Source: Candidatus Nomurabacteria bacterium (GTDB lineage: Bacteria > Patescibacteriota > Minisyncoccia > Phycocordibacterales > UBA9973). Taken from it: a stretch of 64,000 bases of DNA. The notes beneath the pieces are model-generated. The model was given only the letters and a program-made list of their open reading frames with translations, did not search any database and was not told the origin of the DNA. The stretch is taken from NCBI GenBank assembly GCA_023267195.1, contig JAHFNT010000002.1:23830-87829 (forward strand), in the 5' to 3' direction. Position numbers and translations under genes: made by a program. Positions 1 through 64,000 of the stretch are shown here, in pieces (position 1 is the stretch's first letter; the number at the start of each line of letters is the position of its first letter).

Positions 1-8
1 GCAGTGTT

Positions 9-1802
9 TTGGCTATTTTAATTTATGCTTTTCTCTACCTAAGCGGAAAGGAGGCGCTGGGCAAAGAAATCTTAAAATGGGTGCTTTTTCTAGGCTCAAT
101 ACCGCTTTGGTATAACTTGATAAAAGAAATATTTAAAAAGAATTTCGGTGTTGACTTGATAGCTGGGGTTGCTCTATTTTCAACATTTTTCTTTGACCAA
201 TATTTAGCCGGAATGATAATTCTTTTAATGCTTTCTGGGGGAGAAGCCCTAGAGAGCTACGCTATGTTACGAGCGCGCCGAGACCTTTCTTCGCTATTAT
301 CCAGAGCTCCCAATAAGGCTCATGTGGCAGACGATGGACACATAAGAGATGTACCGATAGAGGAAGTAATCATCGGAGATAAAATAATAGTAAAGCCGGG
401 AGAAGTTGTACCAATAGATGGTATCGTTGAGGAGGGAAAGACTTTTATTGATGAGTCAACCCTCTCCGGTGAAAGCGAGCCAATAGAAAAAAATACTGGT
501 TCCTTGGTGTTTTCCGGAACTATAAATAAAAATGGAAACATAAAGATCAAAGCCACTAGACTCGCTAAAGAAAGCTCTTATGCGCATATAGTAGATCTCG
601 TTAGAAAAGCAGAACAAAGCCGAGCTCCGCTCGTGCGTCTGGCGGACCGCTACAGTGCCTATTTCACCGTTATTACTTTTCTATTTGCGGGGGGAACATG
701 GTTTTTGACGCACGACGTAATTAGAATGCTGGCAGTTTTAGTCGTGGCCACACCTTGTCCGCTCATTTTAGCCACCCCAATCGCTTTAATTTCAGGAATG
801 AGCAAAACAACGGCCCATGGCGTAATAGTGAAATCTGGGGGCGCGCTAGAAAAACTAGCTGAGGCAAAAAGTTTCTTATTTGACAAAACTGGAACAGTTA
901 CCCTAGGTACTCCTATGGTTACCCGAGTACTTTCTTATGAAGGTAAAGAGGATGAAGTTGTGCGAATTGCCAGCTCACTTGACCAGCTCTCTGCTCACGT
1001 GCTGGCGTCAGCCATGGTTTTTGAAGCGCAAAAAAGAAAATTAAAACTTTCATTTCCTACGGAGTTCAGAGAGGAATTCGGCGATGGTGTCACTGGGAAA
1101 ATTGATAATATCAAATACGTTTTTGGGAAATTTTCATATATTTGCAAACTTGTTCCAACGCTACCGGAAAATATTAAAAAAGATTATGAAAAATTTCAAG
1201 AAGAGGGGAAGTCTGTCGTATTTTTGGCTCGCGAAAATAATATTATTGGATATATTGTTCTTGATGACATCCTACGCGAAGATTCACATGATTTATTTGA
1301 TGGATTACGCATGGATGGTATTAAAAAAATCTTTTTACTTTCCGGAGATAAACAAAAAGTGGCTGATAAAATTGGGAAAATTTTAAAGATCAGAGAAATT
1401 TATGCTGAATGTAAACCAGAAGACAAGCTGCGCATTATTAAAGAAATACCAGACATATACAGACCGGTCGTTATGGTGGGTGATGGAATAAATGACGCTC
1501 CCGCACTAGCGCAAGCCGAGGTTGGAATCGCTTTAGGTTCGCGCGGGAAAACTGCTTCAAGTGATAGCGCTGACATAGTAGTATTAGGAGAGGGAATCGG
1601 ACCAATTAGAGATGTTTATCACATAGCAAAAAAGACTCTCGCGGTCGCCAAACAGGGTATCTTTATCGGTATTGGCCTGAGCATCGGGGCAATGGTTCTC
1701 GGTAGTTTAGGTATCATTTCTCCTCTAGCGGGAGCTTTAATCCAGGAGGGGATAGATGTGGTAGTTATTATTAATGCCTTGCGCGTCTCACAGATAATTT
1801 AA
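9..1802 (+). CDS. Heavy-metal P1B-type ATPase, P1B-5 subtype (probably 5'-truncated by the window edge)
   Basis: DKTGT phosphorylation motif, GDGINDAPAL hinge, TPCP in TM4, Q-x4-G-x3-S-x3-M (QGIFIGIGLSIGAM) and P-x6-QE-x2-D-x5-N (PLAGALIQEGIDVVVIIN), matching P1B-5 signatures. Confidence 0.9.
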   Translation: MAILIYAFLYLSGKEALGKEILKWVLFLGSIPLWYNLIKEIFKKNFGVDLIAGVALFSTFFFDQYLAGMIILLMLSGGEALESYAMLRARRDLSSLLSRAPNKAHVADDGHIRDVPIEEVIIGDKIIVKPGEVVPIDGIVEEGKTFIDESTLSGESEPIEKNTGSLVFSGTINKNGNIKIKATRLAKESSYAHIVDLVRKAEQSRAPLVRLADRYSAYFTVITFLFAGGTWFLTHDVIRMLAVLVVATPCPLILATPIALISGMSKTTAHGVIVKSGGALEKLAEAKSFLFDKTGTVTLGTPMVTRVLSYEGKEDEVVRIASSLDQLSAHVLASAMVFEAQKRKLKLSFPTEFREEFGDGVTGKIDNIKYVFGKFSYICKLVPTLPENIKKDYEKFQEEGKSVVFLARENNIIGYIVLDDILREDSHDLFDGLRMDGIKKIFLLSGDKQKVADKIGKILKIREIYAECKPEDKLRIIKEIPDIYRPVVMVGDGINDAPALAQAEVGIALGSRGKTASSDSADIVVLGEGIGPIRDVYHIAKKTLAVAKQGIFIGIGLSIGAMVLGSLGIISPLAGALIQEGIDVVVIINALRVSQII

Positions 1803-2341
1803 AAACTCTCCAAAGGGAACAAAACTGTTTTTAAATTCGGACATTTAGCTAGATCAATGTCTTCAATAAATTTTTGTTTATCATCAATGAATATAACTTT
1901 TTCGTTTTTATTTTGAGCACAAATTTTTTCCACAATTTCTTTTTTAGAACCAGGAACGATGTAAATTTCCTTGAATAAATCACCGATACTGCTGTATTTT
2001 ATTTTATCAGAATTAAATTCTTGCTCCCCATTTGTTATGATATAGCAGTTTTCTTTTCCTATTTTTTTTACCTTATCAATCAATGAAGTATTAACAAATT
2101 TAGAGCATTCAGTCATTATTTTTTTATATACTTCATTTATTTCTGATTTATTTATACCATTACGGTCAAAAAGGATGTTAATAAAATTCTTTAATGAAAA
2201 TTCTTTTTCTCTAACCTCCAAATAGTACGCGCGAGCTTCATGCTCCTCTACTCCAGCTTCCGCAAGCGTAGAAAACATATGTTTTTTGAACTGAGCTGTA
2301 TTGTTAAACAACACATCATCAAAATCAAAAATATATTTCAT
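1799..2341 (-). CDS. HAD-superfamily hydrolase
   Basis: N-terminal IFDFDDVLF motif I, ITN motif II, FIDD motif IV; start placed at MKYIFD. Confidence 0.75.
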   Translation of the reverse strand: MKYIFDFDDVLFNNTAQFKKHMFSTLAEAGVEEHEARAYYLEVREKEFSLKNFINILFDRNGINKSEINEVYKKIMTECSKFVNTSLIDKVKKIGKENCYIITNGEQEFNSDKIKYSSIGDLFKEIYIVPGSKKEIVEKICAQNKNEKVIFIDDKQKFIEDIDLAKCPNLKTVLFPLESF

Positions 2342-2352
2342 AATCAATTTTA

Positions 2353-3336
2353 TTAATTGTTTTTTTCTATTATCTTCTTGATGCAATCGGCTAATTTTTC
2401 CGAGTCATGACGAATGAAACTTCTTGAATCTCGTATTTTATCGGCTTTTCCATAAGTAAAAAATAAGTGTGACAATAGGGGTTCTCTGATAACCCTAGAG
2501 TCTTTAAAATCATCAGCGACCAAAACCCCATCTCCCTCCTCTAGTTTGTACCGTTCCTCTTGTTCCTTCGAAGGCGTTTCTGTGTTAACTAAAATGTAAT
2601 CAATAATTTTACCTAGATACTTCTCCATAACATTTACATAATTGCTGACTTTCCAGTGCATTGTGTGCCCTTGTTTATTAGTAAGATTAACCGGCAATAT
2701 TATTTTTGCCTTGCTTGCCAATAAAGCCTCACGAAAACCATCTACGATTAGACTCGGAATTATAGAAGTATAATAATCTCCCGGACCTAGGACAATATAA
2801 TCTGCCTCTATTAAGGCTTTCTTGGCGCTCTCATTTAAAGCCACGTTGTTTTCATAAAAAATTTTATCAATGCCTATATCTTGAAAATTATAATGGTCGA
2901 TGTTGGTTTCGCCTAGAATCAAGGAACCGTCTTTGAGCAACATGGATAAATGCGCCCTATCTTTGGTTATGGGTATCACTTTCCCTTTTACTTTTAAAAT
3001 ATCTGACGCTATTTCAACCCCTGTGGCAAAATCGCCAGTTACCCTCTCTAGGGCAAGGAGCAATATATTTCCAAAAGAATGGCTCGCTAAAAACCCTTCT
3101 TCAAATCTATAATTCATGAGCTTGCGGATAACTTCAGGGTGGTCACTAAGGGCAGAAAGACACAATCGCACATCACTTGGAGGCAATACTCCAAATTCAT
3201 CTCTCAGTATTTTGTTGGAACCCCCATCGTCCGCCATAGAGACAATAGCCGAAATAGAAATACCAGGTATATTTTTTAATCCAGATAAAATAGTATAACC
3301 TCCAGTACCTCCGCTCACAGTAACTATGTTTTTCAT
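2353..3336 (-). CDS. YvcK/CofD-like (gluconeogenesis factor, UPF0052) family protein
   Basis: GGTG, MADDGGS, LPPSDVR, HSFGN and GPG-x-YTSIIP motifs. Confidence 0.88.
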   Translation of the reverse strand: MKNIVTVSGGTGGYTILSGLKNIPGISISAIVSMADDGGSNKILRDEFGVLPPSDVRLCLSALSDHPEVIRKLMNYRFEEGFLASHSFGNILLLALERVTGDFATGVEIASDILKVKGKVIPITKDRAHLSMLLKDGSLILGETNIDHYNFQDIGIDKIFYENNVALNESAKKALIEADYIVLGPGDYYTSIIPSLIVDGFREALLASKAKIILPVNLTNKQGHTMHWKVSNYVNVMEKYLGKIIDYILVNTETPSKEQEERYKLEEGDGVLVADDFKDSRVIREPLLSHLFFTYGKADKIRDSRSFIRHDSEKLADCIKKIIEKNN

Positions 3337-3378
3337 AAATAATTTGTCTTTAATGTTCACATATTATACTATATCTAA

Positions 3379-6255
3379 ATGATTTCAAGGATATATGTGG
3401 CAGACAAGAAAGATCCAAAATTTGTGCAGTCATACCTCTTCACGCACTTCTTTTCCCCCCAAGAACTTACTAGAATTGCTAACGCGCTCACTAATCCGGT
3501 TTTAGAAAATTTTTCTATTAACTCATTTCCCAAGATTAAGAAAACTTTTGCCATGGAGATTGGCTTCAAGCCAGGTGTCACAGATAATGTGGCAAAAACA
3601 GTAAAAGAAACTGTTGTTGATCTCTTTCGGGGTAAGGCAAAACCATTTGAAATATATTCTTCTAAAATTTATTTTACTGAAACATCTTATAATCCGCTCA
3701 TTGAGCGAGCGCACATAGCTCTGAAAAAACACGGGGTAATTCATTTCCCTCTTGAAATTCCGAAGGTGGTTTTAAAAAAAGAAACACCAGTAATAAATAT
3801 CGATTTGGCAGTTTCCGATGAAGAGCTTCTGAAAATTAGCAGGGAGGGAGTAGCAAATAAAGATGGCCACGCCAAAGGACGGGCAGGCACTAGGCGTGGG
3901 CCACTGGCTCTTGATTTAGCATCAATGAAAACGATTCAGGAATATTTTAAAAAATTAAAAAGAAAGCCGACAGATATTGAATTGGAATCCTTGGCGCAAA
4001 CCTGGTCTGAACACTGCAAACATACTATTTTTGCCAACCCTATAGATGAAATAAAAGATGGCTTATATAAAACATACATTAAGGGTGCAACAAATTTAAT
4101 TCGTAAACAAAAAGTAGGCAAGGGGCAGCAAGATTTTTGTGTTTCGGTATTCAGTGACAATTCCGGCGGAATAATTTTTGATAAAGATTATTTGATTACC
4201 CATAAAGTAGAGACCCACAACAGCCCTTCAGCGCTGGATCCTTTTGGAGGAGCTATTACTGGAATAGTGGGAGTAAATCGCGACACTATTGGCTTCGGAC
4301 TCGGCGCCAAGCCGGTTGCGAATGTTTATGGTTTTTGTTTTGGATATCCCGAAGACAAAAAAAGATTTTTTAAAGATAAAAATTTACAGGAGGAAATGCT
4401 TCCACCAAAAAGAATTATAGATGGAGTAATTAAAGGCATAAATACTGGGGGCAATTGTTCGGGCATTCCAACCCTGTCTGGTTTTGTAAAATTTGATGAT
4501 AGATATCGCGCTAAACCTTTGGTTTTTGCTGGAACTGTAGGGTTAATTCCTAAAAAAATAAATGGTAAACCTTCGCATATGAAAAAAGCGGGGGTTGGCG
4601 ATTATGTAGTAGTGGTTGGTGGAAGAGTCGGTTTAGACGGGATTCACGGCGCGACATTCTCTTCAGTCGCAATGGATGCTAATTCACCCGCTACAGCGGT
4701 GCAAATAGGCGACCCAATAACTCAAAAGAAATTAAGTGATGCGATAATAAAAGAAGCAAGAGATCTAAGTTTATACACCAGTATCACTGACGACGGCGCT
4801 GGAGGATTGTCTTGTTCCGTGGCTGAAATGGCAAAGGAATCCGGCGGAGCAGAAGTTGATTTAGAAAAAGTGCCGCTTAAATATCCCGGTCTGCGCCCTT
4901 GGGAAATTTGGATTTCAGAATCACAGGAGCGCATGACGTTGTCTGTACCGAAAGATAAATGGAAAACTTTCCAGAAATTAATGGATAAAAGGGGGGTAGA
5001 AGCAACCATCATCGGAAAATTTACAAATTCTGGGAAATGTATCGTTAATTATAAAGGCAAAAAAATTATGGATATGGATATGGAATTCTTGCATGATGGA
5101 TTGCCGAAACATAATTTAACAACAGAAGCCATTTTACCCCTACCCAACCTCCCCCTTGGTAAGGGGGAGGAGAAAGGAGGGGGTCTAACCCAGACTCTAG
5201 AAAATTTACTTGCTCAAAAAAACATTTCTGGCTTTTCTTTTATCTCCGAGCAATACGATCACGAAGTGCAAGGAACATCTGTGTTGAAACCTCTCTCTGG
5301 GCGAGGCCGGATAAATACTGATGCGCAAGTTTTCAGGCCAGTTTTTAATTCAAATAAAGGAGTTGTGTTAACTTCTAGCACTTATCCTTCGTATGGAGAT
5401 ATTAGCACCTACCACATGGCTGCCTGTGCTATTGACACAGCCATAAGAAACATAGTTACCGCTGGCGGTAAACTTTCCCATTTAGCAATATTGGACAATT
5501 TCTGCTGGTGTTCGTCTAATGATCCTAGACGCCTAGCTCAGCTTAAAGATGCTGTGAAGGCTTGTTACGACTATGCTGTAGGATATAGTACACCATTTAT
5601 TTCTGGTAAGGACAGCATGTTTAATGATTTCAAAGGATACGACGAAAAGGGCAACCCTGTGGCTATTTCTATTCCTCCAACACTGCTTATTTCTGCTATT
5701 AGTGTTATGCCCAATTTACACAAAACAATCTCTCCTGAATTTAAAAAGGCTGGCGATATAATTTATTTGCTTGGAGAAACAAAGGACGAACTTGGTGGAG
5801 GAGAATATTTAAAAATGCTTGGAGTTGTTGGAAATAATGTGCCAAAAGTAAATTTAGAAAAAAACCTAAAAACATATCTGGTGCTGGAAAAAGCAATAGA
5901 AAAAGAACTCGTAGCTTCCGCACTTTCTGTAACTTCTGGTGGTATAGGAGTCGCGTTAGCTAAAGCATGCATTGGCGGAATGCTTGGTTGTAAAATCTCT
6001 TTAGACTCCATAGGCAAAGCCTACGGGGTGGATGTAAAATTGTTTTCCGAAAGCCAAGGGAGAATTTTAGTTTCAGTCCCTCCTAAAAATATTCCTGCAT
6101 TCGAAAAAATTATAAAAAATATTCCTCACACCAATTTAGGTAAGATTATAAAGGACGGAAAAATCATTGTAACGGCTGGAAAAAATAAAATTTTAGAAAC
6201 AAAAGTAAAAAAACTGCACAATGTTTATCATAGCTTTTCAGATAGTATGAAATAA
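3379..6255 (+). CDS. purL: FGAM synthase synthetase subunit with N-terminal PurS-like extension
   Basis: AQTWSEHCKH, KVETHNSPS, DGIHGATFSS, SESQERM, FISGKDS motifs; N-terminal PGVTDN segment. Confidence 0.95.
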   Translation: MISRIYVADKKDPKFVQSYLFTHFFSPQELTRIANALTNPVLENFSINSFPKIKKTFAMEIGFKPGVTDNVAKTVKETVVDLFRGKAKPFEIYSSKIYFTETSYNPLIERAHIALKKHGVIHFPLEIPKVVLKKETPVINIDLAVSDEELLKISREGVANKDGHAKGRAGTRRGPLALDLASMKTIQEYFKKLKRKPTDIELESLAQTWSEHCKHTIFANPIDEIKDGLYKTYIKGATNLIRKQKVGKGQQDFCVSVFSDNSGGIIFDKDYLITHKVETHNSPSALDPFGGAITGIVGVNRDTIGFGLGAKPVANVYGFCFGYPEDKKRFFKDKNLQEEMLPPKRIIDGVIKGINTGGNCSGIPTLSGFVKFDDRYRAKPLVFAGTVGLIPKKINGKPSHMKKAGVGDYVVVVGGRVGLDGIHGATFSSVAMDANSPATAVQIGDPITQKKLSDAIIKEARDLSLYTSITDDGAGGLSCSVAEMAKESGGAEVDLEKVPLKYPGLRPWEIWISESQERMTLSVPKDKWKTFQKLMDKRGVEATIIGKFTNSGKCIVNYKGKKIMDMDMEFLHDGLPKHNLTTEAILPLPNLPLGKGEEKGGGLTQTLENLLAQKNISGFSFISEQYDHEVQGTSVLKPLSGRGRINTDAQVFRPVFNSNKGVVLTSSTYPSYGDISTYHMAACAIDTAIRNIVTAGGKLSHLAILDNFCWCSSNDPRRLAQLKDAVKACYDYAVGYSTPFISGKDSMFNDFKGYDEKGNPVAISIPPTLLISAISVMPNLHKTISPEFKKAGDIIYLLGETKDELGGGEYLKMLGVVGNNVPKVNLEKNLKTYLVLEKAIEKELVASALSVTSGGIGVALAKACIGGMLGCKISLDSIGKAYGVDVKLFSESQGRILVSVPPKNIPAFEKIIKNIPHTNLGKIIKDGKIIVTAGKNKILETKVKKLHNVYHSFSDSMK
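3867..3887 (+). repeat. 21-bp in-frame element CCACGCCAAAGGACGGGCAGG in purL
   Basis: 19/21 identical to 50382-50402 in recR; encodes the extra segment HAKGRAG. Confidence 0.7.
5136..5184. repeat. GC-rich REP-like hairpin in frame in purL
   Basis: Perfect 10-bp stem CCTCCCCCTT-GGT-AAGGGGGAGG (5148-5170) with outer ACCCC/GGGGT; encodes LPLPNLPLGKGEEKGGG. Confidence 0.7.
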
Positions 6256-6285
6256 TCACATATCAGCCATGGCGTATATGTAAAT

Positions 6286-8028
6286 ATGACACAAAAAACA
6301 GAAAACCGAATATGCCAAAATTGTAAAAAAGATTTCGTCATTGAGCCGGAAGATTTTAATTTTTATGAAAAAATAAAAGTCCCTCCGCCAACTTTTTGCG
6401 CTGACTGTCGAGCGCAAAGAAGAATGAGTTTTATGAATGAACGAACTCTCTATAAAAGAAAATGTGATCTGACGGGTGGATCAATAATTTCTCTTTTTCC
6501 TGAAAATTCTGAAGTACCTGTGTATTCTCCTAAAGCGTGGTGGAGCGATGAATGGAATGCAATGGACTATGGACAAGAGTATGACTTTTCAAAACCTTTT
6601 TTTGAACAATTTAGTAAACTTTTGAGGCGAGTTCCGCAGTTTGCTCTCCAAAATCAATACACCACCCTGATTCGTACAGAATACGTGAATATGGGCACAA
6701 ATCTAAAAGACTGTTATATGGTATTCAATACTTCGTACAGCGAAGAATCAGCCTATACAACCTTTTTCCTGCATGGTAAAAAGTGTTTTGACATTTACAA
6801 AGGTGAAAAGCTTGAGCTTTGTTATGAAAGCTCACGACTGCATCAGTGTTATCGAGCTTTATACTGTGAGGATTCAGCCGATAGTTTTGATATTTCTTTT
6901 TCATACGACTTAAGAAATTGCAATAACTGTTTCGGGTGTTCGGGGTTGGTAGGCAAATCTTATTGTATTTTTAATCAACAACATACGAAAGAAGAATATG
7001 TTGAAGAAATTAAAAAATATAATCTTGGATCATACAAGACCGTAGAAGAGATAAAAAAGAAAGCAGAAAAAATAAGACAAACGCTTCCGAGAAGATTCAT
7101 GGAAGCAAGTCATAATGTAAATATAACTGGAAACAGGATATATAATTCCAAAAATTCTTATAACTGCTTTGAGGTAAACGGTCTTGAAAATAGTAAGTAT
7201 TGCCAATTTGTATATTACAAACCCGCACGGGATTGTTACGATATGACTTTGTGGGGACAAAATGCAACACGTGTTTATGAGTGTATGGGAGCGGGAGACA
7301 GCCAGGATATGATTAAGTTTTCCTTTGATTGTTGGGCGCCCGCAACGAACATTGAGTACTCGTATCACATTACTACACAAAATAAAAATCTTTTTGGTTG
7401 TGTTGGATTAAAAAATAAAGATTACTGTATTCTTAACAAGCAGTACACAAAAGAAGAGTACGAGGAGATGATTCCTAAAATAAAAAAACATATGGATGAA
7501 ATGCCTTACATAGATAAACGAGGGGTAGTTTACAAGTACGGAGAATTTTTCCCTTCAGAAATTTCACTTTTTGCCTATAATGAAAGTTTTGCTAATAGTT
7601 ACTTTCCTTTAGTGGAAGAAGAAGCAATTAAAAAAGGTTTCAGATGGAAAGAGATATCTATAAATAAATATGAGATTACCGTTACGGCCAAAGACTTGCC
7701 AGACGATATCAAGGACGTTGATGAGCCAATTTTAAACCAAGTTATTGAATGTGAAATTTCTAAACGGGCATTTCGCATAACCCCCTCAGAATTTCAATTC
7801 TACAAATCTATGAATATTCCACTTCCACGCCTTCATCCAGATGAACGCCATAAAAACAGATTAAGCAGAGAAAATCCACTGAAGCTCTGGCATAGAACTT
7901 GTATGTGCGATAAGGCAAATCATTATAATCATACAAGTCAATGCGAAGTAGAATTTGAAACAAGTTATGCGCCAGAGCGGCCAGAAATTATATACTGTGA
8001 AAAGTGTTATCAACAAGAAGTATATTAA
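6286..8028 (+). CDS. Cys-rich multi-zinc-ribbon protein, paralog 1 (function unknown)
   Basis: CQNC...TFCxxCR N-terminus, two CFGC..L..K.YCI.N.Q.TKEEY repeats, C-terminal YCEKCYQQEVY; homologous to four other ORFs in the window. Confidence 0.9.
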   Translation: MTQKTENRICQNCKKDFVIEPEDFNFYEKIKVPPPTFCADCRAQRRMSFMNERTLYKRKCDLTGGSIISLFPENSEVPVYSPKAWWSDEWNAMDYGQEYDFSKPFFEQFSKLLRRVPQFALQNQYTTLIRTEYVNMGTNLKDCYMVFNTSYSEESAYTTFFLHGKKCFDIYKGEKLELCYESSRLHQCYRALYCEDSADSFDISFSYDLRNCNNCFGCSGLVGKSYCIFNQQHTKEEYVEEIKKYNLGSYKTVEEIKKKAEKIRQTLPRRFMEASHNVNITGNRIYNSKNSYNCFEVNGLENSKYCQFVYYKPARDCYDMTLWGQNATRVYECMGAGDSQDMIKFSFDCWAPATNIEYSYHITTQNKNLFGCVGLKNKDYCILNKQYTKEEYEEMIPKIKKHMDEMPYIDKRGVVYKYGEFFPSEISLFAYNESFANSYFPLVEEEAIKKGFRWKEISINKYEITVTAKDLPDDIKDVDEPILNQVIECEISKRAFRITPSEFQFYKSMNIPLPRLHPDERHKNRLSRENPLKLWHRTCMCDKANHYNHTSQCEVEFETSYAPERPEIIYCEKCYQQEVY

Positions 8029-8029
8029 A

Positions 8030-8800
8030 ATGAAACACAATAAACCAAAAATTATAATTTTATCCGGATATGGGTTGAACTGCGAGGAAGAAACAAAGTT
8101 CGCTTTTGAGTGGGTGGGTGGCAACGTGAATATTGTACACATTAACGATCTTATAGCGAAGCCAGGGATGCTTAAAGAATATGACATTATGGTTTTCCCG
8201 GGTGGATTTTCGTATGGAGATGATACTGGGAGCGGAAAAGCTTATGCTAATAAATTTAAAAATCATTTAGCAAAAGAACTCGCGGAATTTTTATCGCGCG
8301 ATACGCTAGTGATTGGTATTTGTAACGGATTTCAAATCATCACCAATCTCGGAATTTTACCCGGTGGACTTACGTATAATAAAAATGAAAAATATTTAGA
8401 TAGGTGGGTTGACTTGGAAGTAAAAGGCGAGAGCCCTTGGCTTTCCGGAATTAAAAAAATATCACTGCCAATCGCGCACGGCGAGGGACATTATGTTATT
8501 TCCCAAAAAGAATATAAAGAAATGGAAAAAAGAAAACAAATTGCTTTTACTTATACTAAGGGAGAAATCTGTAATTTTCAAAACTTAGAGAAAAACCCAA
8601 ACGGTTCTGATTATGACATTGCTGGAGTTTTGGCATATAATGGCAGGGTACTGGGGCTTATGCCACACCCAGAACGTGCAATGTTTCCACACCAGAGCCC
8701 GCTTTGGCAAATGAACAAAACTAAACAAAAGGAGGGGGCAGGTTTACAGATTTTTAAAAACGCAATTAATTATTTCAGAAAAAATAAGCGACGAAAATGA
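8030..8800 (+). CDS. purQ: FGAM synthase glutaminase subunit
   Basis: PGGFSYGD, GICNGFQ, AHGEG, MPHPER; start placed at ATG 8030. Confidence 0.95.
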   Translation: MKHNKPKIIILSGYGLNCEEETKFAFEWVGGNVNIVHINDLIAKPGMLKEYDIMVFPGGFSYGDDTGSGKAYANKFKNHLAKELAEFLSRDTLVIGICNGFQIITNLGILPGGLTYNKNEKYLDRWVDLEVKGESPWLSGIKKISLPIAHGEGHYVISQKEYKEMEKRKQIAFTYTKGEICNFQNLEKNPNGSDYDIAGVLAYNGRVLGLMPHPERAMFPHQSPLWQMNKTKQKEGAGLQIFKNAINYFRKNKRRK

Positions 8801-10194
8801 ACGAACTGAAAGAAAAATGTGGAATCGTGGGCATATACGGGGCTTCGTTGCCTGTTTCTAGACTGGCGTTTTTCGCTTTGTTTGCGCTTCAACATAGAGG
8901 TCAAGAGGCCTCTGGCCTCACTACAAGCGACGGCAGAAAACTTCACACCCATAAAGGCGCCGGATTAGTGGCTCAAGTTTATAAAGAAAAAGATATAGAC
9001 AGTTTAAAAGGGTTTTTGGGTATAGGCCATAATAGATACTCGACCTCTGCCGGAGAAGCCCTAGACCATGCTCAGCCGGTGGTCAACGTGGAAAATTCTT
9101 TTGCGCTCGCCCACAACGGAAATCTGCCGAGTGTAAAAATGCTGGAGAAATTTCTTTCATCAAAAAAAATACCGACGAAGAACCACTCTGATTCTGAGCT
9201 TGTAACTGATGCTATTAGTTTTTATCTAAAAAATAATAATTCAATAATTGAGTCGGTGAAGAAAGTTTTCCCTCTGATTACCGGAGCTTTTTCTATGGTC
9301 ATGATGGATAAAAATAATTTAGTAGCGGTCCGAGATTCTTGCGGTATGCGCCCGCTATCGCTTGGCACTATAGGCAAGGGTTATGTTGTGGCTTCAGAAA
9401 CTTGCGCGCTCGATACAATCGGCGCATCTTTTGTGCGCGAAATAATCCCAGGAGAAATGATAATAATAAATAAAAATGGCTTAAAAAGCATAAAACTGGC
9501 AAAACCCAATCCCAAGCACGATATCTTTGAATACGTATATTTTGCCCGCCCAGATAGTATTTTTAATGGAAAATTAATTTATGAGGTAAGAAAAAACTTT
9601 GGCAAAACACTAGCACGAGAATGTTTGCTCAAAGTAGATATGATTGTACCTGTACCTGATACAGGCGTACCGGTGGCGCTCGGATACAGTGAAGTCTCAG
9701 GTATCCCTATGGAAATGGCCTTAGTGAAAAATCGCTACGTACATAGAACTTTTATTGAGCCTAGCCAAAAATCACGAGAACATAGCGTGGCTCTCAAGTT
9801 AATACCTTTAAAGTCAATACTAAAAGGTAAAACAATCGCCGTTATTGATGATTCAATAGTACGGGGAACAACCAGTAAAAGATTAGTTGAAACATTATTC
9901 AAGGCAGGCGCCAAGGAGGTTCATTTTTTAGTGTCCTCACCACCTGTGCGATATCCAGATTTTTACGGAATCGACACTCCGAAACAAAAAGAACTTATTG
10001 CTTCAAATAAAAATATTAAACAAATCAGAAAATTCCTAGGAGCCACCTCCCTCTATTTTCTATCACTCAAGGGTTTACTGGACTCAATCGGCCTACCCAA
10101 AGAACATCTATCCACTTCGCTTTTTACTGGTATTTACCCTATTGATCTAAAAGAAAGAAAACACGAAATAAATTATGATACCCCCAAAGAATAA
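8797..10194 (+). CDS. purF: Amidophosphoribosyltransferase
   Basis: EKCGIVG, LQHRGQE, HNRYST, DDSIVRGTTS. Confidence 0.97.
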   Translation: MNELKEKCGIVGIYGASLPVSRLAFFALFALQHRGQEASGLTTSDGRKLHTHKGAGLVAQVYKEKDIDSLKGFLGIGHNRYSTSAGEALDHAQPVVNVENSFALAHNGNLPSVKMLEKFLSSKKIPTKNHSDSELVTDAISFYLKNNNSIIESVKKVFPLITGAFSMVMMDKNNLVAVRDSCGMRPLSLGTIGKGYVVASETCALDTIGASFVREIIPGEMIIINKNGLKSIKLAKPNPKHDIFEYVYFARPDSIFNGKLIYEVRKNFGKTLARECLLKVDMIVPVPDTGVPVALGYSEVSGIPMEMALVKNRYVHRTFIEPSQKSREHSVALKLIPLKSILKGKTIAVIDDSIVRGTTSKRLVETLFKAGAKEVHFLVSSPPVRYPDFYGIDTPKQKELIASNKNIKQIRKFLGATSLYFLSLKGLLDSIGLPKEHLSTSLFTGIYPIDLKERKHEINYDTPKE

Positions 10195-10801
10195 AAAAAG
10201 GATAGCAGTTCTTATTTCAGATACGGGAACCGGTACTAACCTTCAGGCTATCATTGATGGAGTTGAAGCCGGTTCAATTCAGGCTGAAATTTGTGCGGTT
10301 GTTTCCGATACACCAGGGGCGCTCGGGTTAGAACGAGCGAGAAAACATAATTTAAAGATTGAAATCTGTGGAGCCAAAGAACTGCTATTACCGCTCTTGC
10401 AAAAACTAGATCCCAACTATATCTGCCTCGCAGGCTGGAAACAAATTATTTTACAAGAAGTAATCCTGGCTTTCCCCAATAGAATTTTAAACCTGCATCC
10501 AGGTTTAATTCCAGATGCAGTAGATACGTTAGCCAAAAACCCTGACGGAACAAGTGCGCTTTGGAATAAGGGGATGCTCACAACTAAAGCAATTCAGAAT
10601 TTCTTAGACCAAGAAAAAACTTTTGCTGGTTCTTCAATCCATTTTTTAACATCCCTATTTGATTTTGGTCCAGTTTTGGGTAGAACTTTTGAAAAGATTG
10701 AAGATTATGACAATGTTGAATCTTTATATTCACGGCTGAAGAAAAAAGAAAATAAATTATATGTGGAAGTTTTAGAGAAATTAATAAATGGCCAAAATTA
10801 A
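10175..10801 (+). CDS. purN: Phosphoribosylglycinamide formyltransferase
   Basis: GTNLQAII, LAGW, NLHPGL, D-x-GP motifs; operon context. Confidence 0.88.
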   Translation: MIPPKNKKRIAVLISDTGTGTNLQAIIDGVEAGSIQAEICAVVSDTPGALGLERARKHNLKIEICGAKELLLPLLQKLDPNYICLAGWKQIILQEVILAFPNRILNLHPGLIPDAVDTLAKNPDGTSALWNKGMLTTKAIQNFLDQEKTFAGSSIHFLTSLFDFGPVLGRTFEKIEDYDNVESLYSRLKKKENKLYVEVLEKLINGQN

Positions 10802-12089
10802 TAAAATTTTAATAATAGGTAGCGGGGGTAGGGAACATGCGATTGGTTGGAGAATTGCACAATCAAAACGTGCGGGAAAAATTTTCTTTGCGCCCGGAAA
10901 TGGAGGCACAAAAAAAATCGGAACCAACGTAGAGATAAAAGCAACGGACATAAAAGGGATTTTAGAGTTTGCTCAAAGGGAAAGAATAGATTTAACTCTC
11001 GCCTTGCCGGATGATCCGCTCGCACTTGGCATTGTCGATCTTTTTGAGAAAAATGGCCTAAGGGTTTGGGGTCCGACAAAGGCAGCATCTAAACTTGAAT
11101 GGTCAAAAGCTTTTGCAAAAGATTTCATGCAGAGACACAACCTACCAACAGCCAAATTTGAGATATTTGATAATTTCGAAAAGGCAAAAAGTTATATTGA
11201 AACACAATCCTTTCCCATTGTCATAAAAGCAAGCGGGTTAGCACTTGGTAAAGGTGTAGTAATTTGTAAAAACAAAGAGGGAGCGAGCAAGACACTAGAA
11301 AATATTTTGGTAAAAAAGATCTTTGGCGATTCTGGTAATGAAGTTGTAATTGAAGAATTTTTAGTCGGCCCAGAAATTTCTATCCACGTATTCTCTGATG
11401 GGGAAAATTATAAAATGCTTCCCCCGTCACAAGACCACAAGAAAATAGGCGAGCAAGATACAGGCTTAAATACAGGCGGCATGGGTACCATAGCGCCTCT
11501 CCCATTTATGTCAGAAAAGTTGATGGTAGAAATTGAAAAGACTATTGTGGCACCAACGCTGGCGGCAATGCAGAAGGAAGGTAACCCTTTTGTTGGATTA
11601 TTGTACCCAGGCCTTATTCTTACTAAAAACGGCCCCAGGATCCTTGAATTCAACGTACGGTTTGGCGATCCAGAAACGCAGACATATATGCGCCTCTTGG
11701 AAACCGACATTTTAGACATTTTTGATGCTTGTATTGATAAAAAGTTGGACAAGCTTGAAATAAAGTGGAAAGATCTTTATGGTTGCACCATAGTGCTCGC
11801 ATCTGGTGGATATCCGGAAAATTACGAAAAGGGGAAAATTATTTCTGGGATAGAGGAGGCACAAAAAGATCCTGCGATCGTGGTCTTTCACGCTGGCACT
11901 AAAAGAGATGAGAAGGAAAATTTAATTACAAATGGCGGACGGGTACTGGGGGTAAGTGCAACTGGAGAAAGTTTACAACTAGCCTTAGTTAAGGCTTACG
12001 AAGCAGTGTTAAAGATATCTTTCTCGGGAATGCAATACAGAAAAGATATCGGGCAGTCTGCGTTAAAAATTTCTAATTATCCCAATTAA
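10788..12089 (+). CDS. purD: Phosphoribosylamine-glycine ligase
   Basis: GSGGREHA, QDHK, NTGGMG, EFNVRFGDPE, FHAGT, GGRVL. Confidence 0.97.
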   Translation: MAKINKILIIGSGGREHAIGWRIAQSKRAGKIFFAPGNGGTKKIGTNVEIKATDIKGILEFAQRERIDLTLALPDDPLALGIVDLFEKNGLRVWGPTKAASKLEWSKAFAKDFMQRHNLPTAKFEIFDNFEKAKSYIETQSFPIVIKASGLALGKGVVICKNKEGASKTLENILVKKIFGDSGNEVVIEEFLVGPEISIHVFSDGENYKMLPPSQDHKKIGEQDTGLNTGGMGTIAPLPFMSEKLMVEIEKTIVAPTLAAMQKEGNPFVGLLYPGLILTKNGPRILEFNVRFGDPETQTYMRLLETDILDIFDACIDKKLDKLEIKWKDLYGCTIVLASGGYPENYEKGKIISGIEEAQKDPAIVVFHAGTKRDEKENLITNGGRVLGVSATGESLQLALVKAYEAVLKISFSGMQYRKDIGQSALKISNYPN

Positions 12090-13401
12090 ACGAGTGTTCG
12101 CGATCAGGTCCCGTACCCACAGAAACAATACTTACATTTAGATTAGAAAGTTTCCTTTTTATATAGTTTAAATAGGTAGCAAGTTCCTGGGAAACTTTCT
12201 CTTTGTCGTTAATGCCGAAATTTGCATTTCCCCAGCCCGGCATTTCTTCAGTATTTACGCCCGTTACCTGATCTAGGTATAATGGGAATGTTTCTAAAAC
12301 TTTTCCCTTACTAACATATCCAATGACAACTTTTATTTTATCACTTAAGCAAATATCGGCTTTATTGATAAAAATTTTATTTGCTCCTGAAAGTTCTATG
12401 GCGTAACGTAACGCGAACAAGTCAAGCCAACCGCACATTCTGGGACGCCCAGTTGTCGCTCCGAACTCGTGGCCAGCATCCTGAAAAAGCTTTTCTAGAA
12501 CGACATCTTCCATTCTTGCGGGGAAGTTTCCACCACCAACTTTGGTTGTATAAGCCTTAATAACTCCATATACATTGCGGATTACAGTATGCGGCACACC
12601 AAGACCGAGGCAGACATTCGCTGGCAGAGTATTACTACTGGTCACATTGGGATAATCCCCAAAATCAATATCAAGCATCACTGCTTGCGCGCCTTCCGCT
12701 AAAATATTTTTACCTTCTTTAAGTTTTGCTTGAATTAGAAATGGCAAATCACAAATGTTTAATTTTTTTATTTCCTTTATTGAATTATCCCACTTTTCTT
12801 TCGCTTCTTTTATTTTTTCTAAATTGATTTCAAAGCCATACTTATTTCTGTACATCTCTAAAAGATTCAGGTGAAATTCTGTGAGATTCGCTATTTTTTC
12901 TTCAAAGTTAGGCAATAACACATCGCCAACTAGCAACCCACTCCTAGCGCGGGAATCACTATAAGCTGGACCAATACCTCTACTGGTAGTGCCTACTTTC
13001 GTGCCTAATTTACTTCTCTTGTGTTCATCGGCTTGATCTAAAAATGGGTGTAGATAGGAAACCAACTTTGCGCGATTAGAAATATAAAGACGAGAATTTA
13101 TTTCGAAACCTAAATTTTCAAGTTCTCTAATTTCTTTAATTAAAGAGACTGTGTCCACCACCACTTCGTTCCCTATGTATAGTTCTATATCTTTCTGCAG
13201 ACATCCTGAAGGAATAATATGGCCTATAAAAGTTTTACTGCCTTGTTTGATGGTATGTCCAGCATTTGCTCCACCCTGAAAACGCGCCACACCCGAATAG
13301 ACCCCATGAGAAAGAAGTTCGTCTATGTTTTTTCCCTTGCCTTCATCTCCCCACTGAAGACCTACAAGCACATCTACGAATCCTTCTTTTTGTTTATTCA
13401 T
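12073..13401 (-). CDS. purA: Adenylosuccinate synthetase
   Basis: GLQWGDEGKGK, GGANAGHT, GIGPAY, EGAQ, EFGATTGRPR. Confidence 0.97.
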   Translation of the reverse strand: MNKQKEGFVDVLVGLQWGDEGKGKNIDELLSHGVYSGVARFQGGANAGHTIKQGSKTFIGHIIPSGCLQKDIELYIGNEVVVDTVSLIKEIRELENLGFEINSRLYISNRAKLVSYLHPFLDQADEHKRSKLGTKVGTTSRGIGPAYSDSRARSGLLVGDVLLPNFEEKIANLTEFHLNLLEMYRNKYGFEINLEKIKEAKEKWDNSIKEIKKLNICDLPFLIQAKLKEGKNILAEGAQAVMLDIDFGDYPNVTSSNTLPANVCLGLGVPHTVIRNVYGVIKAYTTKVGGGNFPARMEDVVLEKLFQDAGHEFGATTGRPRMCGWLDLFALRYAIELSGANKIFINKADICLSDKIKVVIGYVSKGKVLETFPLYLDQVTGVNTEEMPGWGNANFGINDKEKVSQELATYLNYIKRKLSNLNVSIVSVGTGPDREHSFNWDN

Positions 13402-13423
13402 GATTTAATCAAAAAATTTTAAA

Positions 13424-14941
<1,518 letters not shown>

Positions 14942-14951
14942 CTAGCATATT

Positions 14952-16478
14952 ATGAAAGGGATACAAATTCTGGTCGTAGATTACGGATCACAATATACTC
15001 TTGTTATCGGCAGAACATTGAGAGAGCTTGGGGTGAGGAGTGTAATTCTCCCACCCAAAAAAGCTGACGTATGGCTAAAAGAAAACAATCCAAAAGCAGT
15101 CATCCTTTCGGGCAGTAACTGGAGTGTACACAATACTGGAGCACCAGGATTGCCAAAGTCGCTCGATCTAAACGGGGAAAAATATTTTATTCTTGGCGTT
15201 TGTTATGGCATGCAGCTTCTGGCACATAAGCTTGGAGGAAAAGTAGAACGCCCACTCCTCCATCGCGAATATGGTCCGGCAATTGTAAATTTAACCGCTA
15301 AACATCCTCTTTGGGTTGGGGTTCCCAAAAAAACAACAGTCTGGGCAAGTCATGGAGATACGGTAAGCAATCTACCGAAAGGTTTTACCCCCATTGCCAA
15401 GTCCGGCGGATTTGCTGCTATGACAAATAAAAATAATCGCATGCTCGGAGTACAATTTCATCCTGAAGTAGCCGACACAAAAGAAGGAAAGAAAATACTA
15501 CAAAATTTTCTTAATTTAGCAAATTGCCAGAAAGACTGGGATCCGGTAAATTTAATTCATCAAATTCAAAAAGAGGTTCTGGGTATTGTAAAAGGGAAAG
15601 AGAAGGTGATATTAGGAGTTTCTGGTGGGGTTGATTCTACGACACTCGCAGCTGTCCTCACGCCCATTTTAAAAGATAGATTAATTTGTGTTGCGATAGA
15701 CACAGGAGGATTAAGACAAGATGAGATGGCAGAGTTAAAAGCAAACACCAAAAGCGCTGGTATAAAAAATCTTAAAATAATCACGGCTTCGGATGAATTC
15801 AGGAAAAATATCGGGACAACAATTGATGGAGAAGAGAAAAGAGCGCAGTTCAGAAAAATTTATAAAAAAATATTTGCAGAACAAATAAAAAAATATAGAG
15901 CTGATTTTATTGCGCAGGGAACTTTAGCTACCGACATAATAGAAAGCGGCCAGGTGGGGAAGTCGGCGATGATCAAAACTCATCATAACGTTGGGCTGAA
16001 ATGGAAAGTGGAAGACTTGCATCCATTTAGAAATTTATTTAAATATGAAGTCCGCGAACTTGCCAGAGCGCTCAAGCTTCCAAGGGCAGTATACGAACGC
16101 AACCCTTTCCCGGGACCAGGATTATATCTACGAGTCGTGGGTACGCCTGTGTCCAAAGAAAATATCGAGTTGGTGCGAGAAGCCGACAAAGCTGTGAACG
16201 AAATTATAAAGAAACATAATCTAGAAAAAGAAATTTCTCAGCTCATCGTGGCACTTCTTGGAATTAATTCTGTCGGCGTAAAAGGGGATGAAAGAGTTTA
16301 TGGCCATTCTCTAGCTATTCGCGCCGTGCAAACTGTGGATTTCATGACCGCTAAAGGCTATTATTTTTCTGAGGAAATTGTAAATGAAATCACCAGCGCT
16401 CTAACAAAACACAAAGGCATCGTCAGAGTGTTCTTTGATATGACACCCAAGCCCCCCGCTACCACAGAGTTTGAGTAG
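14952..16478 (+). CDS. guaA: GMP synthase (glutamine-hydrolysing)
   Basis: GVCYGMQ, QFHPEV, SGGVDS, KTHHNV, KPPATTEFE. Confidence 0.97.
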   Translation: MKGIQILVVDYGSQYTLVIGRTLRELGVRSVILPPKKADVWLKENNPKAVILSGSNWSVHNTGAPGLPKSLDLNGEKYFILGVCYGMQLLAHKLGGKVERPLLHREYGPAIVNLTAKHPLWVGVPKKTTVWASHGDTVSNLPKGFTPIAKSGGFAAMTNKNNRMLGVQFHPEVADTKEGKKILQNFLNLANCQKDWDPVNLIHQIQKEVLGIVKGKEKVILGVSGGVDSTTLAAVLTPILKDRLICVAIDTGGLRQDEMAELKANTKSAGIKNLKIITASDEFRKNIGTTIDGEEKRAQFRKIYKKIFAEQIKKYRADFIAQGTLATDIIESGQVGKSAMIKTHHNVGLKWKVEDLHPFRNLFKYEVRELARALKLPRAVYERNPFPGPGLYLRVVGTPVSKENIELVREADKAVNEIIKKHNLEKEISQLIVALLGINSVGVKGDERVYGHSLAIRAVQTVDFMTAKGYYFSEEIVNEITSALTKHKGIVRVFFDMTPKPPATTEFE

Positions 16479-16490
16479 TATAATAAATTT

Positions 16491-18251
16491 ATGGAAAGCG
16501 AAACGAGAAAATGTCAAAACTGCAAAAAAGATTTCACCATCGAATCTGAAGATTTTAACTTTTACGAAAAAATAAAAGTGCCCCTGCCGACCTTTTGCCC
16601 ACTTTGCCGCGTACAGAGACGAATGGCCTTTAGAAATGAGCGGAAACTTTTTCGTGTCAAAGATGCTTTCACGGGTTTAGATATTTTTTCAACTTATCCA
16701 AAAGAGAGTGGAAGGAAAATTATTACACGAGAAGCTTGGTTTGGAGATAGCTGGGACGCCATGGAATATGAAACTGAATATGATTTTTCTAAACCATTCA
16801 TAAAGCAATTGATTGAAATTGAAATGAAAGTACCGATGTATAATTTCAATGTTTTAAGAATGGTCAACAGCCCTTATGCTTTTAATGCAACGGGACTAAA
16901 AAATAGTTACCTTGTTGTTAATTCAAATTACTCGGAAGACTGCATGTACGGGAATGCCATCGATCGTTGCAAGGATTGCGTAGACAATTCGCATGTAAAT
17001 CATTCTGAACGATGCTATGAAAGTTTCTGGTTAGAAAAATGTTATAAATGCTACTTTAGCCAAAGGTCAATGGACTCCAGAAATTTATGGTTTTGTCGAG
17101 GGTGTGTAGGATGTAATGATTGTTTTGGGAGTGTAAATTTACGTAAGGCTTCCTATTGCATTTTTAATAAGCAATATACCAAAGAGGAATATAAAAGAGA
17201 AATAGAAAAAATGAAATTAGACACTGATTCTGGGATTAAGGAAGCTAGAAAAAAAGCTCGCGATTTTTGGTTTACTCAGCCCGTCAAATATCATCAAGGG
17301 CTTAGAAATTTGAATTGCTCGGGTTCTTATGTTACCGATTGTAAAAATGTAAATGATAGCTATCTAGTCAGAGAAAGTGAGAATATGCGCTATTGTCAGT
17401 ATTTGCAAGTGCCTAAAAATAAAGATAATTACGATGTCACCAACTGGGGAGAAAATATTGAGCTTTGCTATGAAACAATGGAGTGTGGAGAAAATTCCTA
17501 CAACAATAAATTTTCTCGTAATTGTTGGCCTGCGTGTAGGAACAATGAATACTGCGTGCATCTTTTTAGTTCATCTGACTGTTTCGGCTGTGTTGGACTC
17601 AAAAAAAGGCAATATTGCATTTTAAATAAACAGTATTCTAAAGAAGAATATTTTACGATGGTAGAAAAAATTAAAAAACACATGAACGAAATGCCTTATG
17701 TGGATTCTCAAGGTATTGTTTATAAGTATGGAGAATTTTTTCCCATAGAAATTTCTCCTTTTGGCTACAATAATTCTATCGCTATGCAACATTTTCCTAT
17801 CAAAAAAGAGGAAGCTGAAAACAAAAAATATGGTTGGATAGAAATTGAAAGAGGGGAATATGTGATAACAAAAAAGGCGTCAGAATTTCCAGATTCTATA
17901 AGCGACGTAAACGATGAAATTTTAAAGGAAGTCATTGAATGTGAAAATTGCAAAAAAGCATATCGTATATTGGAAAATGAATTGATCTTTTATCGCAAAG
18001 AGAAACTCCCAATTCCTAGAATGTGCCATGATTGCAGACATGAACGGAGAATTAGCGATCGACTTACATTGCATTTGTACAAAAGATCTTGCATGTGCTC
18101 TGGAATATCTGACGAAACTAACACTTATAAAAATACTGTAAAACATGTTCATGGCGACGAACCGTGTAGTGAAGAGTTCAAGACAGGATACGCACCCAAT
18201 CAATCAGAAATAGTATATTGTGAAAAATGTTATCAGCAAGAGGTTTATTAG
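16491..18251 (+). CDS. Cys-rich multi-zinc-ribbon protein, paralog 2
   Basis: Same architecture and termini as 6286-8028. Confidence 0.9.
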   Translation: MESETRKCQNCKKDFTIESEDFNFYEKIKVPLPTFCPLCRVQRRMAFRNERKLFRVKDAFTGLDIFSTYPKESGRKIITREAWFGDSWDAMEYETEYDFSKPFIKQLIEIEMKVPMYNFNVLRMVNSPYAFNATGLKNSYLVVNSNYSEDCMYGNAIDRCKDCVDNSHVNHSERCYESFWLEKCYKCYFSQRSMDSRNLWFCRGCVGCNDCFGSVNLRKASYCIFNKQYTKEEYKREIEKMKLDTDSGIKEARKKARDFWFTQPVKYHQGLRNLNCSGSYVTDCKNVNDSYLVRESENMRYCQYLQVPKNKDNYDVTNWGENIELCYETMECGENSYNNKFSRNCWPACRNNEYCVHLFSSSDCFGCVGLKKRQYCILNKQYSKEEYFTMVEKIKKHMNEMPYVDSQGIVYKYGEFFPIEISPFGYNNSIAMQHFPIKKEEAENKKYGWIEIERGEYVITKKASEFPDSISDVNDEILKEVIECENCKKAYRILENELIFYRKEKLPIPRMCHDCRHERRISDRLTLHLYKRSCMCSGISDETNTYKNTVKHVHGDEPCSEEFKTGYAPNQSEIVYCEKCYQQEVY

Positions 18252-18265
18252 AAAAAAATATAAAC

Positions 18266-19753
18266 ATGCAAAAGAAAATTAATTCGGCCTTAATTTCAGT
18301 TTTTAATAAAGATGGATTAGAGGAAATTGTAAAACTTCTTCAGAAGTACGGCGTAAAAATAATTTCCACCGGCGGTACGGCAGAATTTATTCGCAAGCTG
18401 AATGTTCCAGTTACTGAAGTGGAGACTATGACCGGTTTTCCTTCAGTGTTTGGTGGTAGAGTAAAAACATTGCAACCGCAAATTTTTGGCGGTATTCTAA
18501 ATCGCCGAGATAATGCCGAAGATCAAAAAGAAAAGAAAGAACACAAGATTGAAGACATTGATCTGGTGATAGTAGACCTTTATCCTTTCGAAGAAACACT
18601 GGGAGCTGGTGGAAATGAAGAAGAAATTATCGAGAAAATTGATATCGGTGGAATTTCTCTAATCCGTGCCGCAGCGAAAAACTTTAACGATGTGGTAGTC
18701 GTTCCATCAAAGAAACAATACCGAGACCTTATAGATATATTAAAAAAGAGAAATGAAACTACGATAGAAGAACGTAAGAAATTTGCAGGTCAGGCATTTG
18801 AAATAACAAGTAAATACGACACTGCTATTCGCGGATATTTCGAGGGCATACATCTTCGCTATGGGGAAAATCCACACCAAAAAGCTCAGTTTATAGGCAA
18901 TCTAGAGGAAAGTTTTACTCAACTGCACGGCAAAGAACTTTCTTATAACAATCTCATAGATACGGAGGCGGCAATAGCAGTCGTAAATGATTTTGAAAAA
19001 CCAGCTTTCGCGATCATCAAGCACATGAATGCGTGCGGACTAGCCACGAAGGAAGAGGGGAATCTGCTCGAGGCATATAAGGCAGCTTACAATGCTGATC
19101 CACTTTCGGCTTTCGGCGGAATTCTTGCGGCCAACAGAATTATAGAAGAAGATATAGCGAAACTTATTAGAGAACAGAAACTTTTTGTGGAAGTTATTAT
19201 TGCTCCGGATTTTTCTAAAGAAGCTCTCATTATCTTGATGGAGAAAAAAGATTGCCGAATTCTTAAGTGGCACAACTCAGCTCTTCCTGTTAAACAAATG
19301 CGCACCTGTCTCACTGGGATACTTGAGCAAGATCGAGATACGCAAGTAGAAAAAGTTAGTAATTTAAAAACGGTTACCGAGCGCGAACCAACAAAAGAAG
19401 AAGTAAATGATTTACTGATGGCTTCTATCGCCACCAAACATTTGAAATCAAATTCTGTAGCCTTGGTAAAAAATGGCGCACTTATTTCTATGGGTTGCGG
19501 GCAAACCTCGCGTATTGATGCCCTCAAGCAAGCGATTGAAAAAGCAAAAAAATTTGGTTTTGATTTGCGCGGTACGGTTTTGTCTTCGGAAGCATTTTTC
19601 CCATTTCCGGACTGCATAGAACTCGCCGGAGAAAATGGGGTTAGTGCTGTGATCCATCCAGGGGGTTCAAAGAACGATCAAGCTTCCATTGACGTGGCGA
19701 ATAAATTTAATATGGCGATGGTAACAACCGGCTTTAGGCATTTTAAGCATTAA
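18266..19753 (+). CDS. purH: Bifunctional AICAR transformylase / IMP cyclohydrolase
   Basis: ALISV, STGGT, GRVKTL, IDIGG, LRYGENPHQ, RHFKH; start placed at ATG 18266. Confidence 0.96.
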   Translation: MQKKINSALISVFNKDGLEEIVKLLQKYGVKIISTGGTAEFIRKLNVPVTEVETMTGFPSVFGGRVKTLQPQIFGGILNRRDNAEDQKEKKEHKIEDIDLVIVDLYPFEETLGAGGNEEEIIEKIDIGGISLIRAAAKNFNDVVVVPSKKQYRDLIDILKKRNETTIEERKKFAGQAFEITSKYDTAIRGYFEGIHLRYGENPHQKAQFIGNLEESFTQLHGKELSYNNLIDTEAAIAVVNDFEKPAFAIIKHMNACGLATKEEGNLLEAYKAAYNADPLSAFGGILAANRIIEEDIAKLIREQKLFVEVIIAPDFSKEALIILMEKKDCRILKWHNSALPVKQMRTCLTGILEQDRDTQVEKVSNLKTVTEREPTKEEVNDLLMASIATKHLKSNSVALVKNGALISMGCGQTSRIDALKQAIEKAKKFGFDLRGTVLSSEAFFPFPDCIELAGENGVSAVIHPGGSKNDQASIDVANKFNMAMVTTGFRHFKH

Positions 19754-19770
19754 TATGCTAAAATAAAAAT

Positions 19771-20289
19771 ATGAAGAAATCGGACGTGGGCATAATAATG
19801 GGCTCAGATTCAGATTTGGAAATAATGGCTGAAGCGGCAAAAATTCTGGAAGAATTCGGCGTAACTTATGATATTACTGTAGCTTCCGCGCACCGAAGCC
19901 CTGATTTAGTTCATAAATATGCAACTAGCGCCAAAGAAGATCACGGATTTAAAGTAATAATTGCAGGTGCAGGCGGCGCGGCCCATTTAGCGGGAGTGGT
20001 AGCGTCTTTGGTTACAATACCTGTCATTGGAGTGCCAGTGAAAGCAAAAAGTTTAGATGGGCTTGATTCACTTTTTTCTACGGTAAATATGCCTCCGGGA
20101 GTGCCTGTGGCAACAGTAGGCATAAATGCCGCAAAAAACGCTGGCATACTCGCGGTCCAAATTTTAGCTCTATTTGATAAAGATTTAGAAAATAAATTAT
20201 TCGCTTATAAACAAAAGATGAGTGACGAGGTAAAACTAAAAGGAGAAAGATTGTCAGAAATTGGGTTTAAAAAATATTTGGAAAAATAG
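19771..20289 (+). CDS. purE: N5-CAIR mutase / AIR carboxylase
   Basis: MGSDSD, SAHRSP, AGAGGAAHL, MPPGVPVATV. Confidence 0.96.
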   Translation: MKKSDVGIIMGSDSDLEIMAEAAKILEEFGVTYDITVASAHRSPDLVHKYATSAKEDHGFKVIIAGAGGAAHLAGVVASLVTIPVIGVPVKAKSLDGLDSLFSTVNMPPGVPVATVGINAAKNAGILAVQILALFDKDLENKLFAYKQKMSDEVKLKGERLSEIGFKKYLEK

Positions 20290-20292
20290 AAA

Positions 20293-21468
20293 ATGAGCAA
20301 ACTGACTAAGCGAAAGATTTATTCAAAAGACGGAGTGGATGTAGCGGAAGAAGCTTTGTTTAGCAGTTTTGCAGGGTCTGTTTGTAAGGCGAGTTATAAA
20401 AATTCTCCTTTTATTGAAATTAAAGATTTATCCGGAGGCCAGTTTCGCGGCCCTCGGCCTTTTATTTTTAAAAACCTACCGAAAGGATATTTTATAGAAA
20501 CCTCCTCGGATGGAATTGGTACCAAAGGAATAATAATTGATGCAGCAAAAACTCACCACCTCGCTGCTTATGACATTATTGCCATGACAGCAAGCGACAT
20601 CACTCGCTTCGGCGGTATTCCGATCGCTTTTATCAATGTTTTTGATACAACTTCTATTGGGAATGGAGGCGACAAAGTAAGTAGAGTTTATAAAAGTGCA
20701 ATAGTGGGTTTGGGCAAGGTAGCCAAAGAAAATAAAATAGTAATCCTAAAAGGGGAAACAGCGCAAATGGGCGACGCGATAGGCTCAGAAATTAAAAATT
20801 CCAAAACAAAATTAAATTGGTCTGGAGTGATGATTGGCGCCTATCATAAAGATAAAATGATCACCGGAAAAAATTTAGCTCCAGGGCAAGTGATCGTTGC
20901 GCTCAAGGAGGAAGGTTTTAGATGTAATGGTATAAGTTCGATGCGCAAAGCGTTAAGGGAAAAATTCGGAAAGGAATGGTGGAAAAATCCGAAAGCAAAA
21001 CAAAGCATAAAACAAGCGGCTCATCCGTCAGTATTGTATGACAGGTATGTGAATACACTACATGGTTGGTTCAATAAAAATTTAAAACCAGAAATAAATA
21101 TCCATGGTATAGTTCATCTCTCGGGAGGCGCATTTCAAGAAAAATTGGCCAAGGATGTTCTCTTCCCTAAAAAGCTTTCCGCGGAACTTTTTGACTTATG
21201 GGAACCACCGAAGATCATGCGGGAATGCGCAGAGTGGCGTAAGATTACTGATGGGGAATTTTATGAAGTTTGGCATGGAGGACAAGGCATGCTATTAATT
21301 ATAGAAGAAAAAGATGCCAGTTATGCTATAAAGAGAGCAAGAGATTTTGGAATTAAAGCAAAAATCGCGGGTAAAATTACAAAAGAATCAATACCACAAG
21401 TTTTAATAAATTCTAAATTAACTCCCGGTAAAATTATTATTTATTCCGCCAAAGGCGGATTAGCTTAG
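20293..21468 (+). CDS. purM: AIR synthase (divergent PurM)
   Basis: Y-x-x-x-GVD, SDGIGTK, GETAQM, CNG, HLSGG, W-x-x-P motifs; operon context. Confidence 0.85.
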   Translation: MSKLTKRKIYSKDGVDVAEEALFSSFAGSVCKASYKNSPFIEIKDLSGGQFRGPRPFIFKNLPKGYFIETSSDGIGTKGIIIDAAKTHHLAAYDIIAMTASDITRFGGIPIAFINVFDTTSIGNGGDKVSRVYKSAIVGLGKVAKENKIVILKGETAQMGDAIGSEIKNSKTKLNWSGVMIGAYHKDKMITGKNLAPGQVIVALKEEGFRCNGISSMRKALREKFGKEWWKNPKAKQSIKQAAHPSVLYDRYVNTLHGWFNKNLKPEINIHGIVHLSGGAFQEKLAKDVLFPKKLSAELFDLWEPPKIMRECAEWRKITDGEFYEVWHGGQGMLLIIEEKDASYAIKRARDFGIKAKIAGKITKESIPQVLINSKLTPGKIIIYSAKGGLA

Positions 21469-21485
21469 GACTGAAAATAAACTTT

Positions 21486-22445
21486 ATGGAGATAGAAAAA
21501 ATAAAAGAGCATATAGATGATGTATTGATCGAAACAAATTTCAAAAATCTTGGCGATAAAAAAATAGGGAAAGTGCGTGATGTATATATAGCCGATGATC
21601 ATATCACTCTTATTGCTACTGATCGACACACTTCTTTTGATCGGAAAATTGCCGATGTGCCTTTCAAGGGCGAAGTGCTGAATCAGATTAGCTTGTTTTG
21701 GTTCAAGGAAACAAAAGACATTATCCAAAATCATATTTTAAGCGCTCCGGATCCTAATGTTGTGGTAGTAAAAAAATGCAAAGTTATACCAATAGAAATG
21801 GTCGTAAGAGGCTATCTGACAGGGTCTACGGCCACTTCACTTTGGACCCATTACAAAGACGGGGAAAGAGATTTTGGTGATTTTATTCTTCCAGATGGAA
21901 TGCGCAAAAATCAAAAATTAGAAAAAGTCGTCTTAACTCCCACTACCAAATCAGACGAACACGATAAACCTCTGACCTCTAAAGAAATAATTTCGCAAGG
22001 CCTCATGTCAGCAGAATTATGGAAAGAAGTCTCCGAATCAGCGTTAAAGCTTTTCAAAAGAGGCCAGGAAATTGCAGAAAAAAGGGGATTAATACTAGTG
22101 GATACAAAGTACGAATTTGGACTTGATGAAAGTGGTAAATTGATGCTAATTGATGAAATCCATACACCAGACTCATCCCGTTATTGGAAAAAAGCTACCT
22201 ATGAAGAGAGATTCAATAAGGGAGAGGAACCGGAATATTTCGACAAGGAATTTTTAAGACTTTGGTTTAAAGAACACTCTGACCCATATAAAGATGAAAT
22301 TTTACCAAAAGCTCCGCCGGAAATGGTTGCTGAACTCTCACGCAGGTATATTGAAATTTATGAGACGATCACCGGCAAACAGTTTGAGCACAACTTTTCA
22401 GAGCCAATTCTGGCAAGAATTACAAGAAATCTTAGAGGATTATAA
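21486..22445 (+). CDS. purC: SAICAR synthetase
   Basis: GKVRDVY, VRGYLTGS, TPTTK, LVDTKYEFG, DEIHTPDSSRYW. Confidence 0.96.
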   Translation: MEIEKIKEHIDDVLIETNFKNLGDKKIGKVRDVYIADDHITLIATDRHTSFDRKIADVPFKGEVLNQISLFWFKETKDIIQNHILSAPDPNVVVVKKCKVIPIEMVVRGYLTGSTATSLWTHYKDGERDFGDFILPDGMRKNQKLEKVVLTPTTKSDEHDKPLTSKEIISQGLMSAELWKEVSESALKLFKRGQEIAEKRGLILVDTKYEFGLDESGKLMLIDEIHTPDSSRYWKKATYEERFNKGEEPEYFDKEFLRLWFKEHSDPYKDEILPKAPPEMVAELSRRYIEIYETITGKQFEHNFSEPILARITRNLRGL

Positions 22446-22449
22446 AGAT

Positions 22450-23835
22450 ATGTCATTGAATTCAATTTCACCAATAGACGGACGCTACCATAAATCAACC
22501 TCTATTTTATCGCGAGTCTTTAGTGAGAGGGGACTGATGCGCTACCGCGTGATGGTTGAGGGAGAATATTTGATTGCGTTATCAGAATTAAAAATTAAAT
22601 TAAGAAAATTATCTGATAGAGAAAAGAAAATAATTAGGACACTTTTTGATTTAACAGATGAAGATGCGCAGATTATTTCTGATATTGAACAAAAAGGCTA
22701 TAAAAATATCAAGGCCACCGATCATGACGTGAAAGCGGTAGAATATTTCATGAAAGACAAGCTCGAAGATACAACCCTAAAAGATATTTTAGAGTGGATT
22801 CATTTTGGATTAACCAGCGAGGATACCAATAATCTTTCTTATGGATTAATGCTTCGCGATGGAACAGAAATATTAATCCTAAAACTTGAAGAAATAATTA
22901 GGGAATTTAATAAGTTAACCAAAGAACACGCAAATCTTCCAATACTCGCCCGCACTCATGGTCAACCTGCTAGCCCAACAACTTTTGGAAAAGAGTTTAA
23001 GATTTTTTCTTCCAGACTAGAAAGACAAGTAAACAATTTAAAAAAGCAAGAAATTCTTTGCAAATTAAACGGCGCCACGGGCAATTATAACGCTCAAGTT
23101 ATAGCTTTCCCGAATATTGATTGGTTTAAATTCACCAAAACTTTCATCGCTCAATTGAATAAAACAGGGTCTGAAACTCTACGCCTAGAACCAAATTTAT
23201 TTACTACACAAATAGAATCCCATGACTCTTACGCCGAGATTTTTGACAACTTAAAAAGAATTAATACTATTCTGTTAGATTTTAATCAAGATATGTGGCG
23301 GTATATCAGTGATGAATGGATAATACAAAAACCGACAGAGGGAACAGTCGGGAGTTCCACCATGCCCCATAAAATCAACCCGATAAAATTTGAAAATAGC
23401 GAAGGAAACCTAGGAATAGCTAATGCTCTGTTTGAATTTTTTGGAAGAAAATTATCTATTTCTAGGCTGCAAAGAGATCTTTCTGATTCCACAGTGCAAA
23501 GAAATTTCGGTACAGCCTTTGGGCATTCTTTAATTGCCTATGAATACCTGCTAAAAGGATTAAATAAGGTAAGTGTAAATAAAAACAAAATTATCGAAGT
23601 ATTAAACAACCATCCAGAAATTATTGCAGAGGCAATCCAGACAATATTACGCCGTGAAGGAGCAGAAATGCCATATGAAAAATTGAAAGATTTTACTCGA
23701 GGTAAACAAGTTACCTTAGAGGACATACATAACTTTATAAATTCTTTAAAGATTAGTGAAAAAGTAAAAAAAGAACTTTTTAAAATTACTCCGGGAAATT
23801 ATATTGGTCTTGCTTCCAAGCTCGCTTCAAAGTAA
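22450..23835 (+). CDS. purB: Adenylosuccinate lyase
   Basis: SPIDGRY, HFGLTSED, RTHGQPA, GSSTMPHKINP; start placed at ATG 22450. Confidence 0.96.
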   Translation: MSLNSISPIDGRYHKSTSILSRVFSERGLMRYRVMVEGEYLIALSELKIKLRKLSDREKKIIRTLFDLTDEDAQIISDIEQKGYKNIKATDHDVKAVEYFMKDKLEDTTLKDILEWIHFGLTSEDTNNLSYGLMLRDGTEILILKLEEIIREFNKLTKEHANLPILARTHGQPASPTTFGKEFKIFSSRLERQVNNLKKQEILCKLNGATGNYNAQVIAFPNIDWFKFTKTFIAQLNKTGSETLRLEPNLFTTQIESHDSYAEIFDNLKRINTILLDFNQDMWRYISDEWIIQKPTEGTVGSSTMPHKINPIKFENSEGNLGIANALFEFFGRKLSISRLQRDLSDSTVQRNFGTAFGHSLIAYEYLLKGLNKVSVNKNKIIEVLNNHPEIIAEAIQTILRREGAEMPYEKLKDFTRGKQVTLEDIHNFINSLKISEKVKKELFKITPGNYIGLASKLASK

Positions 23836-23844
23836 GATAGAACT

Positions 23845-24108
23845 ATGCTATTTAGGGTGCTAGCGGCAATAATACTTTTGTTTTCTATACTTTTTCTACC
23901 TTTTTGGGTGTCTTTTTTAGTGGGGCTCGCGGGTATGTTTTATTTTAAAATTTTCTCCGAAGCAGTAGCCTTGTTTCTTTTGTCAGATCTGCTCCATGGA
24001 GCAAGAGAAGAGAGATTTTATTCTATGGTGTTTATTTCTTTTTTGATTTCCGCCTTATTTCTATTGATAATAGAAATATTCAAAAAGAAACTGAAATTTT
24101 ATGCTTAA
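23845..24108 (+). CDS. Small integral membrane protein upstream of the PBP gene
   Basis: About three hydrophobic segments; overlaps the PBP start; -10-like TAAGAT 6 nt before ATG. Confidence 0.65.
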   Translation: MLFRVLAAIILLFSILFLPFWVSFLVGLAGMFYFKIFSEAVALFLLSDLLHGAREERFYSMVFISFLISALFLLIIEIFKKKLKFYA

Positions 24109-25780
24109 AAAAAGGTACAATAATTCATTAGTGGAGCCGGATGAAATCTTCCTTGATTCCACCAACTTGCAAAATTTTGATCGCCAGCAATTCGAAGGTC
24201 GAATAGAAAAGCCTATTCCTAAAAAAACCATTATTTTTTTAGGAATTTTGTTTGCATTTATCACAGGAATTTTTTCTGCTCGACTGATTTATTTGCAAAT
24301 ACAAAAAGGTGAGGCGTATTACGCAAGAAGCCAAAATAATACTTTAGAAAAAGCTATCATTTTTACTGATAGGGGAATTATTTATGATCGCAATAAAGTT
24401 GAATTAGCGTGGAATAAAAAAGGGGAAGAAATTTCTATTCCTATACGAACATACTTATCTCCAGGCTTTTCACACCTACTGGGCTATGTAAGTTACCCCA
24501 CCCAAGATAAAGGAGGAAATTTTTGGCAGGGAGAATTTAAAGGAAAAGACGGGCTAGAAAAAGAATATGATGATGTGATCAAAGGAGAAAATGGTTCAAA
24601 AATAATAGAAACAGACGCGCTCGGAAAAGTATATTCTGAAAATATAGTAAATGCGCCCAAAAAAGGCAAAGATTTAGTTACGACAATTGATTCGCGCATT
24701 CAAAAAGAGTTATTCACCCTCATCAAGAATCTATCAGAAAGCAAGAATTTTACTGGTGGGGCTGGAATCATAATAGATATTAATAATGGAGAGATCATTA
24801 CTTCTACCAGTTTCCCAGAATATAATTCTGAAATTCTTTCTCTAGGAAAAGATACTCCTAAAATTAATAATTATTTAACCGATAAAAGTAAAGTTTTTCT
24901 AGATAGAGGAATTTCTGGACTTTATACTCCAGGGTCAATCGTGAAGCCATTTTTTGCCTTGGGCGCCCTAGCTGAAAATATAATTGATCCTTATACAAAA
25001 ATTCTTTCAACTGGATCCATTTCAATCCCCAACCCTTATTTCCCGGACCAAAAAACTGTCTTTAAAGACTGGAGAGTAAATGGCTGGACTAATATGATGG
25101 AGGCAATAGCAGTATCTTCAGATGTATATTTTTATGAAATTGGGGGAGGTTTCGAAAACCAAAAAGGTTTGGGTATAGCTAATCTTGAAAAGTATTCAAA
25201 AATGTTTGGACTAGGAACCAAAACTGATATAGATTTGCCAGATGAAAAAAGCGGAATAATACCAACCCCGGAATGGAAATTGGCCAATTTCAAAGGAGAT
25301 CCATGGAGGATAGGGGATACATATCACACTGCGATAGGACAATATGGATTCCAAGTAACCCCCCTTGAAATGGCAAGGGCCGCGGCAGCTATTGCCAACA
25401 ACGGAAAATTATTAACTCCTCACTTATTATTAAATGATACCAAAAAAGAAAATTCTTTTTCCCAAGTGGACCTACCAGAAGAATATTTCGAGATAGTACA
25501 TAAGGGGATGAGAGAATCAGTTACTTATGGCACAGCCGCTGCGCTCAATGTACCTTATGTAGCAGCGGCCGCCAAAACTGGTACCGCTCAAGTTGGAGTT
25601 GCTAAGAATAAAGTTAACTCATGGATTATAGGATTTTTCCCTTATGAAAATCCTAAATATGCTTTTACTGTAATGATGGAGGCTGGCCCAAACACCAACA
25701 GCGTCGGAGCCTCTTCGGTTATGCGCGAACTTCTTGACTGGATGTCTATTAACGCTAAAGAATATTTTGGAATAAAATGA
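24101..25780 (+). CDS. Class B penicillin-binding protein (PBP2-like transpeptidase)
   Basis: N-terminal TM, RGIIYDRN, PGSIVK (SxxK), SSD, KTGT. Confidence 0.9.
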   Translation: MLKKRYNNSLVEPDEIFLDSTNLQNFDRQQFEGRIEKPIPKKTIIFLGILFAFITGIFSARLIYLQIQKGEAYYARSQNNTLEKAIIFTDRGIIYDRNKVELAWNKKGEEISIPIRTYLSPGFSHLLGYVSYPTQDKGGNFWQGEFKGKDGLEKEYDDVIKGENGSKIIETDALGKVYSENIVNAPKKGKDLVTTIDSRIQKELFTLIKNLSESKNFTGGAGIIIDINNGEIITSTSFPEYNSEILSLGKDTPKINNYLTDKSKVFLDRGISGLYTPGSIVKPFFALGALAENIIDPYTKILSTGSISIPNPYFPDQKTVFKDWRVNGWTNMMEAIAVSSDVYFYEIGGGFENQKGLGIANLEKYSKMFGLGTKTDIDLPDEKSGIIPTPEWKLANFKGDPWRIGDTYHTAIGQYGFQVTPLEMARAAAAIANNGKLLTPHLLLNDTKKENSFSQVDLPEEYFEIVHKGMRESVTYGTAAALNVPYVAAAAKTGTAQVGVAKNKVNSWIIGFFPYENPKYAFTVMMEAGPNTNSVGASSVMRELLDWMSINAKEYFGIK

Positions 25781-25819
25781 ATATTTGCATTAAAACTTTT
25801 TATAAAATATAATAAACTC

Positions 25820-26041
25820 ATGACTAAAGTGAGAGTACTTTTGGCTTTGGGGGTGTGGGTTACAATACTTCCATACTTGGGATTCCCATATTCCTGGAAA
25901 GATATATTGTTTACCATTACAGGGTTGGCGCTTATTTATGTTGGCTATCTTCTCTATAGCTACTTCAAAGAGAAAGAAACCAAAGAAGAAAGTTTTGACA
26001 ACTTCAAGGAAAATAGTAATTTTGATCAGCTAGATAAATAA
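25820..26041 (+). CDS. Small two-TM membrane protein
   Basis: Hydrophobic hairpin; TTGCAT-17-TATAAT promoter, ATG 6 nt after -10. Confidence 0.7.
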   Translation: MTKVRVLLALGVWVTILPYLGFPYSWKDILFTITGLALIYVGYLLYSYFKEKETKEESFDNFKENSNFDQLDK

Positions 26042-26042
26042 A

Positions 26043-27254
26043 ATGGAAAATTTTTCTAAAACAAGATATTTTACAGTTATTGTTTTTTTTGTTGTCTTGT
26101 CATTTGTTTCCGGTATTTATATTGGAAATAACAATCGACCTCCTATAGAAAAAGTATCAAATATCTCCGGGAAAGAACCGCAAGTTGAAACTCAAACAGA
26201 TTTTTCGCCTTTTTGGAAAGTTTGGAACATTATGAATGAAAAGTATCCAGATGCAGCCAAAACAACCGATCAAGCTAGAGTTTATGGGGCAATTGCTGGG
26301 CTTGTAAGCTCATTAAATGACCCATACAGCGTATTTTTTACCCCAGAGGAAACTAAGTCGTTTGAAGAGGAAATAGCAGGGAATTTTGATGGTATAGGTA
26401 TGGAAGTCGGCATAAAAGATAAAGTACTTACAGTCATAGCTCCACTTAAAGATACTCCGGCATATAGGGCTGATATTAGGTCAGGGGATAAAATTCTAAA
26501 AATTGATAAAGTTGTCACCACAGACTTGAGTGTTGAAGAAGCTATTAAATTGATCAGAGGACCAAAAGGAACCTCTGTCACCCTCACAATTTTCCGTGAA
26601 GGAATAGAAAAACCGAAAGAAATAAAAATAATTAGGGATACAATAAGCATTCCCACTCTAGACACCGAAGTTAGGAAAGATGGAATTTTTGTAGTAAAAC
26701 TATATAGCTTTTCTGCCAACTCAGCCAATCTTTTCCGAAATGCAATGAAACAGTTTGCGGAGTCAGGATATGACAAACTTCTGCTTGATCTCCGCGGAAA
26801 TCCTGGCGGATATTTAGATGCAGCAGTAGATATGGCGAGCTGGTTCCTCCCCGGTGGGAAAGTGGTAGTAACTGAAGATTATGGCAATAATAAAACTGGC
26901 GAAATATTCAGAAGCAAGGGTTATGATATATTCAATGATAAATTAAAATTTGTAATTCTAATAGATGGTGGTTCTGCTTCGGCTTCCGAGATATTAGCGG
27001 GGGCAATGCAAGACAATGGGCGAGCAAAATTAGTCGGGAGTCAGAGTTTTGGTAAAGGATCAGTACAACAAGTCATTGACGTAACCTCGGATACTGTTCT
27101 GAAAATTACTGTAGCAAAGTGGCTTACACCCAACGGAACTTCTATCTCAGAAAAAGGCTTAACGCCGGATTATGTAGTAGAAATGACTCAAGAAGATTTG
27201 AATAAAAAGTTTGATGTACAGATGAATAAAGCGGTAGAACTATTGTTAAAATAA
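26043..27254 (+). CDS. C-terminal processing peptidase (S41, CtpA-like)
   Basis: DPYS, PDZ domain, DLRGNPGG, SASASEI, GKGSVQ. Confidence 0.93.
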   Translation: MENFSKTRYFTVIVFFVVLSFVSGIYIGNNNRPPIEKVSNISGKEPQVETQTDFSPFWKVWNIMNEKYPDAAKTTDQARVYGAIAGLVSSLNDPYSVFFTPEETKSFEEEIAGNFDGIGMEVGIKDKVLTVIAPLKDTPAYRADIRSGDKILKIDKVVTTDLSVEEAIKLIRGPKGTSVTLTIFREGIEKPKEIKIIRDTISIPTLDTEVRKDGIFVVKLYSFSANSANLFRNAMKQFAESGYDKLLLDLRGNPGGYLDAAVDMASWFLPGGKVVVTEDYGNNKTGEIFRSKGYDIFNDKLKFVILIDGGSASASEILAGAMQDNGRAKLVGSQSFGKGSVQQVIDVTSDTVLKITVAKWLTPNGTSISEKGLTPDYVVEMTQEDLNKKFDVQMNKAVELLLK

Positions 27255-27275
27255 TAATTTAAATTAAATTTATCC

Positions 27276-27719
27276 ATGAAAGTTATATTTTTACAAGATG
27301 TTCCTAGGGTAGGCAAGAGGCATGATGTCAAAGAGATCAACGACGGCTATGCAATGAATTTCTTATTTCCCAGAAAACTGGCTGAGCCAGCAACCCCTAG
27401 AGCAATTTCAGAACTAGAAAAAAGAAAGAAAAATATAGAGATAGAGAGGGAAGTACAGGAAGATCTTTTGTTGAAAAATTTAGAGGAAATAAAAGGTAAG
27501 GTGGTTACTATCACAGCTAAAACAGATGACAAAGGACATCTGTTCTCAAAAATTCATACGAAGGAAATTGTAGAAGAAATGAAACGCCAACATCACGCTG
27601 ATATTAGTGAAGAATTTATTGCCTTAGAAAAACCAATTAAAGAAATAGGGGAGTTTGAAATTGCAATCGCGATAAGGGGTAAAAAATCTTCATTTAAACT
27701 TGTGGTTAATGGCGTATAG
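27276..27719 (+). CDS. rplI: 50S ribosomal protein L9
   Basis: MKVIFLQDV, DGYAMNFLFP, GHLF, PIKEIGE. Confidence 0.93.
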   Translation: MKVIFLQDVPRVGKRHDVKEINDGYAMNFLFPRKLAEPATPRAISELEKRKKNIEIEREVQEDLLLKNLEEIKGKVVTITAKTDDKGHLFSKIHTKEIVEEMKRQHHADISEEFIALEKPIKEIGEFEIAIAIRGKKSSFKLVVNGV

Positions 27720-27741
27720 CATAATACTTAATTAAATTTTT

Positions 27742-28521
27742 ATGAAAGAAGGATCTCCAAATAATATATGGCGAGTCTTAAGAGATAATAAGGGCCCCAT
27801 AAAAGATATTTTAATTGGTAAAGAGGGCAAATGGAGAGATTTTGATTCTAGGGTAGGAGATTTTGAGTTAACTTTTGGGGAAGTCATACCAGGTAATGTT
27901 TACCAAAACAGACATGAACCTTCTGTGGGTCAATTTTTTCAGAGGTACATAGAAAAAACCTTGTCAGAGAATGAAGACGGGCATGCGCTAACTGCTGTAG
28001 AATTCGGGGGTCCTGGATCAATGCTTTTTAGGGGTTTTAGTAAGAATTTTTTTAGCCACACAGTTGGTATTTGTTTAAAGGATATCCGAACAAAGTATCA
28101 ACAAGAAGTTGATGAAAGCAATAATCATTCGGTAATTACTGGGGATATATTTGACATTAGGGATAAAAAATTACTAGTAGAGGTCGCTAGTAAATTGGGC
28201 TCAGAAAAAACCGATCTAATTATTTCAAGAATGAAAGGACCGCTTCTTTTTCTGAAAAAAGAGGGTTTTGTTTTAGACAAAATTTTTAGAAATTGGTATG
28301 AATTTTTAAATGAAAACGGTGTTATGTTTATAGAACTAGGCTCTTTAAATGAAGATTTAAAAACTGCTATAAATAAATGGGTAACAGCCTTAAGGGCAAA
28401 TTTTCCAGAAATTGATATTGAGATTCAATTGTATGGTAATGGCATTGTGAGACTACACAAAAGACCTGGGGCACCAAACAAATTGCCACCAGCCTCTAAA
28501 TTAATAGCCAAGGGAAGCTAA
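27742..28521 (+). CDS. Hypothetical protein, possible class I methyltransferase-like fold
   Basis: VEFGGPG motif-I-like segment, GDIFD, DLIISR, LNENG. Confidence 0.45.
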
Positions 28522-28790
28522 ACCACACTCACTACTTTTTTAACTGCGGTTCTACCATGGAAGGATGTTTTTCTTTTTGAGCCAAATTTTACTGTGCCGT
28601 CTTTGAGAGCAAATAGGGTATGGTCTTTGCCTAAACCTACATTTGTACCGGCAAGTATTGCTGTGCCACGCTGACGTACAATAACGGAGCCAGCTTGGGC
28701 ACTTTGGCCATCTGTAAGCTTAATACCAAGGTATTTTGGCTGGGAGTCTCTTAAATTTTTGGCGGTTCCGCCGGCTTTTCTATGTGCCAT
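28518..28790 (-). CDS. rpmA: 50S ribosomal protein L27
   Basis: [11 protein letters not shown]-x-x-[20 protein letters not shown]. Confidence 0.97.
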
Positions 28791-28837
28791 ATACTTTTTA
28801 TGTTATTATTTAAAGCAAGTAGAGTATAAACGATTCT

Positions 28838-29224
28838 ATGCAAAAAATCAAGCAATTTATAGAGAGTGAGCGGGGGAAAGACATTTTTGTCGTTCTAGTT
28901 GTAATTTTAGTAGGCTTAGGTTCATTTGAACTAGGCAGACTATCAAAGAGTGACAATTCTTCTGGCATAAAGATAGAATATACCGATCAAAATGGAAACC
29001 AAGAGGCTAGTGCATTAAAGGCGGTAAAATCTTCAAATATTATTCCACCCAAAATTGAATCCACAAATTTTAATAAAAATTTTTTTGCTTCAACCAGGGG
29101 CAGTAAATATTATTCGGTAGGGTGTTCGGCTGGTAAAACTATCAAACAAGAAAATCGCGTCTACTTTGCAACAGGGGAAGAGGCAGAGGGGGCCGGATAT
29201 GAACTTTCTAGCTCATGCCAATAG
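28838..29224 (+). CDS. Membrane-anchored protein with Ada-metal-binding-like C-terminal domain
   Basis: One TM, then ASTRGSKYY..GC....I..ENRVYF....EAE.AGY pattern. Confidence 0.65.
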   Translation: MQKIKQFIESERGKDIFVVLVVILVGLGSFELGRLSKSDNSSGIKIEYTDQNGNQEASALKAVKSSNIIPPKIESTNFNKNFFASTRGSKYYSVGCSAGKTIKQENRVYFATGEEAEGAGYELSSSCQ

Positions 29225-29277
29225 AATATCTACGTGTCGCACAATATATGTTGGATACACTAAATATATATCTTCTT

Positions 29278-29571
29278 TTATTGTCCTACCTGGAGCTCTG
29301 TACTGCTGGTGTTGTCAATTTTAGAAATAAGAGGCTGCCAAATAATCTTCAACCAAACATCATTCCAAAGATATGATGCAGGTTCTGCCAAATAATTATC
29401 CCATACTGTTTTAGCAGTTCGTTCAACATAATTTATATTTTCTTGGCCAGTAGGACTCTCCACCACAGCTCTGATGCTAACATTAAAATAGCTTAACACT
29501 AAAATTATTACTAAAGAAAGAAAAAATACCCCTAATATGCTTATCCCTCTTTGTTTGTTATCTTTTTTCAT
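29278..29571 (-). CDS. Small pilin-like membrane protein
   Basis: Basic N-terminus ending KQRG|I followed by a hydrophobic run (class III signal peptide-like). Confidence 0.55.
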   Translation of the reverse strand: MKKDNKQRGISILGVFFLSLVIILVLSYFNVSIRAVVESPTGQENINYVERTAKTVWDNYLAEPASYLWNDVWLKIIWQPLISKIDNTSSTELQVGQ

Positions 29572-29578
29572 AACATCG

Positions 29579-29725
29579 CTATCTTAAGACACTACTAAAG
29601 AATGATATAAACCAATGAACGAGACCAGAAACAGTGATTCCTAAATATTTCATTATTAGTAAAGCGATAATTACAAGAATTATTATTTGTAAAAATCCAC
29701 CTTCATTGTTTTTGATATTATTCAT
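29579..29725 (-). CDS. 48-aa pilin-like peptide MNNIKNNEGGFLQIIILVIIALLIMKYLGITVSGLVHWFISFFSSVLR (not in the ORF track)
   Basis: Manually translated; GG|F prepilin-like motif, hydrophobic helix and amphipathic tail; fills the intergenic gap. Confidence 0.6.
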   Translation of the reverse strand: MNNIKNNEGGFLQIIILVIIALLIMKYLGITVSGLVHWFISFFSSVLR

Positions 29726-29773
29726 ATATTTATTTATTCACCTATATTATTAATATTAACACAAATTAGAAAT

Positions 29774-31063
29774 CTACAAAAAAGGTAAATAAGCTAAGGC
29801 ATCTAAATATGCATTCACTGGAGAAACTGGAAGTCTATAGATACGGCCTCCGCAAGCCACACTGGTCTTGGAAGCCATTTTAGCTGCTTGTGATGCATAT
29901 AAAGAGACATGTAGATGGGGCCCTGTAGTATGCCCGGTATTACCGCTATAACCCACAATCTCTCCCCTTTTTATTGATTCTCCTTCTCGCACTTTAATCA
30001 AAGAAAGATGGCCAAATGTGCTAGATAAACCATTGTTATATTCTATAAAAACAAATTTACCAAAAGATGCACCAGAACAAGTAAGATCAGTATCTCCGAC
30101 ACCAAGCACGGTGCCATCTGCCATCGCCATTACAGGAGTACCGACTGATGCCCTGAAATCCACTCCATTGTGGGTACCAGATGCATAAAGACGCTTGGAA
30201 TCAACAGTTTTACCGAAGAACTGGGTCACAAATATCTGACTAAGCGGCCAACTTAGAACCCGACCAGAAGGAAGTTTTGAGGGATCAAGAATGAACTGCA
30301 ATTGCGCTTCATAATCTCGCAATTCTTTTTCGAATGCATCTCTTTGCGCGATTCTGTCCTTTAATAATTTTTGATAGTTCGCCTCATTATTCTTGGTTTG
30401 CTTTAAAAGTTTATTTTTTTCGTTAGTATTTTGTACGACTATCTTTTGCTGGTCGGAAAGCTGAGATTTTAACTTAGTAAGCTCATTTTTTGCATTTATT
30501 GTTTCTTCTTTAGTATTTTCTAATTCTACCTTTATCTGCTTCAAGTCTATAATTTGATTCCTAATTTTATCTCCTATAGTTATCGCATTGTCTATATCAT
30601 TCCAAATTAGCGAAAAGTTATTCGAAGAAAGAAGGGTTTCTACTATGCTTTGACTTTCAAATTCATTAATCTTTTTCACACTTAAAGCAATGGCTTCAAT
30701 ATTATTTGAAATAGAACTTTGCTTAACACCTATATCTTGACTCAAACTTTGAATTTTTAAATTTGTTTTATCAATTTTCTTTTGAGTTACCGCAATATCT
30801 GTATTTAATTTCTTTTTTGTAAGATCGAGCTCTTTCAGTGAGTTGCTTAAAGAGCTCTTTTGTTTCCCTAGACTATCCAATTCTGTTTGATAAGCAATTA
30901 TTTCTTTTTCTAGTTGCTGTATGTCTAAATCTTTCTGGCTTATTTTGCTGCGAATCTCGTCTATGTTTTGGGCATAGGAAAAAAGAATCGGAGTTATTAG
31001 CATCACTACAACTACTAGATTAAATAGCTTTTTGCAACCTTGAAAGGGTTTCATTTTTACCAA
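29774..31063 (-). CDS. Coiled-coil M23 peptidase (EnvC/MepM-like)
   Basis: Signal peptide, long coiled coil, HNGVD and TGPHLH zinc motifs; start uncertain. Confidence 0.9.
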   Translation of the reverse strand: MVKMKPFQGCKKLFNLVVVVMLITPILFSYAQNIDEIRSKISQKDLDIQQLEKEIIAYQTELDSLGKQKSSLSNSLKELDLTKKKLNTDIAVTQKKIDKTNLKIQSLSQDIGVKQSSISNNIEAIALSVKKINEFESQSIVETLLSSNNFSLIWNDIDNAITIGDKIRNQIIDLKQIKVELENTKEETINAKNELTKLKSQLSDQQKIVVQNTNEKNKLLKQTKNNEANYQKLLKDRIAQRDAFEKELRDYEAQLQFILDPSKLPSGRVLSWPLSQIFVTQFFGKTVDSKRLYASGTHNGVDFRASVGTPVMAMADGTVLGVGDTDLTCSGASFGKFVFIEYNNGLSSTFGHLSLIKVREGESIKRGEIVGYSGNTGHTTGPHLHVSLYASQAAKMASKTSVACGGRIYRLPVSPVNAYLDALAYLPFL

Positions 31064-32339
31064 TTATTGAAGCTATAGTAAATGGATCAGGAGATTGGTC
31101 TTTGCCGGAAAGGGCAAAACGCACAGGGTGGAGCAACTCTCCCCTACTCTCCAGTTTATCGGCAATTTTCATCAGTGTATCTTTTATATTTTCTACCGTG
31201 AAATTTTTTTCATCTAATTTTTCTAACTCGCTTATTGCTAATTTTAAATTTTCCTTTATTTTTTCTGCAGGAACGTTTTTGAAAATTAGTTTCTCTTTAG
31301 AGAATTGAGGAGGGTGGAAATATAGATCGAGCTCCCCTCTTTCGGCCATTTCTTTCACATCCCCCCATTTATTTATTCTCTCTAAAATTACCGGCACCAT
31401 TTTTTTTCCTATTTCATTTTGCATGTTTTCTGGTAACCATTCTAAAATATTTTTCTCTATTTCCTCTTTCGGAAGTAATTTTATATGTTCTTTATTCAGC
31501 CAATCTAATTTTTCCGGATTAAAAATTCCTCCACCTTTTTGTACTTTTGAGATATCGAATTTTTCTACCAATTCTGGCAAGTTAAAAATTTCCTGCTCCC
31601 CTCCAGGATTCCAACCGTTGAGCGCCATAAAATTAAGCAGGGCATCAGGTAAATATCCTAATTTCTTGTATTCTATAGCGGGCAAGACAGACTCATCTCT
31701 TTTAGAAAGCTTCGCTCTTTCTTTGTTTAAAATAAGAGGAAGATGCGCATAGATGGGTCTAGGTGCTCCTATAGCTTCTTGAATAAGGATTTGCCTAGCT
31801 GTATTAGGTGCGTGCTCTTGCCCCCTAATTACATGAGTTACACCCATTTCAAAATCGTCTATAACTACAGTCAAATGATACAGTGGCTCATTTATATCTC
31901 TGGCTATTATAAAATCTCCCAAATCAGTAGTATCCACTGTTATCTCCTCCAAAACTAGATCTTTAAATGTAATTTTTTTGTTTGGATTTTTAAATCGTAT
32001 GACTTCTTCTCTCTGGCCCTCTTCGGTCGGTGTTTCTTTCGATAAATAAGCAAATCCTTCATCCATCATTTTTTTTATATACTTTTGATGAATTTCTAAT
32101 CTATCAGATTGTCTAAAGAACATATCGTATTTCAAATTAAGCCAATCAAACAACTCCAAAAACTCGTCTTCGTATTCTCTTTTTGAACGCTCTTTGTCTG
32201 TATCTTCACTTCGTAAAATATAGGTTCCCTTGTTTTGTCTAGCAAAAAGAAAATTAAATAGAGCAGAACGAATACCTCCAACATGGAAATGTCCCGTCGG
32301 GCTAGGCGCAAATCTAGTTACAACTTTATTTTCTGCCAT
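31020..32339 (-). CDS. gltX: Glutamate-tRNA ligase
   Basis: RFAPSPTG, HVGG, THVIRG, KLSKR. Confidence 0.96.
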   Translation of the reverse strand: MAENKVVTRFAPSPTGHFHVGGIRSALFNFLFARQNKGTYILRSEDTDKERSKREYEDEFLELFDWLNLKYDMFFRQSDRLEIHQKYIKKMMDEGFAYLSKETPTEEGQREEVIRFKNPNKKITFKDLVLEEITVDTTDLGDFIIARDINEPLYHLTVVIDDFEMGVTHVIRGQEHAPNTARQILIQEAIGAPRPIYAHLPLILNKERAKLSKRDESVLPAIEYKKLGYLPDALLNFMALNGWNPGGEQEIFNLPELVEKFDISKVQKGGGIFNPEKLDWLNKEHIKLLPKEEIEKNILEWLPENMQNEIGKKMVPVILERINKWGDVKEMAERGELDLYFHPPQFSKEKLIFKNVPAEKIKENLKLAISELEKLDEKNFTVENIKDTLMKIADKLESRGELLHPVRFALSGKDQSPDPFTIASIIGKNETLSRLQKAI

Positions 32340-32355
32340 AAAGGCATTTTAGCAC

Positions 32356-33486
32356 CTATTTCTCGTGACTCAAAGCGATATCAACTATTTCTCTAGCGAT
32401 TTTATCTGAGGCGCCGGGTTTATTAAAAGTCTTAGTATTTTGCACCATTTGTTCATAACCTTGTTTGTCATTTAAAATTCTTTCGATTTCACCACTTAAG
32501 ATATTTGCTGTCATGTTTGCTTCTTCTATTACACTGCAGGCGCCAGTTCTAGCATAACTAAAGGCATTTTTCCTAGAGTGATCTCCGTTTGAATTAGTAA
32601 AAGGAATTAAAATTGAGGGCACCCCCCAGGAGGCTATCTCAAAAAGAGTTGATCCGGCACGAGACACAATAATGGAAGCTGCGCCGGCAGCCATTTTTAA
32701 GGCCAAGGGATTCAGATAAGGCATCGGCAGATATCTAGACTTACTTGGATTACCAGAGAGCACTACTTCTGCTTGCCCAGAAACAGTTTTAAAGTTTTTT
32801 ATTCCAGTCTGATGAATAATTTGATAATTGCTAACCAATCTCGGCAATGCATCTAAAATAGTGTTATTGATCAGTTCCGCTCCTTGTGAACCACCCAAAA
32901 TAAAAATGACAGGTAGTCCAGACTCCAACTTAAAATATGACTGCGCTTCGTTTCGCGAAGCCGGATTTTCTATTTCAATTCTTATGGGCTGACCTGTCCA
33001 GGCTACGACTTCCTCTGGGAAATATTCTGCCGCCTCAGGGAAAGATACCGCCACCTTTTTAGCAAAACGTCCCGCCCATTTATTGACTCTTCCGGGCACG
33101 GAATCCGATTCATGAATTATAATTGGAATGTTCAAGATCCTAGCGGCAAAAAGCGTCGGGAATGATGCATATCCCCCTTTACCAAACACCACATCCGGAT
33201 AAATAGAAAACATTTTAAAAATTGCATTAATAACACCAAAAAAAGTTTTAAAAATATCTGAAAAATTCTTTAAGGAGAAGTAAGTACGCATCTTGCCTGC
33301 TTTTATTTCTTCATATACTAGCCTATTTTCAACCAACACCTCTCTGTCGTAGGGGCCATCAGAAATATAATAGAGGCTGGCTCCGATGATGTGTTCTTGA
33401 TCTATTATTTGATTTACTTTTTCCGCAACGGCAATAATGGGATAAAAATGTCCTCCTGTCCCCCCGCCTGTAAAAACTATTTTCAT
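32356..33486 (-). CDS. murG: Lipid II GlcNAc transferase
   Basis: GGGTGGH, GGYAS, GGSQGA, SRAGS. Confidence 0.95.
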   Translation of the reverse strand: MKIVFTGGGTGGHFYPIIAVAEKVNQIIDQEHIIGASLYYISDGPYDREVLVENRLVYEEIKAGKMRTYFSLKNFSDIFKTFFGVINAIFKMFSIYPDVVFGKGGYASFPTLFAARILNIPIIIHESDSVPGRVNKWAGRFAKKVAVSFPEAAEYFPEEVVAWTGQPIRIEIENPASRNEAQSYFKLESGLPVIFILGGSQGAELINNTILDALPRLVSNYQIIHQTGIKNFKTVSGQAEVVLSGNPSKSRYLPMPYLNPLALKMAAGAASIIVSRAGSTLFEIASWGVPSILIPFTNSNGDHSRKNAFSYARTGACSVIEEANMTANILSGEIERILNDKQGYEQMVQNTKTFNKPGASDKIAREIVDIALSHEK

Positions 33487-34583
33487 AAATGTTTTTGAAA
33501 TTTAGATATATTAAGTACAATACCTATTGCTGCAAGATACACCATAAGCGAAGTTCCCCCTTGGCTCATAAAAACGAGCGGAACTCCCGTCAAAGGAAAC
33601 ACACCAGTCACAGAAGCGATGTGCATAAACGATTGAACTGTAATGAGTATAACAATTCCATAGACCAAAAGTCCACTAAAAGAATCTGGGGTGCGGTTAC
33701 CAATACGAAAACCACGCAAAATAAAAAGTATATAAAGGAATATTATTGCCACCGAACCGACAAAACCAAATTCTTCACCGAGAACAGCAAAAATAGAATC
33801 TCCTTGAGGTTCTGGAAGATAGCGAAACTTTTGCACACTTTGGCCGAATCCCCTGCCGAAAACACCGCCCGAACCTAAAGCAATGAGCGATTGCTGAATC
33901 TGATAAGAAGACCCTTGCGCATCTTGTGCTGGATTGATAAAAGTTTGCACTCGCTCTTGCAGATAAGGAGTAAAGTAAACTAGAGTCCCAAGTAAAATGG
34001 CTATCCCAATGCCCACGCCTAAAATATATCGAATGGGTGTCCCTGAAACAAACAACATCCCCACACCAGTGACAGTTATTAGGATGAAGCTTTTAGTGTC
34101 TGGCTGTTTGAACAAAATAAAAGCAATTATTGCCAGCATTATGCCAAACGGCAAAATTCCAAATCTAAAATCTTGCACCTTGTTTTTTGCCCAAGAAAGC
34201 CAAGCCGCAAAATAAATAACAAACCCAAATTTTAAAAATTCCACTGGTTGAAACGTAAAAGATCCTAGCTGTATCCATCTTTCCGCCCCCCCATGACTCC
34301 AACCTACGCCAGGTAAAAAAACTGCGGCCGTAATTAAAATTGAAGCCAAAAAAAGAACAAAAGAATAGTTGCGCCAAAATTTATAATTTATCTTCAGGCA
34401 CAAATACATGCACGCCAATCCCAATCCCAAGCCTAAGCCCAGCTGACTGCGTAAAACCGCATAAAAGGTTTGCTCATTCTTTGCTAACACTCCCAAGGAG
34501 GCTGAAACAAAAATAGCAATTCCTACTGCCAGTAGGAGAAAAATGATTATCAAAAAAAATCTGTCTACTTTTTTCTCGTGCAT
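33483..34583 (-). CDS. ftsW: SEDS peptidoglycan polymerase
   Basis: GA-x-RW, FQP-x-E, QPD, LPE..D.IF....EE.G, TG-x-PL-x-F-x-S-x-GG; lies between mraY and murG. Confidence 0.9.
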   Translation of the reverse strand: MHEKKVDRFFLIIIFLLLAVGIAIFVSASLGVLAKNEQTFYAVLRSQLGLGLGLGLACMYLCLKINYKFWRNYSFVLFLASILITAAVFLPGVGWSHGGAERWIQLGSFTFQPVEFLKFGFVIYFAAWLSWAKNKVQDFRFGILPFGIMLAIIAFILFKQPDTKSFILITVTGVGMLFVSGTPIRYILGVGIGIAILLGTLVYFTPYLQERVQTFINPAQDAQGSSYQIQQSLIALGSGGVFGRGFGQSVQKFRYLPEPQGDSIFAVLGEEFGFVGSVAIIFLYILFILRGFRIGNRTPDSFSGLLVYGIVILITVQSFMHIASVTGVFPLTGVPLVFMSQGGTSLMVYLAAIGIVLNISKFQKHL

Positions 34584-34596
34584 TGTTTTTCCTTTT

Positions 34597-35649
34597 TTAC
34601 CTGCTGATAATTGCTAAAATTATGCCAACTATTGAAAAAATTATAGAAAAAACCCAAAAACGCATCGTCACTTTGTAGGTGGACCAACCAATTGCTTCTA
34701 GGTGATGATGGAGCGGAGCCAGACGGAAAAGTCGTTTGCCATTTCTAAATTTTTTAGACAACATTTGCAATACCACAGATAAAGAGGTAACAACAAAAGG
34801 CATCGCCACTATTGGCAGGACTAAAACGGAATCGGTCAAAAAAGCTAAGGTTGCGAGAGTTATCGTGAGACCCATCATCCCAGATTCTCCCATATAAAAT
34901 CTGGCTGGAGGAATATTAAACCACAAAAAGGCTAGCGTCGCCCCAGCAATAACTCCAGAAAAAGCCGCTATATCTATTTGATCATTAGAGAGAGCAATAA
35001 TTGAATATGCTCCGAAAATTGAAGCGAGTACCCCGCCCGATAGGCCATCAATCCCGTCTATCACCCCGCCCGAGAAAGTTGAGAGCGCCACTATAATAAA
35101 AAATGGAATAATTAAAATACCTAAATAAATTTCTCCGCCGAATGGTATGTGTATTCCCGTCATCCCTAGTTTATAGAAAAACCAAAGACCAATCAAAAAA
35201 GAAACCCCGACAACCAAAAGAGCTTTCCAGGCGCGCCAAGAGTTGTCGTCATGAGCGAATTTTCCACTGCCGTAAATTTGAATTAAATCATCAGAGAGAC
35301 CGATAAGCGAACCAAAGAGAAGCGTAAAGAATGGTATCAAGGTTTGATTCCGGCTTAAAAAATTCATTTTTTCGGTAGTTTCTGCGGGGAACCAAAGTGA
35401 TGCTAAATAAAAAATGAGAGTCGTTAGCAAGACCGATACCCAGATAATTATTCCACCCACCCGTGGCGTTTTCAGTTCTTCTTCTTCGTTGTGAATTTTT
35501 TTAAAATCTTCAATCTTATCTCCGTTTCTCGAATACTTTTTCCACATTTTGTATTTGTAGAAAAAATGAGTAGCTATGGGCGTCAAAAAAAGAGCTAAAA
35601 AGAAAGCCGCAGCTGTAGGAATTGAAATTTTAACTAAATTTAAAAGCAT
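34597..35649 (-). CDS. mraY: Phospho-MurNAc-pentapeptide transferase
   Basis: TPRVGG, DD, DGIDGL, FN..PA.FYMGE.G, APLHHH. Confidence 0.93.
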   Translation of the reverse strand: MLLNLVKISIPTAAAFFLALFLTPIATHFFYKYKMWKKYSRNGDKIEDFKKIHNEEEELKTPRVGGIIIWVSVLLTTLIFYLASLWFPAETTEKMNFLSRNQTLIPFFTLLFGSLIGLSDDLIQIYGSGKFAHDDNSWRAWKALLVVGVSFLIGLWFFYKLGMTGIHIPFGGEIYLGILIIPFFIIVALSTFSGGVIDGIDGLSGGVLASIFGAYSIIALSNDQIDIAAFSGVIAGATLAFLWFNIPPARFYMGESGMMGLTITLATLAFLTDSVLVLPIVAMPFVVTSLSVVLQMLSKKFRNGKRLFRLAPLHHHLEAIGWSTYKVTMRFWVFSIIFSIVGIILAIISR

Positions 35650-35664
35650 ATTGTAATTATAGCA

Positions 35665-37407
35665 TTAATAAACTTCAGCCTGATAACATTTTTCACAGTA
35701 AATAATCTCTGGCCGCTCGGGCGCGTAGCTTGTCTCAAATTCCACCTCACACTTCCCTTCCCCATGGAAATGTTCTATGGTCGCTTGTGGTGAGCCTGCC
35801 GAACCACACATGCATGTCCTGTGCCAGAGCTTGAAAGGATTGCGGCGCTTGAGCCTAGCAGCGTGACGACAATAAAAACATCGCCTTGGAATTGGTATTT
35901 TCATTTTTCGGTAAAATATCAGTTCGTTTGGAATAATCTTGTAGTTGCGTTTGCATTCAATACACACAAGAACTTCTTCCAGAATCGAATCGGAAACATC
36001 ATAGATGCTCTCAGGAACCTGCTCGGGTTTTAATGTTTCTTTCCCAGTTGTGCGTTGAATATTATCTTGCCATTCATAGTTTTTGTTCAACGCTTCTCCT
36101 TTTGTAAGTGGAACTAATTCAGGAGCGTTTGTCTCATTGTAACCAAAATACGAAAGTTCAATCGGATAATATTCTCCATACTTATAAACATTCCCCATTT
36201 TGTCTACGTAAGGCGTTTTATTCATTTGCTCAATAATTTTCGGCACAAGTTCCTCATATTCCTCTTTCATATATTGTTTATTGAAAATGCAATACTTCGC
36301 GTTTCGAAGTCCCACACAGCCGAAGCAATATTTACAATTATGACAATGCTGCGTGTATCTTATATCCTGGCTTTTCACAGAAAAAAGTCCAAATAAATTA
36401 AGCTGTGAATGATCCATCACTGTCCCCTCATAACATTCTTGCGACTCCCCCGTAAGAGTAATGTCAGAACAGTCTTTGTCATCAGTAAATAAGTCGGAGT
36501 ACCTTACATTTTCAGATTTTTTGCCTGTAAAACATTTTTTCAGATTTTTTGACATGGAAATAATGTCCCCAGTACAATTTAGGCTTTGAAAATTCTGAAC
36601 ATCCCGCCTAGGATATCCTAAGAGAAATTCATCAAATTCCTTTTTTGCTTTTTCTACACCAGAAAATGTATCGAGTTCATAGCTTTTTAAAATTTTCTCA
36701 TATTCTTCTTTCGCATACTGTGTGTTTTTAAAATGATATTTTTTACCACGGAGCCCTGCACACATAAAACAATCAGAACAATCTCGACAATCATAAAGGA
36801 ACGACGAATCAATGCAAGCAAGACAAATTTCAGAATGTTTTACTTGGTATGAGCGGCTAACCATTATGCATTCATAGAGCCATTCACTTGGAGATCTTAT
36901 TACCATGCAGTCTAAAAAATTTTTGCCTGCTAATACAAAAAAACTATACATTACATTTTCAACATGCCAACCGGAAAAATTCATATAGCAATTTTTTGAG
37001 AACCACCAATCTTGATTGTATTCACAGTTTAAGCTAGCAATACCATCATCGTTTACGATGGACATATGCGGAACTTTTTGCACCAGTTCACGAAATTGAG
37101 CAAAAAATGGTTTTGAAAAATCATAGTCAATTCCATAATCTTTTGCATCCCACTTATCGCTCCACCAGCATTTGTTACAGTAGACAGTCAAACCTGAATC
37201 AGGAGAATATAATGAGACAACTCCCTTGCCACACATATCGCACTTACGATTATAGAGAGACATGTTGTTCCTCCACGCCCAACGTCTTTGTCTCCTACAA
37301 TCAGGGCAAAAAGTCGGTGGCGGAACTTTGATCTTTTCATAAAAGCCAAAATCGTCCGGTTCGATGGTGAAATTTTGCTTGCAATTTTGGCATATTTTAG
37401 TTTCCAT
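35665..37407 (-). CDS. Cys-rich multi-zinc-ribbon protein, paralog 3
   Basis: Same family; carries an in-frame 24-bp hairpin element near the C-terminus. Confidence 0.9.
   Translation of the reverse strand: METKICQNCKQNFTIEPDDFGFYEKIKVPPPTFCPDCRRQRRWAWRNNMSLYNRKCDMCGKGVVSLYSPDSGLTVYCNKCWWSDKWDAKDYGIDYDFSKPFFAQFRELVQKVPHMSIVNDDGIASLNCEYNQDWWFSKNCYMNFSGWHVENVMYSFFVLAGKNFLDCMVIRSPSEWLYECIMVSRSYQVKHSEICLACIDSSFLYDCRDCSDCFMCAGLRGKKYHFKNTQYAKEEYEKILKSYELDTFSGVEKAKKEFDEFLLGYPRRDVQNFQSLNCTGDIISMSKNLKKCFTGKKSENVRYSDLFTDDKDCSDITLTGESQECYEGTVMDHSQLNLFGLFSVKSQDIRYTQHCHNCKYCFGCVGLRNAKYCIFNKQYMKEEYEELVPKIIEQMNKTPYVDKMGNVYKYGEYYPIELSYFGYNETNAPELVPLTKGEALNKNYEWQDNIQRTTGKETLKPEQVPESIYDVSDSILEEVLVCIECKRNYKIIPNELIFYRKMKIPIPRRCFYCRHAARLKRRNPFKLWHRTCMCGSAGSPQATIEHFHGEGKCEVEFETSYAPERPEIIYCEKCYQAEVY
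35784..35807 (-). repeat. 24-bp in-frame element GTGGTTCGGCAGGCTCACCACAAG
   Basis: Stem-TTCGRC..GCTCA-stem-CARG, same layout as 50707-50730; encodes GSAGSPQA, which the other paralogs lack. Confidence 0.7.
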
Positions 37408-37447
37408 TATCACTATAATATACGACTTTTTTGATTAAAATGCATCT

Positions 37448-38269
37448 GTGTGTTATTGTTTTCAAGTGATTAAATTAGACTTAAAATATAAAGTCCTCCT
37501 GTGTATTTTCATTATTTTACTGCTATTAACTGGCATATTTTTGCTGATGAATTTAGAAACGGAAAGAGAAAAGGAAATTATTTACCAGCAGATTTTGGAA
37601 AAACAGCAGGCCTTGAAGAAGGCCTGGGAAGCGGAAGAAAAAAATTATCTGATGGGTAAATTTGATCCTAGCGCGAGAGGAGACTTCGTTCCTGTACCTG
37701 AAGAATATAATGTGAGCGGATATAAAACATATTTACGGAAAGAAACTTTGGAGGCATTTTTGAAAATGCGGGAAGCCGCAAGTTTAAGTGGAGTAGAACT
37801 TAATATTGCTTCCGCTACTAGAAATTTTAATTATCAAAAGAAACTTTGGAACGATAAGTGGTCAATAAAAGACAACTTTGATGGTTTAGAAAAATTCAAA
37901 GAAATATTAGAGTGGAGTGCTGCTCCCGGAACCTCGCGCCACCACTTCGGCACCGACATAGATATCAACAATGTAAACCCGCCGTACTTTGACTCGCAGA
38001 AGGGTGAGAAGGAATATAATTGGTTGGTAACCAATGCCAGCCAGTTTGGTTTTTGCCAGACCTATAATTTAAAAGGAAACAATAGGCCAACGGGATACAA
38101 TGAAGAAAAGTGGCATTGGTCTTACTTGCCCCTCGCTAGAAATTTTACACAAGAATATAAAGATTTAATTACAGAAGAAGACATTAAGGGATTTTTGGGC
38201 GACGAATACGTTGCTGGACAAAATTTAATCAACAACTATGTCCTTAGTATTAATTCTGAATGTCTTTAG
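37448..38269 (+). CDS. M15B D-Ala-D-Ala carboxypeptidase (VanY-like)
   Basis: N-terminal TM, SATR, SRHHFGTDID, EEKWH. Confidence 0.88.
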   Translation: MCYCFQVIKLDLKYKVLLCIFIILLLLTGIFLLMNLETEREKEIIYQQILEKQQALKKAWEAEEKNYLMGKFDPSARGDFVPVPEEYNVSGYKTYLRKETLEAFLKMREAASLSGVELNIASATRNFNYQKKLWNDKWSIKDNFDGLEKFKEILEWSAAPGTSRHHFGTDIDINNVNPPYFDSQKGEKEYNWLVTNASQFGFCQTYNLKGNNRPTGYNEEKWHWSYLPLARNFTQEYKDLITEEDIKGFLGDEYVAGQNLINNYVLSINSECL

Positions 38270-38804
38270 CCTCTTCCTCTAAATTCTTCGCCGCAATTTC
38301 CACAGAATTATTTATTTCTGAGTATTCTGGCAACTCTTCTACTGATTTCACCCCCATGAAAGATAGTAATTCAAAACTAGGTTTGTATATAAAACGTCGG
38401 CTGTCTTTCGGGTCTGTGGTTTTTTCTACTAACCCGCGGATAGAAAGCGCGCGCAAAGTAAAACTAGAATTTACCCCCCTGATATAATCTATTTCAGAAC
38501 GGCTAGCGCCATTTTTGTAAAGAATAATAGACAAAGTTTCAAGGCTTGCCTTGGAAAGATCTCTGTTTAATTCTTCTTTTTGTAAATCCTCAATTAACTT
38601 GCTCAATTCCGGGGCAGTGCCAAGCATAATTTCATTATCGTTTTCTAAAAGCACAATTCCTCTTTCCTTCAAGCTTTCTTTCAACTGTTCAATCCCTTCG
38701 TTTACTTCAATCTCCCCTACTTTTAAAATCTGCGAAACTCTCTTCCGAGAAATTGGCTCGCCCTTAAAGAAAAGTATTGCTTCTATTTTTTTTGCTAGTT
38801 CCAT
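38250..38804 (-). CDS. scpB: SMC-ScpAB subunit B
   Basis: IEAILF, LSKASLETLSIILY, IDYIRGVNS. Confidence 0.92.
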   Translation of the reverse strand: MELAKKIEAILFFKGEPISRKRVSQILKVGEIEVNEGIEQLKESLKERGIVLLENDNEIMLGTAPELSKLIEDLQKEELNRDLSKASLETLSIILYKNGASRSEIDYIRGVNSSFTLRALSIRGLVEKTTDPKDSRRFIYKPSFELLSFMGVKSVEELPEYSEINNSVEIAAKNLEEEAKDIQN

Positions 38805-38836
38805 AATTCTTAATTCGTAATTTCTAATTCGTAATT
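38802..38836. repeat. Five tandem heptamers NNTAATT across the scpA/scpB junction
   Basis: CATAATT CTTAATT CGTAATT TCTAATT CGTAATT. Confidence 0.75.
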
Positions 38837-39565
38837 TTCTTCAATCTTCTCAAGCACAATATCTTCTGATCCCTCTCTCTGCATTGCATTTATAATCCCC
38901 TGCCGGACAAGCTCAAGCATCGCGAGAAAACCCACTATCACTTCCACTTTCTCTTCGCGCGTGACCACTCTGCCACTATGTCCATGTAAATCTTTGAAAT
39001 TCATTTTTAGCGTCTGCTTGATTCTGTCCGAAAGTTTGTCTATCATCTCTTCAATGCTTATCACTTTCCTCACTTCTACTTCTGGCAAAAATATTTTCTT
39101 GGGAATAGCGTCTAGCACCTCGCGGGCAAAAGTCATCATAGATTCCTTGGTAATCTGCTTATCCGGCAAAAATATTAGAATATCATTCTTTCGCTCCAGG
39201 GGAGCAAAGATTATTCTCCTGCCAAAATTACTTTTTAGATTACCACCAAGCCTGGTAAAGAGCTCATACAAACGAAGCCTTTCTTCTAATTTACGGATAT
39301 CGCCCTCTTCCTCTTTGGTCAAATCAAGATTTGGCAAAAGCGATTTTGATTTGATCAGGAGCAGAGTGGAAGCGACTAGCACAAAGCTTGAAATTTCTGC
39401 CGGTGGCAATCCCCCCAATCTGCCTACGTAACCTAAATAATCTTCGGTCACTTGCGCCAGCGAGACGTCGTTGATAAAAAGCTTTCTTTTTTCTATAAGA
39501 TCAAGCAAAAGCCCAAAAGGGCCTTCAAATCCAGCTATTTTAAGCTTATATGTTTCGCTTTCCAC
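38810..39565 (-). CDS. scpA: SMC-ScpAB kleisin subunit A
   Basis: FEGPFGLLLDLI, IKSKSLLP, FLAMLELV. Confidence 0.92.
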   Translation of the reverse strand: MESETYKLKIAGFEGPFGLLLDLIEKRKLFINDVSLAQVTEDYLGYVGRLGGLPPAEISSFVLVASTLLLIKSKSLLPNLDLTKEEEGDIRKLEERLRLYELFTRLGGNLKSNFGRRIIFAPLERKNDILIFLPDKQITKESMMTFAREVLDAIPKKIFLPEVEVRKVISIEEMIDKLSDRIKQTLKMNFKDLHGHSGRVVTREEKVEVIVGFLAMLELVRQGIINAMQREGSEDIVLEKIEENYELEITN

Positions 39566-39587
39566 CCTTATATGCTAACATTTCTGC

Positions 39588-42080
39588 ATGAAACTTAAAA
39601 GCGTCCGACTTTCCCCAAATATCATTCCAACAAACTACCACCTTGAGCTAAAACCAGATCTGGAAAATTTCACTTTTTCCGGCATGGAAACAATTCATCT
39701 TAGTATTTTGCAAAAAACTAGAATAATAACTCTGCATGCCAAAGAAATTGAAATTGATACGGTAGACGTATTGGTCGGGGCAGAAAAAGTTTTCGGTAAA
39801 ATTTCTTACAATAAAAAAAATGAAACAGTCTCTTTTACCTTTCCTAAATTTATTGAAGCTGGACAAGTAAAATTAAACTTAGTTTTCCGGGGAATTTTAA
39901 ACGATAAGATGCGGGGGTTTTATCGCAGTAAATATTTTGTTGACGGAAAAGAATGCCATCTGGCTACTACCCAATTTGAAGCGACGGATGCGCGCAGGGC
40001 TTTCCCCTCTTTTGATGAACCAGCCCAAAAAGCGGTATTTCACATTTCTCTCGTTGTGCCAAAGGGCAAAACTGCGATTTCGAACACCTTACCTATTTCT
40101 GTTCTGGAACATGAATCAGGGTACGAGATAATAAAATTCTTGCCAACTCCTAAAATGTCCACTTATCTTCTTGCTTTTATTATTGGAGATTTTGAATACC
40201 TTGAAGCAAAAACAAAAAATAAAACATTGGTGCGTGTCTTCACCACTCCTGGCAAAAAACATCAAGCCAAATTTGCACTTGAATGTGCGGTGAGAACACT
40301 AGAATTTTATGAAAAATATTTTGCTATTAAATATCCTCTACCGGTTTTAGACATGATCGCTATTCCTGACTTTGCCTCCGGCGCGATGGAGAACTGGGGG
40401 GCTATCACTTATCGCGAAAGCACAATTTTAGTGGATGAAGATCATTCCTCAACTTCCAACAAGCAATGGGTGGCCCTCGTCATCGCGCATGAACTAGCGC
40501 ATCAATGGTTTGGGAATTTAGTGACGATGGAATGGTGGACGCATTTATGGTTAAACGAGGGTTTTGCTTCATATATTGAATATTTAGCAGTTGACAAACT
40601 TTTCCCAAAATGGGATATCTGGACACAATTTGCCACGAATGATCTAGGTGTAGCGCTCAGGCTTGACGCGCTAAAAAATACACACTCGATTGAGGTGGAA
40701 GTGCATCATCCAGACGAAATTGGGGAAATTTTTGATGAAGTTTCTTATTCCAAAGGCGCTTCAATCATCCGCATGCTAGCGAATTATTTGGGGGAAGAAA
40801 ATTTCCGCGATGGTTTACGTCATTATTTAAAAAAGCATAGCTATAAAAATACTGAAACTTTGGATCTTTGGAAAGCATTTGAGAAAGTTTCCGGTAGATC
40901 TGTGACCACTCTGATGCATAACTGGACAAGTAAGCCTGGATACCCTGTTGTGAAAGCAAAAATGATCAATGATGAATTGGCTTTATCGCAAGAAAGATTT
41001 TTTGCTAATCCCAAATCGAAACTCGTCAATAAAGAAAAAACTGTCTGGCAAATTCCCGTATCAATTATGGAAAATGAATATACAAAAGTAAATTTTGGCG
41101 AAACGGGATTTTATCGAACTGCTTATAGTAAAGATCTTCTAGAGAAACTTGAAAAACCAGTACAAAATAAAACACTGAACCCCAGAGACAGACTAGGACT
41201 TATCCGCGACCTTTTTGCCTTAGCTGAAGCTGGAACAATACCGACTATTGATGCTTTAAAATTCTTAAAAGCTTATAAAGAAGAAAATAATTACACTGTT
41301 TGGGTTGAGCTAGCCGCTGGGCTCGCTAGGTTAGAACAGCTTCTTGCTAAAACTCCTGCAAAAGTAAATTTAAATAAACTTATTCTAAATTTATTCTCCC
41401 CTCTTGCGCAGCGTCTTGGTTGGAATAAAAAAGAGGGAGAACATCATACCACTACCCTCCTCCGATCACTAACAATTTCTCGCGCTGGACGAGCTGGTGA
41501 TCAGAAAATAATTACCGAAGCAAAAAATAAATTTCGGGAAATACAAAAAGGCTTACACGTATCACCAGACATCCGCAGCGCTATATATTCTATCATTGCC
41601 ACACATGGAGGTAAAAAAGATTATGAAATGCTAATCAAAAAATATAAAGAAGAAACTTTGCATGAAGAAAAGAATAGAATTGGAAATGTGCTCGGGGATT
41701 TCAAGGATCCAAAAATCCTAGAAAAAGCGTGCAAATTTGCGATGTCCAAAGATGTCCGCATCCAAGACACTATCGGCATTCTTTCGGGCGTCGGAGCAAG
41801 CCCGCTAGGCCGAGACATTTGGTGGAATTTTATTAAGAGAAATTGGCAGACACTCGTTTCACGTTATGGCGAAGGCGGGCTCACCCTCGCGCGCGCAATC
41901 AAAGCCATTAGTGGAAGTGCAGAAAAGAAACATTTAAAATCTTTTAAGCAATTTTTCGCTACGCATACCGCTCCTGGCGCCAAACGCACCATCGAGCAAG
42001 TAATAGAGCGCATTGAAGGCAATATTCTATGGCTCAAGAGAGATAAGAAGGTTATAGAAAATTTTTTGAATAATACCTAA
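39588..42080 (+). CDS. M1 family aminopeptidase (puromycin-sensitive/PepN-like)
   Basis: TQFE, GAMENWG, HELAH-x18-E, YSKG; ERAP1-like C-terminal domain. Confidence 0.95.
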   Translation: MKLKSVRLSPNIIPTNYHLELKPDLENFTFSGMETIHLSILQKTRIITLHAKEIEIDTVDVLVGAEKVFGKISYNKKNETVSFTFPKFIEAGQVKLNLVFRGILNDKMRGFYRSKYFVDGKECHLATTQFEATDARRAFPSFDEPAQKAVFHISLVVPKGKTAISNTLPISVLEHESGYEIIKFLPTPKMSTYLLAFIIGDFEYLEAKTKNKTLVRVFTTPGKKHQAKFALECAVRTLEFYEKYFAIKYPLPVLDMIAIPDFASGAMENWGAITYRESTILVDEDHSSTSNKQWVALVIAHELAHQWFGNLVTMEWWTHLWLNEGFASYIEYLAVDKLFPKWDIWTQFATNDLGVALRLDALKNTHSIEVEVHHPDEIGEIFDEVSYSKGASIIRMLANYLGEENFRDGLRHYLKKHSYKNTETLDLWKAFEKVSGRSVTTLMHNWTSKPGYPVVKAKMINDELALSQERFFANPKSKLVNKEKTVWQIPVSIMENEYTKVNFGETGFYRTAYSKDLLEKLEKPVQNKTLNPRDRLGLIRDLFALAEAGTIPTIDALKFLKAYKEENNYTVWVELAAGLARLEQLLAKTPAKVNLNKLILNLFSPLAQRLGWNKKEGEHHTTTLLRSLTISRAGRAGDQKIITEAKNKFREIQKGLHVSPDIRSAIYSIIATHGGKKDYEMLIKKYKEETLHEEKNRIGNVLGDFKDPKILEKACKFAMSKDVRIQDTIGILSGVGASPLGRDIWWNFIKRNWQTLVSRYGEGGLTLARAIKAISGSAEKKHLKSFKQFFATHTAPGAKRTIEQVIERIEGNILWLKRDKKVIENFLNNT

Positions 42081-42082
42081 AT

Positions 42083-42451
42083 TTATTTTGATTTACTTGC
42101 ATCAATTTTCGCCGCCAGGATAAAATCATTTTCGGAAAGACCGTCGATCGCGTGTGTCGAGAGTTCTAGGAGAACTTTGTTGTAATGAATCTGAATATCT
42201 GGATGATGACCTTCCGCTTCGGCGATTTCAGCGACGTTGTTTATGAAGTTTATCGCACCGATAAAGTCTTTGAATTTAAATTCTTTGGCTATAGTCGCAC
42301 CGAGCCCAGATTCTTGCACTTTTGGTCGTTCATCTTCTGTAAGTTGCCAATCTGGCACCTGTTCCATTAATTTTAAAATCTCCACATGAGAAAGAGGCTT
42401 GGCTCCCCCTTCGCATGGCACACATTTTTTCTCTAATAGATTATTGGACAT
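42083..42451 (-). CDS. Pterin-4a-carbinolamine dehydratase
   Basis: CVPCEG, F.FKDF, AE..GHHPD, TH...GLSENDFILAAKID. Confidence 0.92.
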   Translation of the reverse strand: MSNNLLEKKCVPCEGGAKPLSHVEILKLMEQVPDWQLTEDERPKVQESGLGATIAKEFKFKDFIGAINFINNVAEIAEAEGHHPDIQIHYNKVLLELSTHAIDGLSENDFILAAKIDASKSK

Positions 42452-43352
42452 AATTTTCTCTTAACTTCGCAATCTGATAAATACTAAACACCAAAATAAT
42501 CGCGGCAATCCATTGGGAAACGGAAAGTACTGTATGATTTACAATAAAATCTAAGAGAATAGCGACAAATGGAAAAGTTAATTCAAGAATGGTGGAGATA
42601 TGCACTGGGGTTTTTGCCAATCCTCTATAATAAATAAGAAGTGCAACCATACCCGTAGAAATGGCAATCAGTAGTAGAAATCCAAACTGAGGAAGATTTG
42701 GCATAGCCAAGTTTGCGTCGATAGACTTTCCAAAAATAAATAAAATTGGTAAAGCTATAATAACAGTAAATAGAAATCTATAGAAAGTACTAACCTTGAA
42801 ATCCACCTTGCCTAAAAGCATTTTCGAAAAAGTGGTGGAAGAACCCCAGGCAAAAGCGGCACCAAGGGCATACAAGGCGGCTACGATCGTCCCCTCGCCT
42901 GTCTGTAAATTTACGACACCCTTGGGGAAAGTTACAAAATAAGCCGAAAGGATTGCAAGCAATGCCCATTTGATATATCTCTTATCCAACTTTTCTTTTA
43001 AGAAAATACGCGCCGTGGTGATAGCAAAGATTGGCTGAAGTTTTTGTAATAAAAATACGACAGAGATGGTGATAAAGTGAACTTTCCCGAGGGCAGTCGT
43101 GAACCAAAGTGTCCCAAAAAGTCCACTCAAAACAGCAATCAAAGCAATGAGCCACCATTCGCGCTTGGTCAGTTTGGTTTCTAAAACATATTTAAAAACA
43201 AAAGGAGATAAAACAATTAAGCCAATCAGGTGCTCGAAGAAAATTATGGTGATCGGTGGTAATGTGTAGAGGTGTTGACGAATGAGTCCGTCGAAGGCCC
43301 AGAGCAATGCTGCAATAATTATGAAAACAGGACCCGAGAAATCTTTTAGCAT
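42441..43352 (-). CDS. EamA/DMT family transporter
   Basis: About ten TM helices in two repeats; LQP.F......FLKEK motif. Confidence 0.85.
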   Translation of the reverse strand: MLKDFSGPVFIIIAALLWAFDGLIRQHLYTLPPITIIFFEHLIGLIVLSPFVFKYVLETKLTKREWWLIALIAVLSGLFGTLWFTTALGKVHFITISVVFLLQKLQPIFAITTARIFLKEKLDKRYIKWALLAILSAYFVTFPKGVVNLQTGEGTIVAALYALGAAFAWGSSTTFSKMLLGKVDFKVSTFYRFLFTVIIALPILFIFGKSIDANLAMPNLPQFGFLLLIAISTGMVALLIYYRGLAKTPVHISTILELTFPFVAILLDFIVNHTVLSVSQWIAAIILVFSIYQIAKLRENYVQ

Positions 43353-43675
43353 AATTTTATATCTTTTTTTATTTGAATAATCAATTCTTCTTCGGTATTA
43401 AATTTTTTAAATTCTCGCAAAAATTTTTTAATTTCTAAAGTCACTTCTTTTCCGTACGCATCGCCATCATATCCTATCAGGTACGCTTCTATTTTCTTGG
43501 CTGGGCCAATAACAATGCCTGCGCGATAAATTTTCCCTTCTAGCTCTCCGACCCCAGCATAAACACCATCCAGCGGAAGCTCTTTCGTGTCCGTCTCTAA
43601 ATTCACTGTAGGAAAACCAATTTTTCTACCATACCCATCACCCTTTATCACTGTGCCGGAAATTGTAAATTTCAT
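43346..43675 (-). CDS. Stand-alone riboflavin kinase domain
   Basis: G.V.KG...GRKIGFPTVN, GVYA, IEAY, FLRE..KF....ELI.QI..DI. Confidence 0.85.
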   Translation of the reverse strand: MKFTISGTVIKGDGYGRKIGFPTVNLETDTKELPLDGVYAGVGELEGKIYRAGIVIGPAKKIEAYLIGYDGDAYGKEVTLEIKKFLREFKKFNTEEELIIQIKKDIKLC

Positions 43676-43682
43676 TCAAAAA

Positions 43683-45077
43683 TTATTTAGACAATTTTAT
43701 GCCTAGCTCTTTCAATTGCTTTTCTGTTATCGGTGCTGGAGAACCCATCATTAAATCTTTGCCTTCACCGGTCTTCGGAAACGCAATTACTTCACGAATA
43801 TTTGGTTCGTTTTGCAAAATCATTACAATACGATCGATGCCAGGAGCAAAACCGCCGTGTGGGGGGGCTCCGTAAGTAAACGCTTCGAGCATATGGCCAA
43901 ATTTTTTCCGCTGTTCTTCTTCAGAAATATTTAAAAGTTTGAAAACTTGCTTTTGAATATCTCTCTCATGAATACGAATACTACCAGAAGAAAGTTCGTA
44001 GCCATTTAGTACTAAATCATAAGCATTGGCGCGAATCGAAAATAAATCTTCGCCCTTCCTAAACTTTTCTTTATCTTCCTCTTTTATTGAACAAAACGGA
44101 TGATGTACTGCTTGAAGTTCTCCCTCGTCTGTTTTTTCAAACATGGGAAAATCTAAAACCCACGCAAAAGCAAGCTCGTTCGGGTCATCCTTGTTCACCC
44201 GCATGTCTGGTTTATCTGATTTATACTTTTCCATAGATTCGGCATAAGAAATTCTCGGAAAAGGAATTTGGGTTATTTTTTTCTCTGGATAAACATTTTT
44301 TATCAATTCAATAAACATTGCCTCGGTGTATTCCAGCACTTCTTCTTGAGTTATGAAAGACATCTCAAAATCAAGCTGAGTAAATTCTGGTTGTCTGTCC
44401 CCCCTTGTGTCTTCATCGCGCATACAACGCGCAATTTGAAAATATTTTTCAAATCCAGCCACCATGCAAAGCTGTTTGAACTGTTGTGGAGATTGAGGTA
44501 AAACATAAAAGTTTCCGTTAAAAAGTCTGGACGGGACCACATACTCACGAGAGCCTTCTGGCGTCCCTTTCATTAATATCGGAGTTTCAATTTCAATAAA
44601 ACCATTATCATGCATATATTTACGAAAAAAAGTAATTATTTTATCTCGCATACGAATATTTTTTTGCATTCTTTCGGTACGCAAATCGAGGTATTTATAT
44701 TTCATTCTCAAATCCTCATCTACATTAGAGGTACTCTCATTGATTTGGAAGGGTGCTGTTTCTGCTTTATTTAAAACTTCTACACCAATAACTTCCAGCT
44801 CCACATTTCCATTCAAAACATCCGCTTTTATATTTTTTTCTGGACGTTTATTTACCAGACCGGTAATTTTCAAAACCCACTCTGGCCTTATTTCTTTGGC
44901 TTTTTCTATTGCTTCAGTGTGGCTTGGAAGCGTCACGCATTGCACCTTGCCAGTCATATCTCGCATATCGAAAAATACCATTTTCCCTTGATCCCGCCTC
45001 ACGTCTACCCAGCCCGCAATAATGACTTCTTTGCCAATATGGTCTTTTAAATCTTTTATATATACTCTGTTACGCAT
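43683..45077 (-). CDS. aspS: Aspartate-tRNA ligase (compact form)
   Basis: OB fold, YLDLR, LPQSPQ.FKQ, RDED.R.DRQPEFTQ, GAPPHGG.A.GIDR. Confidence 0.95.
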   Translation of the reverse strand: MRNRVYIKDLKDHIGKEVIIAGWVDVRRDQGKMVFFDMRDMTGKVQCVTLPSHTEAIEKAKEIRPEWVLKITGLVNKRPEKNIKADVLNGNVELEVIGVEVLNKAETAPFQINESTSNVDEDLRMKYKYLDLRTERMQKNIRMRDKIITFFRKYMHDNGFIEIETPILMKGTPEGSREYVVPSRLFNGNFYVLPQSPQQFKQLCMVAGFEKYFQIARCMRDEDTRGDRQPEFTQLDFEMSFITQEEVLEYTEAMFIELIKNVYPEKKITQIPFPRISYAESMEKYKSDKPDMRVNKDDPNELAFAWVLDFPMFEKTDEGELQAVHHPFCSIKEEDKEKFRKGEDLFSIRANAYDLVLNGYELSSGSIRIHERDIQKQVFKLLNISEEEQRKKFGHMLEAFTYGAPPHGGFAPGIDRIVMILQNEPNIREVIAFPKTGEGKDLMMGSPAPITEKQLKELGIKLSK

Positions 45078-45099
45078 AAAATGATTGTAGCATAAAAAA

Positions 45100-46119
45100 T
45101 TAATTTCCGTTGTGCCAAAGTTCGGTTACCGAATCGCCGTTGTGCAAGTTGTCTATAATCTTGGCAAGCAGTTTAGAAGTTTCGATGATTTCAAGTTTTT
45201 TTATTTTTTTCTTGTTTTCCTCTGAAATACAAGAATCACTAAACCAAACAGCCTTGAAAGGCGCCTGGTTTAGATTTTCCACTGCTTCGCCAGAAAGTAT
45301 AGCGTGGGTCGCAGTAAAATATACATCTTTGGCACCATTTTCTTTTAAAGTTTTTAGCGCTTTTACTGCGGTACCGCAAGTGTCTGCCATATCGTCTGGA
45401 ATAATGCAGTTGAAACCTTTCGCCTCCCCGATTACTTCCATGACTTCATTATGATTAATTTTTTTGGGGTCGCGGAATTTATTTATGATAATAATATTTT
45501 CTGGAATTCCTAACTGTTGAGCTAGTTTTCGGCAAGCAGGCGCGGCACCCAAGTCTGGCGCCACGATTTTAAACTTTTCCAAATTAAATTTTTTTGAACG
45601 TATATGTTTTAAAAGAAGATCATTTACGTTTACATCGACAACAGGGATAGTCAGCGGATGCGCATTATAGCTTGAAGGATTATGCAGATGTAAAACTACA
45701 ATCCGATGCGCTCCAGCCATTTGTAAACGCATTGGAACTTTTTGGGAAAGCACAGGTTCTCGATGATTTGAAGGTTTGTCCTGTCTCGCATATGGCAGAC
45801 AAGGCATCACGACAGTAACACGGGCAGGCTCGCCTTGTTTCAAAGCATAAACCAGAGATTCGCATTCATCTAAGTCATTTGCCAATATTTCTTTATTTCC
45901 AAAACGTGGCTGAATAATCAAATAAACATCGCGGTCTCGGACCGACTCGGTATGATGGACTAAATATTCTCCATTTTTAAATTCTTTATAATTAACCGGC
46001 GCCAGCTTATTTTTTAAAAGTTTAGCAACTTTCAGCGCTAGAGTTTGATTGATTCCGTTCGGACTTCCGTATAACTTCAAAGGGTAAGGGTTCAAGTTTA
46101 TCTGATTTCCACTTGTCAT
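45100..46119 (-). CDS. prs: Ribose-phosphate pyrophosphokinase
   Basis: F.NGE, VRDRDV, PYARQDK, APDLGA, DDMADTCGT, ATHA. Confidence 0.92.
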   Translation of the reverse strand: MTSGNQINLNPYPLKLYGSPNGINQTLALKVAKLLKNKLAPVNYKEFKNGEYLVHHTESVRDRDVYLIIQPRFGNKEILANDLDECESLVYALKQGEPARVTVVMPCLPYARQDKPSNHREPVLSQKVPMRLQMAGAHRIVVLHLHNPSSYNAHPLTIPVVDVNVNDLLLKHIRSKKFNLEKFKIVAPDLGAAPACRKLAQQLGIPENIIIINKFRDPKKINHNEVMEVIGEAKGFNCIIPDDMADTCGTAVKALKTLKENGAKDVYFTATHAILSGEAVENLNQAPFKAVWFSDSCISEENKKKIKKLEIIETSKLLAKIIDNLHNGDSVTELWHNGN

Positions 46120-46140
46120 ATTAAAAATACTCTAGCATAA

Positions 46141-46187
46141 AAAAGAAAAAATGGCGACCGGCTTCCGTGAAAGGAAGCTGGCCGCCA
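46141..46187 (-). terminator. Intrinsic terminator of cassette A
   Basis: TGGCGGCCAGCTTCC-TTTCAC-GGAAGCCGGTCGCCA followed by TTTTTTCTTTT; homologous to 46771-46815. Confidence 0.8.
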
Positions 46188-46242
46188 ATACCCAGATAGT
46201 GCTGGACGCACAGCGGGGGGCCAGTTCCGCCGATCCGTGGCC

Positions 46243-46269
46243 CTACCTAAACGGCCAGTAGTGGTACAC
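46243..46269 (-). CDS. 8-codon mini-ORF (M)YHYWPFR
   Basis: AAAGGGAGGTGG SD, then GTG TAC CAC TAC TGG CCG TTT AGG TAG; positional homolog of 46854-46880. Confidence 0.55.
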   Translation of the reverse strand: MYHYWPFR

Positions 46270-46327
46270 TCTTCCACCACCTCCCTTTAAGTGTTTTACT
46301 CTTTATGCTCGAATGCGTCGAGCGGCG

Positions 46328-46528
46328 CTAACTGGGAGAAACGCAGTTCTTGGTATCGAGTTCTACCCTAAGAGAAGCCTCGTCCCTGTTCCCTGTGGGG
46401 TAGCCAAATGTTCCAGTTACCACATTACGACAATCCACACAGGAAAGCATGATGATCCCGGCATGAAGCTTCTCGAGGTAAACCGACTTATTTACGCAAG
46501 AATGTACGCGAGTTTTGGTTTCCACCAT
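46328..46528 (-). CDS. 66-aa small protein, possible zinc ribbon (H-x-C...CxxC)
   Basis: AAGGAG SD 7 nt before ATG; HSC and CVDC motifs; lies inside cassette A. Confidence 0.6.
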   Translation of the reverse strand: MVETKTRVHSCVNKSVYLEKLHAGIIMLSCVDCRNVVTGTFGYPTGNRDEASLRVELDTKNCVSPS

Positions 46529-46635
46529 TGGTCTACTCCTTTTTCTATTGTCGACGAACTAGGTGTTCTCGCGAAACGAGAACACCAGCCTTCGGTGGCT
46601 GGTGTTTGAGTTGTAAGTTATGTTTTTGAGTATTT

Positions 46636-46719
46636 TTACAGCGCAAATATCAGCCTTCGAAGACCTTTGGTAAAGCTGAAAAAGAAATAACTATTTGCTT
46701 GTATGTTGTTTTTATTCAC
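46636..46719 (-). CDS. Putative Phe-rich leader peptide (M)NKNNIQANSYFFFSFTKGLRRLIFAL
   Basis: GTG exactly 6 nt after -10 TATACT (the genome's leaderless spacing); YFFFSF cluster; overlapping alternative hairpins downstream. Confidence 0.6.
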   Translation of the reverse strand: MNKNNIQANSYFFFSFTKGLRRLIFAL

Positions 46720-46725
46720 AAGCAC

Positions 46726-46770
46726 AGTATAGCGTATATTTTAAAAAAGACAAATTTAATTTGTGGATAA
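46726..46770 (-). promoter_or_regulatory. Cassette A promoter: DnaA box TTATCCACA (46762-46770), -35 TTGTCT, -10 TATACT
   Basis: Box, 8 nt, -35 (46748-46753), 16 nt, -10 (46726-46731); spacing identical to cassette B. Confidence 0.7.
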
Positions 46771-46815
46771 ATTTAAAATCGGCGACCGGTCCCATGAAAG
46801 AAACCAGTCGCCGAT
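46771..46815 (-). terminator. Terminator of cassette B
   Basis: ATCGGCGACTGGT-TTCTTTCATGGG-ACCGGTCGCCGAT followed by TTTAAAT. Confidence 0.75.
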
Positions 46816-46853
46816 GCGATGCGGTGGGCCAAGCCGCTTTTACCCCTCCGGCC

Positions 46854-46880
46854 CTAACGCCACTCAGGATCCCAAAGCAT
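46854..46880 (-). CDS. 8-codon mini-ORF MLWDPEWR
   Basis: AAGGGAGGTGATCC SD, then ATG CTT TGG GAT CCT GAG TGG CGT TAG; upstream ORF stops inside this SD. Confidence 0.6.
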   Translation of the reverse strand: MLWDPEWR

Positions 46881-46885
46881 GCGGA

Positions 46886-47062
46886 TCACCTCCCTTCGAT
46901 CCTTGCCTCCGATCCCTTACCAGATAGTCTGAGCTCAGAACGCAGTCTTCTGTTTTCTTCCTTGAGTTGATCAATCTCATTCAACAACTTGTCGATTGCG
47001 TTTCTGAGTCTTTCTCCTTCGGTTTCGCTATTGATCCTGGCAAGCGAAAAGGAATCCCACAT
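46886..47062 (-). CDS. 58-aa coiled-coil protein MWDSFSLARINSETEGERLRNAIDKLLNEIDQLKEENRRLRSELRLSGKGSEARIEGR (not in the ORF track)
   Basis: GGAGGTGA SD; heptad pattern L..EI..LK.EN..LR.EL; manually translated. Confidence 0.7.
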   Translation of the reverse strand: MWDSFSLARINSETEGERLRNAIDKLLNEIDQLKEENRRLRSELRLSGKGSEARIEGR

Positions 47063-47074
47063 GATTTCACCTCC

Positions 47075-47180
47075 AAAGAACGAAAATCAGCACTTCGATT
47101 GCGCTGTTTAATTAATTCCTTGTTTGGTTCGGTAGAAAAAAGAAATCAACAGAATAGCGCAAAAGCGGATGGTTTTGCGC
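47075..47180 (-). promoter_or_regulatory. Trp attenuator-like alternative hairpins
   Basis: 1:2 GCGCAAAA/TTTTGCGC; 2:3 TTGCGCT/AGCGCAA; 3:4 CAGCGC-AATCGAA-GTGCTG followed by ATTTTCGTTCTTT. Confidence 0.65.
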
Positions 47181-47232
47181 CCCACCAAGATTTCGTTAAT
47201 GTATGTATTTTGTAGTTCTGTTTCATATTCAT
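47146..47232 (-). CDS. Putative Trp leader peptide MNMKQNYKIHTLTKSWWGAKPSAFALFC
   Basis: Tandem TGG TGG immediately before attenuator segment 1; directly downstream of trpS-trpR. Confidence 0.65.
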   Translation of the reverse strand: MNMKQNYKIHTLTKSWWGAKPSAFALFC

Positions 47233-47246
47233 ATTCTTTCACACCA

Positions 47247-47274
47247 ATACTCTTGTATCTATGTACTAGTACAT
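47247..47274. promoter_or_regulatory. Putative TrpR operator
   Basis: Palindrome ATGTACTAGTACAT with 8-bp-phased degenerate half-sites (ATACTCTT GTATCTAT GTACTAGT AC) over the predicted +1; adjacent trpR. Confidence 0.55.
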
Positions 47275-47317
47275 GATAACATGATAAAAAAATAATGCAA
47301 ATAATGCATGTGGATAA
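47273..47317 (-). promoter_or_regulatory. Cassette B promoter: DnaA box TTATCCACA (47309-47317), -35 TTGCAT, extended -10 TGtTATCAT
   Basis: Box, 8 nt, -35 (47295-47300), 16 nt, -10 (47273-47278). Confidence 0.7.
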
Positions 47318-47330
47318 GTGGGATAAGAAA

Positions 47331-47627
47331 TTATTTACCCAACTTTTTGAACATTAAATTAAAACCGCCATTTTTATTGCGTAATTCACGAGATCCGCGA
47401 GTGACCGTACTAATACCGAGCCCTAAATCCCCCGCTACGGATCTATGGGTCTCTCCTTTATTTAATTTTTTAACTATTTGCCACCTTAAAGCCATAGTTT
47501 CAAATTCTGCGGGAGTAAAAATATCTATCAAGAACTCTGCCATTAAATTTTTATCACCATCAATTTTAGAAAAAACTTCTATTAATTCTTTCTTATATTC
47601 TGAGATTTTTTTGTTAACGTGCCTCAT
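47331..47627 (-). CDS. trpR: Trp repressor family protein
   Basis: FTPAE...MALRWQIV..L..G..HR.VA..LG.GISTVTRGS..L; follows trpS. Confidence 0.85.
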   Translation of the reverse strand: MRHVNKKISEYKKELIEVFSKIDGDKNLMAEFLIDIFTPAEFETMALRWQIVKKLNKGETHRSVAGDLGLGISTVTRGSRELRNKNGGFNLMFKKLGK

Positions 47628-47637
47628 GTTTTGAACT

Positions 47638-48645
47638 TTAAAAATAATCAATCTGAACTCTCATGCGAACCTGTTTCATTGTTTCTTTCGCAATTTCTCG
47701 TGCGTGCATTGTACCTTTTTCTAATATCTTCATCACGGCATCTTTATCTTTTGCCAATTCTTCCCTTTTTGTTCGTATTGGCGCCACTAATTTCTCTAGA
47801 ACTTCAATTAACCTCTTTTTTATAACAACATCACCAAGTCCACCTTTTTTATATTGTTTTTTCAGTTCTGTAATTTCTTCTTTATTTGGATCAAAGATAT
47901 CTAAATAAGTAAATACAACATTCCCTTCTACTTTCCCGGGATCATTAACATGAATATGATTTGGATCAGTATACATATTCATTACTTTTTTTGAAATTTC
48001 TTCGTAACTATCTGAAAGATAAATCGCATTATTTAAGGATTTACCCATTTTTGAATTTCCATCAATACCAATCAATCTTGGAGTATCACCCACTAGATGT
48101 TTAACATGACTAAAAGTTTCTCCGTAAAAACGATTAAAATCGTCTACAATTTCATTGGTCTGCTCAATCATGGGCTTTTGATCTTCACCAACTGGAACAA
48201 TGTTACTATGACAAAATAAAATATCTGCGGCCTGAGAAACAGGATGCATTAAAAATCCAGCCGGTACATCTTCTCCATAACCTTTGTCTTTCATTTCATC
48301 TTTTACTGTTGGATTTCTCTTGAGCCGCGCTAGTGTTACTAAATTTAGAAACAATACCGTAAGTTCAGCTATTTCCGGAATTTCAGATTGAATAAACATA
48401 GTCGTTTTATTTGGATCAAGTCCACAAGCCAAGTTGTCCAGAACCACTTCTAGAACATTTTCCCTTACTTTAGTTGGATTATCTGCATTAGAAGTTAGGG
48501 CTTGAATATCGGCAACCATATAGAAAGATTTGTCTACCTTACCCTGAAGCTTGACTCTATTTTGTATTGAACCTACAAAGTGCCCAAGGTGAAGTTTCCC
48601 TGTTGGCCTATCCCCTGTAAGTACTATTTTTTGTTTATTTTCCAT
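47638..48645 (-). CDS. trpS: Tryptophan-tRNA ligase
   Basis: TGDRPTGKLHLGH, PVSQAADI, VPVGEDQ, KMGKS. Confidence 0.97.
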   Translation of the reverse strand: MENKQKIVLTGDRPTGKLHLGHFVGSIQNRVKLQGKVDKSFYMVADIQALTSNADNPTKVRENVLEVVLDNLACGLDPNKTTMFIQSEIPEIAELTVLFLNLVTLARLKRNPTVKDEMKDKGYGEDVPAGFLMHPVSQAADILFCHSNIVPVGEDQKPMIEQTNEIVDDFNRFYGETFSHVKHLVGDTPRLIGIDGNSKMGKSLNNAIYLSDSYEEISKKVMNMYTDPNHIHVNDPGKVEGNVVFTYLDIFDPNKEEITELKKQYKKGGLGDVVIKKRLIEVLEKLVAPIRTKREELAKDKDAVMKILEKGTMHAREIAKETMKQVRMRVQIDYF

Positions 48646-48758
48646 GTTTTTATATTATCATACTTCATGGCTTCAGCACAGGGATCTTTCCACATTTTAG
48701 TAACACCATTACGCACTTTTTAGCTTTGACAATTTTATGGCTATGCTAGAATGACGCC

Positions 48759-50171
48759 ATGGCTTCAATATCCGGAAAAGCAAAAATAGTAAAAAGTAAC
48801 AACTTAAGAATTCCACCACAAAGCATTCCTTCTGAACAAGCCGTCTTGGGCTCCATTATGCTCCGCAAGGACGCCATGCACGAAGTGGAAGACATGATAA
48901 CTCCCGATTCTTTTTATGTTGAAAAAAATAAATTGATCTTCCAAGCAATGCTTGATCTTTCGGTAAAAAACGAACCGATAGACATGCTCTCTCTTTCTAC
49001 TAAATTAAGCGAACAGAAAAATCTCGAGAGAATCGGAGGCAACCAATATCTGGCGGAAATTGTAAATACAGTCCCCTCTTCTACTAACGTAAAACACTAC
49101 GCTGACATAGTGCAAAAGAAATATGTGCTTCGCAGTTTGATTGAAGCCGCTGATTATGTTTCCGAGCTCGCCTTTGAAGAAGGTGATGATCATATGGATG
49201 ACATTTTAGATATGGCGGAGAAGAAAATTTTCAGCGTTGTTTCCAGTCCCAAAAACCAAAAATTTGTAAACTTGAAAGATGCTCTACCTGAAGCTTATGA
49301 GCGCCTAGAAAAATTGCATGAAAATAAAGGCATGTTGCGCGGACTGCCGACTGGCTTTAAAGAATTAGATACGATGCTTTCTGGTTTGCAAAAATCTGAT
49401 TTGATTATTCTAGCAGCCAGGCCGAGTATGGGTAAAACTACTCTCGCCCTCGATATTGCGCGCATGTCCGGAGTTTTGCATGAAAAATCTATTTTGATAT
49501 TTTCTCTAGAAATGTCTTCCCAGCAGTTAGTAGACAGAATGCTGTCTGCTGAAAGCCGAGTAAACGCCTGGAATTTACGCACAGGCCGGCTATCTTCTGA
49601 TCATGAATTTTCGCAACTACGCGATTCACTAGACAAACTTGCTAAAGCGCAAATTTTTATTGACGATCAGCCGGGAAATTCAATTGTTCGAATGAAGGCT
49701 CTGTCTCGCCGGCTCAAAGCGGAAAAAGGACTCGATCTTATCGTGGTGGATTATTTACAACTCATGACCACTTCCAAAAATTATGATTCGATGGTCAACC
49801 AAGTTACAGAAATTTCCAGATCGCTAAAATCTTTAGCAAAAGAATTGGATGTTCCTGTACTTGCTCTTTCGCAGCTTAACCGTGCCGTAGAATCCCGTGG
49901 CGGCAAACCCCGCCTATCGGACCTGCGCGACTCTGGATCTATCGAACAAGACGCAGATGTTGTGATGTTCATTCATCGTGAAGATAAAGGCAAAGAAGAA
50001 TCGGAGAAAACGAACATTGCCGAAATTCTTATCGAAAAGCACCGCAATGGCCCGACCGGCAAAGTGGAACTTTACTTTGACGAAAAAACTACAACTTTCT
50101 TAAATCTGGAAAAAAGCAATTTAAGCGAATTTGCTCCGTCGAAGATAAGCGGTGATTTAGATGAATTTTAA
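48759..50171 (+). CDS. dnaB: Replicative DNA helicase
   Basis: PPQS...EQAVLG, ARPSMGKT, FSLEM, DYLQL, LSQL.R, DLRDSGSIEQDAD. Confidence 0.97.
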   Translation: MASISGKAKIVKSNNLRIPPQSIPSEQAVLGSIMLRKDAMHEVEDMITPDSFYVEKNKLIFQAMLDLSVKNEPIDMLSLSTKLSEQKNLERIGGNQYLAEIVNTVPSSTNVKHYADIVQKKYVLRSLIEAADYVSELAFEEGDDHMDDILDMAEKKIFSVVSSPKNQKFVNLKDALPEAYERLEKLHENKGMLRGLPTGFKELDTMLSGLQKSDLIILAARPSMGKTTLALDIARMSGVLHEKSILIFSLEMSSQQLVDRMLSAESRVNAWNLRTGRLSSDHEFSQLRDSLDKLAKAQIFIDDQPGNSIVRMKALSRRLKAEKGLDLIVVDYLQLMTTSKNYDSMVNQVTEISRSLKSLAKELDVPVLALSQLNRAVESRGGKPRLSDLRDSGSIEQDADVVMFIHREDKGKEESEKTNIAEILIEKHRNGPTGKVELYFDEKTTTFLNLEKSNLSEFAPSKISGDLDEF

Positions 50172-50173
50172 TC

Positions 50174-50830
50174 ATGGATAGCATTGATAAACTGACAGAA
50201 ATCTTCAAAGAGTTCCCGGGTATTGGAGAACGGCAAGCACGTAGGTTTGTATATTTTTTAATGTTTAAGAATGGAGAATATTCAAATAATTTATCTAAAC
50301 TCATTTTAGAATTAAAAAAAGAAGTCTCGCAGTGCAAAGAATGTTTTAAATTTTTCCTTACCAGTAAAACCAAAAATAATTCCACACCAAAGGACGGGCA
50401 AGTGTGTGAGATTTGTAGTAATCCAAACACCGACTCTTCCCTTCTTCTAGTTGTGGAAAAAGATTCTGATTTAGAATCTATCAACAAAAGCGGAGTTTAC
50501 CATGGAAAATATTTTATCTTGGGCGGACTGGTACCGATCGTAGAGAAAACTACCAAGAGCCGAGTACGTATTGAGGAATTAAAGAAAATAATTTCTGCTA
50601 GAGGTGATCTCAAAGAGATAATTTTAGCTTTTTCCATCAGCCCGCAAGGTGACCATACGGATCAATATGTGCGTGAACAATTAAGAGATATAGTAGAAAA
50701 ACAAAACCCTTCGACTCCGCTCAGGGCAGGCATAAAAATTTCTTCCCTCGGCAAAGGCCTCTCCACCGGCACTGAACTAGAATATTCCGATAACGACACC
50801 CTCAAAAATGCCTTAAAAAATAGACAATGA
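50174..50830 (+). CDS. recR: Recombination mediator RecR
   Basis: PGIG.R.A.R helix-hairpin-helix, C4 zinc finger, VVE, TOPRIM domain, G..LEY.D..TL..AL..R. Confidence 0.92.
   Translation: MDSIDKLTEIFKEFPGIGERQARRFVYFLMFKNGEYSNNLSKLILELKKEVSQCKECFKFFLTSKTKNNSTPKDGQVCEICSNPNTDSSLLLVVEKDSDLESINKSGVYHGKYFILGGLVPIVEKTTKSRVRIEELKKIISARGDLKEIILAFSISPQGDHTDQYVREQLRDIVEKQNPSTPLRAGIKISSLGKGLSTGTELEYSDNDTLKNALKNRQ
50382..50402 (+). repeat. 21-bp in-frame element CCACACCAAAGGACGGGCAAG in the RecR zinc-finger loop
   Basis: 19/21 match to 3867-3887. Confidence 0.7.
50707..50730 (+). repeat. 24-bp in-frame element CCCTTCGACTCCGCTCAGGGCAGG in recR
   Basis: Encodes PSTPLRAG; same layout as 35784-35807. Confidence 0.75.
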
Positions 50831-51492
50831 ATATACATATGAAAAATTTAATATACGTTGTTGTATTTTTAATAGTCGTTTTTCTTTTTTATTTTTTGAC
50901 TAAACCAGCAAATACGGAGTTGGTTCTTCATGAAATCAAAGTAGAAACTCCAGCCGTAAACAAGTCCCTCTCTGTTAAAAATGGAGATCCGAATTGTAAT
51001 CCAAAGTTTGAGGATTATCCTGTAGATGAATATAAAGGCAAAATTGCACCAATTGATTTTTCAACGAAGCCAGAGGCTCGTGAATTTCGTACAGTAATTA
51101 CAACGGCTGAAAAACAAGGACCTAATTTTGCAGGTAATTATACTGTCGCTACATGGGGATGCGGCACGGGATGCCAGGAGTTTGCAGTCATTAACGCAAA
51201 AACTGGAGAAATAATTCATTATCCTAACGGATCAAACGGAGTATACTCAGATACAATATCTACCCTAGGACACCAATTTGAATACAAGATGAATAGCCGC
51301 CTATTTGTCGTTGGTCCACCATGGAATATTACAAAAGACGACATAATATGGACGCTTGATGAAGCGAAACAAGAAAAAAACAACGGTGGAGCGCAACTTG
51401 AAAATTTAACTATTAACTATTTTGAATTTCAAAACGATAAATTCAAACTCATTTGTCAGAAAAATTATATAGATGCTTTAAAGAATAAGTAA
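50827..51492 (+). CDS. Hypothetical membrane-anchored or exported protein
   Basis: N-terminal TM; GPNFAG.Y.V..WGCGTGC motif. Confidence 0.7.
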   Translation: MNIHMKNLIYVVVFLIVVFLFYFLTKPANTELVLHEIKVETPAVNKSLSVKNGDPNCNPKFEDYPVDEYKGKIAPIDFSTKPEAREFRTVITTAEKQGPNFAGNYTVATWGCGTGCQEFAVINAKTGEIIHYPNGSNGVYSDTISTLGHQFEYKMNSRLFVVGPPWNITKDDIIWTLDEAKQEKNNGGAQLENLTINYFEFQNDKFKLICQKNYIDALKNK

Positions 51493-51544
51493 TAACTTTT
51501 TGTTGTTAAATTTAGCATATGCTTAAATTCACAACCGTAAACTA

Positions 51545-51619
51545 AAAAACGGGCTCGGAATTTCCTGGGCCCGCTTGCGTGTAGATGATGCCCCCTCCGC
51601 ACCACCCACACGCAAGCGG
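51545..51619 (-). terminator. Long 3' hairpin overlapping an intrinsic terminator
   Basis: 21-bp stem 51571-51591/51599-51619 with G-U pairs; GCGGGC...GCCCGTTTTT terminator. Confidence 0.7.
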
Positions 51620-51625
51620 TAGTGC

Positions 51626-51904
51626 TTAACCCTTGTTGATCCATCCTTTGCCGGGAATGGATCGTTCGAGGGCATGCACCGTGACAGATATTGCCACCCC
51701 CAAACCCACCCCCAAACAAATCGAGACTAGGAGCATGAACCCACCGGGCCCTCCGTGGAGATCTCTGTACCGCTCAGGTATGTCGTCGTAGTAACGAGGG
51801 TTCTTTTGTTCCCACCGTTGTTCCCACTGATCGACACACACGAACAAGTACGCACCTGCGACCAGTATACTGAGACAGGCCAGGACAACAACGATTCTCT
51901 TCAT
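51626..51904 (-). CDS. 92-aa two-TM protein in a self-contained GC-richer cassette
   Basis: TTGACT-17-TACAAT promoter (51949-51921), GAGG SD, two hydrophobic segments. Confidence 0.7.
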   Translation of the reverse strand: MKRIVVVLACLSILVAGAYLFVCVDQWEQRWEQKNPRYYDDIPERYRDLHGGPGGFMLLVSICLGVGLGVAISVTVHALERSIPGKGWINKG

Positions 51905-52001
51905 ACAAACCTCTGAACGGATTGTATCATACAAAAACACAAAAGTCAATAGTATCGAATCCTTATTTTATAAGGTTCTTTTGATTGTGCTAAAAAACAT
52001 T

Positions 52002-52337
52002 TTATTTTATTGAAGTAATTTTTACTTTAAAGAATGGCTGGCGGTGGCCGTTGCGACGGAGATAACGAGATTTTTGTTTATATTTTACAACCATAACCTT
52101 GCGAGCGCGGCCGATTTCTACGATTTCCGCATCCACTTTCGCGCCCTTGATATAAGGTGTGCCGATAGTGGTATCTTTTCCGTCATCCACTAGAAGAACC
52201 TTATCGAAAGATAACTTATCCCCTTTTTTGTATTCCCCGCCTGCGCTGGCAGGTCCCTTAATTTTTTCAATAGAAACGAAGCCCCCTTTGGAGACCTTGT
52301 ATTGCTTACCGCCGGTTGTAATCACTGCGAATTCCAT
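52002..52337 (-). CDS. rplU: 50S ribosomal protein L21
   Basis: AVITTGGKQYKV, IGTPY, GHRQPF; carries extra PASAGG. Confidence 0.96.
   Translation of the reverse strand: MEFAVITTGGKQYKVSKGGFVSIEKIKGPASAGGEYKKGDKLSFDKVLLVDDGKDTTIGTPYIKGAKVDAEIVEIGRARKVMVVKYKQKSRYLRRNGHRQPFFKVKITSIK
52236..52253 (+). repeat. 18-bp in-frame element CCCGCCTGCGCTGGCAGG in rplU
   Basis: GC-rich imperfect palindrome ending GGCAGG; adds PASAGG. Confidence 0.65.
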
Positions 52338-52396
52338 GTTCCCCATACTAACTGAAATTTCCCAAAAAAGCAAGTATTTGGTATACTAATAGCCAT

Positions 52397-53419
52397 ATGC
52401 AAACAAAAACTATTGAAAAGTATTTTTTCTTTGGGCTTTTATTGGCAACTTTTATCTTTACCTTTTTCATCTTCCGGCCATTTTGGATAGTAATGGTTTT
52501 AGGAATTTGTTTTTCGATCGTTCTATACCCATTATATGAATGGTTTCAAAAGAGAAAATTACCGGATTGGCTTTCTTCTCTCCTGACAGTCATTATTTTT
52601 ACTTTAGTTTTGTGCGGCCCACTTTTAGGCATTGGGGTGATGGTTTTTAATCAAAGTCAGGATGTTTATCACGTAGTTGTGAATAATGGCAGCACGGAAC
52701 CATTTTTAAACTCAATAGAAAATAAAATTAATAATATTTTGCCGGAAATCATTAACGTTGACGTAAATCAAAAATTCACGGACTTTATTTCCTACGTATC
52801 TAAAAACATAGCCAACATCTTCAGCACCACCGTCTCGGCCTTCTTTTCATTTTTGCTGATGCTTTTAATAGTTTTTTATTTTTTGAAAGATGGGACAAAA
52901 TGGAAAAAAGCTATAGTGGTACTCTCCCCGCTTGGCGACAAAGACGATGAGAAAATAATCTCGCGCTTGGCCCTCTCGGTAAATGCCGTAATCAAAGGAT
53001 ATCTTTTTATCGCCCTGGTACAAGGATTGCTGATGGGAATCGGACTTTGGCTGTTTGGGATCCCAAATCCGGCGCTCTGGGGCGTAGTGGCCGCCGTCTC
53101 TTCCCTACTGCCAACGATCGGCACCGCGCTGGTGTCCGCTCCGGCAATTATCTTTCTCTTTGCGACTGGAAGCACCGGATCGGCTGTTGGACTTTTAATT
53201 TGGGCAATTGTGGTGGTCGGATTGATTGATAATTTTTTAAGCCCGCTGGTTGTAGGCAAACAAATAAACATGCCCTCTCTTTTGATTCTATTCTCGGTTC
53301 TAGGAGGAATTTCCGTCTTGGGCCCAGTGGGAATCTTGATCGGTCCCCTTGCCGTCAGCCTACTGTATACTTTAATTTCAATTTACAGAAATGAGTTTAA
53401 ACAAAATACAATTTTATAA
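52397..53419 (+). CDS. AI-2E family transporter
   Basis: Multi-TM; P..G.......P, DNFL.P, GG....G..G..IGP motifs. Confidence 0.88.
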   Translation: MQTKTIEKYFFFGLLLATFIFTFFIFRPFWIVMVLGICFSIVLYPLYEWFQKRKLPDWLSSLLTVIIFTLVLCGPLLGIGVMVFNQSQDVYHVVVNNGSTEPFLNSIENKINNILPEIINVDVNQKFTDFISYVSKNIANIFSTTVSAFFSFLLMLLIVFYFLKDGTKWKKAIVVLSPLGDKDDEKIISRLALSVNAVIKGYLFIALVQGLLMGIGLWLFGIPNPALWGVVAAVSSLLPTIGTALVSAPAIIFLFATGSTGSAVGLLIWAIVVVGLIDNFLSPLVVGKQINMPSLLILFSVLGGISVLGPVGILIGPLAVSLLYTLISIYRNEFKQNTIL

Positions 53420-54755
53420 TACCCTAACTCGAAAAAAAGAGGAGTTCGCGCCAATCAATCCACCCAATGTTGGTTTTTATTCTTGCGGACCGACAGTATA
53501 CAACTATCAGCACATTGGGAATTATCGTGCCTATGTTTTCGCTGACACTTTAAAACGAGTGCTCGAGTACAGCGGATATAAGGTAAAGCATATTATGAAT
53601 TTAACGGACATTGATGATAAAACTATTCGTGACTCGCAAAAAGAAGGTAAATCACTCAAAGAATTTACAGAATTTTACTCAGAAAAATTTTTTGAAGATG
53701 TGAAGGTACTTAATATTATCCCCCCGCTTAAATTTACCAAGGCAACTGACTACATCGACGAAATGGTGGAAATTGTAGAGAAACTTTTAAAAAACGGACT
53801 CGCGTATAAAAGTGGAGACGGAAGCATATATTTTGATATTAAAAAATTTGAAAATTACGGCAAACTCTCTGGTCTCGTCCTTGAAGAACAGAAAGAAAAC
53901 GCATCCGGCAGAATAAAAACAGATGAATATGAAAAAGAAAATGCACAAGACTTTGCCCTTTGGAAATCATGGGATGAAAAAGATGGTGATGTGTTTTGGG
54001 AAACTTCGCTCGGTAAGGGTCGCCCGGGTTGGCATATTGAATGTTCTGCTATGTCGATGAAAAATTTAGGTGAACAAATAGATTTACACACAGGGGCTGT
54101 TGATAATATTTTTCCCCATCACGAAAACGAAATTGCCCAATCTGAAGGTGCCACGGGAAAACAATTTGTAAAATACTGGATGCATCTCGAGTGGATTCTG
54201 GTGGATGGCAAAAAGATGGCTAAGTCAGCCGGAAATTTCTATACCTTGAGAGATATTATAAGTAGAGGAGTTAACCCATTAGCCTTTCGATTTTGGCTTT
54301 TAATGGCTCATTATCGAACTCGTGTAAACTTCAACTGGGACGCCCTAGAAGGCGCAGAAACAGCGCTAAAACGCCTTTATGGGCTTTATTTAGACCTTGG
54401 AGAAACAGTAGGGAGCGTGCATCAAGAATACCAAAATAAGTTCAAAGAATTCATAGAAGACGACTTGGACACCCCGCGAGCTCTGACAATTCTCTGGGAT
54501 GTTTTCAAAGATGAAAATATGTCCAACGCTGACAAAAAAGCGACAGTTTTAGATTTTGATAAAGTACTTGGTTTAGGTTTTGCAAATTTGAAAGAAGAAA
54601 TAATTCCTAAAGAAGTTTTAGATTTAGCAAAAGCACGCGAACAAGCCCGAGTTGAAAAAGATTTCCAAAAATCAGACGATTTAAGAAAAGAAATAAATGC
54701 TCTCGGCTATGAAGTAAAAGATACTACAGAGGGCCAAAAAATAAGTAGAATTTAA
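53391..54755 (+). CDS. cysS: Cysteine-tRNA ligase
   Basis: CGPTVY..HIGN, DFALWK, GRPGWHIECSAM, FPHHENE, KMAKS. Confidence 0.97.
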   Translation: MSLNKIQFYNTLTRKKEEFAPINPPNVGFYSCGPTVYNYQHIGNYRAYVFADTLKRVLEYSGYKVKHIMNLTDIDDKTIRDSQKEGKSLKEFTEFYSEKFFEDVKVLNIIPPLKFTKATDYIDEMVEIVEKLLKNGLAYKSGDGSIYFDIKKFENYGKLSGLVLEEQKENASGRIKTDEYEKENAQDFALWKSWDEKDGDVFWETSLGKGRPGWHIECSAMSMKNLGEQIDLHTGAVDNIFPHHENEIAQSEGATGKQFVKYWMHLEWILVDGKKMAKSAGNFYTLRDIISRGVNPLAFRFWLLMAHYRTRVNFNWDALEGAETALKRLYGLYLDLGETVGSVHQEYQNKFKEFIEDDLDTPRALTILWDVFKDENMSNADKKATVLDFDKVLGLGFANLKEEIIPKEVLDLAKAREQARVEKDFQKSDDLRKEINALGYEVKDTTEGQKISRI

Positions 54756-55765
54756 GCTGGTTCTTGCTGAGTAATGCAATGGAGCGCCCCGCCACCATAA
54801 ATAAGATCCGTGCAATCTATCCCAACGATATTTCTATCCGGAAAACAAGATTTTATAATTGACAAAGCCTTTTCGTCGTTTTTATCTCCAAAAAGAGAAA
54901 CCAAAACTGTTTTGTTGCCAACATAAAAATTGGCGTATGAAACTGGGGCTTTTTTACTGTTGTGTTTTGCCCCATCATCATAATACATGTGCGGCATCGG
55001 GAGCTTTATAATTTCAAATTTCTTGCCATCTTGGTCAAAAGAATTCTCTAAAATTTTATAATTTTCAAGCAATCTTTCATAATTCTCATCTGTTTTATCC
55101 TCCTCAAAAGCGCAAAGAATTTTCGAAGGGCTGACAAAACGCGCCACTTCGTCAATGTGCCCATCAGTGTGATCATTCACTAAACCTTTATTCAGCCAAA
55201 CAATATTAGTTGCGCCTAAATTTTCCTTGAAAACCATCTCTGTGTCTTTTTTGTTCTTCCCGATATTGCGATTTAAAATCAAACATTCTTCGGTGGTTAA
55301 AATAGTTCCCAAGCCATTTGCCTCTATCGCTCCGCCTTCCATGGCCATATCGACACTTATCATTTGGAAACCAATTTGATCCTTCAAATTCAAAAAAATA
55401 TTATTATCGGGAGATAATTCTGGAAATTTTCCCCCGTAGCAATCATAATGCCACTTAATCCAAGCTATTTTCTTTTCAATTTTTATAAAAGTCGGCCCAT
55501 AGTCTCGCACCCAGACATCCATATAGGCGTTGTGGTAGAAAATAATTTTAGTTAAATCTGTGCCATTTTTCACAAGCAGAGCGCTTACTTCGTCTTGCAT
55601 TTTCTGATCAAGTACGAGCAGTTTCACCAGCTCATCAGTATGCAAAGCCAGAATAATTTTTAAGTAAATTTCTTTAATCTTATCAATGCGAGCACCGAAA
55701 TAATCATCATCATTCGGCCAGACCAGCCACGTCGCAGTATGCTTTTCCCATTCGGCCGGCATCAT
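54752..55765 (-). CDS. aguA: Agmatine deiminase
   Basis: MPAEW, W.RD.GP, EGG, D.TDGHID, SYANF, GGGALHCITQQ.P. Confidence 0.93.
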   Translation of the reverse strand: MMPAEWEKHTATWLVWPNDDDYFGARIDKIKEIYLKIILALHTDELVKLLVLDQKMQDEVSALLVKNGTDLTKIIFYHNAYMDVWVRDYGPTFIKIEKKIAWIKWHYDCYGGKFPELSPDNNIFLNLKDQIGFQMISVDMAMEGGAIEANGLGTILTTEECLILNRNIGKNKKDTEMVFKENLGATNIVWLNKGLVNDHTDGHIDEVARFVSPSKILCAFEEDKTDENYERLLENYKILENSFDQDGKKFEIIKLPMPHMYYDDGAKHNSKKAPVSYANFYVGNKTVLVSLFGDKNDEKALSIIKSCFPDRNIVGIDCTDLIYGGGALHCITQQEPA

Positions 55766-56637
55766 AAATATTTTTTGGTAAGTGAATTATAAGTATCGGT
55801 GCGGCGATTACGCAGGAAACCCCATTCTTCGGCAATTTGTTCATTGCTCCCTAAATTAATTTTGGAAATTAAAATTTCATCTTTGAACTTCCCCGCTCGC
55901 TTGATTATCTTGCCAAACGCATCACAGACAAAAGACTGCCCCCAGAATTTCAATTTATCTTCTTGGCCAACGCGATTGACTGCCGCAACATGTAAGCTGT
56001 TCGCTATGGCATGAGCGCGCATGCTAGTCTCCCAAGCCTCATGCCAATCCCCCTCCTTCTGTTTTTCGCCAACTATCGTTCCAATTGCCGTTGGATAGAA
56101 AATTAATTCTGCCCCAGAGAGCTTGACCGCGCGCGCCGCTTCGGGAAACCATTGATCATAACAAATGAGAACCGCAAAAGTAGCATATTCTGTTTTATAT
56201 ATTTTGTATCCATCTTTGCTGTCTTCAAAATAATTTTTTTCGTAAAAAAGAGGATCCTGCGGCACATGGATTTTCCTATAGGTTGGCATCAGTCTTCCGT
56301 CAATGTTTATTACTGCAGCTGAATTATGAAAACGGCCATTACTGTCTTTTTCAAAAACCGGCACGATAATTACAACCTTATGTTTTTTGGCAATCGCCGA
56401 AAAGACTTCGGTTGATTCCCCGGGAATTGTTTCAGAAAAATTATCTTTTTTGGCATTTTTATATTGCGGAAAGTAGGGAGTCCTATAAAGCTCCTGCAGG
56501 CAAATAATCTGCGCACCCTTTTTGGCCGCCTGTTCTACTAATTTCGCAGTTTTAGCTAAATTAACATTCAAGTCGGGCGATACGCTAGTCTGAATTCCTG
56601 CAACTATAACAAATTTATTTTTCATTTTATTGTTCAT
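55762..56637 (-). CDS. aguB: N-carbamoylputrescine amidase (nitrilase family)
   Basis: QEL, YRK.H.P..P..YEK.YF, ICYDQWFPE, YPTAIG; adjacent to aguA. Confidence 0.88.
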   Translation of the reverse strand: MNNKMKNKFVIVAGIQTSVSPDLNVNLAKTAKLVEQAAKKGAQIICLQELYRTPYFPQYKNAKKDNFSETIPGESTEVFSAIAKKHKVVIIVPVFEKDSNGRFHNSAAVINIDGRLMPTYRKIHVPQDPLFYEKNYFEDSKDGYKIYKTEYATFAVLICYDQWFPEAARAVKLSGAELIFYPTAIGTIVGEKQKEGDWHEAWETSMRAHAIANSLHVAAVNRVGQEDKLKFWGQSFVCDAFGKIIKRAGKFKDEILISKINLGSNEQIAEEWGFLRNRRTDTYNSLTKKYL

Positions 56638-57226
56638 TTCTGAAATATAACATATTTAAAATTTTCTTGCGATACAAAAAACAAACCATAATAATATTAG
56701 CAATTATCAGGTATAAACCAAATGAGTATATGGTAAAAGACCAATTTTTTATAATGAGCAAACCAAGAGTATTATTAAAAATTCCCGACAAATAAACAGT
56801 CGCCGTTTCAGTCTCCGGAAATTTCCATCCTTTAATATAAGTCGGTATAAAAGCGAAAAGATCGCTCAAAATTGCAAAAATAATTGATACTGCCAAATTA
56901 TGCGTTAATGCATACAATATTAATGCGAGCACAGAAAATATTCCGCAAATTATATCAAAAGTATTTAATTTCCAATATGCATTTTTTCTGAAAATTGAAA
57001 AGACAACAACAAGCAAGGGTCCAAGGCCGGCCATAAATACGGGTATTACAGAAAGGCCAGCCCCCGCTTTGAGTTGAAAAAATACGCCCAGAAAAGGGCC
57101 CAGTAACCAAAGAAACCAGGAAACCAAGTTAGGTTTAGTCGTTCCTAGAAAAATATTTTTAAAATAAAAAAAATATCCTATTAAGCTGACAAGAACTGCA
57201 ATATAAATTATTTTTTCCGGAAGCAT
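56627..57226 (-). CDS. Hypothetical polytopic membrane protein
   Basis: About seven TM helices; TKPN.VSW and PT..K....PE.E motifs. Confidence 0.7.
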   Translation of the reverse strand: MLPEKIIYIAVLVSLIGYFFYFKNIFLGTTKPNLVSWFLWLLGPFLGVFFQLKAGAGLSVIPVFMAGLGPLLVVVFSIFRKNAYWKLNTFDIICGIFSVLALILYALTHNLAVSIIFAILSDLFAFIPTYIKGWKFPETETATVYLSGIFNNTLGLLIIKNWSFTIYSFGLYLIIANIIMVCFLYRKKILNMLYFRNEQ

Positions 57227-57227
57227 A

Positions 57228-58937
57228 TTAATTAAATTCAGCTTGATAACATTTTACGCAATACACAATTTCGGGTCGGCCTGGTTTGTATGGAGTATAA
57301 ATTTCCGTTTCGCATTTTGCACAATTGCGATGATATAGCCCTGGTTTTGTCATTCTAATAAATCTCTTATCTTGTCGGCATTTTGGACATTCGTGTGGCG
57401 CTGGCAACCCCATTTTATGGAGTAAATCCAATTCGCCTTGGACTATTTTATACGCTCGTTTACAATTTGAGCACTCTATCACTTCTTCTAAAATTGAGTC
57501 TTGAGTTTCTTTAATTTTTTCTGGCAAATCTGCAGCTTTGATCGTAGGCTCCGCGGTTGGATTATCTTCATCACTCCATGTGTAGCCAAGGGACAGTGTC
57601 TGCTCTTTTGTTTTTGGAAAAAAGCGCATTGCATTTGATTTGTTATATGGAAACTGACTCATTTCTGACGGGAAAAATTCTCCATAGAAAAATTTACGGC
57701 CAAGCTTGTCCAGATATGGATTACTTTTCATGTCTGCAATTATTTCTTCTTTTAACTTTTCATATTCTTTTTTAGAATATTCTTTGTTTAAAATACAATA
57801 TTTTTTCCTCTTTAAACTAACGCAGCCGAAATTATCTTTCCCAGAAATTACATAATTACAATATGTGAGATTCAAAACATCTGGAAATGAATTCGCTGAA
57901 AAGAGCACTGTATCCGCGCCTTCTCCCACGTTCTGACACTCATAAATTTGTGATGCGCTTTGCCCCCAGCCAGAATAATCGTAACAATCCTTGGCTGTCG
58001 CTACGGTTATGAACTGACACCACTTACAATTCTCTGCATAATTTACGATATATCCTTCTTTGGAATTTTTTGAGCGGAAAGTATATTCCCCAGTCACATT
58101 TAAATTAAATGTATGCCCATGATATTCTCTGTATGGCTTCATAAGCCAAAACTCATAAGCCTTTTTTTCTACCTCTCGCAAGCCAGACCAGGTGTCTAGT
58201 TTCATATCTTTTATTTTTTCTTCATATTCTTCTTTTGAATATTTAACATTAAAAATAGAATTGGTCGCACCGCGTAGATTTACGCACCCTATACAATTAG
58301 TGCAACCATAACAGTTGCGGGAAAACCACACATCCACACAATTTTCTGATTCATCAGAGAAAAAAGTTCTGTAATTATTTATAAAACCTATTGATTCATA
58401 ACACAATTCCGAATCCCACCCCCTAATGCAGTCAGAGCTAAATCTTAATTTGTTTAGTATCGTAGAATAAAAAACAGATTCACAGTAGTCGGCCCAAAAT
58501 ACAAGATAACAATTTTTACAAGAACCCAGGTGATTACAATATTCAGAATTTTTAAGAGTCGTGTAGGAACTCTGAAGAGCGGGAAACGGGACTTCGGACA
58601 TTAGTTCTTTAATTTGGTCAAAAAATGGACGCGTCCTATCATACTCTTTCGCGAATTCTGTCCCATCCCAAGAATCACCCCACCAGCATGGTTGGCAATA
58701 TATTTTTATCCTATCTCCCGATGAGTACATAGATAAAACCCTTTTCTCGCATTTTTTGCATTTATTCCAAAATAAATTCCAAGTATTAGTAAAAGACCAT
58801 CTGCGAATCAGACGACACTCTGGGCAAAACGTCGGTGCTGGAACTTTTATTTTTTCATAAAAATTAAAATCTTCGGGTTCGATGGTGAAATCCTTCTTGC
58901 AATTCTGACATATTTTGGTTTCACTTTTATGTTCCAT
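57228..58937 (-). CDS. Cys-rich multi-zinc-ribbon protein, paralog 4
   Basis: Same family as 6286-8028. Confidence 0.9.
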   Translation of the reverse strand: MEHKSETKICQNCKKDFTIEPEDFNFYEKIKVPAPTFCPECRLIRRWSFTNTWNLFWNKCKKCEKRVLSMYSSGDRIKIYCQPCWWGDSWDGTEFAKEYDRTRPFFDQIKELMSEVPFPALQSSYTTLKNSEYCNHLGSCKNCYLVFWADYCESVFYSTILNKLRFSSDCIRGWDSELCYESIGFINNYRTFFSDESENCVDVWFSRNCYGCTNCIGCVNLRGATNSIFNVKYSKEEYEEKIKDMKLDTWSGLREVEKKAYEFWLMKPYREYHGHTFNLNVTGEYTFRSKNSKEGYIVNYAENCKWCQFITVATAKDCYDYSGWGQSASQIYECQNVGEGADTVLFSANSFPDVLNLTYCNYVISGKDNFGCVSLKRKKYCILNKEYSKKEYEKLKEEIIADMKSNPYLDKLGRKFFYGEFFPSEMSQFPYNKSNAMRFFPKTKEQTLSLGYTWSDEDNPTAEPTIKAADLPEKIKETQDSILEEVIECSNCKRAYKIVQGELDLLHKMGLPAPHECPKCRQDKRFIRMTKPGLYHRNCAKCETEIYTPYKPGRPEIVYCVKCYQAEFN

Positions 58938-58970
58938 ATTTTTGCATATACGCTATAGCGTAGATTAATA

Positions 58971-60725
58971 TTAGTACACTTCTTGCTGGTAACATTTTTC
59001 ACAATAAATCACCTCTGGCCGACCGGGCGCATAACTTGTTTCAAATTCTACCTCGCAATTCCCCGCCGCATGATTTGCATGATTTTCCTTATCACACATA
59101 CAACTTCTGTGCCATAGTTTCATTGGATTACGAACTTTCAACCTTGCATCATGACGACAACCAAAGCAAAGACGAGGTATCGGCACCCCTATTCTTTTAT
59201 ACAACCTAAATTCATCTTCTGTGATTCTAAACGCCCCAGAACAGCGATCTCCGCATTCTCTATTGTGTAAACAACTGATGATTTCTTTTGGGATAGATTC
59301 TTGTACGTCTTTAAAACTATCAGGCAGATCTTCGGCTTGTATTGTTATTTGATATTCATTGGTCTTTTTATCTCGCCATCTATATCCCCTTTTGAGAGCT
59401 TCATCTTTTGTTAAAGGAAAATAATCTTGAGCCTGGGTTTCATTGTAGCAAAATGTGGATAATTCCGATGGAAAAAATTCTCCATATTTATAAATGAGAC
59501 CTTTCTTGTCGACATACGACATTGTATTCATGTGCTCAATAATCTTCGGTAAAAGTTTTTCATATTCTTCTTTACTGTATTGTTTATTTAAAATACAATA
59601 ATTTTTATTTCTAAGGCCAATACAGCCAAATAAATTAGAGCAATTAAAACAATAAAAAGAATATTCAACATTTTTGGAACTGTAAACCACATTCGTAAAA
59701 AGACTACGAAAAGAACCCAGACCACCGTCAAAAACTTCATACATCAATTCACCAATACCTACCCCGGGACCCGCATCATACGAATCCTTGATCCGCAGAG
59801 CCCAGTGAAGATATTTAGAATCTTCAACCTGTCCGGCTGTGTCAAAACTATTTTGACAATTTTTTGTCCCTTCAAGATTATCACCCGTAGAATTTACGAC
59901 TTTTATTTGATTGGTAAAACGATGTAAGGCATTCAAATAAAATTCTTTAAATTTTTTATGCAATCTAAGAATAGTTGAATAACTGGTTAGATCAAGTCCA
60001 GCTAAACGCTTGGCATATTCTTCTTTGGAAAGTTGCTCATTCCACATACAATATGACTTGTTTCGGAGATTCGTACACCCAAAACAATTTATACAACCAT
60101 GACAATCGTACAGAAAGTACGAATCCACGCAATTCTTACAATTTAAAGAATACAAAACGTGATAACAATCTGAACAAAATATATCGTCATAACAAAGCTC
60201 AGAACGATGAACAACATATAAATCGGAACTATCCTTAATTTCTGAAACTCTATTGGAATAAAATGTTTTTTCTATTATAAAACACGCTGAAGTCATATAA
60301 CTATCTTTGCTATCTTCCGCGACATTACAATAATCACTATTTACTGCTTTTGAATTCGAAAGAGATTGTTGGGGAAAAATATCTCTCAATTCTTTCCATT
60401 GTTCAAAAAACGGCTTAGAAAAATTATATTCTTTGCCGTAAGCAACAGCGTCCCAACTATCACTCCACCAGTATTTTATGTCATAAACCACAAGTTTTTC
60501 ATCAGGATGATATATTGTAATAATATCTTCATGGTGACTAGAAGCATCGTTTTTTCTTTTATAAAGAGACATTTCGTTTCTCCAACACAAACGTCTAATG
60601 GTGCGGCATTCTGGGCAAAAAGTCGGCGGGGGGACTTTTATTTTTTCGTAAAAGTTAAAATCTTCGGGCTCTATGATAAAGTCTTGTTTACAGTTTTGAC
60701 ATATTTTATTTTCACTTTTATACAT
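58971..60725 (-). CDS. Cys-rich multi-zinc-ribbon protein, paralog 5
   Basis: Same family; in tandem with paralog 4, 2 nt after the dnaJ stop. Confidence 0.9.
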   Translation of the reverse strand: MYKSENKICQNCKQDFIIEPEDFNFYEKIKVPPPTFCPECRTIRRLCWRNEMSLYKRKNDASSHHEDIITIYHPDEKLVVYDIKYWWSDSWDAVAYGKEYNFSKPFFEQWKELRDIFPQQSLSNSKAVNSDYCNVAEDSKDSYMTSACFIIEKTFYSNRVSEIKDSSDLYVVHRSELCYDDIFCSDCYHVLYSLNCKNCVDSYFLYDCHGCINCFGCTNLRNKSYCMWNEQLSKEEYAKRLAGLDLTSYSTILRLHKKFKEFYLNALHRFTNQIKVVNSTGDNLEGTKNCQNSFDTAGQVEDSKYLHWALRIKDSYDAGPGVGIGELMYEVFDGGLGSFRSLFTNVVYSSKNVEYSFYCFNCSNLFGCIGLRNKNYCILNKQYSKEEYEKLLPKIIEHMNTMSYVDKKGLIYKYGEFFPSELSTFCYNETQAQDYFPLTKDEALKRGYRWRDKKTNEYQITIQAEDLPDSFKDVQESIPKEIISCLHNRECGDRCSGAFRITEDEFRLYKRIGVPIPRLCFGCRHDARLKVRNPMKLWHRSCMCDKENHANHAAGNCEVEFETSYAPGRPEVIYCEKCYQQEVY

Positions 60726-60727
60726 AA

Positions 60728-61834
60728 TTAGATTCCCTCTTTTTTGAGTTCTTCTACCACCTCGCGAGCTTTGCGGGAAAGCTTGCCGGGAAGTTTGATA
60801 TGCAACTTGATTAAGAGATCACCACGCTTACCCTTGCCAAAAGGCACGCCCTTTCCTCTGACGCGCAATATTTCGTTGACTGACACACCCTCTGGAATCG
60901 TCACTTCGATTTCCCCGTCTAAAGTTTGTATGGTATGCTTGGTGCCCAAAAGCGCATCAGATAACTTTATGTTCAAATTCATCACCAGGTCATTGCCATC
61001 ACGTCTGAAAACTGGATGCGGTATGACATTTATTTTTATATACAGATCGCCGGTTGTGCCTTTGGAGATCGCTTCACCATAGCCAGTCATTCGCACCATT
61101 TCCCCATCTCTCATACCGGAAGGAATAACAATTGAAATTTCTTCTTCCCGTCTAAGCACGCCCTTGCCTTTGCAATTTTCGCAAAGCTCCTTTGGCACTT
61201 GGCCAGCTCCAAGACATACTTCACAAGTTTTCGTACTGCCAATATTCCCAAAAATAGTCCTTTTGGACTCATGAATTTTCCCTTGCCCATTGCAGTGTTT
61301 GCAAGTTTCCATTTTCGTTCCAGCTTTGGCGCCAGAACCATTACACGTCAGGCATTTAGAAGTTTTAGTAATCAAAATTTTTCTAGTCGTGCCAAAAATA
61401 GCATCCGCAAAAGAAATCTGCATCTCTGTAGAAATATCACGGCCTCGGCGCTGCTGTGTTCTACCCCCTCCCTGACCCCCCATTGCCCCTCCGAAAAAAT
61501 CACTAAAGATATCGTTTAAATTTCCAAAATCAAATTCTACCCCACCATTTCCAAAGCCCTCAGCGCCACTGAAATCGAAACCTCCAAAACCTTGCCCAGC
61601 CCCACCATAGCCCTGACCCATATTTTCAAAACCAGATCCGAACTGATCGTATTTGGAACGCTTTTCATCATCAGAAAGGACTTGGTACGCCTGATTTACT
61701 TCTTTAAATTTCGCCTCATTTCCCCCTTTCTTGTCGGGATGATATTTATGCGCCAGCTTATAAAAAGCCTTTTTAATTTCATCCTTTGACGCGCTCTTAT
61801 TTACTCCCAAAATTTCATAATAATCTTGTTTCAT
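60728..61834 (-). CDS. dnaJ: Chaperone DnaJ
   Basis: DYYEILG, HPD, G/F region, four CxxCxGxG repeats. Confidence 0.97.
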   Translation of the reverse strand: MKQDYYEILGVNKSASKDEIKKAFYKLAHKYHPDKKGGNEAKFKEVNQAYQVLSDDEKRSKYDQFGSGFENMGQGYGGAGQGFGGFDFSGAEGFGNGGVEFDFGNLNDIFSDFFGGAMGGQGGGRTQQRRGRDISTEMQISFADAIFGTTRKILITKTSKCLTCNGSGAKAGTKMETCKHCNGQGKIHESKRTIFGNIGSTKTCEVCLGAGQVPKELCENCKGKGVLRREEEISIVIPSGMRDGEMVRMTGYGEAISKGTTGDLYIKINVIPHPVFRRDGNDLVMNLNIKLSDALLGTKHTIQTLDGEIEVTIPEGVSVNEILRVRGKGVPFGKGKRGDLLIKLHIKLPGKLSRKAREVVEELKKEGI

Positions 61835-61841
61835 GGTTCTT

Positions 61842-63413
61842 TTATATCATAGGCTCAGCTTCTTGTGAAGCTTTTTTATTGGAAATTTTTTTCTCTCCGA
61901 CCTCTATGTCGGAGTCCGACTCTGGTCGGACTTGTTTTTCTTCAACACTTTCCTCAATATTTTCTCCCTCTTCAATTTTACTTCCATTTTTTTCTTTTTC
62001 TTTTCTTTTCGCCCGTCCTTCTATGATTGCTTTTTCTTCAGCGCTGCGAATGATGGTAGCTTCTTCTTCGGCAATCAATTTGGCTGCATCATCTCTAGAG
62101 ATTGAATATTTTCTACGGGATGCGTCTAATATTTGTTGTCTGAAGGACGGGTGGGTAGGCGGAAGAACTTTCAGGGTTTCTGCGGAAAATGGATCATAGG
62201 ATTCTCCGTCAATTGTCATTTTGATATAAAATTCAGTCACTGCCAGGTTGATCATATCCTTGATATCAAACACCGGAGAGAATTCTGGTTTCATTTTTAC
62301 TGCGTCTTCACCTCCAATACGAAAAGTAATGATACTTCCGCAGTTACCGAGCACCGCCTGGTGAACCTTTGTTAAAATTTGCCCGACATATTGATGCGCC
62401 ATGGTCAAATTGAGTCCGTATTTGCGCGCCTCTGATAATATATTTTCAAAAGTCTGAGTTACGACGTTCTGGAACTCGTCCACGTAGAGATAGAAATCTG
62501 TACGATCTTGTTCGGGAATAGCGGCCCGCTCCATTCCAGCTTGTTTTATTTTTGTTAAAAATATAGAACCAAGGAAAGAAGAATTTTCTTCGCCTAGTCT
62601 GCCTTTTGAAAGATTAATGAAAATTATTTTTCCCTCATTCATCAATTTGCTAATATCTATTTTATTTTGCTTCTGGCCGAAAATATTGCGCAGGAGCGGA
62701 TCCGAAAGAAATTGGCCAAGCTTGTTCACGAGAGGAATGATGGCATCAGTGTCAAATTTTTCTGACCAATCGGCGAATTCAATAGCGAAGAATCTTTTCA
62801 CCATGTCGTCGGTAATATATTCCACCACTTTCTGCCGGTAATTTCTGTCCGTCAACATCGAGATCATCCCGCGCATCGTCGCATGCGGATAATCAAGCAA
62901 AGCTAAACAGGTAAAACGAAAAACGTGTTCTAGGCGAGGAGTCCAATTAGCGCCGAATTGTTTTTGAAAAACTTCAATCAAACCCTGAGTCAACTGAAAC
63001 TTAAACATCGGATCCACATTGGCCAAAGGATTAAAAGACGCCGGAAAATCAATATCGGCTGGATCTATAATGCACACATCTTCAATACGATCTTCGGGAA
63101 TATAATCAAGCATTGAATCGATGACATCCCCGTGCGGATCAATCAAGCAAAGTCCATGCCCATAAGAAACATCCTGACGGATAAAAAGCTCCAGAAGTTT
63201 GGTTTTACCAACTCCAGACTTACCAATAATATAGAGATGTCTTCGGCGGTCTATGCGCTTGATACCAAAAACGAATTTCTTTTCTTCCAGTGAGGCTACA
63301 TAATTCGTGCGCCCAATAAAAGAAACCTCTCGCGGATCAACTTTACCGAAGACGGGCAATTCTGGCGGAGGCGGAGCATATTTTATTATCTGTACTCTAT
63401 TGGGCTTCGGCAT
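61842..63413 (-). CDS. VirD4/TrwB-like (HerA-FtsK superfamily) ATPase
   Basis: HLYIIGKSGVGKT Walker A, IDPHGD, LYVDEFQ Walker B, SEARKY, AHQ. Confidence 0.88.
   Translation of the reverse strand: MPKPNRVQIIKYAPPPPELPVFGKVDPREVSFIGRTNYVASLEEKKFVFGIKRIDRRRHLYIIGKSGVGKTKLLELFIRQDVSYGHGLCLIDPHGDVIDSMLDYIPEDRIEDVCIIDPADIDFPASFNPLANVDPMFKFQLTQGLIEVFQKQFGANWTPRLEHVFRFTCLALLDYPHATMRGMISMLTDRNYRQKVVEYITDDMVKRFFAIEFADWSEKFDTDAIIPLVNKLGQFLSDPLLRNIFGQKQNKIDISKLMNEGKIIFINLSKGRLGEENSSFLGSIFLTKIKQAGMERAAIPEQDRTDFYLYVDEFQNVVTQTFENILSEARKYGLNLTMAHQYVGQILTKVHQAVLGNCGSIITFRIGGEDAVKMKPEFSPVFDIKDMINLAVTEFYIKMTIDGESYDPFSAETLKVLPPTHPSFRQQILDASRRKYSISRDDAAKLIAEEEATIIRSAEEKAIIEGRAKRKEKEKNGSKIEEGENIEESVEEKQVRPESDSDIEVGEKKISNKKASQEAEPMI
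61895..61931. repeat. Double CCGAC/GTCGG hairpin in frame in the ATPase C-terminal tail
   Basis: CTCCGAC-CTCTAT-GTCGGAG overlapping GTCCGAC-TCTG-GTCGGAC. Confidence 0.65.
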
Positions 63414-63457
63414 GTAAATTATTGATTACTTAATGTTAAAAGTATATCATATAAAAT

Positions 63458-64000
63458 ATGAAATTACATAGATTTATTGGAGATTTCGACCTCGCCAAAA
63501 ATGAAATAGAAATCACCAACCCTGAAAATATCAAGCAAATAAAGGGTGTTTTGAGAATGGAAAAAGGCGAGAAAATCATTCTGTCGGACGGCAAAGGAAA
63601 TGAAGCAGAGGCTGTGCTGGCTTTTGTTTCGGCAGAGAAAATCATCTGCTTTCTGAAAAAAATAAATAACCAAAAAGAATTGACTAGAAAAGTAAATTTA
63701 TATTTAGCCATTTTGAAAAAAGAGAATTTTGAACTGGCTGTACAAAAAGCAACCGAAATTGGGGTCTCTAATATTACACCGATAATTACCGAGAGAACAA
63801 TTAAGACCGGGTTGAATATCCCCCGTCTACAAAAAATTATATTGGAAGCAAGCGAACAGTCTGGCAGAAACATTTTACCTACTCTGTCCCTTGTTTTAGA
63901 TTTTCCGGTGGCCCTGGCGTATGGCAGCGCGGCGCCGGAGAAAATAATATTTCATCTAGGGCATAAAATGTATGAGGCAAATGAAAAATCAAAAAGCATA
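63458..64000 (+). CDS. rsmE: 16S rRNA m3U1498 methyltransferase, 3'-truncated by the window edge (not in the ORF track)
   Basis: MKLHRF...VLRM..G..IILSDG.G...K.E..E..VQKATEIGV..I.P..TERT...EASEQSGR. Confidence 0.9.
   Translation, partial: MKLHRFIGDFDLAKNEIEITNPENIKQIKGVLRMEKGEKIILSDGKGNEAEAVLAFVSAEKIICFLKKINNQKELTRKVNLYLAILKKENFELAVQKATEIGVSNITPIITERTIKTGLNIPRLQKIILEASEQSGRNILPTLSLVLDFPVALAYGSAAPEKIIFHLGHKMYEANEKSKSI

Follow-up and report, generated by a model that had tools for sequence, protein, structure and literature searches.

The window, a stretch of 64,000 nucleotides from a Candidatus Nomurabacteria genome (G000, 91% complete), carries, between trpS and aspS, two minigene units that appear from their arrangement to be the final payload of cassettes controlled by TrpR and attenuators. 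All features below lie on the minus strand unless indicated. The context gene trpS (47638..48645; PF00579, E 1e-56) was taken to encode a tryptophanyl- rather than a tyrosyl-tRNA synthetase because the adjoining gene (47331..47651) encodes a TrpR-family repressor (PF01371, 58.5 bits against a cut-off of 27). Next to it is a promoter-like site (47301-47273), with a 14-nt palindrome (47261..47274, no strand assigned) right at the -10 box; from its shape, this is presumably a TrpR operator. It is followed by a 26-codon Trp attenuator leader ORF with tandem Trp codons (47146..47226) and its attenuator hairpins (47088..47181, with terminator-like stems at 47181-47156 and 47106-47088). In relatives, the same leader is found ahead of anthranilate synthase and of a PALP (TrpB-like) gene. 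The cassette continues with a 58-amino-acid orphan ORF (46886..47062), a predicted coiled coil starting Met-Trp behind an 8-nt Shine-Dalgarno (SD) match (47074-47068), for which no Pfam family was found above cut-off and only hypothetical clusters in the Atlas. Unit B then comprises an SD in which 10 consecutive nt are complementary to the canonical 16S tail (46883..46896), the 8-codon mini-ORF B (46854..46880; ATG, LWDPEWR, TAG; Trp at codons 3 and 7), a two-stem RNA module (46816..46854; S1 46854-46850/46830-46826, S2 46837-46834/46824-46821) and an intrinsic terminator (46778..46815) with a 16-pair stem.

The second cassette begins at a promoter-like site (46726..46753), the -10 box of which is immediately 5' of a 27-codon Phe/Tyr attenuator leader ORF with a YFFF run (46636..46719). 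The leader is followed by a conserved attenuator scaffold (46583..46647) ending in a terminator hairpin (46597-46583). Among 212 genus genomes, 31 contained this scaffold, with 40 matches in total against 0 for a control pattern, and it also occurs 5' of chorismate mutase in G398. Behind it are a 66-amino-acid orphan ORF (46328..46528; 6-nt SD, no Pfam match) and unit A: an SD with a 7-nt match (46274..46287), the 8-codon mini-ORF A (46243..46269; GTG, YHYWPFR, TAG; two Tyr, one Trp and one Phe), a two-stem module (46208..46243; S1 46243-46239/46222-46218, S2 46231-46227/46216-46212) and a predicted intrinsic terminator followed by a T run (46153..46186). The region ends with prs (45100..46137 including its promoter, gene 46119-45100; PF13793 and PF14572). 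Ten bases 5' of its start lies a separate extended -10 box (46137-46129), and prs is context rather than a regulated target of unit A. Both mini-ORFs, and the SD of B (46896-46883), were thus found as described in an earlier sequence-only reading of this DNA.

A family of short aromatic-rich minigenes

Within the genome, SD-led ORFs of 3 to 15 amino acids were at chance level (23, against 14 to 33 in 10 shuffles), while the aromatic-rich ones numbered 4, against 0 to 1. It is the family of homologs that places the mini-ORFs beyond chance. The two-stem module was detected in 22 copies, all of them from a single genus of Patescibacteria or from two metagenome contigs, with 18 of 212 genus genomes as carriers. 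Seventeen copies come after a strong SD and an ORF of 3 to 14 codons, one of which is frame-broken; the remaining five show no mini-ORF that ends upstream of the module, and the ORF can thus be dispensed with in some copies. These relatives are not independent; unit A and the G009 unit, a 4-codon Tyr-x-Tyr ORF at the equivalent position before prs, are probably orthologs. A trpS-like gene, trpR, aspS or prs lies within 1.5 kb of 16 of the 17 minigene units. When a model containing neither SD, start nor Trp codons was searched, 6 of its 10 new matches nevertheless carried all three, and one more was frame-broken. Two weak matches (G323 and G480) inside opposite-strand genes were discarded as chance.

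Pattern searches delimited the family. A strict 18-nt module pattern matched only G000 among 301 family genomes, a draw that missed carriers, and a loose pattern within the genus gave 12 matches (6 true, 6 chance) against 21 for its control. No true match was obtained in 150 order-wide genomes and none in viral contigs. A species-wide scan gave 27 matches, 24 by chance and 3 in Patescibacteria without a new peptide, and hence none outside Patescibacteria. A metagenome scan for Trp leaders gave 58 matches, mostly chance, with 2 new units and 1 duplicate. Rfam yielded no match in the window at gathering score and 8 chance-like sub-threshold matches in 46100-47350.

Several traits shared by A and B proved not to characterise the family. 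Their equal length, their Pro and their common aromatic-Arg-TAGGGCC ending had been highlighted and are real, but 8 codons were found in only 6, Pro in 4, a final Arg in 3 and exact TAGGGCC in 4 of the 17 family frames. In the window, TAGGGCC occurs only at these two ends, against 4.5 occurrences expected. When folded, the 150-nt regions of A and B were each more stable than all 200 of their shuffled versions (z about -4). A hairpin proposed to hold each start codon was present in the minimum free energy fold of A; that of B paired GATCC with an upstream GGATC instead, and the hairpin was rejected as a family trait because it is not conserved among homologs. Likewise, the TGA of the 58-amino-acid ORF does fall within the SD of B, but the suggested translational coupling is not general, with no upstream ORF in G431, G403, G413 or G198.

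Across the 17 frames, which include a bare Met-Trp-Trp, Trp accounts for 36 of 138 residues (26%, against 0.94% genome-wide), and all four Tyr sit in two units behind YFFF leaders. Asp follows the first Trp in 9 of 15 units, and in 12 of 15 Asp or Glu stands before the last run of Trp. In three disjoint pairs, pS was 7/10.5 and pN 9/64.5 (Fisher p 0.0005); mini-ORF B and its G431 ortholog, for example, differ by four synonymous changes and one amino-acid change. The GC3 of 0.41 gave no sign of GC-rich host codon use. Acidic residues conserved beyond Trp, together with pN below pS, would suit a peptide active in the bacterium's own cell, with a short acidic motif (W-D...D/E-W-W/F) acting as a protein binder or signal. 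This was considered unlikely, since lengths vary from 3 to 14 codons, a Trp-rich product would be inefficient when Trp is scarce, no signal peptide or maturation enzyme was found, and the SD paradox described below persists. The amino-acid conservation would also be compatible with an arrest peptide of the TnaC/SecM type, for which the 3-codon member would be too short to reach the ribosome tunnel. TnaC stalls near its stop in a Trp-dependent manner; the mini-ORFs are far shorter and have no fixed Trp-to-stop spacing from the start.

The aromatic-x-aromatic spacing of A and G009 resembles the cores of biarylitides, very short aromatic peptides made from a fixed short precursor with a Y-x-H/Y core; such aromatic RiPPs have a dedicated P450 or radical SAM enzyme, in most cases encoded alongside. 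The option of a RiPP or pheromone precursor, either biarylitide-like or giving Trp-crosslinked or prenylated peptides, was judged the most remote of all. Y-x-Y occurs in 2 of the 17 mini-ORFs, length is variable without a leader peptide, no P450 or radical SAM gene was found in G000 (91% complete), and no modifying gene was seen beside any of the 17 units.

Shine-Dalgarno sequences without an anti-SD

The SDs had been regarded as near-maximal for this organism. They are so only for a canonical 16S tail: the 16S gene of G000, located on the window's contig, contains no CCTCC in its tail or the following 150 nt and lacks the canonical 3' end. The CCUCC on which canonical SD initiation depends is therefore missing. 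Because the 16S sequence is divergent here, an initial pattern gave no match in 10 genomes; an Rfam model located the gene in G000 and in 3 of 10 relatives (G115, G403 and G167, two of which carry a minigene), and these three tails, all that were recovered, also lack CCTCC. In this, G000 resembles a subgroup of anti-SD-less Parcubacteria whose 16S tails lack CCTCCT; a detection rate of 48% is given for Parcubacteria, no SD helix is expected in these lineages, and conserved SD-led genes in such genomes are not mentioned in the sections consulted (PMC9297842).

Despite this, an SD match of 7 to 11 nt precedes all 17 mini-ORF frames, compared with a 7-nt match before 3 of 404 ORFs of at least 200 amino acids (a crude count using the first ATG only), in line with the earlier remark that housekeeping genes here mostly lack an SD. 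The complement extends beyond the core (TGAT), with a spacing of 5 to 10 nt and a mode of 8. Over seven disjoint pairs, 58 of 63 SD positions (92%) were identical; for the 10 nt before the SD, the figure was 18 of 70. Behind the same leaders, an SD of at least 5 nt was found for 1 of 4 recognised enzymes and 23 of 46 orphans, the latter count being inflated because the script favoured SD-led starts. No conserved in-cis pairing partner for the SD was found among the units, CsrA was not found, and a tail-like GATCACCTCC RNA turned up nowhere except antisense to B and at one site that appears to be coding. Occlusion of the SD by the module was rejected, as it is not conserved among units.

These data bear on whether the units are decaying relics, i.e., a cassette from an SD-using donor or ancestor with the module as a mere 3'-end stabiliser. 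Patchy distribution, broken or shortened copies (G221, G171 and G413), modules without an ORF, and unrelated orphans as the adjoining ORFs would all fit. A relic is nevertheless improbable, and already largely refuted by the conservation of SD and codons: the SD is still 92% identical at a divergence of about 67% in synonymous sites, the locus is the same in 16 of 17 units, and the order-wide and viral searches gave no true match, nor did the species-wide scan outside Patescibacteria.

The two-stem module, ribosome geometry and the terminator

The module consists of compact crossing stems, S1 and S2, of 4 to 6 bp each, beginning at the mini-ORF stop. In unit B the crossing would produce a pseudoknot or alternative folds. 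In an alignment fitted to S2, 87.9% of cells were paired, a level seen in 0 of 500 shuffles; that same fit applies to the 13 two-sided changes, 12 in S2 and 1 in S1. With the upstream part masked, S1 dominated, and with S1a masked, S2 formed in about half of the units (probability of at least 0.5 in 12 of 22). The module is a candidate pseudoknot, in which both stems would form at once; its 1-nt third loop is atypical for the H type.

The start of the last Trp codon lies 8 to 9 nt before S1 in 13 of 15 units, equivalent to 11 to 12 nt from the first P-site base, which would place the module at the ribosome entry channel. This register is only modest evidence, because point changes alone preserve the distance. 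A hairpin at 11 to 12 nt blocks A-site tRNA binding (PMC7282821), while pausing requires a specific length and structure (PMC8861025), a point against stems of 4 to 6 bp. The geometry, with the last Trp in the A site, resembles that of the dnaX and HIV frameshift stem-loops, and agrees with one suggestion of the sequence-only reading, a ribosome-trapping RNA module. Unlike those long hairpins, the stems here are short and crossing, and there is neither a slippery site nor a conserved shifted product.

Both covarying stems, and the 5 of 22 modules without an ORF, would be expected of a pure noncoding RNA or a programmed recoding site in which the short ORF is incidental. Recoding was rejected since there is no slippery site and the -1, +1 and read-through products of 16 units (0 to 67 amino acids) are unrelated, with no conserved extended product. 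As a pure noncoding RNA, the homologs might have been expected to keep the structure and lose the frame; SD, start, frame and aromatic codons were kept in 16 of 22 modules, which supports a translated unit. Given this codon-level selection and the recovery of SD, start and Trp by a model lacking them, either explanation appears very unlikely.

Two other candidates were rejected. For pairing of the module with 16S, the longest complement was 6 to 8 nt at differing places. For a boxA, 13 of 22 units have GTTCTTY in the 600 nt upstream and NusB is present, yet no Rho domain was found; the motif has no exact match in the rRNA leader, is present in 2 of 16 SD-led GC-rich orphans checked, and most likely represents the U-tract of the attenuator.

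The leader-peptide ORFs trpL and pheL are short, enriched in codons for the amino acid that they sense, and have alternative stems and then a terminator behind them; the window's own upstream leaders belong to this type. The mini-ORFs share that enrichment and the succeeding stems and terminator, but lie at the 3' end behind the true attenuators, and carry SDs that the window's true attenuator leaders do not. With ORF, hairpin and terminator in series, they had been read as second-tier sensors, in which a stall at aromatic codons would open an antiterminator and allow read-through into prs, aspS or the next unit; by eye, the 3' arm of S1 in unit A can pair with the 5' arm of the terminator. 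This was judged scarcely probable. Between free RNA, a ribosome at Trp and a ribosome at the stop, terminator pairing shifted by at most 0.13 in 22 of 22 units (equilibrium folding, without kinetics), remaining at 0.98 to 0.99 under every mask in unit B. The terminator would thus fold at any ribosome position, so the units are unlikely to be second attenuators. Nor do they precede a promoter-less regulated gene as attenuator leaders do: an extended -10 box lies within 90 nt downstream in 12 of 22 units and the next gene is convergent in five (G352, G374, G347, G167 and G020). G398 and G337 may be exceptions, because the gene that follows there is Asp/Glu racemase-like and has no obvious promoter.

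Reading by host or own ribosomes

The mini-ORFs combine few codons with an initiation signal strong only for ribosomes with a canonical tail. As in the lambda bar system, minigenes can sequester tRNA. Minigenes of 3 to 8 codons with hungry codons near start and stop accumulate peptidyl-tRNA (PMC2490762), and the few-codon ORFs here, with their hungry codons, are similar. They differ in lying on the chromosome, in being controlled by particular amino acids, and in having a conserved fold downstream as well as conserved acidic residues. Sinorhizobium rnTrpL/peTrpL is likewise a small RNA and peptide of the Trp regulon, acting in trans; rnTrpL is the 5' attenuator product at plentiful Trp, whereas the minigene would be the read-through payload at short Trp.

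The explanation tentatively preferred, from sequence features, is a starvation-induced minigene that would be read by host ribosomes as a sink for aromatic tRNA and amino acid. An SD that the organism's own 16S cannot read may mark a message meant for another cell's ribosomes. The SD would be kept because canonical-tail ribosomes, most plausibly the host's, read it. The sequence itself shows the family, conserved SD and frame, position in the regulon, both stems, the lack of a terminator switch and the lack of an anti-SD in the organism's own 16S. In the bacterium's own cell, aromatic amino-acid shortage would induce the unit (strong canonical SD, acidic aromatic-rich ORF of 3 to 14 codons, two-stem RNA at the stop, terminator) through the TrpR operator and/or the Trp or Phe/Tyr attenuator, whose leader, having no SD, would be readable by its own ribosomes. 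The RNA, or a DNA cassette, would cross a contact into the host cell, where the SD would load host ribosomes at a high rate and the module, at the entry channel, would hold them on the last codon for Trp (or Tyr/Phe). Peptidyl-tRNA or short soluble peptides would then lock up the corresponding tRNA and amino acid, and the host, sensing a shortage, would make more of the amino acid missing in the parasite. This complete scenario of a starved episymbiont sending a minigene, in which the SD is the address, the aromatic codons are the request and the module drains host tRNA so that the host up-regulates synthesis, is more speculative and was regarded as rather doubtful.

In favour of host reading, the gene content of G000 includes coupling-protein-type ATPases, and no match to the TrpE, TrpB or chorismate mutase of relatives was found in this 91%-complete genome. 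Against it, some leader-bearing genus members retain trp or phe enzymes, which in G352 and G398 occur alongside a minigene. Neither the literature nor the present data revealed a way for RNA to enter a host bacterium. The G403 minigene comes straight after trpS, where no clear promoter is seen, an arrangement that would suit a transcript used in the own cell and argues against host reading.

A close rival, held only slightly less probable, is a trap in the own cell. The organism's own ribosomes would start without SD pairing, or through some SD-reading factor, and stall against the folded module at a hungry Trp, Tyr or Phe codon; the starvation signal would be amplified (uncharged A-site tRNA, RelA), ribosomes parked, or RNA half-life set. 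A RelA/SpoT domain is present, the entry-channel geometry is the same, no transfer is required, and the mask-dependent dominance of S1 or S2 in about half of the units would fit, as does the G403 arrangement. Such a trap leaves unexplained a conserved 9- to 11-nt canonical complement where the tail is absent and core genes have no SD, and no SD reader was found.

Amino-acid uptake from hosts by Patescibacteria and the cargo of their secretion systems are open questions in the parts of the literature consulted (PMC11665869; bioRxiv 2025.01.22.634366), and the family addresses what reads the SDs that survive the published loss of the anti-SD. At about 100 nt, with a near-invariant SD and a predictable inducer (Trp or Phe/Tyr shortage), it is the cleanest test object. 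Either outcome would be new: host translation of a parasite message, or SD reading and ribosome trapping without an anti-SD. If host reading is correct, SD-led orphan genes of Parcubacteria without an anti-SD would, as a wider class, be host-translated effectors.

Two minigenes between trpS and aspS

Mini-ORFs A (46269-46243, minus strand; GTG start, YHYWPFR, then TAGGGCC) and B (46880-46854, minus strand; ATG start, LWDPEWR, then TAGGGCC) were found at the positions and with the sequences assigned by the sequence-only reading, and TAGGGCC occurred in the whole window at these two places only. The stop it had noticed inside the Shine-Dalgarno sequence (SD) of B belongs to an upstream ORF of 58 aa. 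Both regions were strongly structured (z about -4); the proposed start-codon hairpin appeared in the predicted fold of A and was absent from that of B. Rfam and ARAGORN searches gave no match. In the genome containing the window (G000), an SD with a short ORF occurred at chance level (23 versus 14 to 33 in 10 shuffles), and aromatic-rich SD-led short ORFs numbered 4 versus 0 to 1 in 10 shuffles.

The first cassette consisted, in order, of trpS, a TrpR-family gene, a promoter palindrome, a tandem-Trp leader of 26 codons, hairpins, the 58-aa orphan, mini-ORF B, a two-stem RNA module, and a terminator. A second promoter opened the next cassette, in which a leader of 27 codons containing YFFF was followed by hairpins, an orphan of 66 aa, mini-ORF A, the module, and a terminator. 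On its 3' side lay prs, which has an extended -10 box of its own, and then aspS. Judged by pattern, both leaders are real attenuator types, because the same patterns precede aromatic-pathway enzyme genes in relatives. The Trp leader pattern was present in 10 of 212 genus genomes, in some with an anthranilate synthase or TrpB-like gene next. The YFFF-type scaffold gave 40 matches in 31/212 (2 of them from the unpublished genome G327, of which the minigene claims are independent), with chorismate mutase next in G398. In G000, which is 91% complete, anthranilate synthase, TrpB-like, and chorismate mutase searches gave no match.

The scaffold leader ended in a fixed C-terminal motif (window 46636-46719; loci L002-L052) and was reused with varied sensing codons (Phe/Tyr, Ile/Leu/Val, Ser, and Cys-like; L002-L052). 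Its targets, over the 40 matches in 31/212 genomes, were mostly unrelated GC-rich orphans, not enzymes; a second copy in G000 lay on contig C7 before gyrB-like sequence. The 58-aa ORF (46886-47062) and several other Trp-leader ORFs (L129, L005, and L169) started with Met-Trp, had similar N termini, and may form a small family. Trp accounted for 2.0 to 2.6% of residues in the orphans that follow the two types of leader, versus 0.9% at genome level. A short hairpin motif recurred in the 5' region downstream of the Trp attenuator (L059, L093, L109, L111, and L148); in L109, an SD and then a bare start-stop pair stood ahead of a TrpE-like gene. What we take to be an Asp/Glu racemase-like gene accompanied the trpS-aspS interval in L059, L092, L112, and L005, and in G398 and G337 such a gene directly followed the module hairpin without a clear promoter. 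A 252-aa ORF between Trp leader and minigene in G353 (L171 654-1412) is, by appearance, presumably desuccinylase/aspartoacylase-like.

Extent of the family and coding selection

Homologs were retrieved by DNA and pattern searches (G009, G431, G398, and G352), by leader-only searches (G337, L155, and L129), and with covariance models of the 36-position module alone, with SD, start, and stop excluded. Model R2 gave 17 matches in 15/151 genomes. Ten were new: six had an SD-led Trp ORF directly 5' of the module, one an SD and a broken frame, and three none. Model R3 was applied to the remaining 211 genomes of the genus; its 19 matches, spread over 18 genomes, added G115, with an ORF, and G167 and G020, without; a match in G323 and the sole match among 150 order-wide genomes were dropped as chance. 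The resulting census of 22 modules (20 from 18/212 genus genomes, the other 2 from metagenome contigs) is a lower bound, since genomes are incomplete and the filters strict. An SD-led frame preceded 17 of the 22, and 16 of these 17 were intact and aromatic. As to regulon position, trpS-like, trpR, aspS, or prs sequence lay within 1.5 kb of 16/17 SD-led units. Details shared by A and B did not generalize: among the 17 frames, 8 codons recurred in 6, Arg in 3, Pro in 4, and TAGGGCC in 4.

Four ORF-less modules, those of G374, G347, G167, and G020 (L172, L174, L181, and L182), occupied a different locus, before a convergent pair of presumably small membrane or pilin-like genes. This group ends GC-rich gene runs, and in G167 the first stem follows directly on a strong SD and ATG. 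In G336 (L168), an extra SD-led 6-codon ORF, closed by Trp and two stops, lies ahead of the minigene about 100 nt 5' of the module and is likely a decayed duplicate.

By sequence comparison, the mini-ORFs (3 to 14 codons) are under coding selection. Trp made up 36 of 138 residues after Met, a total that counts the broken G221 frame too, versus 0.94% in long ORFs; Asp made up 23. The typical ORF reads Met, Trp at positions 2 to 5 (Asp next in 9/15), an acidic residue, and Trp or Trp-Trp at most one codon before the stop. B and its G431 homolog differed by four synonymous changes and one amino acid change. In three disjoint pairs, picked for equal length and as kin not independent, changes fell on 7 of 10.5 synonymous versus 9 of 64.5 nonsynonymous sites (p 0.0005). 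All four Tyr residues were in A and G009, both behind YFFF leaders; the two are probably orthologs, so this co-occurrence counts as one event. A noncoding RNA or a recoding element is very unlikely; the shifted and read-through products were unrelated. An active peptide made in the cell itself is unlikely, and the RiPP-like precursor proposed earlier is scarcely credible, as searches of G000 found neither P450 nor radical SAM.

The two-stem module and the terminator

The stems S1 (GGGCC with GGCCC) and S2 (GCGR with YCGC) cross. Across 19 sequences, 87.9% of cells paired, with two-sided change in 13, 12 of those in S2. The alignment was fitted to S2, and 0/500 shuffles reached this support; 43/500 had done so with the first 9 sequences. 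RNAalifold alone returned S1. On the alignment, both stems are present, and their coexistence is putative.

In 13/15 Trp-bearing ORFs, the last Trp codon began 8 to 9 nt 5' of S1; start-to-S1 distance was 14 to 44 nt, and stop-to-S1 distance was 2 to 3 nt in 11/16. In A (Phe) and G009 (Tyr) the aromatic codon, chosen post hoc, was also at 8. With the last Trp codon in the A site, S1 would begin 11 to 12 nt from the first P-site base. At 11 to 12 nt, dnaX and HIV hairpins hinder tRNA binding (PMC7282821), an effect requiring specific length and shape (PMC8861025). The spacing is supportive rather than decisive, because substitutions alone keep such a distance.

The earlier suggestion of a second-tier sensor was not supported: with the RNA masked for a ribosome at the Trp codon or the stop, terminator pairing shifted by at most 0.13 at equilibrium in 22/22 units. 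The next gene had its own extended -10 box in 12/22 and was convergent in 5, and a second attenuator is accordingly highly improbable. G000:C7:42023-42430 was NusB, and no Rho RNA-binding domain was found in G000 (91% complete).

A conserved SD and its possible reader

The 16S gene of G000 (C5:152877-154424, same contig as the units) contained no CCTCC, nor did the 150 nt beyond; the canonical tail is GAUCACCUCC (PMC10582724). The G000 tail recurred in G115, G403, and G167; among 10 relatives searched, 16S was recovered in these three only. G115 and G403 carry minigenes, with SDs of 8 and 11 nt. Anti-SD loss was already published for a Parcubacteria subgroup (PMC9297842). The SD was nevertheless the best-kept part of the unit (58/63 positions identical versus 18/70 just upstream in seven disjoint pairs); its complement extends past the core, with spacing of 5 to 10 nt. 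That the units are relics is quite unlikely. No common in-cis partner of the SD, no CsrA, and no other partner for it in its own cell were found. In G018, a canonical 16S-tail-like sequence lay in sense orientation at a cassette ORF end (L010, about 2196-2210), which on the opposite strand is an SD with no start.

Most housekeeping genes do lack an SD, as had been stated: a 7-nt SD preceded 3/404 long ORFs, and starts were A/T-rich. The remaining SD-led ORFs of G000 were mostly short, GC-rich, and unnamed. About 16 stood alone on contigs C1, C2, C5, C6, and C7 (GC 0.46-0.66; genome GC 39%); several lie close behind a promoter, and some are hydrophobic. Behind attenuators, an SD of at least 5 preceded 23/46 ORFs that matched no Pfam family above the cut-off, versus 1/4 enzymes, in a scan of 50/54 ORFs (a duplicate, a near-duplicate, a wrong-frame pick, and a cut ORF omitted) by a script that favoured SD-led starts.

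Literature searches on attenuators and small ORFs of CPR bacteria and on SDs read by a host showed no description of the family, which could still be recorded in the supplements to large surveys of RNA motifs or small ORFs. In operation, the unit would resemble a minigene fitted with a roadblock; it belongs to no attenuator, recoding, or RiPP family.

By TrpR and attenuator logic, the unit would be induced when aromatic amino acids run short. A ribosome would be held at the last aromatic codon. A trap in the cell itself, feeding RelA (present in G000) or RNA decay, is a tentative reading, only slightly less likely than the one that follows. The reader may instead be a host ribosome, because a conserved complement of canonical type needs a 16S tail of that type, and the host has the nearest. 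G000 encodes coupling-protein-type ATPases. In Patescibacteria, secretion systems are mostly without a relaxase and are presumed to have been co-opted (bioRxiv 2025.01.22.634366); neither the literature passages covered nor a search gave any description of RNA transfer. By analogy with the minigenes of PMC2490762, tRNA or amino acid would be tied up. Tentatively, then, host ribosomes may read the minigene, which would act as a tRNA or amino acid sink.

Follow-up and report, generated by a model that had tools for sequence, protein, structure and literature searches.

The control of tryptophan synthesis by the TrpR repressor together with a leader attenuator is textbook knowledge, and Patescibacteria are regarded as auxotrophs with little regulation. 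A sequence-only reading of a 64,000-nt stretch of Candidatus Nomurabacteria DNA (hereafter the window) had described both controls directly behind trpR, in front of a gene for a small coiled-coil protein, and had proposed either a relic left after the loss of a trp operon or a co-opted Trp sensor. This locus raises the question of what such a switch is kept for, and what it releases.

A TrpR-type repressor and its operator follow trpS

The window belongs to a 648-kb, 91% complete genome from groundwater. Contigs from two public runs of one study were identical letter for letter over the pieces covered, and one of these runs may be the source sample. The minus-strand order is trpS, trpR, the region analysed here, prs and aspS, and all parts of the cassette are encoded on the minus strand. 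trpS (47638..48645) encodes a tryptophan--tRNA ligase (TIGR00233, 274.7 bits, above the cut-off). Two different TrpRS types were found at this same site within the genus (window 47638-48645; loci L002, L003, L005 and L009), and the sequences suggest a replacement of trpS within the genus.

The repressor gene (47331..47627) starts with ATG in a frame open from 47651. Its product belongs to the Trp_repressor fold family (PF01371, 58.5 bits, above the cut-off) and scored 42 bits against the TIGR01321 equivalog model, below its cut-off of 67.25. The best PDB matches of the TrpR profile were E. coli TrpR (E 1.5e-9), YerC-like proteins following at E 3e-6 or weaker. E. coli residues T44, R54, I79-T81 and T83-R84-G85, which we take to be those for Trp binding and operator recognition, align with T38, R48, I72-S73-T74 and T76-R77-G78 and are mostly invariant across 9 homologues; the positions of E. 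coli L41 and S88 are occupied by Asp and Glu. Among named relatives, the closest homologues came mostly from Ca. Nomurabacteria or Patescibacteria. Searches of genus and family genomes with a 9-sequence TrpR alignment found trpR in 54/151 genus genomes drawn and in 98/400 family genomes (unpublished genome G342 included). These gave 119 trpR loci, of which 83 distinct ones were kept; the 72 with a TrpR score above 130 form the comparison set.

A sigma-70-type promoter is predicted directly after trpR (47273..47300, minus strand), with the -35 box TTGCAT at 47300-47295 and an extended -10 box TG-N-TATCAT at 47278-47273, and the same layout was found in relatives. The predicted +1 lies about 6-8 nt past the -10 box, inside the 14-bp palindrome ATGTACTAGTACAT (47274-47261), so that the overlap of promoter and operator described earlier held. 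This palindrome, with its ACTAGT core, is conserved in relatives and unique in the genome, the core GTACTAGTAC being present once in 648 kb. A weight matrix built from the relatives' operators gave a single genome match above 8 bits, the window site at 27 bits; the regulon therefore seems to be one promoter. The 8-bp-phased half-sites of the sequence-only reading fared less well. The outer half-sites match 3 of 5 positions each, and no CTAG-like word lies at +/-8. Two operator classes were distinguished, and this word was present in 0/23 operators of the window's class versus 34/34 of the other (on one or both sides). An ACTAGT-type core can reportedly bind two TrpR dimers in tandem, as Lawson and Carey are said to have described in 1993. 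Duplicate operator or promoter copies were seen downstream of trpR in L033, L044, L075, L081 and L088. In two loci (L064:8322; L088, operator +6), the leader start was, at the predicted +1, fused directly to an amino-acid racemase, an arrangement with operator-only control.

The Trp leader and its alternative hairpins are conserved

The leader is a 28-codon ORF (47232-47146, minus strand) that begins 38 nt past the operator centre, carries tandem Trp codons at 47187-47182 and has no Shine-Dalgarno (SD) sequence. As proposed earlier, three mutually alternative hairpins can be folded on the same strand: 1:2 (47156..47181, -11.9 kcal/mol), the 2:3 antiterminator (47100..47161, about -15.6 kcal/mol) and the 3:4 terminator hairpin with its U-rich tail (47075..47106). 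The antiterminator consists of an outer helix and a 10-bp inner helix pairing 47149-47140 with 47121-47112, which had been overlooked. The window terminator is weak (-8.1 kcal/mol), with an interrupted U tract. Compared with shuffled sequences, the single folds were modest (z -1.0 for 1:2, -1.8 for 2:3 and -2.7 for 3:4), so the strong evidence for an attenuator is comparative. An Rfam scan of 45800-48800 gave only chance matches, with none to the Trp_leader or Phe_leader models up to E 5.

Among the 72 comparison loci, 57 carried the attenuator; the script had found 58, and the pick in L076 was removed as being in fact a minigene (see below). Trp-Trp was kept in 48 of the 56 ATG-started homologous leaders and a single Trp in the other 8, which answers the check on conservation of the Trp pair that had been suggested; none of the 56 had an SD. 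The leader begins 7 nt past the -10 box in 31/56 relatives, as in leaderless messages, and leaders with this spacing are predicted to be leaderless. Covariation was analysed in 39 copies of similar length; of 54 copies folded, 15 were omitted, mostly ones with long loops. The 2:3 helices were 88.8% paired with two-sided changes in 7/16 pairs, a value reached in 0/500 shuffles, and 1:2 plus 3:4 together were 86.3% paired with two-sided changes in 9/16 pairs; 1:2 by itself had 89.9% of cells paired and two-sided changes in 5/9 pairs. Register-slid controls dropped to 37-54% paired, and the covariation score was unreached by any shuffle, a test that is inflated by kinship among the copies.

The attenuator was also kept after trpS in four loci without trpR (L143, L163, L169 and L172). 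In more distant Patescibacteria (L092, L095, L096 and L099), Trp-Trp codons and a terminator directly followed trpR with no ACTAGT operator, and in L099 this region led into trpB. Relatives with trpB, trpBA, trpE/G, trpD or trpC behind the cassette or operator, together with the covarying helices, give good support to the E. coli-type dual control proposed for the locus. Collectively, we regard the TrpR/attenuator cassette as almost certainly real.

The switch heads a slot of changing gene content

The earlier statement that the window's switch controls no trp enzyme was upheld. None was present in the locus, and family searches of the 91%-complete genome found no TrpA, chorismate-binding enzyme (trpE), IGPS (trpC) or TrpD. 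The single PALP protein of the genome was considered as a TrpB and rejected, as by eye it resembles cysteine synthase. TrpA was above the cut-off in 9/212 genus genomes (G342 included), compared with trpR in 54/151, and no TrpA match was found in any of 50 genomes, of unspecified completeness, picked from loci without trpA cargo.

Across species, the trpR-aspS stretch is a slot with widely differing gene content. Trp or aro enzymes occupied it in 18/72 loci, as trpB with or without trpA, a TrpB2-like gene (judged by eye), trpE/G, trpC, trpD, an aro operon or prephenate dehydratase. The remainder held other genes, such as an amino-acid racemase, PEP-utilising enzymes, small ORFs, proteins of 220-560 aa of unknown function paired with histidine phosphatases or peptidases, or nothing. 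A complete trpEGDCFBA operon, which the sequence-only reading had suggested looking for in relatives, was found in none of the related loci examined; partial trp/aro sets are what the 18 loci hold. Recurrent Trp-regulated cargo without a Pfam or NCBIfam match was seen at L065:8539-9645, L022:3273-4076, L023:8898-10346, L036:702-1982, L051:8442-9110 and L078:8938-10608, often beside a histidine phosphatase or peptidase.

If the switch were a neutral remnant left by a trp operon since lost, trp genes would be expected still to stand at this site in relatives, as they do, and individual elements might look worn, as does the L040 terminator (-3.8 kcal/mol). A dead element would, however, drift like silent sites, and the attenuator was retained in 34/42 non-trp loci (two added by eye). 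Between the window and 21 non-trp relatives, stem and control columns were 78% identical, compared with 44% for the loop and 34% for four-fold dnaB sites, which are saturated; against 7 trp relatives, the values were 76%, 49% and 36%. Stem conservation of this order therefore indicates an attenuator under selection rather than a decaying relic. On a DnaB tree of 57 rows, built by a quick method and with few strong branches, Trp cargo was scattered, requiring 12 changes versus a shuffled mean of 13.4, of which strong branches force 4. Many recent parallel trp losses could possibly also give such pairwise conservation, which is unparsimonious; the relic would require these losses to be independent, and the differing trp subsets between species suggest turnover instead. 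Altogether, a neutral relic appears very improbable, and the attenuator is very probably still selected in trp-less species. Between the two options of the sequence-only reading, the relic is thus disfavoured and the co-opted sensor favoured. The test for selection on the cassette in trp-less species is new here.

A Trp-rich minigene lies behind the 58-aa ORF

The first predicted ORF behind the switch encodes the 58-aa predicted coiled-coil protein (46886..47062, minus strand; SD GGAGGTGA at 47074-47067) that had been named as the regulated gene. The ORF is not the conserved target but a near-orphan: one homologue, P0001, 69% identical, was found among 1.84 billion representatives. Coiled-coil Pfam matches were weak and all below the cut-off. 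Atlas matches, which were short proteins without names that had about 140 of 256 features in common, were set aside, as was a link to a relative's 57-aa ORF (E 0.003, a match at coiled-coil level). A loose family of helical ORFs of 43-72 aa was seen between attenuator and minigene in L006, L061, L066, L153 and L172. The small cargo ORFs had a Met-Trp start in 4/17 cases, and some ended in Gly-Trp motifs.

Nor is the 58-aa ORF the whole predicted output. The predicted transcript runs on through an 8-codon minigene, absent from the sequence-only reading, to a 16-bp intrinsic terminator (46778..46815) that closes the predicted Trp-regulated RNA. The minigene (46854..46880, minus strand) has Trp at codons 3 and 7, and its perfect SD, again GGAGGTGA (46893-46886), overlaps the stop of the 58-aa ORF. 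In P0001, the 58-aa homologue is fused to the minigene. Recoding of the TGA between the two was considered and rejected, since the fused P0001 also needs a frame change and the minigene is preceded by an SD of its own. Past the minigene stop lies a 3' motif (46821..46854, minus strand; GGGCC ... GCGG-N3-GGCCCACCGC) conserved across an alignment of 13 copies. It is predicted to form either of two short helices that exclude each other, with covariation not beyond chance; a pseudoknot was rejected because of its geometry, the third loop being 1 nt long, and because covariation was lacking. When the whole module was folded, the window's minigene terminator formed by itself.

It is the minigene behind the 58-aa ORF that recurs as cargo of the slot. 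Among SD-led ORFs of 3-20 codons, at least two Trp were present in 10/58 within 3 kb downstream of trpR, compared with 2/194 elsewhere in the loci; the genome Trp frequency is 0.9%. A DNA pattern without the Trp codons gave 14 metagenome matches, 8 being chance matches in GC-rich DNA and 6 real (4 distinct), and all 6 real ones were in the slot and Trp-coding. The minigene pattern gave 0 matches in viral contigs, and 2 of its 9 genus matches were discarded as unrelated. A sequence-only model, R1, was built from 13 copies and includes the Trp codons, so that its matches lean to Trp. R1 matched 18/150 genus genomes; the 9 matches read out all had at least two Trp and either adjoined trpS or lay in the slot. 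In 149 genomes of the order, R1 found nothing convincing.

Counted by eye, there were 27 distinct copies, of which 23 were short with at least two Trp, 2 had one Trp, 1 (L068) had none and 1 ran on. In the usual form, a Trp near the start is followed by acidic residues and by another Trp one or two codons ahead of the stop. The L162 copy stands behind trpS without an attenuator, and the L136 copy lies at a contig end that hides its context. In L057, L072, L074 and L143, the minigene came directly behind the attenuator. Altogether it was present in about 13/72 loci, most trpR loci being without one. An operator-like palindrome was seen 3' of the minigene terminator in L081 and L168. The literature search found no paper on this minigene, and the recurrence of the Trp-minigene module as terminal cargo is new here.

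A second, Phe-type attenuator and minigene module follow

Further downstream on the minus strand lies a second attenuator of Phe type (46581..46753), with its own promoter (46753-46726), a Phe-rich leader (46725/46719-46636) and a terminator (46606-46581). It folds like an attenuator, and 20 matches were found in 19 loci, one leader variant (L039) being Tyr-rich. The Phe leader is probably leaderless from a GTG start. Behind it are an SD-led 66-aa ORF (46328..46528), for which Pfam/NCBIfam-type searches gave no family match, and a second minigene module (46152..46284) made up of an SD (46284-46278), an 8-codon aromatic-rich ORF with one Trp (46269-46243) and a terminator (46187-46152). Its 3' motif is related to that of the first module, and the module scored 25.6 bits with R1, whose training set includes it.

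Small genes behind the switch carry Shine-Dalgarno sequences in a genus without the anti-SD

The 16S tail of the window genome ends without CCUCC, and an anti-SD was present in 0/30 genus 16S ends read, this genome included. The A/U-rich tail was near-uniform across genus copies (L178:1495-1525, minus strand; L179-L208). In the genome, a 5-nt SD preceded 7/396 long ORFs. Behind the attenuator terminator, by comparison, an SD-led start was found in 24/48 loci with non-trp first genes, versus 1/6 with a trp enzyme first and 3/35 before aspS; the L024 trpE also has a 5-nt SD. In the minigene alignment, the SD columns rank with the best conserved, and attenuator leaders had no SD. The minigene SD cannot pair with the genus 16S tail, so such pairing would not account for translation of the minigene by the cell's own ribosomes. 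Anti-SD loss has been published for part of Parcubacteria (Tsurumaki 2022, PMC9297842), and the tails of this genus resemble those anti-SD-less ribosomes; the conserved SD-led small genes found here, in contrast, are unmentioned in the passages of that paper covered.

How the switch may work, and what else could explain it

On balance, we think it probable, with some reserve, that a conserved TrpR operator and ribosome-dependent Trp attenuator head a gene-swapping slot and still act as a starvation switch, releasing an RNA with a second Trp sensor. By analogy with E. coli, Trp-loaded TrpR would cover +1. A ribosome stalled on the leader Trp codons would mask segment 1, allowing 2:3 to form and RNA polymerase to read on; a ribosome reaching the leader stop would mask segment 2, and 3:4 would terminate. 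The predicted released RNA is ~490 nt long and carries the 58-aa ORF and the Trp-rich minigene. The weakest step is that the minigene would be made only under Trp scarcity. Its product would then be poorly made, so the stall itself would be its likely use. Such a stall would keep uncharged tRNA-Trp on ribosomes as a signal for the Rel enzyme, or would switch the 3' motif beside the minigene stop. The genome does encode a Rel enzyme, in which HD, synthetase and TGS domains were recognised; it is short (L177:469-1899, minus strand), with no further C-terminal domain matched. We judge it an even call whether selection in this lineage acts on the minigene as the output. That it works by stalling is a tentative and rather doubtful proposal, and it may have the role of a tandem attenuator.

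Part of these data would also be expected if the slot simply captured genes, the switch being kept for any useful arrival while the 58-aa ORF and the minigene hitch-hike in SD-led cassettes without sensing Trp. The cargo indeed varies widely by species and includes genes such as trpBA salvage, racemase, peptidase and phosphotransferase, SD-led starts are frequent in non-trp-first loci (24/48), and the 58-aa ORF is a near-orphan. Gene capture leaves unaccounted for, however, the Trp enrichment of the mini-ORFs, their near-confinement to the slot and the loci with only a minigene behind the attenuator, and we consider it unlikely. It is far less likely again that the released attenuator RNA or the leader peptide has a role in trans and is selected for it, as with Sinorhizobium rnTrpL/peTrpL, for which parts of PMC6614838 and PMC7298713 provide the precedent. 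The attenuator persists in loci with no long gene behind it (L057 and L040), which would suit such a role, but antiterminator and terminator are both intact, which points to read-through control.

The SD puzzle could be accounted for if, on Trp starvation, the epibiont made an SD-led RNA for the ribosomes of its host. Such a message would fit the missing anti-SD (0/30), the scarcity of SDs on long ORFs (7/396) and the highly conserved minigene SDs beside native-coupled leaders with none. There is no known RNA export route, though, a G/A-rich tract could promote internal initiation with no pairing involved or serve as a protein-binding site, and one trpE (L024) also carries a 5-nt SD; we hold this explanation to be highly doubtful. 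A combined version, in which the trp switch was rewired to a starvation-only RNA with the SD-led minigene as a stalling signal, possibly read by host ribosomes, also seems quite improbable.

Comparison with known systems and significance

The favoured reading, a starvation switch heading the slot, has its closest counterpart in E. coli trpEDCBA, with which it shares the repressor family, an ACTAGT core over the promoter, tandem Trp codons, exclusive 1:2/2:3/3:4 hairpins and a leader stop inside segment 2. Unlike E. coli, the locus has no Rfam Trp_leader match, a leader without SD, trpR adjacent and, in most species, no trp enzyme downstream; its operator is one 14-bp palindrome, whereas, according to passages of PMC13762905, E. 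coli trpO has two copies of ACTAGT spaced by 8 bp. As described in parts of PMC7755916, the trpRBA salvage operon of Chlamydia trachomatis likewise belongs to a reduced, host-dependent genome, and trpR stands beside regulated trpBA in L059, L071, L072, L079, L085 and L123. The signal there is relayed by Trp codons inside YtgR, in contrast to the classical leader attenuator here, and most species here are without trpBA. With Sinorhizobium rnTrpL/peTrpL, the locus shares the use of a trp attenuator beyond its own operon; trpE(G) is still downstream there in the portions covered, whereas trans action here is hypothetical. A literature search of main texts, with subscription journals mostly outside its coverage, found no published account of TrpR or of attenuators in Patescibacteria.

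These data indicate that Trp and Phe attenuators and a repressor are maintained by selection across a whole genus, although most members are without the enzymes. The switch points to genes that epibionts likely turn on when the amino-acid supply fails, several unknown enzyme families among them. Being shorter than 500 nt, the module lends itself to tests in E. coli. A conserved SD before a regulated minigene, in a lineage without the anti-SD, makes it directly testable which ribosomes translate SD-led genes in these genomes.
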